Assembly: GCA_027310925.1 (NCBI GenBank)
Contig: DAICZX010000028.1
Location: forward strand, 1-31,713
Direction of reading: 5' to 3'
Source of the DNA: Candidatus Parcubacteria bacterium
GTDB lineage: Bacteria; Patescibacteriota; Minisyncoccia; Phycocordibacterales; Phycocordibacteraceae
Length of the DNA stretch: 31,713 nucleotides
The position numbers were made by a program, and so were the translations under genes. The notes beneath the pieces were generated by a model that worked only from the letters and a program-made list of their open reading frames with translations, did no database searches and was not told where the DNA came from. How positions within the stretch are numbered: position 1 is the first letter of the stretch; each line of letters begins with the position of its first letter. Below are positions 1 through 31,713 of the stretch, in pieces.

Positions 1-22
1 ATTACAAATAACTAAATGATAT

Positions 23-439
23 ATGAGCATGAATAAAACTGTAGGTACCGCGATCATAGCGCTTGTTATTGGAGTTGGAGTAGGCTATGTTGGCGCATCC
101 ATACTTCATCCAGCAGCTTTAGTCCAACAATCCGCACCGGGAGGTTTTGTTAATGGAGTTCGTGGAAGTGGCGCGATCGGTACGCGTGGTGGAACAGCTG
201 GTGGCTTTCTCTCCGGCACCGTTGCTGTTAAGAATTCCGAAAGTATTACCGTCAACACGAATGATGGAAACTCGCACGTTGTTCTCGTAACTCCTACAAC
301 GAACATATCAAAGAGCGTGAGTGGTTCGATGAACGATATTTCCATTGGCTCAACGGTCATAGTCTCCGGCACAACTAATAGCGATGGCAGTATTTTAGCG
401 AAACTTGTACAGATACGTCCTGCCGGCACTGCACAATAA
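23..439 (+). CDS. Membrane-anchored hypothetical protein, possible DUF5666-like beta domain
   Basis: 138-aa ORF with an N-terminal hydrophobic helix, a Gly-rich linker and a beta-rich C-terminus ending GSILAKLVQI. Followed by a hairpin terminator. Confidence 0.6.
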   Translation: MSMNKTVGTAIIALVIGVGVGYVGASILHPAALVQQSAPGGFVNGVRGSGAIGTRGGTAGGFLSGTVAVKNSESITVNTNDGNSHVVLVTPTTNISKSVSGSMNDISIGSTVIVSGTTNSDGSILAKLVQIRPAGTAQ

Positions 440-448
440 CGTCCTTAC

Positions 449-481
449 AAAGAAACCGCGGTACCCCACCGCGGTTTCTTT
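449..481. terminator. Bidirectional intrinsic terminator
   Basis: Perfect 14-bp inverted repeat AAAGAAACCGCGGT / ACCGCGGTTTCTTT with a 5-nt loop, between convergent genes. Confidence 0.85.
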
Positions 482-493
482 AAAGTGTTTTCT

Positions 494-766
494 TTAACTG
501 ATATCTCTCTTCTTTTCTTCGAACTCCTCTCTGCTGATCTCCCCCTTTACATAACGTTCTTTGAGAAGATCGATTGCCGAATGTCCGCCATGCGGATGGT
601 GCCGCAACATCTTTCCGCCACGCATCCATCGAATTGCCATCACGATAACTGCAATTAGTATAACTACCCAAAAAACTTGGAAAAGCACATGCAACCACCA
701 AAAGGTATCATATCCATACCCCATCATCGGATATCCGTAATCGTATCCAATCATAATTATCAGCAT
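494..766 (-). CDS. SHOCT-domain membrane protein
   Basis: YGYPMMG-type N-terminus, one TM helix, C-terminal AIDLLKERYVKGEISREEFEEKK (SHOCT pattern). Confidence 0.8.
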   Translation of the reverse strand: MLIIMIGYDYGYPMMGYGYDTFWWLHVLFQVFWVVILIAVIVMAIRWMRGGKMLRHHPHGGHSAIDLLKERYVKGEISREEFEEKKRDIS

Positions 767-836
767 TAGGCTTATAATCTACACAGATAGATTCTATCAT
801 GTCTACAAAAAGTTGGTGATGATATTCCAGAACCAC

Positions 837-1319
837 TCAATTCCCTGCCTTGCTTCCAAGGCAACTATTTTTAATCTGCTCAAGCACATTTATAAATGAA
901 AGAAATTCAGTCTCTGACAAGGTTGAGAATAATTCACTTAAAATCCGTACCCCGTGCACAATAGCCTTCTCGAGTTCAATCTTTCCTTTTTTGGTAAGCA
1001 TGAGCCGTAACGCACGCCGATCACGTCGGTCGATACAGCTCGTCACGAACCCATCCTTCACAAGCTCACCAATGAGCGAGGTTGCCGAGGGGGCGGTAAT
1101 TGAGAGGTAATTGGCAATGTCTTTCATTTTAGGTTTTTCCTGTTCTAATATAAACTTCATGGTTTCAATTCTAAGCCATGTTGACGGGTCAAATTTCTCG
1201 TCCCTAGCAAGCTTTGTGCGCATAATTCTGCGTACGGTGGAGAAAAGCGACATCGCGCGCGCGATGTCGTGAGAAGAATGCACCTGTCCCGGCGAGACAA
1301 TTCTCTTCATAAGAGACAT
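837..1319 (-). CDS. MarR-family transcriptional regulator
   Basis: DIANYLSITAPSATSLIGELVKDGFV..DRRDRR winged-HTH signature. Confidence 0.9.
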   Translation of the reverse strand: MSLMKRIVSPGQVHSSHDIARAMSLFSTVRRIMRTKLARDEKFDPSTWLRIETMKFILEQEKPKMKDIANYLSITAPSATSLIGELVKDGFVTSCIDRRDRRALRLMLTKKGKIELEKAIVHGVRILSELFSTLSETEFLSFINVLEQIKNSCLGSKAGN

Positions 1320-2845
1320 TATCCACCAGCTTGAGCCTCAGCAAGCACTTCTGGTGGAATATCCGCCCCACTCATTGTCGTCCGCAGAAAGAAAAGGGAG
1401 ATGAGACCGCCGATAAGCATTGCCGCCGCCGCATATCCAAACACGACTCCGTAAGAAAGAACTTCGGCTTTCAATATTATGAGTTGCGCAGCTAGAGCCT
1501 GAATGGCTGGTGTAACGCCGAGAACATGTGAATTTTGTGCCACCATGAGAACATTAGCATTGGTCGTATTGGCGAGGATGGTACTGAAAATAGCGATACC
1601 GAATGCGCCGCCAATATTACGCATTAGATTCAACAGCCCAGAAGACATACCTACTTCATTGAGCGGCACTGCTGTCGTGGCGGCATTTGTAAGTGGTGCC
1701 ATACCGAGCCCGAGACCGGCACCAAAAAGGGTGAGTGGCATAATGAAATCAAACGATGTCATCGCGGGGTCAAGATGAACAAGTTGATAGAGACCGAGTG
1801 CGCCAAGTGCCATGCCAAAGGAAACTGTATAACGCGGATTGAACGAGTTCGCGAGCCAGGCACCAAGCGGCGCAAAGATTGGAAGAGCAAGCGCCATTGG
1901 CACGAACAGGTAACCGCTTTGTGTCGCCGTATAGTGAAGGAATGTTTGTGCAAAAATTGGCAAAAGAAGCATCGCACCCATCATACCCCCAAAAGAGATG
2001 AACGAGACTATCAACACCGAAACAATAACTGGGTTACGGAAGAATTTGAAGTCGATAATTGGGTGCGTATGGCGCGTCTCCCACCAATAAACGAGCATAC
2101 CAAACACTATGGTGCCAACATAACAAAGATTACTCGCGAGTGAGAGCCAACCCCAATCCTGTCCACGATCGACGACAAGCACCATGCTTGAGATTGCCCC
2201 TGAGAGAAGGATCGCGCCGAGCCAGTCGAAGGCGCCTCGTTCCCCGGGCCGATCGTGCGGCAGAAAGAAAATCGTCATGATGAGGCCGGCTACACCGATC
2301 GGCAGGTTTATGAAGAAAATCCAGCGCCATGAAAAGTTGTCAACGAGATACCCACCGAGCAGCGGGCCGATGACAGCCGATATCGCAAATGATGAAGACC
2401 AGATGCCGAGCGCCTGCGCACGAGCTTTTGTATCAGAAAATGATTTCGCGATAAGCGACATGGCAGTAGGATAGACGGCAGCACCAACAAGTCCCTGCAA
2501 TATACGAAAGAATACGAGCGAACTGAAATTCCATGAAAGTCCTGCGAGCACAGAAACTCCGATAAATCCGACGAAACTCCAGAGATAAATGACACGGTTA
2601 CCGAACAAGTCGCCGAGCTTCCCAAAAACTGGTACGAAAATGGCGTTACTAATTATATACGCAGTTGCAATCCATGCGGCAGTACTGACCGAAATACTAA
2701 AGTCGCTAATTATTTTTGGCAAAGCGAGATTCACGACCGTGCGGTCAAGACCAATAAGCAGTGTGCCCACCATCACGGTGGTCAACACGAGCCAAGGGTG
2801 ACCCGTGAGTCGATGGGCTTGCTTTCGCTCATTAATGCCCGCCAT
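1319..2845 (-). CDS. DHA2-family MFS efflux pump (EmrB/QacA-like)
   Basis: 508 aa with about 14 TM segments; LDRTVVNLALP, GKLGDLFGNR (motif A) and WRWIFFINLPIG motifs. Confidence 0.92.
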   Translation of the reverse strand: MAGINERKQAHRLTGHPWLVLTTVMVGTLLIGLDRTVVNLALPKIISDFSISVSTAAWIATAYIISNAIFVPVFGKLGDLFGNRVIYLWSFVGFIGVSVLAGLSWNFSSLVFFRILQGLVGAAVYPTAMSLIAKSFSDTKARAQALGIWSSSFAISAVIGPLLGGYLVDNFSWRWIFFINLPIGVAGLIMTIFFLPHDRPGERGAFDWLGAILLSGAISSMVLVVDRGQDWGWLSLASNLCYVGTIVFGMLVYWWETRHTHPIIDFKFFRNPVIVSVLIVSFISFGGMMGAMLLLPIFAQTFLHYTATQSGYLFVPMALALPIFAPLGAWLANSFNPRYTVSFGMALGALGLYQLVHLDPAMTSFDFIMPLTLFGAGLGLGMAPLTNAATTAVPLNEVGMSSGLLNLMRNIGGAFGIAIFSTILANTTNANVLMVAQNSHVLGVTPAIQALAAQLIILKAEVLSYGVVFGYAAAAMLIGGLISLFFLRTTMSGADIPPEVLAEAQAGG

Positions 2846-2851
2846 AGCCCC

Positions 2852-3487
2852 CTACTTCGTGTAAATCCACATGCGAGCAGACATTCCATTCTTGAGTTGC
2901 GGATACGTGTTCGTGTCAAAACGCGCCTTGACATCAAATTGCTGAGTTTCGCGTTGACTTGAGATATCGAAAACGATACCGGACTGGTTCGATGTCGGAG
3001 CAATTTCGTCAACGACGCCGGTAAAAGATTCTCCGCAAAAAGCGTCAACAGTAAACGTGACAGGATCTCCGACTTGTATCTGCGCAAGACCCTTGTTCTC
3101 ATCAATCCTACCCACGACTCGCAACTGCGATGGGTCAATCATTTCCACAACCACCTGCCCCGGTGCTATTTGCGCCCCGATAGTGTCATTGACTTGCACG
3201 ATGAGCCCGGCAGTTTTTGTCTTTATCACTTCCGTGCCAACAAGCGCTACGAGAGCATTTGCGGGAAGCACATCTCCCTCGTTCACATAGATAGCATTCA
3301 AACGCCCAGATTCCGTGGGAGAAAGATCGATGATTGGTGCTGATATGGAAGCTGTATCGATGGCAACTTCCCTGCTTGTGGAGATGGTATACGAGACAAT
3401 ACCTGCGGCAACAAGAATAATAAGTCCCGTACCACCGAAAACAATGAGGCGACGGCGCAGTTCGTGTGAAAATATGGCGGTTGGCAT
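2852..3487 (-). CDS. HlyD/EmrA-like membrane fusion protein (short form)
   Basis: N-terminal TM, lipoyl-like SGRLNAIYVNEGD, beta-barrel IQVGDPVTFTVDAF...LKNGMSA. Confidence 0.8.
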   Translation of the reverse strand: MPTAIFSHELRRRLIVFGGTGLIILVAAGIVSYTISTSREVAIDTASISAPIIDLSPTESGRLNAIYVNEGDVLPANALVALVGTEVIKTKTAGLIVQVNDTIGAQIAPGQVVVEMIDPSQLRVVGRIDENKGLAQIQVGDPVTFTVDAFCGESFTGVVDEIAPTSNQSGIVFDISSQRETQQFDVKARFDTNTYPQLKNGMSARMWIYTK

Positions 3488-3501
3488 ATGTATATCGTTT
3501 A

Positions 3502-5037
3502 CTAGGTAGCCTGCGTACCGAATGTAAGCACTGAGTCTCCGGCGGAAAGTCCGGAAACAATCTCGGCCATTCCACTTGCACTTTCGATACCAGTGGTCAC
3601 CGGCATGCTGAGAACACCTTTTGCACTTTTTACATACACGAATTCCTGGCTACCATTCGTTATGATGGCACTCGTGGGCACGAGAAGCGCGGCACTCTTG
3701 ATTGCGGTAATGATGCGTAGATTCGCCGAGAGCCCTGGCTTCAAGCGCTCATCATTATTGAGGAAAGTTATCGTGATGCCATAAGAAGCAATACCCTCCG
3801 TGTTCACGTCCGCGGCGGGATCGACTGTTGTGACGGTAGCCGCGAAAGTCGCTCCTGGATACGCGGCGACCGTCACTTCGACCGCATCGTTCATTTTCAC
3901 CTTCGCAATATCAGCTTCCGAAACTTGCGCAGAGGCCTCATACTTCCCGTCCGCAATCATTGATACAAGCGGGACACCGGGCACAACAGTCTCACCGAGA
4001 TTTGCGTTCTGCACGGTGATAGTGCCCGAGATCGGCGCCATGATAACCGTCTGTGAGGCCGACGCTTGTGCCGCAGCGACCGAAGCCTGCGCAGCGTCAA
4101 CGGCCGCCTTCTGCGCGTTGATATCATTCTCAGTCGCTCCCGCGCTCGCGAGCATAAGTGCGCCGGCTGCCATTTTGTACGCGGTATCGGCGGCGATAAG
4201 AGCAGAGAGCGATCCTGAAACATTCAAACGTCCGACATTCACACTCGTCTGGTAGCCGACAATCGTCGTCGCCGAGACGGGACCGCTCGGCTCTGCCTCC
4301 GTGAGAGCCGTCGTGAGATCATCGAGAAAAGTCATGACGTTTTTCAAATTCGCCTCAGAAGGGGCGATTGAATCTTCTGGATTACTCGTGGACGCTAACA
4401 TGTTTTGCCAGGAGGAGAACATCGGTTCAAGCTCGACACGCTTGGCCTGCACTTGGTTCACGAGTGTCGCGTCGGGCACGAGGATCGCTAGCTGTGCGCT
4501 CGTGGTTCTCGGGTTAATGAACACCTGATCAGCTTTCGCATGCACGGCATCATCCGCATTCGTATACGCTGAAGAGAGTGCACTCGTGAGCGCGTTCTCG
4601 GCCTGGACGACGGCCGTCTGATCTATCGCGAGCTGCTCGGGACGTGTGCCTGCGACAAGTGCGGCGAGCTTCGCCTGTTGCGCTTCAAGGTTCGCTTTCG
4701 CAAGTGCGACAGCGGCCACCTGACTCGAATTATCAAGCTTAATAAGCGTCTGTCCCGCCCTGACGTGATCACCAACATGAACCTGTATCGACGCGACACG
4801 GCCGGAAGTCTGAAAGGCAAGATCGGTGCTCTGTGCCGCCTTCACGATACCCGAAACGTCCACTTCTTCGGTAATCGAGCCGATCCTCGCAGGCACGAAG
4901 CTTCCAGACGGAGAAACTGTTGTGGTAAACCACGCAAATCCGACGATCAATACGCCAATGGCAAGGGATCCTCCGAGTGCAACCACGGGCTTTGAGAGAA
5001 CGGTGAGGATAGAAATGAATCGTGTGCGCATGCGCAT
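3502..5037 (-). CDS. Efflux periplasmic adaptor subunit (RND/MacA-like, long coiled coil)
   Basis: LAFQTSGRVASIQVHVGDHV, long Ala-rich coiled coil, APISGTI, LKPGLSANLRI, EIVSGLSAGD. Confidence 0.85.
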   Translation of the reverse strand: MRMRTRFISILTVLSKPVVALGGSLAIGVLIVGFAWFTTTVSPSGSFVPARIGSITEEVDVSGIVKAAQSTDLAFQTSGRVASIQVHVGDHVRAGQTLIKLDNSSQVAAVALAKANLEAQQAKLAALVAGTRPEQLAIDQTAVVQAENALTSALSSAYTNADDAVHAKADQVFINPRTTSAQLAILVPDATLVNQVQAKRVELEPMFSSWQNMLASTSNPEDSIAPSEANLKNVMTFLDDLTTALTEAEPSGPVSATTIVGYQTSVNVGRLNVSGSLSALIAADTAYKMAAGALMLASAGATENDINAQKAAVDAAQASVAAAQASASQTVIMAPISGTITVQNANLGETVVPGVPLVSMIADGKYEASAQVSEADIAKVKMNDAVEVTVAAYPGATFAATVTTVDPAADVNTEGIASYGITITFLNNDERLKPGLSANLRIITAIKSAALLVPTSAIITNGSQEFVYVKSAKGVLSMPVTTGIESASGMAEIVSGLSAGDSVLTFGTQAT

Positions 5038-5122
5038 CTTAAATTACTTAGGTAATTGAAGTATATCAGACTTCATTTTTCTCCGCAATAATGGTACTTT
5101 TTATATAAAGTAGCAGGACGAT

Positions 5123-5830
5123 ATGATCATCCTTATATCAATCGCAGCGTTCTTCTCCACCCTCATCGGCGGACTCTTCGCGCTCTATCTAAAAGATAAG
5201 TTGCCCCTGATTCTCGGGTTCAGCGCGGGAGCGATTCTCGCCGTCGCCTTCTTCGATCTCCTACCCGAAGCGCTCAACCTAGCCGGCAAATTGCACTCGA
5301 CGACAACGGTCCTCGCGGCGATGGCGATCGGATTCATGACATATCTCGTACTCGACCGATCTGTACTCCTGCACAACCATGCGGAAAGCGGGGGTCATCG
5401 CGCTAATGTCGGCGCAGGTAGCCTTTCGTTCCACAGTTTCCTCGATGGTGTCGGCATTGGTCTCGCGTTCCAGGTCTCGACTAGCGTGGGGATCGTGGTA
5501 GCGGCAGCGGTACTCACCCACGATTTCTCCGATGGCATCAACACTGTGAATCTCGTGCTCCGGAATAATGCCGATCGGGCGAAGGCGTTCCGGTGGTTAC
5601 TCGTCGACGCTATAGCTCCCGTCATAGGTGTGCTCTCGACGTTATTTTTCGTCCTACCAGAAGATACGCTCGGTCTTTTACTCGCGCTCTTCTCTGGCTT
5701 CTTCATTTATATCGGTGCGAGCGATCTAATACCGGAAAGTTACCACGCGCACCCCGTGCGTTGGACTACCGTGATGACCGTCACGGGTATGTGCGTGCTC
5801 TACGTGGTCATAAAGCTCGCGAGCATATAA
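5123..5830 (+). CDS. ZIP-family divalent metal transporter
   Basis: Multi-TM protein with HSFLDG and HDFSDG metal-site motifs, FIYIGASDLIPE and a His-containing loop. Confidence 0.85.
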   Translation: MIILISIAAFFSTLIGGLFALYLKDKLPLILGFSAGAILAVAFFDLLPEALNLAGKLHSTTTVLAAMAIGFMTYLVLDRSVLLHNHAESGGHRANVGAGSLSFHSFLDGVGIGLAFQVSTSVGIVVAAAVLTHDFSDGINTVNLVLRNNADRAKAFRWLLVDAIAPVIGVLSTLFFVLPEDTLGLLLALFSGFFIYIGASDLIPESYHAHPVRWTTVMTVTGMCVLYVVIKLASI

Positions 5831-5888
5831 ATACGGGAGGTTCGGCGTTCCTCATGAAACCACTCTTAATAAAGAGAGATTCTTTGTC

Positions 5889-7043
5889 TTAATTCGGAAA
5901 CGAGTGCGAATGCGAGTGCTCCCCTGTTCCTGGGGGAAAATTGCTCCCGCGCAAGACCCAGATGGAAAGAAGTGTCGTGATGGGCACGGCGAGAACGAGG
6001 CCGATACTCCCAACCATCATACGGATGATTTCAGTTGCGAAAATTTCTTGGTTAATTGTTACCGCAAGAGACATATTGGTGAAATGCAAGAGGAGCAAAA
6101 GTGGGAGAGAGACACCAACATACGCAATGGCAAGAGTATTTACCAAAGCGCCTATGTGTTCACGCCCGATACGTTCGGCACGTTTGTAAAGTTGCCATGG
6201 TGTGTAATGTGATGCCGCGCGTTTCAATTCTTCAACAGCTACCGCTTGCCCAATGGCTGCGTCATAAAGGATGCCGAGTAATCCAATCATGATGCCGCCG
6301 AGCAAAAGACCGACAAAGTCTATACTCCCGTTCGTGGCAAAATGGAGATATGTGACTTCTTCCGAACTGTAGCCGGAGAGCATTGCGGCATGCACGGACC
6401 AGTACGCAACCGCTCCCGTGATACAGATGGTCACGATCATGCCGAGCACAGCGGCGGTTGTCGTACGACTAAACCCATGCGTGATATACGAGCCAATAAT
6501 AACGATAAATGATGAGATACCGATTGAAAGCAGAATCGGCGAGTACCCGGCAAGAATACCCGGTAGAAGAACCCAGATGATAGCCGCAAGACTTGCGATG
6601 AGTGAAATGAGTCCACGAATGCCTTGCTTGCCCCCGAAGATGATGATGGTGAGCACGAGAATTCCGCCAAGTATTTCAAGTACCGGGAGTCTGTATGGCT
6701 CCTGCACATTCCAGGTCCCGTTTATCGCACCTCCACTGGAGTGGTCTGCATAGAACTCATCGCCTGGTTTTAGGTTGAGATAGTCATTGTGAACCGTTAC
6801 AGTCATACCCTTTCCCGGACCCTCAAGAATCTCAGCTTGGAGTGTTTGCACCGTCTCACTCGTGTTAGTACCCGGAACGTTCTGGATTGTCTGCGATGTT
6901 ATCTGGAGCACCTTTGCAAGCTCAATATCGTTTGCCCCTTGGTTTTGAGATTGGGCATGGGCCGTGTAAAAGGGTGTACAGAAAAACATGACGGTAAACA
7001 TAGCCCAGAAAACCTTAGCCTGAGAAAATCGCCTATTAGTCAT
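5889..7043 (-). CDS. YibE/F-family membrane protein
   Basis: GILYDAAIGQA and HIGALVNTLAIAYVG motifs. Start moved to ATG 7043 because a TATACT box lies at 7055-7060. C-terminal HSHSHS tail. Confidence 0.85.
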   Translation of the reverse strand: MTNRRFSQAKVFWAMFTVMFFCTPFYTAHAQSQNQGANDIELAKVLQITSQTIQNVPGTNTSETVQTLQAEILEGPGKGMTVTVHNDYLNLKPGDEFYADHSSGGAINGTWNVQEPYRLPVLEILGGILVLTIIIFGGKQGIRGLISLIASLAAIIWVLLPGILAGYSPILLSIGISSFIVIIGSYITHGFSRTTTAAVLGMIVTICITGAVAYWSVHAAMLSGYSSEEVTYLHFATNGSIDFVGLLLGGIMIGLLGILYDAAIGQAVAVEELKRAASHYTPWQLYKRAERIGREHIGALVNTLAIAYVGVSLPLLLLLHFTNMSLAVTINQEIFATEIIRMMVGSIGLVLAVPITTLLSIWVLRGSNFPPGTGEHSHSHSFPN

Positions 7044-7120
7044 GAGACCCCAAAAGTATACTTGTTTAATGTTGGTATTTCTATGCCCTATACAGAACGT
7101 GCGAATAGATGATAATGAAA

Positions 7121-8165
7121 ATTCCTCTTTGAAATGCAACTGCCGTAACATACGGTGGTATGAAAAAGCGCAAAGAATTCAGGTATTTAACCGAACATGA
7201 CCGAGATCGCATCCAGGCCCTGTATGTCTGGGGACACAAGCAAAAAGAGATAGCCGAGGTGCTCGGAGTGAGCCCCGGCACCATCTCCCGAGAGTTGCAG
7301 CGGTACGACAAGAAGACCTGGCGATACTCTGCCAAACGAGCGTAGAAAGATGCTCAAGACAAACGAGAGCAGAGCAAACTCCCGGGCATGAAGATCGAAG
7401 CACTCCCTGAACTGAAGAAACATATCATTCAGGAGCTCGAACGATTGCGCTCACCAGATGAAATAGCCGGACGAATGAAGAAAGAAAAGATGACGCCTCG
7501 CATCGGCAAGAACGCCATATACGAATGGCTGTACAGCGAGTGAGGAAAACCATACTGCTGATACTTGTGCACGAGACGAATCAAGAAACGAAGCCCAAGA
7601 AGACTCGGGAAGAAAATACTCATACCTGACCGAATATCGCTCAGATACAGACCGGATGAGCCAGGTATGGTGCATGCCGAGGGCGATCTCTTTGTCACAC
7701 CAACCAAGCTAGGAGTGAAGACCTGCGGTCTTCTGGTGGTCGTGCCTGAAACACATCTGCTCTCAGGTTCGATTGTCCCAGACAAGATGACCGCGACAAT
7801 CGTTCCGGCCATGCGGCACATCACCAGCTCGCTTCCGCTCGACACCTGCACGTTCGACAACGGTATAGAGAACATCCACCACAAAGAATTCGGCGTTGAT
7901 TCGTACTTCTGTGACAAGGGGTCGCCCTGGCAGAAGCCTCATGTTGAATCATCCACGGCCTTGCTAGACTCTGGTTCCTGCCGAAAGGCACGGACCTCTC
8001 GAAAATATCGGACACCACGTTCCAATCCATGCTGCATCTGCTGAATCACAAGTATCGAAAATCGAATGGCTATCTGAGTGCGTATGAGCTGTCGCTCGGA
8101 CGAGGTATCATTAAAAGTGTTCCGAGAGTTTCCTTAACAAAGGCGATTGCATTTCGATAGGGAAT
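7121..8165 (+). mobile_element. IS30-family insertion sequence (decayed)
   Basis: Imperfect terminal inverted repeats at 7121-7140 (ATTCCTCTTTGAAATGCAAC) and 8146-8165 (reverse complement ATTCCCTATCGAAATGCAAT), 15/20 match, enclosing a transposase remnant. Confidence 0.8.
7160..8160 (+). pseudogene. IS30-family DDE transposase pseudogene
   Basis: HTH (KQKEIAEVLGVSPGTISRELQR), HAEGD, TFDNGIEN, SPWQKPHVE and LNHKYRK motifs. In-frame stops at TAG 7343, TGA 7541 and TGA 7559, plus a 1-bp frameshift near 7955. Confidence 0.88.
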
Positions 8166-8351
8166 ATACCATAACGCTGGAATTGAACTATTCCAAATTC
8201 GTCGCGTAATCCCTAATTATTTTCTCCCCTAAATTCATCCCAGAATTAGGATCCTGGATTCGGTTCGATTCCGGCATCCATCACTTCTATCCGTAAAACA
8301 AAAGATCTCCCTGTTTTCGCAGAGAGACCCCGTCATTGTTACCACCTGATG

Positions 8352-8681
8352 CTATACGTCGCGATGATTGGCTTTGGAGAACCGTCTCCGACGCGATGCC
8401 TTGCGCGATGATGCCTTCCAGAGGTCATAGCGTGTTATCACACCTTCGATATCTTCCTTAAAGATTTCGATCTTCAGCTTGAACTCCGCTATTGCAGCAA
8501 TGGCACTCCGCACACTTGCATAGCCCTTCGGACATCTGAACAAATTACGTTTCGTGCCATCGGCGCACAATTTACTGCTATGCAGATACTCTTGATTCTG
8601 CTCGCCGACAACCTGCACGAGATACTGATTCGTGACAGGATCATCGTTCACCGCCCACACATACCATATCGTTGTTTGCAT
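8352..8681 (-). CDS. Hypothetical protein (109 aa)
   Basis: ATG at 8681 is preceded by a strong SD (TAAGGAGGT). Basic C-terminus; no family recognised. Confidence 0.7.
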   Translation of the reverse strand: MQTTIWYVWAVNDDPVTNQYLVQVVGEQNQEYLHSSKLCADGTKRNLFRCPKGYASVRSAIAAIAEFKLKIEIFKEDIEGVITRYDLWKASSRKASRRRRFSKANHRDV

Positions 8682-8759
8682 ACATAACCTCCTTATAGAT
8701 GACGGAAAGGATACGATCGATACTGTACCTGTATAGCTGATAAAAAACAACGCCGTGTA

Positions 8760-9151
8760 TTAGTCGGCGTTGTGAAGGAACAACGGTGAAGATTCGGGAA
8801 GAATGAAACTGCTGCTACCACCCTTCCGATGCCGATCGGCATCGAGATCCCAAACCCCCTGCGGAAATACGTGGTCGTTGATATCGAACCTTCGCAATGC
8901 CCATATGACGGACAAAAGACTTGGGGCACGACACTACAATAGCACCCGCTGCACAATCGATTCCCGAGGAACCAGATCGCGTGCGATAGCTCGAGCGCCG
9001 ACCATCCTTCTTCAAGAACAATCTGACACAGGAACGGTCGCAACGCTTTCTCGACATCTTCGTTCAGGGCCTTTCCACAACCACTAATGATGCCCGTAGA
9101 AATTGCGAAACACTGCACGTGCGCGTCGACGGGGAAAGCATCTTCCGGTAT
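8760..9151 (-). pseudogene. C-terminal fragment of an endonuclease III / HhH-GPD-like DNA glycosylase
   Basis: AFPVDAHVQ resembles the PVDTH motif, followed by ELSHAIWFLG and a Cys cluster (LCSGC..C-x5-C). A probable frameshift near 8853 gives ...RRGFWDLDADRHRKGG...* ending at 8760. The 5' part is missing. Confidence 0.55.
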
Positions 9152-9590
9152 ACGTATTAACTCGTCGATACCGACGGTCGAGACGAAGTAGCCACGCTCC
9201 CAGAGGCTTTGGCGTTCGTAGAGGCCATGGGTGCGTTTGATTTTCTTCTTCATCTAGGCAGAGCTTTTGCCCTTCAGTATCTGCATGATGTATGAGACTG
9301 ATTATCTCGGCATGGCGAGTAGACAGAGAGCAATGTGGTCTTCCTGAATGCTGAGTTCGATAATCTCCCAGTGTTTCCATTTGGCGATTGTTTCGAAGAT
9401 TCTCCGCAGTTCACCGCTCACCTTGTCTGAGCCGAGGGCTTTGCCTCGGTATTTGGGTGTCCACACGAGATGGTATTTGAGGTCGTAGAAACAATCGGAT
9501 AATGTACGTATCGTACGTTTGTGCTGGCGCATGAGCGTATAAGTGAGTTGCCTTCTAACGTACACTCCGGCTTCGCCGGAGGTTTTTCCT
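9150..9590 (-). mobile_element. IS200/IS605-family element remnant (left end plus truncated tnpA)
   Basis: Subterminal hairpin CTCCGGC-GAA-GCCGGAG at 9565-9581, immediately upstream of a Y1 transposase remnant. No right end seen. Confidence 0.7.
9152..9532 (-). pseudogene. tnpA: IS200-type Y1 transposase pseudogene
   Basis: YDLKYHLVWTPKYRGK, EDHIAL (degenerate HUH), SYIMQILKGKSS and LWERGYFVSTVG motifs. In-frame stops at TAA 9302-9304 and TAG 9254-9256; truncated before the catalytic Tyr helix. Confidence 0.88.
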
Positions 9591-9592
9591 AT

Positions 9593-9620
9593 AAAAAACT
9601 CGCGCACCGGAGTGCACGAG
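9593..9620 (-). terminator. Intrinsic terminator of pyrE-pyrF
   Basis: Minus strand CTCGTGCAC-TCCG-GTGCGCGAG followed by T6, about 30 nt after the pyrF stop. Confidence 0.75.
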
Positions 9621-9649
9621 CTAATTGTTAATGAGACTTCCCATGTTGG

Positions 9650-10390
9650 CTATGCCACAGCCGAAGCGATTTCCTCGATGGTCAACATGGCAGCATCATA
9701 GGGCTTTTCGGCCTTCACGATCGGTCGGCCAACCACTATACGATCCGCTCCTGCTCTAATGGCTTTTGCGGGGGTCATGATGCGTTCCGGATTCTGATCA
9801 TCGCCAGGAACGATCGCCCACGTCGGCCGGATGGCCGGAGTATTGAGCGACAAAACAATGCCAAATTTCGCACGAAGCACTTCTGCCTCTCTGGGAGACG
9901 AGATGAGCCCGTCGAGTTTCGCATCTGCTGCGACTTGGGCGAACCGAATAACAGCTTCCTCGGTTGAGCAAGTGAACATCGCCTTGGTGTCAGCGTCCTT
10001 GAGGCTCGTGAGAACCGTCACGCCGAGCACTTCCGTGTCCGGCAATTCTGTCTTGAGGGCTTGCATGGCGGTGAGACCAGCGACACACATCGTGGTGAGC
10101 ATTTCTGGTTTCGCTTCGCGGATTAGAACACCGTCCGTGGACAACGTCTCCCCGATGTCGATCAGCTTGAGGTCAGCGAAGACCAGCAAACCACGTGACT
10201 GGATTTCACCGATCAGGTCGTAGCCGCAAGCTCGTAGAGCAGAATTCACCTTGAGGTAGACTCCGGTTCCTTTGAGGCTGTCGGCCAATGTCAGGACCTG
10301 GGCTTTCACCCAGTCCCTTCCGTTCTGACCCGTTGGCTTGAAGTCGGCGGCTACGATCAATCGCTCCGCCGGTGTCAGTGCCTTTTGCAT
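9650..10390 (-). CDS. pyrF: Orotidine-5'-phosphate decarboxylase
   Basis: IVAAD, YLKV, FADLKLIDIGET (DxKxxDI), GVTVLTS, TPAIRP, DDQ..IMTP and IVVGRPI motifs. Confidence 0.93.
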   Translation of the reverse strand: MQKALTPAERLIVAADFKPTGQNGRDWVKAQVLTLADSLKGTGVYLKVNSALRACGYDLIGEIQSRGLLVFADLKLIDIGETLSTDGVLIREAKPEMLTTMCVAGLTAMQALKTELPDTEVLGVTVLTSLKDADTKAMFTCSTEEAVIRFAQVAADAKLDGLISSPREAEVLRAKFGIVLSLNTPAIRPTWAIVPGDDQNPERIMTPAKAIRAGADRIVVGRPIVKAEKPYDAAMLTIEEIASAVA

Positions 10391-10418
10391 GTGCTGTTTC
10401 CTTTCGTTTGGGTGAGAA

Positions 10419-11135
10419 TTACTGTTGCATTGTTGCGCAGAGACGCGCCCAATTCTTCTTCACTTCGAGTTCGAGCCTACCGGCGGCGATGTCGACGACA
10501 ACTTCAAGATCGTCCTGTTCGTATTCCGGATACGCCTCACGAATGGAAGCGATCACTGGCAGACCTTTGTAGGTCGTATCGTGAATCGGAGAGCGGTTGA
10601 GCGCCCCGACGAGTAACACAATGTCCGCTCCAGTGACGGCGATTTCGGCGATGGTGTTATCAGTATTCTGGAAATTGTTGTAAACGTCTTCCGCAATAGC
10701 AACACGTTCGCCTTGCTCGAAATCGAACTGCGAGAGGTCCCAGGAGTATTCCTGTTTCTTGCCCGCTTCCGTCGGCTTCGGCTTCTTGTCTGCATACGCG
10801 AACCTCTTGCCGGCGATGAGCGCAAGCATCTGACCGAACGTCCGACCGCCTTGCGGAATTCCGCAGACGGTGTCGAACGAGTCGAGCAGACCTTGGTCAC
10901 TGAGTTTCTGGCAGGCAGCCTCGGCATACGCCTCGACCGCCCTTGGATGAACTTCGATGCGCCGGAAGTTGAAGTAGATGTCTCCGACAAGATTCCGTCC
11001 TTTGCCGTCTTTCCCCGCGTAGGCGACCAGAGGCCCATTGCGTAGAGAGCCGACTTTCGAGCAGACATAGACGGCGTTACAGCGCTTCCCCAGTTCCAGG
11101 AGGTCTTCTCCTGGCAGTGGAATAATTGGCTTCAT
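10419..11135 (-). CDS. pyrE: Orotate phosphoribosyltransferase
   Basis: Type I PRT with YFNFR, VCGIPQGG and the PRPP loop VAIAEDVYNN; adjacent to pyrF; SD AGGAG at 11144-11148. Confidence 0.82.
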   Translation of the reverse strand: MKPIIPLPGEDLLELGKRCNAVYVCSKVGSLRNGPLVAYAGKDGKGRNLVGDIYFNFRRIEVHPRAVEAYAEAACQKLSDQGLLDSFDTVCGIPQGGRTFGQMLALIAGKRFAYADKKPKPTEAGKKQEYSWDLSQFDFEQGERVAIAEDVYNNFQNTDNTIAEIAVTGADIVLLVGALNRSPIHDTTYKGLPVIASIREAYPEYEQDDLEVVVDIAAGRLELEVKKNWARLCATMQQ

Positions 11136-11288
11136 TGGTTATTCTCCTTTGAAAGGACAAGATCACGATTACGCGTTTAAAGCAACGCTTTGGCCCGTGT
11201 CGATTAAATTCGACACCGAGTTGGACGGTATATTAAAATCAACTACTAGTAAAGAGAGGGCTCAAAAATCCTGTTCGATTCCAAATGG

Positions 11289-11583
11289 AAATACGTTGTA
11301 TATATTGAAAACGCAAAAACCACGAAAGTGGTTTTTGCGTGCTTTTCTAGTCGAACAGGGGCGCCGGTACTGTACCGACTTTGACGGGGAACGGTACTGG
11401 CTCCTGGCGTCACAACCGTGTTGCGGGAGGCGGTACGGTACCCGTCACTGCAAGCAATCTAAAGGTTCTTTCGCACTCTCTCTTCCCTCTTTAGCGACGG
11501 GGCCGGTATAGATCAGTTTTGAGATGATTGAAAGGTTTCCAGCAGGTTTTGAACGACGAACAGGAGAAGCGGTACTGTACTAA
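11289..11583. repeat. Cassette junction A (arm type 1, core 11404-11424, arm type 3)
   Basis: 11289-11427 matches 14347-14485 at 124/139 positions. 11428-11583 is a diverged copy of 12687-12845. Confidence 0.9.
11311..11340. terminator. Terminator hairpin in junction A
   Basis: Perfect 13-bp stem ACGCAAAAACCAC / GTGGTTTTTGCGT with a GAAA loop. Confidence 0.8.
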
Positions 11584-11594
11584 AAAATGCTACG

Positions 11595-12551
11595 TCACGA
11601 ATTACCCTCTTCACCTTGAGCCATCTGCGTGTGCCACGCTTCTTCAAACGAGGAACGAACTTCTTTCTGAAGGTTTACTTTCTCATCCTGATTGTCAGAA
11701 CTGAAGTAACGTTCAACAAGGACATCAACTTTTTCTCGCTCAGCGGAATCACGTAATACCCCAAGACATGCGAGGACTCTGAGCGAGCTCTTCCCAAAGG
11801 TCGCTTCAATGGCTTTTAGGGAAAATAGACTCTCGGCAAACTGTCCGCGTTCGAAATCATCCATCACTTCTCTTACAGAAATCCCTTTAGTCGCCGCCAC
11901 TCCTCTAACAATTTTAGAAAAAACATCATTATACTGCGCGTACCCATATTGAAATCCCTCAATATCTTTGTTGGCGATGCCGAGTTCCTGCTCAAGTTCT
12001 TCCTTAGTCGCCTCTAGAATCCTGACCGCCATGTACTCCGTCACGATCTCATTAAATCCCGTGAGAGCCGCACGACCTTCTGGTTCCTTCCATGGGGACG
12101 CAAGCTGATAACCGATCCGTGCAGGAACCGTTCCGTGTTCTTCACTTCCGAAGAACCTATGCTTTGATGCGCGGTGGGTCATTTCGTGAATCAGAGTATC
12201 CAGCAAGTCAGCTCCGCCATGATGTTTGTTCTTATTTACGAAAATCGCATCGTCAAATGCGGAGGCGAAGCCATGATCGACACTATTCCCGAGTCGCTTT
12301 TCATACGCTTCGGCTGACAGCATGTGAATCTTCTCAGAAGGTATCGGTGTGTATGGAATACCGAGATTAGCGAGACGACGCCGCAACAGATCATTTGCCT
12401 TATCAATATACGCATGATCTTCTTCGGTTTTCTCCTCTTCTCCCTCGACAGGCGCGGCAGATTCTTTTGCCCACCTTTCCAAAGACTTTTCCGCTTGAGC
12501 CAACTCCTCCTCGCCATAGGCTCTACCAATGAATTTGGGTCCTTTCTCCAT
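11595..12551 (-). CDS. Putative zinc metallopeptidase (cassette cargo)
   Basis: TLIHEMTHRAS (HExxH) plus a downstream FNEIVTE third-ligand motif. Start MEKGPKF lies 8 nt after a TATACT box. Confidence 0.7.
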   Translation of the reverse strand: MEKGPKFIGRAYGEEELAQAEKSLERWAKESAAPVEGEEEKTEEDHAYIDKANDLLRRRLANLGIPYTPIPSEKIHMLSAEAYEKRLGNSVDHGFASAFDDAIFVNKNKHHGGADLLDTLIHEMTHRASKHRFFGSEEHGTVPARIGYQLASPWKEPEGRAALTGFNEIVTEYMAVRILEATKEELEQELGIANKDIEGFQYGYAQYNDVFSKIVRGVAATKGISVREVMDDFERGQFAESLFSLKAIEATFGKSSLRVLACLGVLRDSAEREKVDVLVERYFSSDNQDEKVNLQKEVRSSFEEAWHTQMAQGEEGNS

Positions 12552-12558
12552 ATGGATG

Positions 12559-12845
12559 AAGTATAGCTTGATTCTCAAAACGCAAAAGCCGCTCTTTCGA
12601 GCGGCTTTTGCGTACGTGATGCCGAGCGGTACTGTACTGGTCCCAACGGGGAACGGTACTGGTTCCTGGCGTCACAACCGTGTTGCCCGTGTCGGTACTG
12701 TACCCGCCACCGCAAGCAATCCAAAGGTTCTGTCGGCTCTCTTCTTCCCTCTTCGTCGACGGGGGCCGGTATGGGTCGGTTTTGGGATGATTGAAGGATT
12801 TTGGGCGAGTCCCGATAAGCAAACAGGCGGGGCGGTACTGTATTA
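12559..12845. repeat. Cassette junction B (arm type 2, core 12666-12686, arm type 3)
   Basis: 12559-12639 is identical to 14167-14247 (81 bp). Contains five CGGTAC-type boxes and the 21-bp core. Confidence 0.92.
12580..12613. terminator. Terminator hairpin in junction B
   Basis: Perfect 15-bp stem ACGCAAAAGCCGCTC / GAGCGGCTTTTGCGT. Confidence 0.85.
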
Positions 12846-12847
12846 AC

Positions 12848-14161
12848 TTATACAACAGACTGTAGTTCATCAATCGCATTTGCAGTCTTTGCGATCCGAT
12901 GCATTTCATTTTCGCGAAAAAACGGAACGGAATGTCCCATCGCTATGGCGAATTTCCTGTGCTCCGGTGTATCGGACACAAGCCCAGCGCCGAGAGAACC
13001 TTTGTGTTCTTCACGTTGAGTTTTCGCTTTCTCGAGAGCAGAAGTTTGAAACATGGCTGGATCGTACATGCCCACGACTTCAGTCGAACGCACTTCAGGA
13101 GGTAGAGGAACTCCGTCGCGCAAATTTCCTATGATTTCTGCGATAGCTTCTTTTTTCAAAGCTTCCTGCTCCTTACTCATGTTCTTAGATATCCCCTGTT
13201 CAGCCATTCGTGTATCCACCTTATCCATAAACGGTTTCTCTCTAAAAGTAGCAGTACGAGCGTAGGGGTTCGTAAGAAGATTGTAGAGACCGTCGAGCGC
13301 AAATCCTGCTGGCAATTGCCATCGCTTCCTCGAAGTCGGGAGATCACTCGGCCCTACAGGAACATCAAGACGAACATTTAAGAATGGTTTGATGTCGCGT
13401 TCGTCTTGAGACTGCGTGGCTATCCCGTCTTTCAAAACCTGTGCTGCGGTTTCGGCTGCAAGGCTTCCACCCATCGAGAGGCCAGAAAACAGCACATCGG
13501 TTTTCGCGCTTACCTTATCCGCAGATAGAACAGAATCGACAAAAACAGCATAGGCCTTGCCGAACTGTTCAAACGCATGATCGCCGTGCATTGCTTCTAC
13601 GAACTCATCTGATACCGATCCATATTCATTCGATGGAGAACCGAGTACGTAGAGCTCGTCTGATTCAGGATCTCTTCTCTCAGAAAGTGCTTCAAGCGCG
13701 CGTGGCAAACGTGCAACGACCTGATGCATCACTTCTTCGAAGAAGCAGAATTGATTGCCATTTTGAGGGTTCAAGAATGTCCCGAAAACAAATTCTTTTT
13801 TTGATTTCTTCTCAGCCCCAGCATCTTCAGCTTCTTCTCGATTTTTCTCCGCAGCAGGAATCTTGTCAGAGGATTGCTGCAATTCTCGTGCAATATCTCC
13901 CACGCGGACGACTGTCCACGGGAAAGATGCGCCAACTTCTTTTGCTTCAAAAACAGCACTGTTTCGAATACCTTGCTCAGTGAGCGTTTCAAATAGGCGC
14001 CTAACGGTCTCTACTGATTCGAGATTAAGGTTATTCTCCTTTGCATATTTTTCAAATGCCGTGATTGCGTATTCTGCATGATGAGTGAGTATCTTTTCTC
14101 GTGCATCGAGAGCAGATTCTTTCTCACTCGATGTAGTAGGTTTTGGGAAATTCTCTTTCAT
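12848..14161 (-). CDS. Putative alpha/beta-hydrolase, lipase-like (cassette cargo)
   Basis: FSGLSMGGSLA (GxSxG nucleophile elbow), with candidate Asp (GMYDP) and His (MGHSVP). ATG lies 6 nt after TATACT. Confidence 0.65.
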   Translation of the reverse strand: MKENFPKPTTSSEKESALDAREKILTHHAEYAITAFEKYAKENNLNLESVETVRRLFETLTEQGIRNSAVFEAKEVGASFPWTVVRVGDIARELQQSSDKIPAAEKNREEAEDAGAEKKSKKEFVFGTFLNPQNGNQFCFFEEVMHQVVARLPRALEALSERRDPESDELYVLGSPSNEYGSVSDEFVEAMHGDHAFEQFGKAYAVFVDSVLSADKVSAKTDVLFSGLSMGGSLAAETAAQVLKDGIATQSQDERDIKPFLNVRLDVPVGPSDLPTSRKRWQLPAGFALDGLYNLLTNPYARTATFREKPFMDKVDTRMAEQGISKNMSKEQEALKKEAIAEIIGNLRDGVPLPPEVRSTEVVGMYDPAMFQTSALEKAKTQREEHKGSLGAGLVSDTPEHRKFAIAMGHSVPFFRENEMHRIAKTANAIDELQSVV

Positions 14162-14166
14162 GCTTC

Positions 14167-14343
14167 AAGTATAGCTTGATTCTCAAAACGCAAAAGCCGC
14201 TCTTTCGAGCGGCTTTTGCGTACGTGATGCCGAGCGGTACTGTACTGACCCTGATGGGGGTCGGCACTGGTTCCCCTCCTTCGCCAAGGCTACGGACGGG
14301 CAATGCTGGCGTCACAACCGTGTTGCGAGAAAAGGAGTCGAAC
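14167..14343. repeat. Cassette junction C (arm type 2 with a 32-bp insert, core 14306-14326, degenerate tRNA 3' fragment)
   Basis: 81-bp identity with junction B; core CTGGCGTCACAACCGTGTTGC; GGAGTCGAAC at 14334-14343 corresponds to the tRNA T-loop. Confidence 0.88.
14188..14221. terminator. Terminator hairpin in junction C
   Basis: Identical to 12580-12613. Confidence 0.85.
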
Positions 14344-14346
14344 TAA

Positions 14347-14485
14347 AAATACGTTGTATATGCTGAAAACGCAAAAACCACTTTCGTAGTTTTTGCTCGC
14401 ATTTCTAGCTGAACAGGGGCGCCGGTACAGTACCGACTTTGACGGGGAACGGTACTGGTTCCTGGCGCCACAACCGTGTTGCGGG
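14347..14485. repeat. Junction D (arm type 1 plus core 14462-14482 overlapping the tRNA-fMet 3' end)
   Basis: Direct repeat of 11289-11427; the core ends inside the tRNA acceptor stem. Confidence 0.9.
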
Positions 14486-14769
14486 GGTCGGAATCGAACC
14501 GACGTCTGGAGGTTATGCTTACCACTACAACTTTCGTTGCTCTTGCACATTTGATTTGTGGTCTGGACTATGCCTTCACCCACGAAGGGTGTCTACCGTC
14601 TAGTCTCTACACCTTCCCTTCTCCTTACTGAGAAAGGCTTGGCTCGGTATTGCCGTGCGCTTATGGGCGCGAGGGTTTCACCGAATTTGGCAGATGATCT
14701 TATGCGCAATTACTCGCGCAAACGCCCGAATTGTTCAAGCCTCCCGAGGTACCTCTCCTCTACCCCGCT
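14479..14769 (-). tRNA. tRNA-fMet (CAT), intron-containing
   Basis: 5' exon 14769-14738 (AGCGGGG TA GAGG AGAGGTA CCTC G GGAGG CT) and 3' exon 14517-14479 (CAT AA CCTCC AGAC GTCGG TTCGATT CCGAC CCCCGCA A) form a full cloverleaf. The 1:72 mismatch and A11:U24 pair indicate the initiator. CCA is not encoded. Confidence 0.92.
14518..14737 (-). ncRNA. Group I self-splicing intron (220 nt, no homing endonuclease)
   Basis: Inserted after U33 and ends in G. P/Q/R/S-like elements AAATTCGGTGAAACC, AATACCGAGCCAAG, GTAGAGACTAGACGG and AGGCATAGTCCA; P7 GACTA/TAGTC. Confidence 0.9.
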
Positions 14770-14776
14770 ATTAGAA

Positions 14777-14782
14777 AGTATA
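14777..14782 (-). promoter_or_regulatory. -10 box of the tRNA-fMet promoter
   Basis: TATACT ending 7 nt upstream of tRNA position 1. Confidence 0.6.
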
Positions 14783-14921
14783 CACAAGGAACCATGTTAA
14801 GCAATAATCCTCTACAGAACCATGACTCGAAGAATCGCGATAAGAGGAACGGGTAAGCGGACATTTCCAGACTCATATTGGCGTCATTGTTGCACTCAAT
14901 TCTGTGTTTTTAAGGAAGACG

Positions 14922-16064
14922 CTACCGAATGGTTGCGTCATATGTCACTGCCGTGGCTGCTTCAAGTTTTTTATGAAACTCGTTTACTTCATTATTGGTG
15001 AGAGTACGTTCAACGCTGCGATACGTAATACGATAGGCATAGCTTACGGCACCCACGCCCAATTTCTTTTCGTTTTGATAGGTATCAATTAGCTTCACTT
15101 CTTCGACCAAATCGCCAGCAATATCGCGTACCAGATCAAAATAATTATTCGGTATGAATTCTTTCCGAACGATAAAAGAGATATCGCGAACAACGGGCGG
15201 ATACTTGCTCACCTCTTTGAAAGCTTGCCCGAGCTTCAACTGTTTCTTGACACGCTCATCACCTGACCATAAAAGCCGGATATCCGGTAGCTCCATTGAG
15301 ATGATGGCGAGTCGCTCAAGACCGAAGCCGAAAGCCCAACCGTTCCATATCGACGAGTCGACGCCAAGGTTATCGAGCACACTCCCTTTCACCACGCCCG
15401 CACCCAACACTTCGACCCATGTGCCGTTACCGTCTTTATCGACTTCCATCTCAAGGGAAGGATCAGTGTACGGGAAGGTGTCCGGGTTGAAGCGATACTT
15501 CACATTCGGACCGAACGCCGCTCTGGCTATATCAGAAAGAACTTTTTTGAGGTCTTCAATGGTGATGATCCCCTTCTCTTTGGGCGCAAGATACCAGCCA
15601 TCAATCTGATGGAATACGTTCATATGCCGTCGATCAATTTCATCCTTTCGGTATACCTTACCGAAGGAGAGCGCCCCGACCGCCTCGCCTGCCACAATTT
15701 TTTTCCGAACGCTCTCTTCTTTAAGCCAGTAGTACCACATCACCGTAGTGTGTGTACGCAACACGTGCGTGTCATTGACAAAATACGAGTCGGATTTTGA
15801 ACGGGCTGGATGGTCCTTAGGGAAGTTGAAAAGATCGAAGACAATGTCCGTACCAATAATTTCAGGTATCTCAATCACATCGTAGTTCTTAAAATCGGGA
15901 ATAGCCTGGATGCGCTGCACGAGCTCATATAGCGGATTATGTGGAGTTCGCGAAAGATCGGGCATCGCCAAATACCGCTTCATTCGCGTTGCCTCTATGT
16001 CCGTTCGTTTCTCCAATTCCTGCTTCAACCGATTTTCTTCGGCCTTCGTTATTTTAATATCCAT
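14922..16064 (-). CDS. pheS: Phenylalanine-tRNA ligase, single-chain type (alpha catalytic domain plus C-terminal FDX-ACB)
   Basis: DHPARSKSDSYF, LRTHTT, GKVYRKDEID..H..VFHQID, FPYTDPSLE and GWAFGFGLERLA motifs, then YPPVVRDISF...YRSVERTLTNNEV (anticodon-binding domain). Start moved to MDIK. Confidence 0.92.
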   Translation of the reverse strand: MDIKITKAEENRLKQELEKRTDIEATRMKRYLAMPDLSRTPHNPLYELVQRIQAIPDFKNYDVIEIPEIIGTDIVFDLFNFPKDHPARSKSDSYFVNDTHVLRTHTTVMWYYWLKEESVRKKIVAGEAVGALSFGKVYRKDEIDRRHMNVFHQIDGWYLAPKEKGIITIEDLKKVLSDIARAAFGPNVKYRFNPDTFPYTDPSLEMEVDKDGNGTWVEVLGAGVVKGSVLDNLGVDSSIWNGWAFGFGLERLAIISMELPDIRLLWSGDERVKKQLKLGQAFKEVSKYPPVVRDISFIVRKEFIPNNYFDLVRDIAGDLVEEVKLIDTYQNEKKLGVGAVSYAYRITYRSVERTLTNNEVNEFHKKLEAATAVTYDATIR

Positions 16065-16122
16065 TACACCATAATGTAACAAAAAAGTAGCTAAAACAAC
16101 AATATTTGCACCAAATTAAAAC

Positions 16123-16701
16123 CTAGATCACTTTGAACTCGTGTAGGACGGACTCGAAACGCGCGATGGTGCGGCGCGTGAGCGATTCGGTGAGGTCGAA
16201 AGAGGAGCCCTCGTGCGCTATCTGATTGCGGACTTTGTGCGCCTCCCAGGCATCCTGGATCGTCTTGAAATGCCCGGGATCGGCGGCTTTCAATTTCTCA
16301 CCGACGCTCTCACCGACGTATCCCTGTCGCGTGAGCATATCGTCGAGCATGATGTCGGCCTCGATAATCGCCTCGCGCCATGCGCTCGGATTCGCGCCTT
16401 CGACAAGCGACTGAATGCGCTCCCAGCGCGGGTGGGCACCTCCAGCCGCCTCTGACGCAACGAGAATGGTGTTGTAATATTTTTCCTCGCGTTCGCGTAG
16501 CTCGAAAAGACGCACTATCGAATAGATAATGACGAAAAGCCCTATGATCGAAATGATATAACCGATTGTGATAACCCATATCCAAATCTGTGCGAGTAGT
16601 GCAGAAAGTTCTGCGGTATTGATCGAAATGCACGCGCCATGGAAGCATTCGTACAATAAGCGAAAAAAATACTCGACATTTATCTGTGTGGCAGCATGCA
16701 T
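16123..16701 (-). CDS. Hypothetical membrane protein
   Basis: One TM helix plus WREAIIEADIMLDDML..GESVGEKLK and AHKVRNQIAHE; no function assigned. Confidence 0.75.
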   Translation of the reverse strand: MHAATQINVEYFFRLLYECFHGACISINTAELSALLAQIWIWVITIGYIISIIGLFVIIYSIVRLFELREREEKYYNTILVASEAAGGAHPRWERIQSLVEGANPSAWREAIIEADIMLDDMLTRQGYVGESVGEKLKAADPGHFKTIQDAWEAHKVRNQIAHEGSSFDLTESLTRRTIARFESVLHEFKVI

Positions 16702-16727
16702 CGCATTTACTAGTATAGCGAAAAATA

Positions 16728-18161
16728 CTAGACGTTATTTGCCTTCTCCACTGCGCTGCCAATTGCAAAAAGAACGTCTTCTGCCTGATGCGGCGCTGTA
16801 AAATGGATACCGACGGGAAGCGACACTCCCGCTCGATTGACGTAACCCATCGGAACAGAAATCGCCGGCATGCCGGTAAGATTCGCGGTCACTGTGAAAA
16901 TGTCTCCGAGATACATTGAGAGCGGATCACTTTTCTCACCAAAGGTAAATGCGGGGGAAGGCGTCGTCGGGAAAACGACGACATCAACTTCTTCGAAGGC
17001 TGTGGAATACTCGCGACGTAGCACGGTGCGCATAGCATCCGCTCGGCGGTAATAGGCATCAATATAACCCGATGAGAGTACGAAGGTACCGAGTAGAATG
17101 CGACGGCGCGGCTCCTCCCCGAATCCCTTAGTGCGCGAAAGAATATAATCATCGAGCAGGGTTTCCCCGCGCTCCGCAAGTCCATAACGGATACCATCGA
17201 GTCGCGCAAGATTGGTCGAAACCTCAGCGGGCATAATGACGTAATACGCGGCGAGTGCGTGTGCGCTCATCGGCAGCTTGATATCAACGAGAACATGTCC
17301 GGCGCGCACGAGTCCGTCGAGTGAGGCATCAAACACGGCGCGCACGTCCGCATCAATGCCATCTCCGAGAAGATGCCTCGGCACGCCAATGCGCAGACTC
17401 TTTGAGACCGAATGCGCAGGATAGAGGTTATCTGGAATCGTCGTCGAATCCATTATGTCTTTGCCGCGAATCGTTTCATAAAGTATGCGGGCGTCTTCCA
17501 CGGTAGCGGTCAAAGGACCGATCTGATCAAGTGACGAGCCCATCGCTATAAGCCCCGAACGAGAAACGGCACCGTAGGTTGGCTTCAATCCAACGATACC
17601 GGTATATGCCGCCGGCTGACGTATAGAGCCGCCGGTATCAGAGCCGAGAGCGGCAAGCGCGAGGTGCGCGGCAAGCGCGACTGCGGAACCGCCGGAAGAG
17701 CCGCCGGGTACCCGCCCCGCGTCATATGGATTTACTGAGGGGCCGAAGGCAGAATTCTCCGTCGAAGAGCCCATGGCAAACTCATCCATATTGGTACGCC
17801 CGACGAAGATCGCACCGGCATCTTTCAATTTCTTCACAACCGTCGCGTCGTAGGTTGCCCGGTAATGCTCAAGCACCTTCGATGCCGCACTTGCCACCTT
17901 TCCTTCGAGCAAAATATTATCCTTGAGTGCAAGCGGAATGCCGCAGAGTAGAGGTGCTTTTGCGCCTTCGGTATCGATGCGTTTCTGCGCGGCACGTAGT
18001 GCTGCATCATCGGTATCGAAAACCTCAAGAAACGCATTGAGTTCTTTGTTACGCACATGTGCCTCGTTGACGCACGCGTCCCAAAGTTCGCGCACGGAAC
18101 ATTCACGCGTACGCAACGCGCGGGCCGCCTCAACCATCGTCATCTCATTCAATTTAGTCAT
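16728..18161 (-). CDS. gatA: Asp/Glu-tRNA amidotransferase subunit A
   Basis: GIPLALKDN, TNMDEFAMGSSTE, PGGSSGGS, GSDTGGSIRQPA and RRRILLGTFVLSSGY motifs. Confidence 0.97.
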   Translation of the reverse strand: MTKLNEMTMVEAARALRTRECSVRELWDACVNEAHVRNKELNAFLEVFDTDDAALRAAQKRIDTEGAKAPLLCGIPLALKDNILLEGKVASAASKVLEHYRATYDATVVKKLKDAGAIFVGRTNMDEFAMGSSTENSAFGPSVNPYDAGRVPGGSSGGSAVALAAHLALAALGSDTGGSIRQPAAYTGIVGLKPTYGAVSRSGLIAMGSSLDQIGPLTATVEDARILYETIRGKDIMDSTTIPDNLYPAHSVSKSLRIGVPRHLLGDGIDADVRAVFDASLDGLVRAGHVLVDIKLPMSAHALAAYYVIMPAEVSTNLARLDGIRYGLAERGETLLDDYILSRTKGFGEEPRRRILLGTFVLSSGYIDAYYRRADAMRTVLRREYSTAFEEVDVVVFPTTPSPAFTFGEKSDPLSMYLGDIFTVTANLTGMPAISVPMGYVNRAGVSLPVGIHFTAPHQAEDVLFAIGSAVEKANNV

Positions 18162-18447
18162 GAGAAATAATCTGCTTCACCGAGAGTGCATCTCCGTCAT
18201 GCGCAGGAAATTGTTCAGTAAGTTTTGCGGTATACGCACCGGACACGTGCGGTTCGCCATCCTCACGCATGACGTTGCGTAAGAGAGGTTTCTCTTCATG
18301 GACATCCTGTGGGAGGTCGAGCTGTGTAAGCTGCCCGACATACGCGAGTATTGCATCGAATTCTTTAGTGAACTTCTCAAGCTCTGCGTCTTCAACCTTA
18401 ATACGCGCAAGTGCCGCGAGCTTTTTTACTTCCGCTGCTGTCGCCAT
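18154..18447 (-). CDS. gatC: Asp/Glu-tRNA amidotransferase subunit C
   Basis: EVKKLAALARI...LRNVMRED; overlaps the gatA start. Confidence 0.92.
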   Translation of the reverse strand: MATAAEVKKLAALARIKVEDAELEKFTKEFDAILAYVGQLTQLDLPQDVHEEKPLLRNVMREDGEPHVSGAYTAKLTEQFPAHDGDALSVKQIISHD

Positions 18448-18459
18448 GGAGGCACTCTA

Positions 18460-20472
<2,013 letters not shown>

Positions 20473-20985
20473 TCAATAGTGGGAATCGAGACCACTTGAC
20501 ACAAAATTTACGCCATTTGAATTCGTCACCGTATTACAAGCTACGTTGTAGCCCTGCGAGAAAATATAGGTGGTTATACCATTCGGCAAAGCCGTAGCAT
20601 ATTTATAAATTGTGACATCAGCGCAGCGCGGATTACCTGTGTTGTTATCTAACAAGAAACGATACGTGAGTTCCCAATATGATAGGTTTTCCGCAACTAT
20701 TGACGAGCTAACCGGTGGAGCACCATCACACTCTACTGATGGCTGCGATGGTGGCGGATTTGGTGGTTGGTAGGCGAAAGAGTTCTCACGTTGGTCATAA
20801 TATAGGATGCACTCAAGTGCGGCGTCGGCCGCATAGAACGCATATTGCGACTCTACGCCTGTAGAAGCGAGTGTCTCCTGCTTATAACCGAGCGAACCAA
20901 GCGCAACGCCAAGACTGAGCATAACCGCCATAAAGATAACGGCGATGAGGAGCGCGAATCCCTGTTGTGTTTTTCTTATTGCCAT
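20473..20985 (-). CDS. PilX-like minor pilin
   Basis: QQGFALLIAVIFM prepilin-like N-terminus without E5; AFYAADAALECILY. Start at MAIRK overlaps the upstream stop region. Confidence 0.75.
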   Translation of the reverse strand: MAIRKTQQGFALLIAVIFMAVMLSLGVALGSLGYKQETLASTGVESQYAFYAADAALECILYYDQRENSFAYQPPNPPPSQPSVECDGAPPVSSSIVAENLSYWELTYRFLLDNNTGNPRCADVTIYKYATALPNGITTYIFSQGYNVACNTVTNSNGVNFVSSGLDSHY

Positions 20986-21605
20986 GGCGTCAAGTGATCG
21001 GTAACCGTTACCGTGTATGTATTGTTGTGGAAATTCCATGTGACGATCGATTGTATTAGAATTTCAACCGGATTTCCATTTGTGTCAAGAGGCACACCAG
21101 ATATGCTTTCGGCTTGGAATGTGCGCGTGAATGGTGTTAGCGTCCCCGATAAATTAGTAGTTGAATAAATGCCAGAAGATGGGTCAAGATAAAGTGGGCT
21201 GCAATTCTCCGCACTGGTGTTACATTGGTTAAGAGCAACGCTCATCGACTGACTCGGACTGGCGTCGAGTGTGCAAGTTTTATTGGGGCTCTGATTAAAA
21301 CACTTACTAATGGACCATGGGTTGCTTGGACCATTGTTGCCCTTGAGAAAGTTGTTCCAACCATCAAGCGGAGCGTACTGAGAGGTGCCCAGGTCTATCG
21401 CATACGCGCTTAGGTATGCATCGTCACGCATCGTACGTACGTACTCGATTCCCTCTTGTGCGAGATATGAGGCGGTGATTTGATCGTTCGAGAGCTCGGC
21501 TGCAACAATGGCGCTATTTGCAGTATACATTGGTCCTACGATCGCAAGCGCGACGATCGCTATTGCAACCATGGCTTCGATAAGGGTAAATCCTTTTGTA
21601 TTCAT
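20976..21605 (-). CDS. PilV-like minor pilin
   Basis: MNTKG/FTLIEAMVAI class III signal; ASYLAQEGIEYVR. Confidence 0.85.
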   Translation of the reverse strand: MNTKGFTLIEAMVAIAIVALAIVGPMYTANSAIVAAELSNDQITASYLAQEGIEYVRTMRDDAYLSAYAIDLGTSQYAPLDGWNNFLKGNNGPSNPWSISKCFNQSPNKTCTLDASPSQSMSVALNQCNTSAENCSPLYLDPSSGIYSTTNLSGTLTPFTRTFQAESISGVPLDTNGNPVEILIQSIVTWNFHNNTYTVTVTDHLTPWQ

Positions 21606-22150
21606 ATATCGGAACCGCGCCATGCTGCGCTTGACTCAATGTTAAAATGTTGCGGGATGCTCCCTGGACCAGCGGAGACCGTTCCGGAGACAATAATCGT
21701 AACGTAAGGCTGAAGTATGTCCCCACTTTGGTTGTATGACTCGACGCCAGACGCATAAAAATTAAGTCGAGTAATATCCACCGAGGGATCAGTGAGAGAA
21801 ATTGGCGAACCGCTATTTATTGTTTCTTGTATTGATCCGTTTGCGGTGTTGGTTGGTTGATTAAAAGTATACGTAACCGACTGATTGGTTGCGTCTGTGA
21901 ATGTGAAGCTCGAGCTCTGACAGAGTGCCTGTGACCCGCCACAATAATTTGAGCCGGAACGAATGTTACGCGTCATGCTCCCAAGCGCGAAGGAGACGTT
22001 GTCGATCCCGGTTGCAATAGCTTGGGCCCGTTGGCTAATATGGATCATTATAAGATAAGCACTTGCGGCTATCGTCATAACAGACGCGAATAATCCAATT
22101 GCAACCATAAGTTCGATGAGTGTAAATCCTTTTGTCATATCGTTTTTCAT
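21602..22150 (-). CDS. PilW-like minor pilin
   Basis: KG/FTLIELMVAI class III signal; ATGA overlap with the upstream stop. Confidence 0.85.
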   Translation of the reverse strand: MKNDMTKGFTLIELMVAIGLFASVMTIAASAYLIMIHISQRAQAIATGIDNVSFALGSMTRNIRSGSNYCGGSQALCQSSSFTFTDATNQSVTYTFNQPTNTANGSIQETINSGSPISLTDPSVDITRLNFYASGVESYNQSGDILQPYVTIIVSGTVSAGPGSIPQHFNIESSAAWRGSDI

Positions 22151-22800
22151 GATGGGCATGGAGAATTATCCACGTTTATTTCCCCCAATGTGTCGATCAA
22201 AACAGCACGAACTCCACCTTGGGGTGAAATAACAGCAATACACGCTTTCGTGTAAGGCGAGGAGGGAGGGGGTACAGATCCGTTACTGCTAATTATGGCA
22301 TCTCCATTTGGTCGCGAAAATACAACATCAAGTGTTAACTGGCCGCAAGTCCAAGACGAATTTTTCTGGACACAGAGATCATTTATCGTGATGCCGTTCT
22401 CAAGCGTGTAAGGATTTACCAGCGTATCTTTACCTGCAGTGTAAACACAATCACCGTAAATAGTGTCAGGACTATCAAGAACACTTCCCGGTGGATGACA
22501 AGAACCTCCCGACCCTGTATATGTATCCGCAAAGATGAGAAAAGAATTTTGCTCCCCTATATCAAAGTGAACGCCATATCCAACGTTCTCGATACTATTA
22601 TTATTAGAATGACCACCGAGTCCAAAGTTTTCTGCAGAACGTGTCGCAAGCGCAATATCATATGCTGTATTCGCAAGAATAACGGTCTTATTAAAAGAAG
22701 CCTGACTGGTAATCGTAATTGCCGTCACGACGAGAATAATTGCCGTCACGACCAAAAGTTCTATTAGTGTAAAGCCACGATGAGTGTGAATAGATTCCAT
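22147..22800 (-). CDS. FimT/GspH-like minor pilin
   Basis: RG/FTLIELLVV class III signal; GYGVHF and VVFSRP segments. Confidence 0.82.
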   Translation of the reverse strand: MESIHTHRGFTLIELLVVTAIILVVTAITITSQASFNKTVILANTAYDIALATRSAENFGLGGHSNNNSIENVGYGVHFDIGEQNSFLIFADTYTGSGGSCHPPGSVLDSPDTIYGDCVYTAGKDTLVNPYTLENGITINDLCVQKNSSWTCGQLTLDVVFSRPNGDAIISSNGSVPPPSSPYTKACIAVISPQGGVRAVLIDTLGEINVDNSPCPS

Positions 22801-23528
22801 TGGGTAAAGTACGCGAGAAGGAAACCGGCGGCCAGGAATGGCGCAAACGGAACCTCAACTCCCATTCTAGAGCCACGAGGCCTCCGCGCCAATATGATTA
22901 TCCCAATAACTGCGCCAGTCCAAAATGAAAAAACAAATCCAGTCAATGCTGCTGAGCCAGTAAGGAGAGCGCACCCGAACGCAAACGGCGCGTCAGCGAG
23001 TCCCATGGCACGACCGCGCGAGAGGAGGTGGATTAGTGCGAGAGATGCCGCAATAAGCAACGCAGTGGGGATTGTCCCCCAAAAGGCGGCCGGTGACGGC
23101 GAAGCTATGAAACCCGTCACCGCGGCCGTGAGTACGAATACCACAAGAAACCAGGGGGGTAGTATTTGGTGCGCAAGGTCATACAGGACAAGCGCGAGCA
23201 TTATTGATAGTGAGAGCAACGTGAGTGGCAATACGCTAACGAGACCGATCTTAAGATATGCGAGAACGAAGAGTCCGCCGAAACTCATTTCGCTTAACGG
23301 CGCAATAAATGAGATGCGTGTACCGCAGCATTGCGCACGACCTCTCGAAACAAAATACGATAGGACGGGGATGAGTGAGGCCGGCCGAAGCGTCTCGTTG
23401 CAGGCATCACAATGCGAACGACCCGAAAGAGAACTCTGGCCAGTGTTAAGACGCGCAACAAGCACGCCTATAAAACTCGCGATGATAGCGCCGAACGCGA
23501 ACAATGTCGCGACCGAGAGAATAAACAT
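22764..23528 (-). CDS. pilD: Prepilin peptidase (A24)
   Basis: IIASFIGVLVARL, RSHCDAC, LIPVLSY, YDLAHQIL, MGLAD and VPFAPFL motifs. Start moved to MFILS, 6 nt after TATAAT. Confidence 0.9.
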   Translation of the reverse strand: MFILSVATLFAFGAIIASFIGVLVARLNTGQSSLSGRSHCDACNETLRPASLIPVLSYFVSRGRAQCCGTRISFIAPLSEMSFGGLFVLAYLKIGLVSVLPLTLLSLSIMLALVLYDLAHQILPPWFLVVFVLTAAVTGFIASPSPAAFWGTIPTALLIAASLALIHLLSRGRAMGLADAPFAFGCALLTGSAALTGFVFSFWTGAVIGIIILARRPRGSRMGVEVPFAPFLAAGFLLAYFTQWNLFTLIVALH

Positions 23529-23537
23529 GCATGTATT

Positions 23538-23576
23538 ATAACAGAAACTCACGGATACTCCGTGAGTTTCTGTTAT
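23538..23576. terminator. Terminator downstream of the major pilin gene
   Basis: Perfect 18-bp inverted repeat ATAACAGAAACTCACGGA / TCCGTGAGTTTCTGTTAT with a 3-nt loop. Confidence 0.85.
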
Positions 23577-23594
23577 GCATTCGACAAAAGAAAA

Positions 23595-24110
23595 TTAGTT
23601 GCAGACAGTCGCTCCAGCCGCTGCATGTGCTCCATCTGTACCTATCAATCCCGTATAGGGGACACCAGCAGACGTGGTAGTTCTTGCTACCCCAGTACTA
23701 TCAATACACTGCGCAAGGGCGGAACCGGTGCCAGTCGACGGAAGAGGATATGCGATCGAATAGGCTGAACCATTTGCTGTAATACCGCAATCGCCTGCAC
23801 CACCACCGTCAGTCTCAGCACCAGTAAGTGCGTTCTGAATCGTCTGGTCGTAAAGAATACTGTTATTTGTTGAAGGAGCTGCACACGAAGAAACAGCAGC
23901 GTTACTTGTATTGTAAGAATTACCAAGATTCGTGTAATCGAGTTCGGCTTGAACGCGTACTGATGCAAGATTAGAGAGAGCAGCTGCAACATTACCCTTC
24001 GTACGAGCAGTATTAAGAGACGCAAGCACGACTGCCGAGAGAATACCGATGATGGCGATTACGACGAGTAATTCGATAAGAGTGAAGCCTCGGAAACGAT
24101 TTTTGTACAT
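23595..24110 (-). CDS. Type IV pilin (probable major pilin)
   Basis: RG/FTLIELLVVIAIIGILSAVVLASL..AR; own promoter and terminator; C-terminal Cys residues. Confidence 0.9.
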   Translation of the reverse strand: MYKNRFRGFTLIELLVVIAIIGILSAVVLASLNTARTKGNVAAALSNLASVRVQAELDYTNLGNSYNTSNAAVSSCAAPSTNNSILYDQTIQNALTGAETDGGGAGDCGITANGSAYSIAYPLPSTGTGSALAQCIDSTGVARTTTSAGVPYTGLIGTDGAHAAAGATVCN

Positions 24111-24186
24111 AAATTATTATAGGTGACTAATAGGTTAATTGTACTGGACGCAAGTCGTTAGTGGAATAGTGGGTGTGGATAACGCC

Positions 24187-25392
24187 CTATATGGCGTTCG
24201 CGAGGTTATAAATCGGAAGCAAAACGGCGGCAACCAATATGCCAACGGCGAGCCCGAGAGCCACAATCATAATCGGCTCGATAAGTCCGACCAACGTGTC
24301 GACGGCATTTTGCACTTCGCGGTTATAGAACTTTGCGAGTGTCGTAAGGATCTTGCCAAGCTCACCCGTCTCCTCACCGACACGAGTCATGGCGACCATG
24401 ATACCTGGTATATCAGGATGTTTGGCAAGCGAGTCCGAAATGGAAGCCCCCCCTTTCACGTCCTTGCCGACTTCCTCAAGAATAACCTTAAACGCGGCAT
24501 TGCCAACAACCGAGGATGTAATCTCAATCGCCTCGACAACCGAAACGCCCGAGAGAAGCATGGTGGCGAAGTTGTCTGCGATACGCGAGAGATACAACTT
24601 CCGATAAAGGTCCCCGACATAGGGGATGCCGATCTTCAGACTGTCGAGCATCAGTTTCCCGCGTTCGGTCTTCCCAAGTTGCCACGCATAAACACCGAGG
24701 CCGATAAGCGCTATGAGCACAAAAATACCGTAGTGGATGATGAAGTTCGATAATCCAATAATAATTTGCGTATAGATTGGTATCGGTTGTCCAGAATCGA
24801 CTAAAACGGCGGTGATGTTCGGTATAACGATCGTAAGCATGAGGGTCATTACCGCGAAGAAGACCCCGATGACAAAAATCGGATAAATAAGTGCGTTTTC
24901 AGCTTTACTAATGAGATCGTAGGAACGGTCGAGATAATCGGCGAGGTAATTGAATGTCTCCGACAATTTCCCGGACTCTTCTCCCGCGCGAACCATGTTC
25001 ACATAGAACGCCGAGAAAGCCTTCGGATGGCGCTGCAGAGCCTTACTAATTGGAGTTCCTCCCTGAATGTCGTCCCCGACGGTCGAAAGAATGGTTGCAA
25101 GATACTTGTTATCAACTTCGGCGGCAAGAAGGCGAAATACGCGAAGCGCCGAGACCTGCGCCTCAAACAGGGTCGCTATCTGACGGGAGAGAATGACGAT
25201 TTCCTTATTGGATACTCGATTGAAAAGCGCTATATCCATATCGAGCACCGAGTGCTTTTCCGCAGAACCGATTGCAGAAATAATAAGATTGCGTCGCTGG
25301 AGCGCCGAAATCGCCACCTCCTGCGAAGGAGCCTCTATGGTTCCGTCGCGCTCCTGTCCGTCCTGATCAATCGCGTGGTATTTGAAAAGCAT
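24187..25392 (-). CDS. pilC: Type IV pilus inner-membrane platform protein
   Basis: Two T2SSF domains; RAGEESGKL, GEETGEL and LIEPIMI motifs. Confidence 0.93.
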   Translation of the reverse strand: MLFKYHAIDQDGQERDGTIEAPSQEVAISALQRRNLIISAIGSAEKHSVLDMDIALFNRVSNKEIVILSRQIATLFEAQVSALRVFRLLAAEVDNKYLATILSTVGDDIQGGTPISKALQRHPKAFSAFYVNMVRAGEESGKLSETFNYLADYLDRSYDLISKAENALIYPIFVIGVFFAVMTLMLTIVIPNITAVLVDSGQPIPIYTQIIIGLSNFIIHYGIFVLIALIGLGVYAWQLGKTERGKLMLDSLKIGIPYVGDLYRKLYLSRIADNFATMLLSGVSVVEAIEITSSVVGNAAFKVILEEVGKDVKGGASISDSLAKHPDIPGIMVAMTRVGEETGELGKILTTLAKFYNREVQNAVDTLVGLIEPIMIVALGLAVGILVAAVLLPIYNLANAI

Positions 25393-25395
25393 GGT

Positions 25396-26457
25396 CTAGA
25401 GGTAATGCTCGAAGGTCTTCGGATCCATAGCGTGTTCGTAGGCATGTTCGACGGTCACCTCACCCCGGTGCACAAGATCCGAAAGCATGCGATCCATATC
25501 GATCATACCTTCCTGCGACGAAGTTTGAATAATGCCGCTGATCTCATGGGTCTGCCCACCGCGAATAAGGTTCGCCACCGCATTATTATTTATAAGGAGC
25601 TCGTACGCTGGGATGAGTCCGCCCGAGATGCGCGGAATAAGCCGTTGGGAGAAGATGGCCGCGAGAGAACCCGCTAACTGCACACGCACTTGATCCTGCT
25701 GTTCGGCTGGGAACATATCGATGATACGGTCAATAGTCTGCGCCGCATTGTTAGTATGAAGCGTTGAGAATACAAGGTGACCGGTTTCAGCAGCAGTCAC
25801 TGCCGACGAAATAGTTTCATAATCGCGCATTTCGCCAACCATGATGACGTCTACATCCTCACGGAACGCGCTTTGCAGTGCGGCATGAAAGTCGGGCGCG
25901 TCTATGTGAATCTCGCGCTGGTTTATGAGTGACTTTTTCTGCACAAAGAGATACTCGACTGGATCTTCGATGGTGAGGATGTGTTCTGCGCGTGTCTCAT
26001 TGATACGATTTATCATGGCCGCAAGTGTCGTTGATTTTCCCTGTCCTACCGGACCGACGCAAAGAAAGAAACCCTGTTCACGCTGTGTGAAAACTTCGAG
26101 CACCGAAGGCAAGTTGAGTTCAGAAAATGAACGAGAAGAAGACGGTATGAGCCGAAGCGCAAGCGCGGTCGCCCCTTGCACACGGTAACCGTTGATGCGA
26201 AAACGTTCATTTGCGCTGTGTGCATAGGAAAGATCGATAGTCTGATCCTTCTTAAAAGAGTCCCAACGATCCGGTGGCACGACGCTCTTGAGCATTGATT
26301 CGGTATCATCGGGCGTGAATGCGGGATATTTAGCGAGTGATAGTAATTCACCCGCAACACGGATCATGGGTGACCCTCCAGCAAAAATATGGAGATCCGA
26401 GCCGCCTTCCGCGACGACAACATTAAGGAGTTCCATGAGACGTTTTTCGATAGCCAT
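25396..26457 (-). CDS. pilT: Type IV pilus retraction ATPase
   Basis: GPVGQGKSTT, TIEDPVE, REDVDVIMVGEMRD, AAETGHLVFSTLHT and ANLIR motifs. Confidence 0.93.
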   Translation of the reverse strand: MAIEKRLMELLNVVVAEGGSDLHIFAGGSPMIRVAGELLSLAKYPAFTPDDTESMLKSVVPPDRWDSFKKDQTIDLSYAHSANERFRINGYRVQGATALALRLIPSSSRSFSELNLPSVLEVFTQREQGFFLCVGPVGQGKSTTLAAMINRINETRAEHILTIEDPVEYLFVQKKSLINQREIHIDAPDFHAALQSAFREDVDVIMVGEMRDYETISSAVTAAETGHLVFSTLHTNNAAQTIDRIIDMFPAEQQDQVRVQLAGSLAAIFSQRLIPRISGGLIPAYELLINNNAVANLIRGGQTHEISGIIQTSSQEGMIDMDRMLSDLVHRGEVTVEHAYEHAMDPKTFEHYL

Positions 26458-26463
26458 ATGGTA

Positions 26464-26871
26464 CTAAGGGGAAACCCCCGTGGAAGATGGTGTGGATTCA
26501 ACGATACGAATGGCCTCAGTGAGCACCTCGGACGGAATGGCAGATGCCTTTACGATATAACCATCAACGGCGAACTGTTTCGCCTTCCCAAAATCAGAAT
26601 CCTGACCTTGATTTGAAAGGACAATAATTTTCGAGTCTTGGGCAAGGTGATTCTTGCGTATCGCCTCAAGTGCGCCAAAGCCACCCATGCCTGGCATAAT
26701 AAGATCAATAAGAATGACGTCCGGCGCCTTCGTGTCCCCTTTCTGGAGAGCTGCCAAAAGTTCCTCGCCGCTACCAAACACACTTACGTCATGCCCGGCA
26801 TTCTTAAATTTGACCGCATAGAGATCAAGGAGAAATTTATCATCGTCGACGAGATACACGCGATAGGTCAT
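26464..26871 (-). CDS. Single-domain response regulator receiver
   Basis: LVDDD, LIDLIMPGMGG, IVLSN and YIVK motifs. Start moved to MTYRV, 7 nt after TATACT. Confidence 0.9.
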   Translation of the reverse strand: MTYRVYLVDDDKFLLDLYAVKFKNAGHDVSVFGSGEELLAALQKGDTKAPDVILIDLIMPGMGGFGALEAIRKNHLAQDSKIIVLSNQGQDSDFGKAKQFAVDGYIVKASAIPSEVLTEAIRIVESTPSSTGVSP

Positions 26872-26897
26872 TGGTGAAAGTATACTACGTCCGTACG

Positions 26898-28688
26898 TCA
26901 ATTCGTGTCCCCGACGGGGAGAAGTTCCCCGCCAAGCGTATTGACCTCCTCGAAAGGAATCTCCCCTGCGAGCGCCTTTAAGATGGCACTTTCACGCATG
27001 GTAAACATACCGCCCGCCCGTGCGACGGCATACACACTCTCTTCGACCGGCTCTTTCAACACCACTTTTTCAAGATCCTTATCCATACGTAGCACCTCAA
27101 AAACTGCGGTACGGCCACGCGTGCCATTCGGACATTCATCCGTCGATCCTGCGTGATAGAACTGGGTGAACGGTGGTAATTCGCGACGATACTTCTCGGG
27201 CAAGTCGGCAAAATCCCGTTCAATTAGTTCCTTTACACTTTCCGTGACCGGGAAGGCCTTCCCAGCGCCTTCGCAAATCTTACGAACTAATCGTTGCCCG
27301 ATGACGGAAACGAGTGTCGGCGCAATAAAAAATGGATCGACACCCATGTCGATAAGACGCGGGATTGCCCCTGCAGCGGTATTGGTATGAATGGTAGAAA
27401 AAACAAGGTGACCGGTTAGCGCCGCCTGCACCGCGAGCACCGCAGTTTCTTTGTCGCGAATTTCGCCAACCATGATGATATCCGGATCTTGGCGGAGGAT
27501 AGAGCGCAGTCCGTTCGCAAATGTATACTCGATTTCCGGCCGTACCTGGCTTTGCGCGACTCCGGGAATTTCGTATTCAACCGGATCCTCAAGTGAAACA
27601 ACATTGAATTTCTCACGATCAAGCTCGGAGAGCATCGCAAAAAGCGTAGTCGATTTCCCAGACCCGGTCGGTCCGGCAATGAGAATGATGCCATAGGGCG
27701 CCTGCATCATGGTACGGACGGAGGTAAGCTGCTCTTTTGAAAATCCGATTGAATCCAGAGTCGCCGTCGCGGTCGACTGGTCGAGAATGCGCATCACAAC
27801 CTTCTCACCGAATTCAGTCGGAAATGTGGAGACACGAAAATCGATACGATGCTTTTCAACGGATGCGGAAAAACGTCCGTCTTGCGGCTTACGCTTTTCA
27901 TCAAGGCGTAGTTTCGCAAGTATCTTGACGCGCGCGACGACTGCCTCGTGCACGTTCCGCGGCAACTCAAGAGAAGTATGGAGAATACCATCGGTACGAA
28001 AACGAACCCGCGTCTTTGTTGGCGAAGGTTCAATATGAATATCGGATGAATGCCCTTCAATGGCATAACGCAGTAGCGTTGAGACGATTTTTGTGACAGG
28101 AGCGTCTTCTTTTAAAGACTCACGAGGGCCAGAGAGATTAAGTGCCTCGCCCGTAGACGTAATCGAGTCTCCCGAGGAAACTGGCGTTCCCGAGGTCGGA
28201 GGCGCTCCGGCGGAAGGAGGTTTCGAAACCGTTTCGTATTCAGAAAGTGCTTTGCCGACCTCACCCGAGAGATTTTGATACGCGTCAAGTACACGATTGA
28301 AATCATCCTTCGTAATGAGAACGATTTTGTAGGGTATGCCAATTTTTCCCGATATGAATTGCAGCGCATCAAACGCTTCTATATTGTCTGGATCAGTAAT
28401 GCCAACCTCAAGTGCGCCCTCTACGATATCAAGCGGCACGAATCCATAATAGCGTGCCGAATCAACTGGAATATAGCTGAGCACGTCATCATTGGCAGGA
28501 GTATCCCCCAACACGCGAGTTGGAAACCCGTACAAACCACCCGCAACGGCAAGCGCATCCTTGACTGTAATTCCATGTTCGGAAAGCGTCTCGGAAAGTG
28601 GACGATGCTTCGCAAGCTCGGCCTCCGCCTTCGCACGATCATTTGCGGAAAGAAGACCTTTTTCAACAAGTAGCTCGAGAAGATTCAT
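26898..28688 (-). CDS. pilB: Type IV pilus assembly ATPase (PilB/GspE)
   Basis: SDIHIEP, RFRTDG, PQDGRF, GPTGSGKSTT and LRQDPDIIMVGEIRD motifs. Confidence 0.95.
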   Translation of the reverse strand: MNLLELLVEKGLLSANDRAKAEAELAKHRPLSETLSEHGITVKDALAVAGGLYGFPTRVLGDTPANDDVLSYIPVDSARYYGFVPLDIVEGALEVGITDPDNIEAFDALQFISGKIGIPYKIVLITKDDFNRVLDAYQNLSGEVGKALSEYETVSKPPSAGAPPTSGTPVSSGDSITSTGEALNLSGPRESLKEDAPVTKIVSTLLRYAIEGHSSDIHIEPSPTKTRVRFRTDGILHTSLELPRNVHEAVVARVKILAKLRLDEKRKPQDGRFSASVEKHRIDFRVSTFPTEFGEKVVMRILDQSTATATLDSIGFSKEQLTSVRTMMQAPYGIILIAGPTGSGKSTTLFAMLSELDREKFNVVSLEDPVEYEIPGVAQSQVRPEIEYTFANGLRSILRQDPDIIMVGEIRDKETAVLAVQAALTGHLVFSTIHTNTAAGAIPRLIDMGVDPFFIAPTLVSVIGQRLVRKICEGAGKAFPVTESVKELIERDFADLPEKYRRELPPFTQFYHAGSTDECPNGTRGRTAVFEVLRMDKDLEKVVLKEPVEESVYAVARAGGMFTMRESAILKALAGEIPFEEVNTLGGELLPVGDTN

Positions 28689-28691
28689 TAC

Positions 28692-28991
28692 TTAATGCCC
28701 AGTCACGCCAGGAATAGGCGCCAGTGGATCAGGACGACCAGACGGTTCTGGTAAGACGGTCGTCGTAATGTCAACAAGCGCATTGAAACGTGGATCCGAG
28801 AAAATACTGGTATTGAATGAAATCGGTTTGAGGTCGCCAACTAGTGTCTCAAATTGCGCCTGTGCCTGATTTACAGGCACGTTATTAGTGGACAAGGGCG
28901 GTTGATTCCCTGTTCCCGTGAAGAAGTACCAGTATGCACCGGCTGCGAGAAGGAGCGTGATGACGATGATAACGATTGTGTTTGATTTCAT
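28692..28991 (-). CDS. Small membrane-anchored pilus-associated protein (PilP position)
   Basis: N-terminal TM and GRPDPLAP; position in the pilMNO-pilB operon. Confidence 0.65.
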   Translation of the reverse strand: MKSNTIVIIVITLLLAAGAYWYFFTGTGNQPPLSTNNVPVNQAQAQFETLVGDLKPISFNTSIFSDPRFNALVDITTTVLPEPSGRPDPLAPIPGVTGH

Positions 28992-29007
28992 ATCTCAAAA
29001 ATCACTT

Positions 29008-29568
29008 TTAGCGCAGCCAGTAAATACGCATCGTAATACTGTAATTATAGACCCCAGTGTCGGAGCCAGCTATAGTAATGGACCGAACATCTATAAGACG
29101 CTCGCTCTCTTCTACACCACTCAGAAACGCATTCAAGGCAGCATAGGTTCCGACCGCAGAAAGAGAGATATCGATTGATCCAACCGGGTTTGTAGCCGCC
29201 GAAAGCCCGGCGGTATTTGAATTTCCAGATCCTGCAGATGTTCCATTTGTTATAACATTGATATTGGAGAGCGAGATTCCACTCCGAGCTGCAAGCGCGT
29301 CCAAATCGAGAACGAAACCAACATCATCGACCGAACTTGGAAGAAATGTGGCGAGTCGTGTGAGATTCGTGGGATCAATTGCGGCGCGCGCTTGAATAAG
29401 TTGATTCTGTTGAACAGAATAGGAATTTGCGGCGGAAAGTGCCTGATCGTCATAAGCAATAGCCGCCTTCGCTACTGCTATCGACCCAGTCCACGTTGGA
29501 CTCACATATCCAAAAAATATACCGACAGCAATTATGAGCGCTACGATGGGAAGGATGCGGCTAGTCAT
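29008..29568 (-). CDS. pilO: PilO-like pilus alignment protein
   Basis: N-terminal TM, FLP..VD, SAVGTYAALNAFLSGVEESERLIDV. Confidence 0.75.
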   Translation of the reverse strand: MTSRILPIVALIIAVGIFFGYVSPTWTGSIAVAKAAIAYDDQALSAANSYSVQQNQLIQARAAIDPTNLTRLATFLPSSVDDVGFVLDLDALAARSGISLSNINVITNGTSAGSGNSNTAGLSAATNPVGSIDISLSAVGTYAALNAFLSGVEESERLIDVRSITIAGSDTGVYNYSITMRIYWLR

Positions 29569-30224
29569 GGTGTTAGTGCGGACGAAGACGCTGTCATGAG
29601 TGAGGATGTGGATGTAGTAGACGACGGTGATGCAAAGGCGATGAGTTTCGGATCAAGCGAAGCAGAAAGTGCAAACGACACGGAATTATCTTTATTAACG
29701 ACAAAGTTTGAAAAGACTGCATCCTTGATGCGCCCGTCGGCGGCAAACGCGTTTGAAGTAGCTGCAAGTGCGTTGAAAGTCTTTGCGACGCCCGTACCGT
29801 CAAAAGTAATGGATTCTCCGCCAGTAGTGCCAGGAGCGGCAGTACCAATCGAAAGTTGAATAGAGGTGAAACGGACCGTTGCTGGCAACAATGTATCAAG
29901 CGCTGTAAAGAAACCGGAAAACGCGACATGGTTTGAGAGAAGTTCCTCACTCGAGTCAAGACGATCGCGCAATTGCACAAAGCTCTCGACCGTCGCTGGG
30001 TCAAGCCCCGCTTCCGCCTTTTGGAGAATCATGTCTTTTGAGCTCTGAGTCGCGGCAAGAATTCGACCATAAAGGAAAACGCCAATTGCGAGTGCGAAAG
30101 TGATACCGAGAACTGCATATGCGAGAAAACCAAACGCGCCGGTGAAATCGCTATGTGGCTTGCGCGCGGCAGCGGATGCTGGCCGGGGAACAAATGAAGT
30201 CGGTATCGTGTGAGGAAGGTCCAT
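29565..30224 (-). CDS. pilN: PilN-like pilus alignment protein
   Basis: TM helix, coiled coil and ferredoxin-like C-terminus; lies between pilM and pilO. Start moved to MDLPH. Confidence 0.7.
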   Translation of the reverse strand: MDLPHTIPTSFVPRPASAAARKPHSDFTGAFGFLAYAVLGITFALAIGVFLYGRILAATQSSKDMILQKAEAGLDPATVESFVQLRDRLDSSEELLSNHVAFSGFFTALDTLLPATVRFTSIQLSIGTAAPGTTGGESITFDGTGVAKTFNALAATSNAFAADGRIKDAVFSNFVVNKDNSVSFALSASLDPKLIAFASPSSTTSTSSLMTASSSALTP

Positions 30225-30286
30225 TTCTATTTTAGTATACAATGCTTACACAAATGTCACGTGGGATACCTGTGTAAAACACATGT

Positions 30287-31384
30287 TTATATCTCCTCAA
30301 GTTTGCGGAGCGCTAAACCAACAGCGACAGCGAACTCTGGACCGATCTCCTTAAGAATTGGCCGCATGAAAGCGGGCGCTTCGGTTTTCATAAAAGGATC
30401 CGCGACACGCACGTCAATCGAGAAAATTCCTTTTGCGTAGGTACCTAGTTCTTTCGTCACCCCACCGCCACCCGTGAGTACAATGGAAGTGATTGATTTC
30501 TTTTGCGCCGTTTCATACTGCACAAGAACACGTCGCGCCTCGGAGAAAATACGTGAAAAGACGAGTTCTGGACCTCCGAGCACGTCAGAGCCACCAATAC
30601 CCTCTTCTTTTTTTAAGGCTTCCGCTCGTGCAAAAGGGAGATTGCCAGAAACCGAAATGGCGCGCGTAATGTCCTGGCTTCCCACGCTTATCGAGTGAGA
30701 GGACGCCACGACACCATGCTCAATGACATAAGTTTTCGTTGAGGCCGCACCAACATCAAGCACCATGACCGGCTTTACCTGCTCCTCAACTACCGATCGG
30801 AGTGTACTGAAAATCTCAATCTCATAAAAACTTGCGATAAGTTCCGTACTCGTGACAACCTTCTGAAGTAAAGATAGTTCATCATTTGAAACGGCAACCA
30901 GGAGCACGTCGACTTTCTCACGAGTAGCTGTGGTATTCGAAGAACCCCCTTCTGTGGGCTGGGAAGGATTCGCCTTGGGCACAATGAACCAATCGAGCTG
31001 CACTTCACTCACCGGGATGGGAATGTACTTACGCGCCTCAAGTTCAATGACTGTTTTCTGTTCTGCGGGATCCTTACGATACGGCAAGGTTACTAGAGTG
31101 AGAAGCGAACGCGCAAAGGGTATCGAAACACCACAACTCCTCGTGGTTACCTTTGCCTCCCGCAGCAGATCTCTTAATGTTTCGATGGTTTGCTCAGCGG
31201 AAAGGTTCATTGCTTGCCCAACCTCAAAACCGCCATACGGACCGAGCGCAAGTTCCCCATAGGTTTCAAGCACTGCCTTCCCATGCTCCTTGCGTAGCTG
31301 CACAACTTTCAGAGACGACGAGCCGATGTCGACGCCAAGGACACTCTTTTCCTTTTTTGCGAATAGAGAATCAAGAAACGACAT
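30287..31384 (-). CDS. pilM: Type IV pilus assembly protein PilM
   Basis: LGVDIGSSSLKVV, LDVGAASTK, LTGGGG and FAVAVGLALR (actin-like fold). Confidence 0.93.
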   Translation of the reverse strand: MSFLDSLFAKKEKSVLGVDIGSSSLKVVQLRKEHGKAVLETYGELALGPYGGFEVGQAMNLSAEQTIETLRDLLREAKVTTRSCGVSIPFARSLLTLVTLPYRKDPAEQKTVIELEARKYIPIPVSEVQLDWFIVPKANPSQPTEGGSSNTTATREKVDVLLVAVSNDELSLLQKVVTSTELIASFYEIEIFSTLRSVVEEQVKPVMVLDVGAASTKTYVIEHGVVASSHSISVGSQDITRAISVSGNLPFARAEALKKEEGIGGSDVLGGPELVFSRIFSEARRVLVQYETAQKKSITSIVLTGGGGVTKELGTYAKGIFSIDVRVADPFMKTEAPAFMRPILKEIGPEFAVAVGLALRKLEEI

Positions 31385-31549
31385 ATTGAAATAATACCAT
31401 GATGCATTCCTTGAATATTTTCTTTATTTCAAGCCTATGTGGACGAAATAATTTTGTGAAATATTTTACTCTATGGATTCCTAGAGTTCGCGAGGCCCGT
31501 GACTAAATCGCTCGCCCTTGTCCATCAAGTTTGATATCCTGACCTTTAC

Positions 31550-31636
31550 GGAGACGTGGCTGAGTGGTCGAAAGCACCTCGCTGCTAATGAGGCAGGGGA
31601 GAAATCCTCTCGTGGGTTCAAATCCCACCGTCTCCG
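31550..31636 (+). tRNA. tRNA-Ser (GCT)
   Basis: Acceptor GGAGACG/CGTCTCC, anticodon arm CCTCG-CT GCT AA-TGAGG, long variable arm, GTGGGTTCAAATCCCAC T-arm, G73; CCA not encoded. Confidence 0.95.
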
Positions 31637-31713
31637 CACTTGATACTTTTTATCGGACAGACTCGAGAATCTTGTTTTGTCAGCATTGAGCTATAATTAA
31701 AATTGTAATGGAT

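Follow-up and report, generated by a model that had tools for sequence, protein, structure and literature searches.

In staphylococci, SCCmec and psi-SCC elements are integrated at the 3' end of rlmH (orfX) by a large serine recombinase (LSR), Ccr, which is either a CcrAB pair or CcrC, and their excision has been proven experimentally. The attB and the site on the element have a core in common, so that the target is regenerated and elements stack in tandem between direct repeats; pseudo-SCC elements without ccr are mobilised in trans. CIMEs are flanked by att sites, have no recombination genes and are moved when the recombinase of a neighbour acts on the outer sites. They and their accretion with ICEs and IMEs in streptococci are among the subjects of a published review (PMC5704250). 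In Dehalococcoides, the ssrA islands lie in tandem downstream of a single-copy small-RNA gene, are bounded by direct repeats of its 3' end and encode a CcrB-like LSR beside the att site, while their number and cargo vary among strains (McMurdie et al. 2011; PMC3146451). Fifteen ssrA islands without an integration module were proposed to be cis-mobilisable elements, and SCC composite islands are described in the same paper (PMC3146451).

The window studied here is a stretch of 31,713 nucleotides (contig DAICZX010000028.1) from a tiny-genome member of the Kaiserbacteria (CPR), whose assembly of 616,831 bp in 82 contigs is 82% complete and whose genome is about 0.7 Mb. We consider it probable (roughly 60%) that the region beside its initiator tRNA gene is a hot spot for LSR integration that also holds passenger cassettes without a recombinase, its closest parallels being the SCC elements and the Dehalococcoides ssrA islands. 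Among the traits of such tandem islands, a conserved single-copy gene targeted at its 3' end, units bounded by direct repeats and stacked recombinase-less units with the same ends are present; the LSR at the element end beside the att site is present in relatives, not in the window. The likeness to SCC would extend to the type of recombinase, the target at a conserved gene's 3' end, the regenerated site, the tandem stacks and the recombinase-less members. On the other hand, SCC units are multi-gene elements of 20-60 kb with repeats of about 15-18 bp and without structured arms, whereas the units in the window are small and long-armed. Compared with the ssrA islands, the target is tRNA-fMet plus its trailer instead of tmRNA, only 5 nt of the repeat of about 34 bp belong to the tRNA, the junctions have arms of 115-160 bp in which palindromic GTAC boxes are combined with a hairpin and a -10 box, many of the units are a single ORF (0.75-2 kb) instead of a multi-kb rdhA island, and the host genome, of about 0.7 Mb, is that of a CPR bacterium. 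As with CIMEs, att-flanked units without a recombinase form a tandem series with an autonomous element next to the 3' end of a conserved gene, whereas the CIMEs described so far mostly involve tyrosine integrases and conjugation and are kb-scale remnants, not tightly packaged single ORFs. The suggestion of the original prediction that this may be an undescribed cassette system therefore has to be withdrawn, because the same plan is found in SCC/psiSCC arrays and in Dehalococcoides ssrA islands with integrase-less members (PMC3146451).

Structure of the array beside the initiator tRNA

The array and its surroundings consist of the following features.

8165..11288, reverse strand: possible older, fixed unit with a 238-aa gene, pyrF and three small ORFs
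11289..11403, forward strand: armA copy 1, with box, half-box and hairpin (11311-11340)
11388..11424, forward strand: core 1 with left extension (GGCTC variant)
11425..11594, forward strand: 3' arm copy 1, boxes at 11431 and 11570
11595..12551, reverse strand: ORF1 cargo, 318 aa, HEMTH at 122, CPR-restricted hypothetical protein
12552..12665, forward strand: armB copy 1, with box, half-box, hairpin (12580-12613) and TATACT 8 nt before the ORF1 ATG
12650..12686, forward strand: core 2 with left extension
12687..12847, forward strand: 3' arm copy 2, boxes at 12693 and 12833
12848..14161, reverse strand: ORF2 cargo, 437 aa, alpha/beta-hydrolase/lipase-like, GLSMG at 227
14162..14305, forward strand: armB copy 2, with box, half-box, hairpin of 15 perfect pairs (14188-14221) and TATACT
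14306..14326, forward strand: core 3, without the GGTTC extension
14327..14346, reverse strand: decayed tRNA 3'-end fragment (GTTCGACTCC...CTC), just upstream of core 3
14347..14461, forward strand: armA copy 2, with palindromic box CGGTACAGTACCG, half-box, 13-bp hairpin and -10-like TATACA
14446..14482, forward strand: core 4 with conserved left extension (CGGTACTGGTTC + CTGGCGCCACAACCGTGTTGC), the tRNA-proximal junction
14478..14517, reverse strand: 3' exon of tRNA-Met(CAT), its last 5 nt (GCAAC) being the right end of core 4
14518..14737, reverse strand: group I intron, inserted between U33 and C34 of the anticodon loop (Rfam RF00028, 58.6 bits, E 1.4e-12)
14738..14769, reverse strand: 5' exon of tRNA-Met(CAT), initiator type, found by ARAGORN after removal of 14518-14737

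ARAGORN misses the tRNA in the intact sequence because the group I intron splits the gene; with 14518-14737 removed, it reports a 72-nt tRNA-Met(CAT) with a 1:72 mismatch and its 3' end at 14478. The intron boundaries agree with contigs of other organisms from the same samples, which join 14517 directly to 14738. The 21-bp core CTGGCG(T/C)CACAACCGTGTTGC starts at 11404, 12666, 14306 and 14462, always on the forward strand and with 0 mismatches, giving core-to-core spacings of 1262, 1640 and 156 bp, and none of 100 shuffled sequences contained it. These four copies, their spacings and the framing of one ORF by arms had been described in the original prediction and were reproduced, as was the overlap of the last copy with the tRNA, which comprises the final 5 nt. 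The 616,831-bp assembly has no further copy of the core, and a genome-wide search found no copy of the arms or of the exact CGGTACTGTAC box outside the tRNA locus. The proposed search of the whole genome thus returned the tRNA-fMet locus only, and a dispersed repeat of REP or MITE type is ruled out, since core, arms and exact box are confined to one locus.

In 62 junctions, the invariant block is longer than the core, reaching from about -15 to +21 (TCGGTACTGGTTC + core, about 34-36 bp), whereas the arms diverge to 77-92% identity. The two armA copies in the window (11289-11403 and 14347-14461) are 88% identical and have homologues in relatives, the armB copies are 92.5% identical (copy 2 against 12552-12665), and the 3' arm copies, of about 160 bp, are 77% identical. 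At core 3, 31 unrelated bases (14275-14305) separate the core from the half-box. The ORFs fit tightly between their arms: TATACT lies 6 nt before the ATG of ORF2, and 14 nt separate the stop codon of ORF1 from the outer CGGTACTGTA box, against 4 nt for that of ORF2. A -10 box 6-8 nt before the ATG implies leaderless mRNA. The arms would also be expression insulators, in which the hairpin ends the upstream transcript and the -10 box starts the cargo.

With regard to the cargo, ORF1 has no Pfam match; its Atlas matches are Minisyncoccota clusters, with a weak lead to Peptidase_M78. ORF2 has a weak Lipase_3 match and Abhydrolase families as Atlas neighbours. A homologue of ORF2 occurs elsewhere without arms (82% nucleotide identity), and the homology ends at the edges of the ORF, reaching the -10 box on one side and stopping 15 nt short of the stop codon on the other. 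The 156-bp unit has no gene and consists of the tRNA fragment (14327..14346), armA and core 4. It is old, because it is common to the closest relative (G092; GatA 89% identical), with which synteny ends exactly at 14326, the right edge of core 3. Since this proximal unit is older than the distal cassettes, insertion is not strictly at the tRNA-proximal site. On the distal side, the possible older unit ends in a third type of arm, class C (8165-8290), without an adjoining core; this arm matches positions 1524-1710 of L132 and junctions in L028, L048 and L049. In L132, the block of the 238-aa gene and pyrF is upstream of the ORF1 module, the reverse of the order in the window.

Distribution of the core and its linked serine recombinase

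The core is present in 55 of 222 genomes of the genus and absent from all 24 genomes of other families that were searched, and among 185,579 species genomes it was found only in MAGs of Kaiserbacteria/Paceibacterota type. Each genome has 1-4 direct copies beside tRNA-fMet, 0.75-15 kb apart and on one contig with few exceptions; all of them adjoin the tRNA or lie downstream of it in one orientation, and the mean number of core mismatches rises with distance from it (0.44, 0.91, 1.48). Conservation is seen on the gatCAB side, and no genes on the downstream side are shared between species. Core-less members of the genus have a plain terminator immediately after the tRNA, and therefore the core and arms were acquired and are not an ancestral trailer.

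The 30 core-to-core units measure 0.16-15.4 kb; ten have one gene, seven have two, and 25 are without a recombinase. Genes between cores include hydrolases, RsgA, NUDIX, NYN, ABC-F, purH, MFS, RecQ and R-M systems, and the NYN and ABC-F cassettes reappear at differing ranks among relatives. The ORF1 module (12658-11419) recurs in other genomes at 78-83% nucleotide identity, with homology ending within about 10 bp of the cores: in G107 it occupies rank 3 after an LSR island, in L125 it follows a RecQ gene, and in L132 it is downstream of the pyrF block. Cassette number, order and cargo all vary, as a comparison of relatives had been expected to reveal, and the repeat is not scattered, so that the grounds for rejection named in the original prediction do not apply. 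The prediction that cassette-like units form a tandem array at this one locus, on the 3' end of tRNA-fMet, is supported. The junctions fall into several classes (tRNA fragments, a palindromic tRNA-fragment class and class C), some are without a core (L124, L125), and in L045 and L054 the cargo is opposite in orientation to the -10 box of the arm. More than one element family may use the tRNA-fMet locus.

Four genomes (G173, G155, G232 and G107) have complete units of 12-15 kb that encode an LSR. In these, the core and armB are proximal and the 3' arm and core are distal, so that these units have the same ends as the mini-units; in G107, the LSR stop codon is 24 bp from armB and the core. The protein of L044 has all three Pfam domains, Resolvase, Recombinase and Zn_ribbon_recom. 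All eight members of this LSR clade (mutual identity at least 76%) lie 0.1-5 kb from a core and none is in a core-less genome, whereas all other LSRs of the genus are at most 64% identical. The linkage is repeated on 11 further metagenome contigs. Moreover, in all 15 genome pairs the LSR proteins resemble each other more closely than the GatA proteins do (e.g. 95.6% versus 78.2%), which points to horizontal spread. The original prediction had pointed to tyrosine integrases as enzymes that target tRNA 3' ends, and had suggested a listing of the recombinases that co-occur with the repeat. The associated recombinase is an LSR instead: one LSR clade is physically linked to the core in 8 of 8 genomes, and no tyrosine recombinase was found in any array examined. 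As predicted, no recombinase is encoded by the units in the window, the Pfam Phage_integrase and Resolvase matches of the genome all being on other contigs.

These data suggest that, in one genus of Ca. Kaiserbacteria, islands that encode a dedicated LSR use the region just 3' of the initiator tRNA gene as a hot spot for site-specific integration. A complete island starts with the core and armB, continues with an LSR gene that points to the tRNA and with the cargo, and ends with the 3' arm and core. Since the same site of about 34 bp is at both ends of a unit, integration would regenerate it and units would pile up head to tail. The units of ORF1 (the HExxH protein) and ORF2 (the hydrolase) would be island ends without a recombinase, that is, passenger cassettes, mobile only with a cognate LSR supplied in trans or from an adjacent island (accretion or cis-mobilisation). 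Because the same repeat and arms bound LSR islands of 12-15 kb in relatives, the locus looks like a small integrase-dependent gene-shuffling site. The anatomy, the restriction to one locus, the variation in number, order and cargo, the linkage of LSR and core, the ends common to LSR islands and mini-units and the breakpoints at cores are observations, whereas the action of the LSR on the core, the position of crossover, the circles of mini-units and the roles of the arms in transcription are what we infer.

No member of the linked clade was found in the assembled 82% of this genome. The closest LSR there has 61% identity; its gene adjoins tRNA-Asp and is interrupted by an in-frame TAG. The array may therefore be immobile in this genome at present, though absence of the cognate LSR is not proven because the assembly is 82% complete. 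In the Logan contigs of four runs, which break at repeats, there were no joints at cores, circles, empty sites or cassette skipping; none of the fetched contigs was circular, and the core had no match in IMG/VR. The att sites of LSRs usually measure about 40-50 bp, with attB and attP unlike each other; as a counterpoint to the LSR reading, both partners here would have about 34 bp in common. To our knowledge, no LSR needs arms of 115-160 bp with palindromic boxes.

Alternative explanations

A bolder reading, which we regard as a tentative possibility, is a serine-recombinase counterpart of the integron, in which the LSR reversibly captures, excises and re-stacks purpose-built single-ORF cassettes at tRNA-fMet. 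One LSR could do so, because every junction has the same site of about 34 bp. A dedicated process would then set an ORF with exact boundaries between the arm with -10 box and hairpin and the boxed 3' arm, and such a process is suggested by the ORF2 homology, since it stops at the ORF boundaries. As in integrons, mostly single-gene cassettes form an ordered stack at one platform with variable cargo and order, most units are non-autonomous and would depend on one recombinase, and older or decayed sites are distal. Unlike in integrons, the associated recombinase is of the serine type, and large multi-gene islands use the same site as the cassettes. The array is not an integron itself: there is no IntI-type tyrosine recombinase beside it (window contig and the arrays of five relatives), inspection found no attC imperfect palindromes with R''/L''-L'/R' inverse cores (GTTRRRY) at cassette 3' ends, and instead of a common Pc promoter each cassette has its own TATACT 6-8 nt before the ATG (a putative promoter) and a 15-bp hairpin. 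The term integron-like in the original prediction is hence an analogy only, given no IntI, no attC and cassettes with their own -10 box and hairpin. Its remark that the repeats do not resemble attC agrees with their appearance: by inspection they are a direct invariant block of about 34 bp plus arms, and folding pairs the GTAC boxes only.

Homologous recombination could also rearrange the array, if the junctions of about 300 bp (core plus arms) served as portable homology through which RecA swaps, duplicates and deletes modules after DNA uptake, the LSR moving large islands only. We consider this unlikely. The arms, at 115-160 bp and 77-92% identity, are longer than an LSR site requires, junctions with internal deletions occur in L124 and L196, and this genome has no cognate LSR in its assembly, all of which would suit such exchange. 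Nevertheless, breakpoints in the examined cases are at cores and not inside arms, the 34-bp block stays constant despite the divergence of the arms, LSR islands and mini-units have both ends in common, and arms of 77% identity are poor RecA substrates.

Quite unlikely, in our view, is a fossil array, i.e. deletion remnants of successive LSR islands that are now fixed, with arms and core kept as terminators, promoters and tRNA trailer. The lack of a cognate LSR in the assembly, the deletion derivatives in L196 and L051, the loss of the core from some junctions and the conservation of the 156-bp unit with G092 are consistent with it. On the other hand, the four cores in the window are intact though nothing in the core suggests that it acts as a promoter or terminator, random deletions would not fit ORFs to arms within 4-14 nt, one module appears at different ranks and orders in different genomes, and the same samples hold other cassettes with near-identical arms (seen as loose ends).

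Tyrosine integrases classically target the 3' ends of tRNAs. Control by a tyrosine recombinase, with the GTAC boxes as arm-type sites, is very improbable, whether the enzyme were an integrase of integron or lambda type with its gene elsewhere or the host Xer, which would use the core in the manner of dif modules and IMEX. Such control would explain why boxes flank each core in a fixed layout resembling that of attP arm sites, and each genome has one Xer-like tyrosine recombinase. Core-less genomes have Xer too, so that it does not co-vary with the core, and against one LSR clade linked in 8 of 8 genomes there is no tyrosine recombinase in or near any array (PF00589 searched on the window contig and in the array contigs or regions of five relatives). 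A tRNA-targeting tyrosine-integrase island is further rejected because the tRNA contributes only 5 nt of the repeat. Inspection likewise found no attC-type inverse cores and no 28-bp dif-like dyad (11-bp arms, 6-bp spacer) in the core, which speaks against Xer dif modules, though this comparison is indirect.

Finally, we give hardly any credence to a functional RNA, i.e. a 3'-UTR, tRNA-trailer element or processing signal common to the tRNA and cassette mRNAs, for although the junction would be transcribed because it comes after each stop codon and before the following hairpin, is also found after the tRNA, and takes the form of tRNA-like minihelices in some relatives, RNAalifold on 14 copies pairs only the palindromic boxes with a covariation term of +0.31 (no support), Rfam has no match at the junction, and the LSR linkage, synteny breaks and cargo turnover would be left unexplained.

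Implications for reduced CPR genomes

In the literature searched, we found no description of mobile elements of CPR/Patescibacteria at this level. If the locus is an LSR hot spot with passenger cassettes, tRNA-fMet would be a lineage-wide, site-specific route by which genomes of about 0.7 Mb sample accessory genes. An LSR with a defined site of about 34 bp that is apparently regenerated on integration would also be of interest for DNA-stacking serine-integrase tools. Moreover, if the one-ORF units really move, they would represent a second, mechanistically independent answer to the problem that integrons solve, and the unsolved question of cassette building would become testable in a new system. 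Should the array indeed be a serine-recombinase counterpart of the integron, it would provide streamlined CPR genomes with a compact, insulated platform for gene sampling.

The array at tRNA-fMet

The 21-bp core occurs four times in the window (cores 1-4), always on the plus strand and with no match in shuffled sequence, and the copies are identical save for a single T/C difference in core 4. On the minus strand, the cores, their flanking arms (armA, armB and the 3' arm) and the single genes of the two large units (ORF1 and ORF2) are ordered from the tRNA as follows.

Minus-strand order of the array
tRNA-fMet; core 4 (14462, plus strand); armA; 20-nt decayed tRNA 3' fragment; core 3 (14306, plus strand)
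armB; ORF2 (437 aa, minus strand); 3' arm; core 2 (12666, plus strand)
armB; ORF1 (318 aa, minus strand); 3' arm; core 1 (11404, plus strand); armA
unique leader; 238-aa gene; pyrF

Paired arms in the window are 88%, 92.5% and 77% identical. TATACT precedes the ATG by 6 nt in ORF2 and 8 nt in ORF1, and the stop codons lie 4 nt (ORF2) and 14 nt (ORF1) from the outer palindromic GTAC box. The original prediction of a four-core array of one-ORF units at tRNA-fMet is thus borne out in every detail of cores, arms and ORF fit. Its tie to this locus also stood in the whole-genome search: the 617-kb, 82-contig, 82%-complete assembly of the same genome (G000) holds no further copy of the core, and the arms and exact box CGGTACTGTAC are confined to the array, which rules out a dispersed repeat. 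A consensus promoter and terminator scan flagged neither the -10 box of armB nor its minus-strand hairpin, so that the promoter and terminator roles of armB are assigned by inspection; armB has no -35 box, and the T-run of the hairpin is one T below the scan threshold. Foreign base composition of the two cassettes was discarded, because the GC profile gives no clear anomaly there; the pyrF block is higher (~55%).

The tRNA-Met(CAT), on the minus strand, is overlooked by ARAGORN because a group I intron (Rfam RF00028, 58.6 bits) interrupts the gene. After removal of the 220-nt intron, ARAGORN reports a 72-nt tRNA-Met(CAT) with a 1:72 mismatch (14769-14738 + 14517-14478), and core 4 covers its final five bases. 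The intron (14518-14737, minus strand) lies between U33 and C34 of the initiator tRNA. Homologues are found at eight loci of relatives (L024, L025, L029, L030, L036, L057, L059 and L123), and the anticodon arm is uninterrupted in many other relatives (GGTTATGAGCCTC). Contigs with an intron-less tRNA co-occur in samples holding the window, and 14517 is joined directly to 14738 in contigs of other organisms from the same samples. Between tRNA-fMet and a conserved 192-aa gene lies a gene (14925-16082, minus strand) for a 386-aa PheRS-like protein, in which a class II core (tRNA-synt_2d) is fused to an FDX-ACB anticodon-binding domain in the layout of the mitochondrial single-chain type. In the loci compared, alignment extends over this gene only for G092, the closest relative.

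Variation among relatives

Core-bearing genomes numbered 14 of 36 in the genus and 55 of 222 on a wider search, against none of 24 from other families of the order. Moreover, a scan of one genome per species (185,579 species) found the core only in MAGs of the Ca. Kaiserbacteria-type lineage to which G000 appears to belong. Genomes carry one to four copies, on the same strand and with few exceptions on one contig, 0.75-15 kb apart, and the rightmost copy abuts tRNA-fMet. In core-less members of the genus a plain terminator immediately follows the tRNA, so that core and arms are acquired sequence rather than an ancestral tRNA trailer. By GatA identity to G000, core-bearing genomes are enriched among closer relatives, yet are interleaved with core-less ones. 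Upstream of the tRNA, the 192-aa gene, gatA, gatC and ligA are conserved in most loci; on its downstream side, recurring cassette genes excepted, no gene families are common between species. The comparison among relatives agrees with the expectation that cassette number, order and cargo vary at this locus.

The lengths of 30 core-to-core units in 19 genomes lie between 156 bp and 15.4 kb; ten of these units contain one gene and seven contain two. The cargo of relatives includes RsgA, NYN, NUDIX, APH, purH, MFS, ABC-F and TPR proteins, among others. ORF2 of the window is alpha/beta-hydrolase-like with a GLSMG motif. The protein of ORF1 is confined to the CPR, contains HEMTH and gives a weak lead to Peptidase_M78; PADLOC matched neither ORF to a defence system. 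A homologue of ORF2 found elsewhere (L127 5989-7299; also L128 and L129) is 89% identical in amino acids and 82% in nucleotides to window 14173-12865, and lies in an unrelated context, without arms, 4.7 kb from a different large serine recombinase (LSR). This homology begins at the -10 box and ends 15 nt short of the stop codon.

The ORF1 module with armB and 3' arm (window 12658-11419) recurs elsewhere at 78-83% nucleotide identity. It is the third unit in the relative G107, after an LSR island and a PG-binding gene, stands behind a RecQ gene in GCA_030681015, and fills short contigs bounded at both ends by a core. On contig L132 the block of the 238-aa gene and pyrF is upstream of this module, opposite to the order in the window, and NYN and ABC-F cassettes differ in rank between genomes. 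In G092 (GatA 89%), the alignment from the tRNA side ends with the final base of core 3 (14326). Mean core mismatches rise away from the tRNA (0.44, 0.91, 1.48).

Contig ends in the mine-drainage runs X4 and X1 follow the window as far as the edge of a core or arm, beyond which they diverge. The G092-type junction at 14326 appears as a contig end in one such run, and other ends with different neighbours lie at 11381, 12578/14186 and 12810. These divergent ends mean that the samples hold related populations with other cassette contents. Logan contigs of four window-holding runs break at the repeats and gave no joint at cores, their sole joint being the intron-less tRNA from other organisms. The core had no match in IMG/VR, and the retrieved contigs showed no terminal overlaps indicative of circular forms. 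For these reasons we infer, rather than observe, the excision of units from the array.

Recombinases and junctions

An LSR is present in five of the 30 units, four of which are complete (G173, 13.3 kb; G155, 15.4 kb; G232, 13.8 kb; G107, 12.1 kb; all relatives of the same genus). Each complete unit has core and armB on the tRNA-proximal side and 3' arm and core on the distal side, and the LSR islands share both end types with one-gene units. In G107, 24 bp separate the LSR stop codon from armB; the G173 island encodes a DpnII restriction-modification system, an SNase nuclease, a Dda-like helicase and a fusion of ParB with a methylase. With the G173 LSR as query across the genus, eight proteins were 76-100% identical and all other LSRs at most 64%. 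All eight lie on the core's contig, 0.1-5 kb away, and none in a core-less genome; 11 further metagenome contigs place an LSR 82-88% identical to that of G173 just left of a core. LSR identity exceeded GatA identity in 15 of 15 genome-pair comparisons (e.g. 95.6% vs 78.2%). It is this LSR clade that adjoins the cores, and not a tyrosine integrase, the class first named in connection with tRNA 3' ends: Pfam Phage_integrase had no match within any array examined, and a tyrosine integrase, integron or Xer system was rejected as unlikely for want of a linked tyrosine recombinase.

We read the array as an LSR integration hot spot holding recombinase-less, tightly packaged passenger cassettes, with a probability of roughly 0.6. 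Known LSR biology, however, does not account for the long arms and GTAC boxes, which may bind an accessory factor. Shuffling of the small units by homologous recombination via these long arms is a real rival. In G000 itself, the array could plausibly be a fossil. This 0.6-Mb genome has four LSR paralogues, all on contigs other than that of the window (C11, C13, C27 and C33). The closest (C11) is 61% identical, neighbours tRNA-Asp and contains an in-frame TAG; the window cassettes are therefore without a cognate enzyme in the 82%-complete assembly. A junction acting as an RNA element was dismissed as the main explanation, as Rfam gave nothing in the arms and RNAalifold paired only the palindromic boxes, with no covariation (covariation term +0.31).

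Over 62 stacked junctions of this genome and its relatives, about -15 to +21 is nearly invariant (TCGGTACTGGTTC followed by the core), and the palindromic box at -39 to -29 is moderately conserved. At internal junctions, conservation falls steeply directly right of ...GTTGC. The right-hand neighbour of the core is of four classes, namely the tRNA, the GTAC-boxed 3' arm, tRNA 3' fragments (including a palindromic class) and a class C arm. This third junction arm type (GGAATTGAAC...CGTCGCGTAATCCCT...GGTTCGATTCC) is found at L132 1524-1710, straight after pyrF and abutting a core, and at window 8165-8290, on the downstream side of the pyrF block, where no core adjoins it; the pyrF block thus looks like an older unit that lost its site.

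At some junctions an imperfect palindrome of ~60 nt stands in for the boxed 3' arm, combining a 3' fragment of tRNA-fMet with an inverted copy of that fragment (GGGGTCCAGAATCGAA...AAGTTCGATTCCGACCCC). A second element family may use this palindrome as its site, or it may be a minihelix resembling a tRNA. It occurs at the following loci of relatives.

Palindromic tRNA-fragment junctions
L024 9734-9795
L046 4988 and 7092
L047 5450
L050 1961
L053 16708
L055 148

The 3' half of tRNA-fMet is present twice at L053 16703-18990, L054 3709-5303 and L046 8761-10703. The two copies enclose one to four ORFs (four at L053 and at L046), of which some belong to the recurring families fam11, 14, 36, 58, 59, 63 and 65. 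These loci look like another small element inserted inside the tRNA. At L196 2793-4099, a 5'-truncated LSR (first 36 residues missing) is fused directly to a boxed arm beside a core. This deletion derivative illustrates one route by which islands become smaller.

Relation to known systems

The overall plan of the array is that of tandem islands driven by an LSR and sited at a conserved gene's 3' end, of which SCC with psi-SCC is one example and the Dehalococcoides ssrA islands are the closest match. The latter have a CcrB-like integrase adjoining attL and are delimited by a 20-bp repeat, and 15 islands without integrase were proposed to be cis-mobilisable elements (PMC3146451). The array lacks the defining features of an integron (IntI, attC and a common promoter), so that the suggested integron likeness is no more than an analogy. 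Nor is it an undescribed kind of cassette system, since SCC/psi-SCC and the ssrA islands already exhibit the plan. Our literature search found no relevant account of such a system in Patescibacteria or Kaiserbacteria.

What is new relative to known LSR islands is the tRNA-fMet target, the shared site of ~34 bp, the structured, predicted expression arms, the mostly one- or two-gene units and the CPR host. Relatives hold one to six LSRs per genome, and LSR islands therefore appear to be the chief integrative elements in the genus. The array itself is a real and lineage-wide feature.

Follow-up and report, generated by a model that had tools for sequence, protein, structure and literature searches.

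In a stretch of DNA of 31,713 nt from Candidatus Parcubacteria bacterium (contig DAICZX010000028.1, assembly GCA_027310925.1; hereafter the window), short boxes centred on GTAC recur in four places with apparently the same distances between them. A first-pass annotation of the sequence had likened them to the arms of a lambda-type attP site, with two boxes on one side of a core and three on the other. The host is an ultra-small Kaiserbacteria-type (CPR) bacterium, with a genome of 617 kb that is 82% complete. The boxes lie at fixed distances in the ends of small mobile gene cassettes that are stacked behind a tRNA-Met gene. They are probably conserved motifs in both attP arms of a family of integrative elements of Kaiserbacteria-type CPR bacteria, which insert at the 3' end of tRNA-Met(CAU) and are driven by a large serine recombinase.

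Cassettes stacked at an intron-split tRNA-Met gene

The integration target, identified with Rfam, ARAGORN and relatives, is a tRNA-Met(CAU) gene split by a group I intron (Rfam RF00028, 58.6 bits). Its spliced exons give a tRNA-Met(cat) of 72 nt in ARAGORN, with a mismatched A1/A72 and no encoded CCA. Orthologues without the intron exist in relatives, and the intron-less joint 14517>14738 is present in community contigs, where it represents the tRNA of other community members. Four units are stacked behind the gene: an empty one of 156 bp, two cassettes with a single gene each, and a pyrE/pyrF unit that has decayed; none carries a recombinase. Therefore, junctions A and B are P'-O-P joints of neighbouring units, and junction D is a P'-O-tRNA joint. 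Starting from the tRNA gene, the features are as follows.

14479..14769, (-): tRNA-Met(CAU) gene, target of integration; exons 14738-14769 (5') and 14479-14517 (3'), group I intron 14518-14737
14477..14482, (+): crossover TGTTGC of junction D, the tRNA-side (attL-type) joint, from attP/attL/attR comparison
14423..14476, (+): P' arm of junction D; box1 14423-14435 (perfect palindrome), box2 14450-14458
14450-14476, (+): invariant stretch of this P' arm, adjoining the crossover
14327..14422, (+): unit E1, cargo-less, 156 bp including the P' arm of junction D; decayed T-loop-like remnant 14327-14345 and terminator module 'a'
14235..14326, (+): junction C; box1 14235-14247, degenerate box2 14262-14270, then 32 bp of inserted sequence, core, and TGTTGC 14321-14326
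12687..14234, (-): cassette E2; P arm 12687-12846 (box3 12693-12705, box4 12767-12778, box5 12833-12843), cargo ORF of 437 aa (12848-14161, weak Lipase_3 match), terminator/promoter-like module 'b' 14160-14234
12627..12686, (+): junction B, attP-like, P'-O-P; box1 12627-12639, box2 12654-12662, TGTTGC 12681-12686
11425..12626, (-): cassette E3; P arm 11425-11583 (box3 11431-11443, box4 11504-11515, box5 11570-11580), cargo ORF of 318-327 aa (11595-12551/12578, no family match), module 'b' 12552-12626
11365..11424, (+): junction A, attP-like; box1 11365-11377 (perfect palindrome), box2 11392-11400, TGTTGC 11419-11424
8337..11364, (-): unit E4, outermost, with a putative boundary; module 'a' 11277-11364, pyrE-like gene 10419-11135, pyrF 9650-10390, IS200/IS605 TnpA fragments 9084-9607, and unknown ORFs

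Units E1 to E3 have complete att sites at their ends and no integrase, and in this respect resemble cis-mobilizable elements (CIMEs) of accretion arrays; sister species have relatives with identical arm types that do encode an integrase, in some cases as part of one array (G105). The D2 repeat at 14335-14500 shares 84% identity with 11277-11442. The joint at junction C has decayed, and its insertion-type arm recurs in three relatives (L111, L099, and L047). The far end of E4 also looks decayed: it reads TTGTTAC (8337-8343) and follows a T-arm-like RNA end and a hairpin, a layout that is the same as in the attR flanks of relatives. E4 has no box-type P arm and a single isolated box-like site at 8716-8731. 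An Rfam scan of 7300-14900 gave no identity for the RNA gene of this far flank, and a scan for promoters and terminators added nothing further.

A homologue of the E2 cargo, 89% identical, is found inside another serine-recombinase element that is free of these boxes, and the homology ends at the ORF. Therefore, arms and cargo recombine independently, and this homologue rules against movement of the cassette as a unit; the search for a further copy of the cassette itself gave none. Additionally, no excision or empty-site joints were present in the assembled community contigs of four mine-drainage runs, in which contigs break at repeats.

Boxes and layout of the attachment site

All of the boxes were found where the first-pass annotation had placed them. 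With at most one mismatch, CGGTACNGTAC occurs at 11365, 11431, 11570, 12627, 12693, 12833, 14235, and 14423, and the search returned 14 strand-hits where 0.4 were expected, a number that none of 100 shuffles reached. Boxes and core are confined to this locus in the whole 617-kb genome. Similarly, in the matrix scan that had been proposed as a check, run with 54 boxes from other genomes only, the 10 best of 1.23 million positions were all in the locus. The full boxes are boxes 1, 3, and 5 only; although box3 adjoins the crossover, one matrix describes it together with the outer boxes 1 and 5. At box2 there is just half a box (CGGTACTGG; rank 103-213 of 1.23 million), and box4 fits the matrix poorly (rank >1700) and has a strongly conserved motif of its own (GGGGGCCGGTATGGGTCG). 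In junction C, the distance between the core and box2, here degenerate (CGGCACTGG), is longer by 32 bp.

The proposed geometry was reproduced as well. Box1 and box2 are 27 bp apart in all four junctions, box2 begins 12 bp ahead of CTGGCG in A, B, and D, box3 follows 6 bp past the core, and box4 and box5 are at +73/+74 and +66, respectively. Box1 is a perfect palindrome in junctions A and D, and CAAC-CGT-GTTG is located within the core. However, junctions A to D are paralogous copies, and the equal spacing across them is therefore inherited and does not provide independent evidence.

Comparison of the junctions yielded attP, attL, and attR, as well as a predicted empty attB. Far junctions of relatives read flank-cTTGTTGC|CCGTGT-box3-box4-box5, and tRNA-side junctions read box1-box2-...CACAACCGTGTTGC|GGGGG(tRNA). 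The predicted empty attB, TTGTTGC|GGGGG, was found without boxes in 71 of 222 genomes of the genus, many of which have a plain terminator alone on the left. The stretch common to attP and attB is TGTTGC (6-7 bp), which corresponds to G70-C71-A72-A73 of tRNA-Met and two trailer nucleotides. Sequence comparison thus places strand exchange inside TGTTGC, at the end of the intron-split tRNA-Met(CAU). Since identity with the empty target is limited to TGTTGC at the right edge, most of the 21-bp 'core' of the first-pass annotation is element arm.

In attP, box1 is followed after 27 bp by box2 and after another 27 bp by TGTTGC; on the other side, TGTTGC is followed after 12 bp by box3, then at 73 bp by box4 and at 66 bp by box5. 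The earlier description as attP-like is appropriate insofar as A and B are full attP-like sites and the junctions are attachment sites of mobile elements, but a division into two plus three boxes is not the better reading. Instead, box2 and box3 bound a central block, outside which box1 stands alone on its side, opposite box4 and box5. This conserved block of ~55 bp (about -27 to +25) has the size of a serine-integrase site. The palindrome CAAC-CGT-GTTG and GGTAC/GTACC motifs are given as its flanks, and dyad symmetry about the presumed crossover is imperfect: the dyad centre (the G of CGT) is 1-5 bp left of the exchange region deduced from attR and attB and, given exchange in TGTTGC, the GTACC motifs are asymmetric by ~5 bp.

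The T-arm of tRNA-Met ranks 265 of 1.23 million on the box matrix, and its register relative to TGTTGC is exactly that of box3. Some junctions have recognisable pseudo-tRNA remnants at box3's place. Mimicry of the T-arm by all of the boxes was considered and not adopted; support for it is no more than moderate, the rank of the T-arm being well below that of real boxes. The flank of box1 in type-b arms (CGTGATGCCGAG) is similar to what precedes box3 (the TGTTGCC-box3 segment), and thus box1 could be a decayed older joint and not a functional site.

Conservation of the geometry in sister species

In relatives, 33 of 50 arms have box1 54 bp from the crossover, and in 4 arms this distance is 64 bp. 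Box3 and box5 are separated by 139-141 bp in 21 of 32 arms and by 130 bp in 3, and box3 and box4 by 73-74 bp in 23 of 32. Spacing variants in sister species are offset by exactly 10 bp, in keeping with phased binding of a protein. Loss of the spacing in homologous junctions of other genomes had been named as evidence against binding sites, and yet the spacing is kept there; it is this independent conservation, and not the agreement among A to D, that makes the spacing informative. Additionally, information-content peaks coincide with the boxes and the block from -27 to +25 in arms that are overall just 68-80% identical, and box positions are kept across dozens of distinct arms from different species. 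Beyond the central block, boxes 1, 4, and 5 are likewise conserved, each at a fixed distance.

The associated recombinase

Large islands of 12-17 kb bounded by these arms are present in sister species, and all five encode a Resolvase+Recombinase+Zn_ribbon protein of ~445 aa that has an N-terminal YARKST motif and matches SPbeta SprA structures. None of the five carries a tyrosine integrase. PF00589 matches occur on other contigs only, one per genome in the five island-bearing genomes and in this genome (as two fragments in G105), and none is in or near any island. A tyrosine integrase was therefore rejected, and the lambda analogy fails with respect to the enzyme. Similarly, the res site of a small serine resolvase, with three dimer subsites in ~120 bp, was discarded: the enzymes are large serine recombinases of ~445 aa, and the site is ~230 bp with another layout.

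The likely enzyme, judged by these associations, is the large serine recombinase of the full-size family members in sister species. There is no recombinase in the window, and the cassettes are without an enzyme of their own. No cognate recombinase was found in this 82%-complete genome, where the best homologues are 54-63% identical, are located on short contigs (C11, C27, and C33) and show no linkage to CGGTAC boxes; one has an in-frame stop. Among loci whose recombinases are at least 76% identical, seven of nine have a CGGTAC-type P' arm downstream. For instance, the arm at L133 starts ~110 bp past the recombinase stop codon; for L122 and L123, no tRNA end is within the fetched stretch. Recombinases that are ~64% identical adjoin another arm family, with GGTCTTGAAC / CGGTCTG boxes and a different inner sequence, in which TGTTGC is the same and box2 is still 27 bp away.

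Alternative explanations for the boxes

The boxes could instead be stems of a structured RNA or folded single strand, such as integron attC, IS200/IS605 ends, or an element in a 3' UTR or tRNA trailer. The right half of box1 and box2 are inverted repeats that could pair around a small spacer hairpin, the arm would be transcribed as the 3' UTR of every cassette up to the terminator module, single-sequence folds reach -10 to -22 kcal/mol, and several spacers have small palindromes, with differing sequences. However, covariation, which had been proposed as the sign of an RNA, is absent among 26 distinct arms, in which pairing of the 12-pair hairpin (77.6%) does not exceed that of column shuffles (78.3%) and just one double change occurs. 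Over 170 nt, the RNAalifold consensus of 28 P arms is weak on either strand (-7.9 and -4.3 kcal/mol), and the arms have no Rfam match at E up to 1, the scan of 7300-14900 returning the intron and sub-threshold chance matches only. The IS200/IS605 TnpA fragments in E4 would suit a folded strand, but TnpA is not conserved across the islands. Together with the exact 10-bp spacing variants, which point to double-stranded DNA geometry, these results make folding very unlikely as an explanation. The register that box3 shares with the T-arm, the weak box score of the T-arm, the pseudo-tRNA remnants at box3's position, and the likeness of the type-b box1 left flank to the TGTTGCC-box3 segment are also what would be expected if the boxes were functionless scars, that is, decayed T-arm or att half-sites from repeated tandem insertion and deletion. 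This explanation is unlikely, since the boxes are information peaks in otherwise 68-80% identical arms, dozens of distinct arms from several species agree in where the boxes stand, and length variants come in 10-bp steps and are not random. Additionally, a second arm family has different box sequences and yet the same 27-bp box2 distance.

Small-terminase sites, such as lambda cosB and SPP1 pac, are arrays of repeated boxes on either side of a cut site. A protein of ~215 aa resembling HTH_Tnp_1_2 and the Sf6 small terminase is encoded in four of the five large islands, a ParB_N-N6_N4 methyltransferase in all five, and a related element has a large-terminase-like gene; the boxes might thus belong to a pac/cos-like packaging site for the HTH protein, to operators, or to GTAC methylation-sensitive switches tied to the methyltransferase. 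Yet the G105 island has the boxes and no detectable HTH gene, and this genome has no clear homologue of either protein. It is the crossover on which the boxes are centred, with box2 and box3 bounding a recombinase-sized block, and the box type changes with the recombinase clade, so that a function other than recombination is quite unlikely.

A possible role for the boxes in attP

As motifs of both attP arms, the boxes may work as follows. A recombinase from full-size relatives would act in trans on the cassettes of the window. Box2 and box3 would be the outer edges of a recombinase-sized central site of ~55 bp, with box3 imitating, or descending from, the tRNA T-arm of attB. Boxes 1, 4, and 5 would be extra, helically phased binding sites. 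Their putative binder could be the recombinase itself or an element-encoded DNA-binding protein, for which the ~215-aa HTH / small-terminase-like protein is a candidate, and all boxes together might assemble a larger nucleoprotein complex. To our knowledge, large serine recombinases use att sites of ~50 bp or less and no accessory sites, and the outer boxes are therefore unexpected. It is conceivable, though rather doubtful, that the site is an 'intasome-like' attP of ~230 bp, in which extra T-arm-mimicking recombinase half-sites, in helical phase on both sides of the crossover, control synapsis or direction without a separate directionality factor and also permit the capture, stacking, and release of recombinase-less single-gene cassettes at tRNA-Met.

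Serine integrases are prized tools for genome engineering because their sites are short and neither accessory DNA nor host factors are needed. If the outer boxes are functional, they would represent a different mode of control for serine recombinases and could explain how integrase-less cassettes are mobilised. An intasome-like attP of ~230 bp, if true, would amount to an integron-like platform for gene capture in CPR bacteria that is driven by a serine enzyme. In contrast, if the boxes are only inherited scars, nothing sets this apart from ordinary hotspots of integration. Gene flow in these CPR genomes of 0.6-1 Mb has a hotspot at this locus, and the cargo here or in relatives includes defence functions (restriction-modification systems, helicases, and WYL proteins), hydrolase-like proteins, and possibly pyrE/pyrF. 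With the site defined as TGTTGC and its arms, exact mapping of islands and cassettes becomes possible across hundreds of genomes.

Comparison with known systems

Lambda attP, used by a tyrosine integrase with IHF, Xis, and Fis, resembles the present site in its size of ~230 bp and in having repeated motifs at fixed spacing on both sides of a short crossover, and by analogy this layout suggests a higher-order complex. It differs in that no arm-binding tyrosine integrase is present and that box3 at the crossover is the same motif as the outer boxes, whereas arm-type and core-type sites of lambda are different. The integrases of phiC31, Bxb1, A118/LI, and SPbeta (SprA) have the same recombinase domain set and a short attP/attB identity, to which the ~55-bp central block compares. 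They need no accessory DNA, whereas boxes are located here 54 bp away on one side and 85 and 151 bp away on the other. Integron arrays are also tandems of single-gene cassettes with a conserved recombination site between them; however, IntI, attI, and the folded-strand signature of attC are absent here, each cassette has its own terminator/promoter-like module, and the array is on a tRNA gene.

Tandem serine-recombinase islands at an RNA gene are already known as a general kind. In SCC arrays, a single housekeeping gene receives the elements at its 3' end, and composite tandems form that include recombinase-less units moved in trans. SCC/SCCmec and pseudo-SCC arrays use the large serine recombinases CcrAB/CcrC at rlmH (as recounted in PMC3146451), and thus share with the present locus a serine-recombinase element at a single gene's 3' end and tandem arrays with recombinase-less units. 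The host phylum, target gene, and recombinase clade differ, and SCC att sites are short inverted or direct repeats with no described multi-box arm, unlike the arms found here. Tycheposons of Prochlorococcus similarly bring cargo to a few tRNA genes, including tRNA-Met(CAT), and form variable islands with partial-tRNA flanks (bioRxiv 10.1101/2020.12.28.424599). Most of them (910 of 937) use tyrosine recombinases, with large serine recombinases in a minority; PICI-like members with terS also exist, and the att of tycheposons is a partial tRNA of ~40 nt (same source), whereas the overlap here is just 4 nt of tRNA plus trailer, with repeated-box arms. The ssrA-specific islands of Dehalococcoides, with the CcrB-like large serine recombinase DsiB, likewise form tandems downstream of a small RNA gene, take that gene's 3' end and short repeats of it as their boundaries, have extra conserved sequence beside the repeat, and include integrase-less units that were read as cis-mobilizable (PMC3146451). 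In contrast to those islands, the target here is tRNA-Met(CAU) and not tmRNA, identity is 6-7 bp and not 20 bp, no second small recombinase was seen, the arms are ~230 bp with five phased boxes, and single-gene cassettes of 1.3-1.6 kb make up many of the units.

The tRNA-Met locus and its repeated boxes

The stack of cassettes lies behind a tRNA-Met gene, and its units meet at four joints, junctions A to D. Each joint combines CGGTACWGTAC-type motifs (boxes 1 to 5) with a 21-bp segment that the first-pass annotation had called the core.

Features of the cassette stack and its tRNA flank
14479-14769, minus strand: tRNA-Met(CAU) gene, 3' end adjoining core D, split by a group I intron
First segment, minus-strand order: tRNA, core D, box2 box1, terminator module a
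Second segment, minus-strand order: T-loop remnant, core C, box2' box1, module b, 437-aa ORF
Third segment, minus-strand order: box5-4-3, core B, box2 box1, module b, ~320-aa ORF
Fourth segment, minus-strand order: box5-4-3, core A, box2 box1, module a, pyrE-like gene, pyrF, IS200-type fragments
8337-11364: outermost unit, with the pyrE-like gene, pyrF and two overlapping TnpA-type ORFs
14922-16082, minus strand: single-chain PheRS, 386 aa, class II core domain fused to a ferredoxin-fold anticodon-binding domain

ARAGORN missed the tRNA-Met gene in the unspliced window. Its intron (220 nt; Rfam RF00028, 58.6 bits) lies between U33 and C34, and the spliced exons adopt a 72-nt tRNA fold with A1/A72 mismatched. 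Sister-species versions of this tRNA are intron-less, carry the same intron, or carry another insert after GGAGGTT (second variant). The PheRS gene sits between tRNA-Met and a conserved 192-aa gene. In all 20 related loci compared this position is without a gene, and PheRS may thus represent a further insertion, 5' of the tRNA. The pyrE-like, pyrF and TnpA ORFs of the outermost unit were likewise found at this locus in 0/20 relatives. The two overlapping ORFs (9084-9607) match the N-terminal half of IS200/IS605 TnpA and are probably frameshifted.

Allowing at most one mismatch, CGGTACWGTAC hits the window 14 times over both strands, where 0.4 hits would be expected, and none of 100 shuffles reached 14. 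The motif search confirmed the box positions and geometry of the first-pass annotation: box1 to box2 measures 27 bp in all four junctions, box2 starts 12 bp ahead of CTGGCG in A, B and D, and box3 starts 6 bp past the core, followed by box4 at +73/74 and box5 at +66. Within the source assembly (617 kb, 82 contigs, 82% complete; from a mine-drainage community), the box and the core CACAACCGTGTTGC are confined to this locus. The genome scan that the annotation had proposed bears this out, as the 10 top-scoring of 1,231,202 positions all fall here under a position matrix trained on 54 boxes, all from other genomes. This matrix scores boxes 1, 3 and 5 as full and box2 as a half box, while box4 fits poorly yet has a conserved motif of its own. 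The 11th-ranked position is an isolated box-like site, ATCGATACTGTACCTG, at 8716.

Spacing in related genomes

Junctions A-D are paralogous repeats, and their equal spacing counts for little because it is inherited with the copies. Therefore, the spacing test must come from other genomes. Of the 150 congeneric genomes sampled, 52 contained junction DNA, commonly as 2-5 copies per contig, 1-20 kb apart.

Spacing in distinct arms of relatives
box1 to TGTTGC: 54 bp in 33/50; variant of 64 bp in 4
box2 to TGTTGC: 27 bp in about 34/50
box3 to box4: 73-74 bp in 23/32
box3 to box5: 139-141 bp in 21/32; variant of 130 bp in 3

The spacing that the first-pass annotation had seen within one locus is thus kept across the relatives' arms, and where lengths vary, they do so by 10 bp, a full turn of the helix. 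Mean identity is 68% for the P arm (boxes 3 to 5) and 80% for the P' arm (boxes 1 and 2), and information content peaks at the boxes and over an unbroken block from box2 through box3.

Module b contains a terminator and a promoter-like stretch, with a -10-like TATACT 6-8 nt ahead of ATG. Between species, the segment formed by its ~87-bp stretch and boxes 1 and 2 keeps 92-94% identity (window 12552-12626 and 14160-14234; genomes G005, G031, G087, G105, G118 and G129), whereas the GatA proteins of these species are only 65-81% identical, which suggests that arms were recently exchanged between species.

Decomposition into attachment sites

Sister species carry islands bounded by these arms. Their far ends consist of an RNA-gene end and terminator followed by cTTGTTGC/CCGTGT-box3-box4-box5, and their tRNA-side ends read box1-box2-CTGGCGTCACAACCGTGTTGC/GGGGG, continuing into the tRNA (slash, joint). 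If the far end is attR and the tRNA-side end attL, then the empty site is predicted to be TTGTTGC/GGGGG(tRNA). This pattern was found in 71 of 222 genus genomes and was absent from the source genome. Many of the empty-site genomes have a plain terminator immediately left of this site, and neither boxes nor the core. Therefore, the arms are part of the elements, and TGTTGC, the crossover segment, is the only sequence common to element and target; it comprises G70-C71-A72-A73 of the tRNA and two trailer bases. The core had accordingly been misplaced, and is mostly inner P' arm.

On this comparison, junctions A and B are attP-like joints from tandem insertion, each formed by the P' arm of one unit and the P arm of the next. 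Junction D is the tRNA-side joint. Junction C is a variant P' arm, lengthened by a 32-bp insertion and lying beside a decayed T-loop-like remnant. The probable end of the stack is at 8337-8343 (TTGTTAC), a predicted boundary behind a T-arm-like RNA end and hairpin, as in relatives. The chromosomal flank opposite tRNA-Met ends, in convergent orientation to the tRNA, in the T-arm-like sequence GGTTCGATTCCGG and a terminator (window 8250-8343; attR flanks of the related loci L041, L043, L079 and L076); neither ARAGORN nor Rfam recognised an RNA gene there in most genomes.

Recombinase and island content

All five islands studied (G005, G031, G105, G144 and G146; 12-17 kb) encode a ~445-aa protein with Resolvase, Recombinase and zinc-ribbon domains that matches structures of the SPbeta SprA serine integrase; in locus L038 its gene occupies 13748-15085. 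Tyrosine recombinase matches in these genomes all lie on contigs other than the island's, and the lambda-type attP analogy of the first-pass annotation therefore does not hold for the enzyme. A ParB_N-N6/N4 methyltransferase is present in 5/5 islands and a ~215-aa HTH or small-terminase-like protein in 4/5; the remaining cargo is variable and of defence type (DpnII system, SF1 helicases, WYL protein).

Four of the five large islands contain one copy each of LOOT RNA (Rfam RF03000, 67-83 bits), to our knowledge an sRNA motif without assigned function. It looks like a conserved island component, and none was found in the window.

LOOT RNA copies in island loci
L043: 4059-4170
L040: 7691-7803
L037: 6392-6510
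L038: 7579-7719

A search of species-representative genomes gave nine loci with a recombinase at least 76% identical. Seven have a CGGTAC-type P' arm and a tRNA-type end downstream of the recombinase, the P' arm starting ~110 bp past the stop codon in one (L133); in L122 and L123 the tRNA end was not found within the DNA stretch examined. The window contains no recombinase gene. Because the source genome holds only 54-63% identical homologues, on short contigs and one with an in-frame stop, the window cassettes may be stranded, or their enzyme may lie within the unassembled 18%. On contig C11 of this genome (about 4750-7200), a 63%-identical homologue contains an in-frame TAG; beyond it come a terminator hairpin, motifs of the types GGTACCGAACC and CGGTCGC and, last, the T-arm-like GCGCAGGAATCGAACC, an arrangement that may repeat this arm architecture at a different tRNA-like target. 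The 437-aa cargo protein has an 89%-identical homologue (gene 4001-5308) in a different element, on the ENA metagenome contig L173, with a large serine recombinase, a methyltransferase and a large-terminase-like gene and no CGGTAC boxes. The DNA likeness between the two ends at the ORF boundaries.

Two recombinases ~64% identical adjoin a different arm, family 2 (loci L145-L148, L155, L167, L168; L125, L126). Its boxes, GGTCTTGAAC and CGGTCTG, lie 37 bp apart and its inner sequence differs; TGTTGC and the tRNA-Met site are those of family 1, the CGGTAC type. Its box2 lies 27 bp from TGTTGC, as in family 1, and its box1 10 bp farther out. Some arrays have mixed joints of a family-2 P' and a family-1 P arm (L147), as expected from tandem insertion.

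Probable function of the boxes

The full attP covers about 230 bp, -70 to +170 around TGTTGC. Its conserved central block extends from about -27 to +25, with the palindrome CAAC-CGT-GTTG inside, and equals a serine-integrase attP in size; box2 and box3 would form its outer edges. By the box matrix, the target tRNA's T-arm, GTCGGAATCGAACCGA, comes 265th among 1.23 million positions, compared with 3733rd for a control T-arm (tRNA-Ser), and the register of the target T-arm relative to TGTTGC is exactly that of box3 in attP. It follows that the P half-site mimics the tRNA half-site or is derived from it, and the match suggests that one protein domain could read both. Recombinase binding is likely at box2 and box3. 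Boxes 1, 4 and 5 fall outside any canonical serine-integrase site, and might be bound by additional subunits of the recombinase or by a protein of the element, for instance the HTH protein.

In favour of a structured RNA or a folded single strand, the right half of box1 can pair with box2, and single sequences fold well. However, across 26 distinct arms the 12 positions of the helix pair in 77.6% of cases, column shuffles reach 78.3%, and a double change was seen only once; the pairing is therefore compositional. Covariation pointing to RNA, which the first-pass annotation had named as the evidence against DNA sites, is thus absent from these arms; moreover, the P-arm consensus folds at only -7.9 and -4.3 kcal/mol, and Rfam has no family match for the arms. 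Conservation peaks and phased spacing likewise oppose reading the boxes as functionless scars, for which the pseudo-tRNA remnants that take the place of box3 in some joints speak, as does the left flank of box1 in type-b arms, which resembles the TGTTGCC-box3 segment. Packaging or regulatory sites for the small-terminase-like or ParB-methyltransferase proteins are possible, but the crossover lies at the centre of the boxes, and box type shifts with the recombinase clade.

The first-pass proposal of protein-binding sites is therefore retained in part: conservation and the 10-bp spacing classes point to phased binding, probably by protein, but in a serine-recombinase rather than a lambda-type system. 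The window junctions are attachment-site arms, probably of such a system. It may be speculated that, if box3 and the T-arm are equivalent, only two types of site would exist, one bearing P' and one bearing the flank; a single reaction would then serve insertion and excision, and new units could enter at the flank-side joint.

Comparison with known systems

Dehalococcoides has tandem islands with a large serine recombinase behind an RNA gene, in which integrase-less units were read as cis-mobilizable elements (PMC3146451), and tycheposons target tRNA genes, a few with serine recombinases (10.1101/2020.12.28.424599). The present system shares its general kind with these and with SCCmec-type arrays, and differs in host lineage, a very short tRNA overlap, many single-gene units and, chiefly, 230-bp arms with five phased boxes. 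The literature search found no description of accessory sites for a large serine recombinase, although such absence is not proof. The present analysis contributes a tested site decomposition in which the predicted attB was found, statistics on the geometry, the register of the T-arm, an association of recombinase clade with arm family, and a negative covariation test.

Follow-up and report, generated by a model that had tools for sequence, protein, structure and literature searches.

Initiator tRNA gene of an ultra-small, Parcubacteria-type bacterium split by a predicted group I intron of the tRNA-fMet family

The stretch of DNA analysed here, called the window below, is 31,713 nucleotides long and comes from a Candidatus Parcubacteria bacterium. 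A split tRNA(CAU) gene occupies positions 14769-14479 on its minus strand. The 5' exon (14769-14738), which reads AGCGGGGUAGAGGAGAGGUACCUCGGGAGGCU from 5' to 3' on the minus strand, holds tRNA nucleotides 1 to 33, namely the 5' strand of the acceptor stem, the D arm, the 5' strand of the anticodon stem, C32 and U33, and it is identical to the first half of the intronless gene in congeners. The 3' exon (14517-14479, same strand; CAUAACCUCCAGACGUCGGUUCGAUUCCGACCCCCGCAA) runs from C34, A35 and U36 to the discriminator base A73, and CCA is not encoded. Between the two exons lies an insert of 220 nucleotides (14737-14518) that ends in G, the omega-G of a group I intron, at 14518. Once joined, the two exons give a clean tRNA(CAU) cloverleaf with a seven-nucleotide anticodon loop, CUCAUAA. 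Intronless genes of congeners carry the exon-joined stretch GGGAGGCTCATAACCTCC and contain GGGAGGCUCAUAACCUCC across the joined exons (the intronless allele of the genus is CGGGAGGCTCATAACCTCCAG), so the junction U33|C34 can be placed without ambiguity. Seven nucleotides upstream of tRNA nucleotide 1, the hexamer TATACT (14777-14782, minus strand) resembles a -10 element and is a candidate promoter only; a consensus promoter scan called no full promoter on the minus strand.

The insert matches the Rfam group I family RF00028 at 14746-14544 on the minus strand (58.6 bits, E 1.4e-12, model positions 1-253), the threshold for membership being the gathering score of 50 bits. No credible ORF was found within 14737-14518, as the two overlapping ORFs present there have no Pfam match. 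In its default mode ARAGORN did not report the split gene, its sole report in the window being a tRNA-Ser elsewhere. With the intron option, the same program found the interval 14478-14769 with a 220-nt intron, naming the anticodon wrongly. A preliminary description of this DNA had proposed a 220-nt, ORF-less insert between U33 and C34 with a terminal G, in a gene that standard tRNA scans would probably miss, and had named a covariance-model search as a check. The coordinates, the lack of Pfam matches, the default ARAGORN output and the RF00028 score are all in agreement with it.

The fold was analysed on an alignment (A2) of 25 homologous copies, of which 24 belong to the genus and the remaining one to a different family within the order. 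For the tRNA, RNAalifold independently recovered the acceptor, D and T arms together with part of the anticodon stem and, for the ribozyme, P1, P2, P3, P4, P5, P5a, P6a, P8, P9, P9a and P9b, while P6 and the pseudoknotted P7 were placed by hand into the consensus structure. P1 (14740-14724; coordinates here and below are on the minus strand) pairs the exon nucleotides G-C-U (14740-14738) and the intron UGA with the guide UCGGGC (14729-14724), according to both the Rfam alignment and RNAalifold. U33 (14738), the last exon nucleotide, faces a guide G in all 25 homologues; the P1 helix that had been drawn earlier between exon GCU and intron GGC, with a U-G pair at the splice site, reappears in the alignment. 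P2 is a hairpin (14722-14701) with a GUAA loop of the GNRA type and compensatory changes in six of nine pairs. The 5' strand of P3 (14694-14689) is followed by the P4-P5-P5a-P6-P6a domain (14685-14612); covariation is strong in P5a and P6a, and P4 and P6 are almost invariant. The catalytic core (14607-14565) is made up of P7, with the 5' strand GAGACUA carrying a bulged A (14607-14601) and the 3' strand UAGUCC (14570-14565), of the 3' strand of P3 (14597-14592) and of the P8 hairpin (14591-14577). As P7 is invariant in all 25 sequences, it speaks for conservation only and offers no covariation evidence. A C-G pair of P8 is replaced by U-A in 10 sequences, and a U-A pair of P3 by C-G in four. 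In the P9 domain (14562-14521), P9 (ACCAC/GUGGU) and a variable P9a are joined by P9b (GCAAC-GAAA-GUUGU), where U-A is replaced by C-G in 11 sequences.

Over the 25 copies, the predicted pairs are held in 96.9% of cells, compared with 34-44% after the 3' partners had been shifted by one to three columns; the figure for P3, P4, P5, P6, P7 and P8 is 93-100%. Compensatory changes were seen in 35 of the 84 pairs, and the observed values were reached by none of 500 shuffles. The pairing rate and the compensatory changes together indicate that the ribozyme fold is under selection. The minimum-free-energy fold of the single sequence has a modest z-score of -2.66, and the copy in the closed genome of a congener, G017, scores 48.6 bits with RF00028, slightly below the cut-off of 50. 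A P10 pairing with the 3' exon was sought and nothing convincing was found. The GUAA loop of P2 and the GAAA loop of P9b could make tetraloop-receptor contacts, if small introns of bacterial tRNAs are taken as the model. The architecture as a whole, with P2 present, no P5abc, and GNRA loops in L2 and L9b, would be compatible with candidate subgroup IC3.

Within the cloverleaf, position 1:72 is unpaired (A1 opposite A72; in congeners A72 faces an A, C or U), and the D stem contains A11:U24. The anticodon stem consists of A29:U41, G30:C40 and G31:C39, with two consecutive G:C pairs against the canonical three; this au/GC/GC stem is a natural initiator variant found in alpha-proteobacteria and some mycoplasmas (PMC5389676). 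One other tRNA(CAU) is present in the window's assembly, on contig C54; it has G1:C72 and lacks an initiator-type anticodon stem. The same intron is present in G017 (993,452 bp), where a full ARAGORN scan gave 46 tRNAs besides the split gene. The sole uninterrupted tRNA(CAU) among them is of the elongator type (G1:C72, U11:A24), which leaves the split gene as the only initiator-type tRNA gene in that genome. In a second closed genome, G139, the exons of tRNA-fMet occur in single copy, and no second copy of either exon was found in the window's assembly, in G017 or in G139. The preliminary description had made its argument conditional on this being the only tRNA-fMet; no other was found in the window's assembly or in closed G017. 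Because the window's assembly is 82% complete and in 82 contigs, a second, intronless initiator gene is possible in this particular organism. Given the sole initiator-type gene in G017 and the single exon copy in G139, the dependence of translation initiation on intron removal appears as well supported as sequence allows. G017 also carries a tRNA-Ile(UAU) (G017:C1:498031-498104), and ARAGORN found no tRNA-Ile2(CAU) there; on these grounds AUA is probably read without lysidine in the lineage.

Homologous introns were searched for in one genome per species, about 185,000 species in all, by scanning for the second exon of tRNA-fMet preceded by G instead of CU; since the pattern itself requires that G, the omega-G at the scanned sites is by design. 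Inserts at U33|C34 were found in at least 120 species genomes (loci L046-L165). Among the matches listed, the hosts belong by label to more than 20 phylum-level groups, cyanobacteria included (Nitrospirota, Omnitrophota, Acidobacteriota, Cyanobacteriota, Rhodothermota, Chloroflexota, Pseudomonadota, Planctomycetota, many Patescibacteria lineages and others), the first exon was identified at most loci, and the introns form two length classes, 193-344 and 630-789 nt. An nhmmer profile built solely from introns of the genus matched 98 of the 98 introns extracted from other phyla among the matches listed (E 1e-22 to 1e-64), usually over almost the entire ribozyme. In at least seven cyanobacterial genomes the intron lies between GGGCU and CAUAACC, and the seven cyanobacterial copies among the matches listed gave E values of 6e-30 to 5e-26 over profile positions of about 15-211 of 212. 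Rfam confirmed as group I a cyanobacterial copy (L121, 58.9 bits), one from Nitrospirales and one from Patescibacteria that bears an endonuclease. Canonical initiator genes in other phyla are interrupted at the same site (GGGCU|CAUAACCC), and the intron 3' end GUGGUA(A/U/C)G|CAUAACC is common to copies across phyla. The shared site and the profile matches to all 98 introns listed identify the intron in the window, at the level of sequence, as an ORF-less member of the tRNA-fMet intron family. When a quick tree was built from the final 170 nt, the copies of the genus formed a clade of their own (SH-like support 97), which also holds a 722-nt intron from Patescibacteria and two bins with odd labels.

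Most of the long introns among the matches listed contain, close to their 5' end, an ORF of some 150 codons, and a gene for an I-Ssp6803I-type endonuclease is present in about a quarter of the extracted introns listed. The ORF of a long Patescibacteria intron matches PDB 2OST (E 1e-51), which is titled 'Putative endonuclease' and which we take to be the structure of I-Ssp6803I. Three long-intron ORFs match Pfam PF11645 (E 1e-45), and the proteins are of the PD-(D/E)XK type. The tRNA-fMet intron of Synechocystis, 655 nt with the 150-codon ORF of the homing endonuclease I-Ssp6803I (PMC1995217), fits this long class. The preliminary description had equated the insertion site with that of the cyanobacterial tRNA-fMet introns; homologous cyanobacterial introns do occupy U33|C34, and long introns at this site encode I-Ssp6803I homologues. 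No ORF of 90 codons or more was found in L086 (722 nt), L053 (789 nt) or L112 (738 nt), and these introns, which contain inserts of about 500 nt, gave no tblastn match to the I-Ssp6803I homologues. A PF11645 protein, as an endonuclease acting in trans, was not found in the window's genome; clear matches were obtained in only 3 of 222 congeners, none of them beside tRNA-fMet. As the copy in the window has no endonuclease, it would not be able to home by itself.

Within the genus, a homologous intron is present in 33 of the 222 species genomes, the window's included (75-96% identity), and in most of the remaining genomes the two exons are directly joined. The introns of measured carriers are 205-252 nt long and so leave no room for an endonuclease gene. 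Identity to the neighbouring phenylalanyl-tRNA synthetase (PheRS) was used as a proxy for relatedness, a rough one only. By this measure, the nearest genomes include carriers (G072, G086 and G111) as well as intronless species (G142, G230 and G172), which points to a patchy distribution compatible with repeated loss or transfer. Many carriers have the other PheS type, and only the two closest relatives have the upstream PheRS gene next to the tRNA. The PheRS of the window (14922-16082, minus strand, 386 aa) has a class II core and a C-terminal ferredoxin-fold anticodon-binding domain (PF01409 and PF03147). Enzymes of this type (at least 60% identity) occur in about 55 of the 222 congeners, and the others have 33-41% identity over the core alone; there are thus two PheRS types in the genus, and PheRS is not a clean marker of relatedness.

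A different group I intron, about 250 nt long, interrupts the same initiator gene in two congeners (G007, L021:1501-1820; G093, L220:1368-1645, minus strand), with Rfam scores of 61.8 and 69 bits, respectively. It lies after U36 (exon ...GGCUCAU | GUGAA...AAAAG | AACCUCC), and in its P1 CAU|G is paired with CGUG. One gene within one genus thus houses two unrelated introns, at U33|C34 and at U36|A37, sites three nucleotides apart. In G009 the exons lie on separate contigs, which may be a third case.

The 3' end of the tRNA (its last 20 or so nucleotides plus downstream sequence, with the core CACAACCGTGTTGCG) occurs four times in the window, at 11411, 12673, 14313 and 14469 (within 11404-14499), against 0.02 occurrences expected by chance. 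These repeats delimit three units, 1262, 1640 and 156 bp long, on the downstream side of the gene and agree with an earlier suggestion that the tRNA serves as a docking site for cassettes. In G005 a similar repeat of the 3' end is found 3 kb downstream of the gene. Elsewhere, group I introns above the Rfam cut-off were found at G139:C1:450304-450520 and 150608-150852 and at G003:C1:642231-642508, and the intron mode of ARAGORN gave candidate split tRNAs in G017 at 556775-557036 and 709780-710357. A weak group I match on contig C75 of G000 (118-412, L002; 34.3 bits, below the cut-off) directly precedes a segment of 23S rRNA (model positions 2656-2912) and the 5S rRNA, and is probably an intron located towards the 3' end of the 23S rRNA gene.

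The first tRNA-fMet group I introns to be described were those of cyanobacteria, which reportedly self-splice in vitro (Biniszkiewicz, Cesnaviciene and Shub 1994). Paquin et al. (1997) reportedly found the tRNA-fMet intron to be sporadic and the tRNA-Leu(UAA) intron to be vertically inherited. The intron in the window resembles the cyanobacterial tRNA-fMet introns (Synechocystis PCC 6803, Scytonema, Dermocarpa) in host gene, in its U33|C34 site, in a ribozyme homologous over almost its full length, in its sporadic occurrence among related species and in belonging to a family with both ORF-less and ORF-bearing forms. Unlike the Synechocystis intron, it resides in a Parcubacteria-type ultra-small bacterium, in an initiator with an au/GC/GC stem, and has no endonuclease gene. 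It shares with the tRNA-Leu(UAA) intron of cyanobacteria and plastids the group I type and the anticodon-loop location, but differs from it in gene and in site, the latter being U34/A35 in tRNA-Leu(UAA). Introns in the tRNA-Ile(CAU) of Azoarcus and the tRNA-Arg(CCU) of Agrobacterium, reported by Reinhold-Hurek and Shub (1992), are group I introns of subgroup IC3. Like these, the intron in the window is small (about 200 nt), ORF-less and located in the anticodon loop of a bacterial tRNA, and it appears, from its helices, to share a P2 and the absence of a P5abc extension. Its P2 and P9 GNRA loops could dock as they do in the Azoarcus structure. The Azoarcus intron follows U36, its exon ending in CAU, in contrast to insertion after U33 in the window; the intron of G007 and G093 has this Azoarcus-like site. 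Group I introns in tRNA-fMet or tRNA-Ile2 have been found to account for missing genes in 36 genomes, and tRNAscan-SE 2.0 is described as not designed for their detection (PMC8450103). A study that closed CPR genomes also noted that some tRNAs carry group I introns and are hard to detect (PMC8172020). Both the type of element and the annotation gap are therefore already published; what is new here is the host lineage and some detail.

Taken together, these results make it very probable that the initiator tRNA gene is interrupted by a group I intron that is functional and belongs to the tRNA-fMet family, and we infer that it is spliced. The gene would be transcribed as a precursor of about 290 nt, in which the intron is expected to fold into the usual P1-P9 core with the P3/P7 pseudoknot. 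An external guanosine would attack after U33, held in the U-G pair of P1, and the freed exon would then attack after the terminal G at 14518, so that GGCU is joined to CAUAA and a normal seven-nucleotide anticodon loop (CUCAUAA) results. That this happens without protein help is a step we take with somewhat less confidence. Many group I introns need proteins in vivo, and with P10 weak or absent and a fold z-score of only -2.66, the ribozyme might be inefficient alone and rely in the cell on an RNA chaperone, a co-opted synthetase or a maturase-like factor; the term 'self-splicing' would then be an overstatement. We regard such a requirement as unlikely, as the core is complete, two GNRA loops could give tertiary contacts, no intron-encoded protein is present, and cyanobacterial members of the family reportedly self-splice in vitro.

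Two other readings concern the gene rather than the ribozyme, and both seem very improbable to us. The unassembled 18% of the genome could hide a second, intronless initiator gene, with the copy in the window a decaying pseudogene whose intron is no longer spliced, and the neighbourhood of the gene, a hotspot for inserted cassettes, would suit such decay. It is difficult to reconcile this with exons identical to functional-looking intronless genes of congeners, with helices kept through compensatory changes across 25 species, or with the closed genomes, where the split gene is the sole initiator-type tRNA (G017) or its exons are single-copy (G139). By comparable odds, the host tRNA could be an elongator tRNA-Met or a lysidine-modified tRNA-Ile2, whose anticodon is likewise CAU, given that its anticodon stem lacks one of the three canonical G:C pairs and that group I introns are known in the tRNA-Ile(CAU) of other bacteria (PMC8450103). 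However, the 1:72 mismatch and A11:U24 are both present, the site and the intron family are those of canonical initiator genes in other phyla, a separate elongator-type tRNA(CAU) exists both in the window's genome and in G017, and G017, reading AUA with tRNA-Ile(UAU), does not need a tRNA-Ile2. A functional intron in an initiator tRNA is the reading that we prefer.

A more speculative idea, to which we give little credence, is that in these ultra-small bacteria the intron is more than a tolerated parasite and acts as a gate on translation. If the sole initiator tRNA matures through a ribozyme step dependent on guanosine and Mg2+, its supply would track the guanine-nucleotide or energy state of the cell, and all protein synthesis would follow. 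The conservation of the fold through many speciations without an endonuclease, together with the sole initiator gene of a closed genome, is compatible with this idea.

Our knowledge of how group I introns work is unchanged by the finding. As the gene escapes ARAGORN in default mode, and as tRNAscan-SE was by its authors' account not built to detect introns of this kind, initiator tRNA will seem to be missing from genomes of this lineage, which lowers their apparent completeness and invites wrong ideas about translation in CPR bacteria. The sequence matches suggest that the intron of tRNA-fMet, with its I-Ssp6803I-bearing forms, is spread across more than 20 bacterial phyla and is not a cyanobacterial curiosity, its apparent host range being far broader than the cyanobacterial one in the literature consulted. 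The split gene further indicates that, in a genome of 0.6-1 Mb, an essential single-copy gene can rely on a ribozyme for long stretches of evolution.
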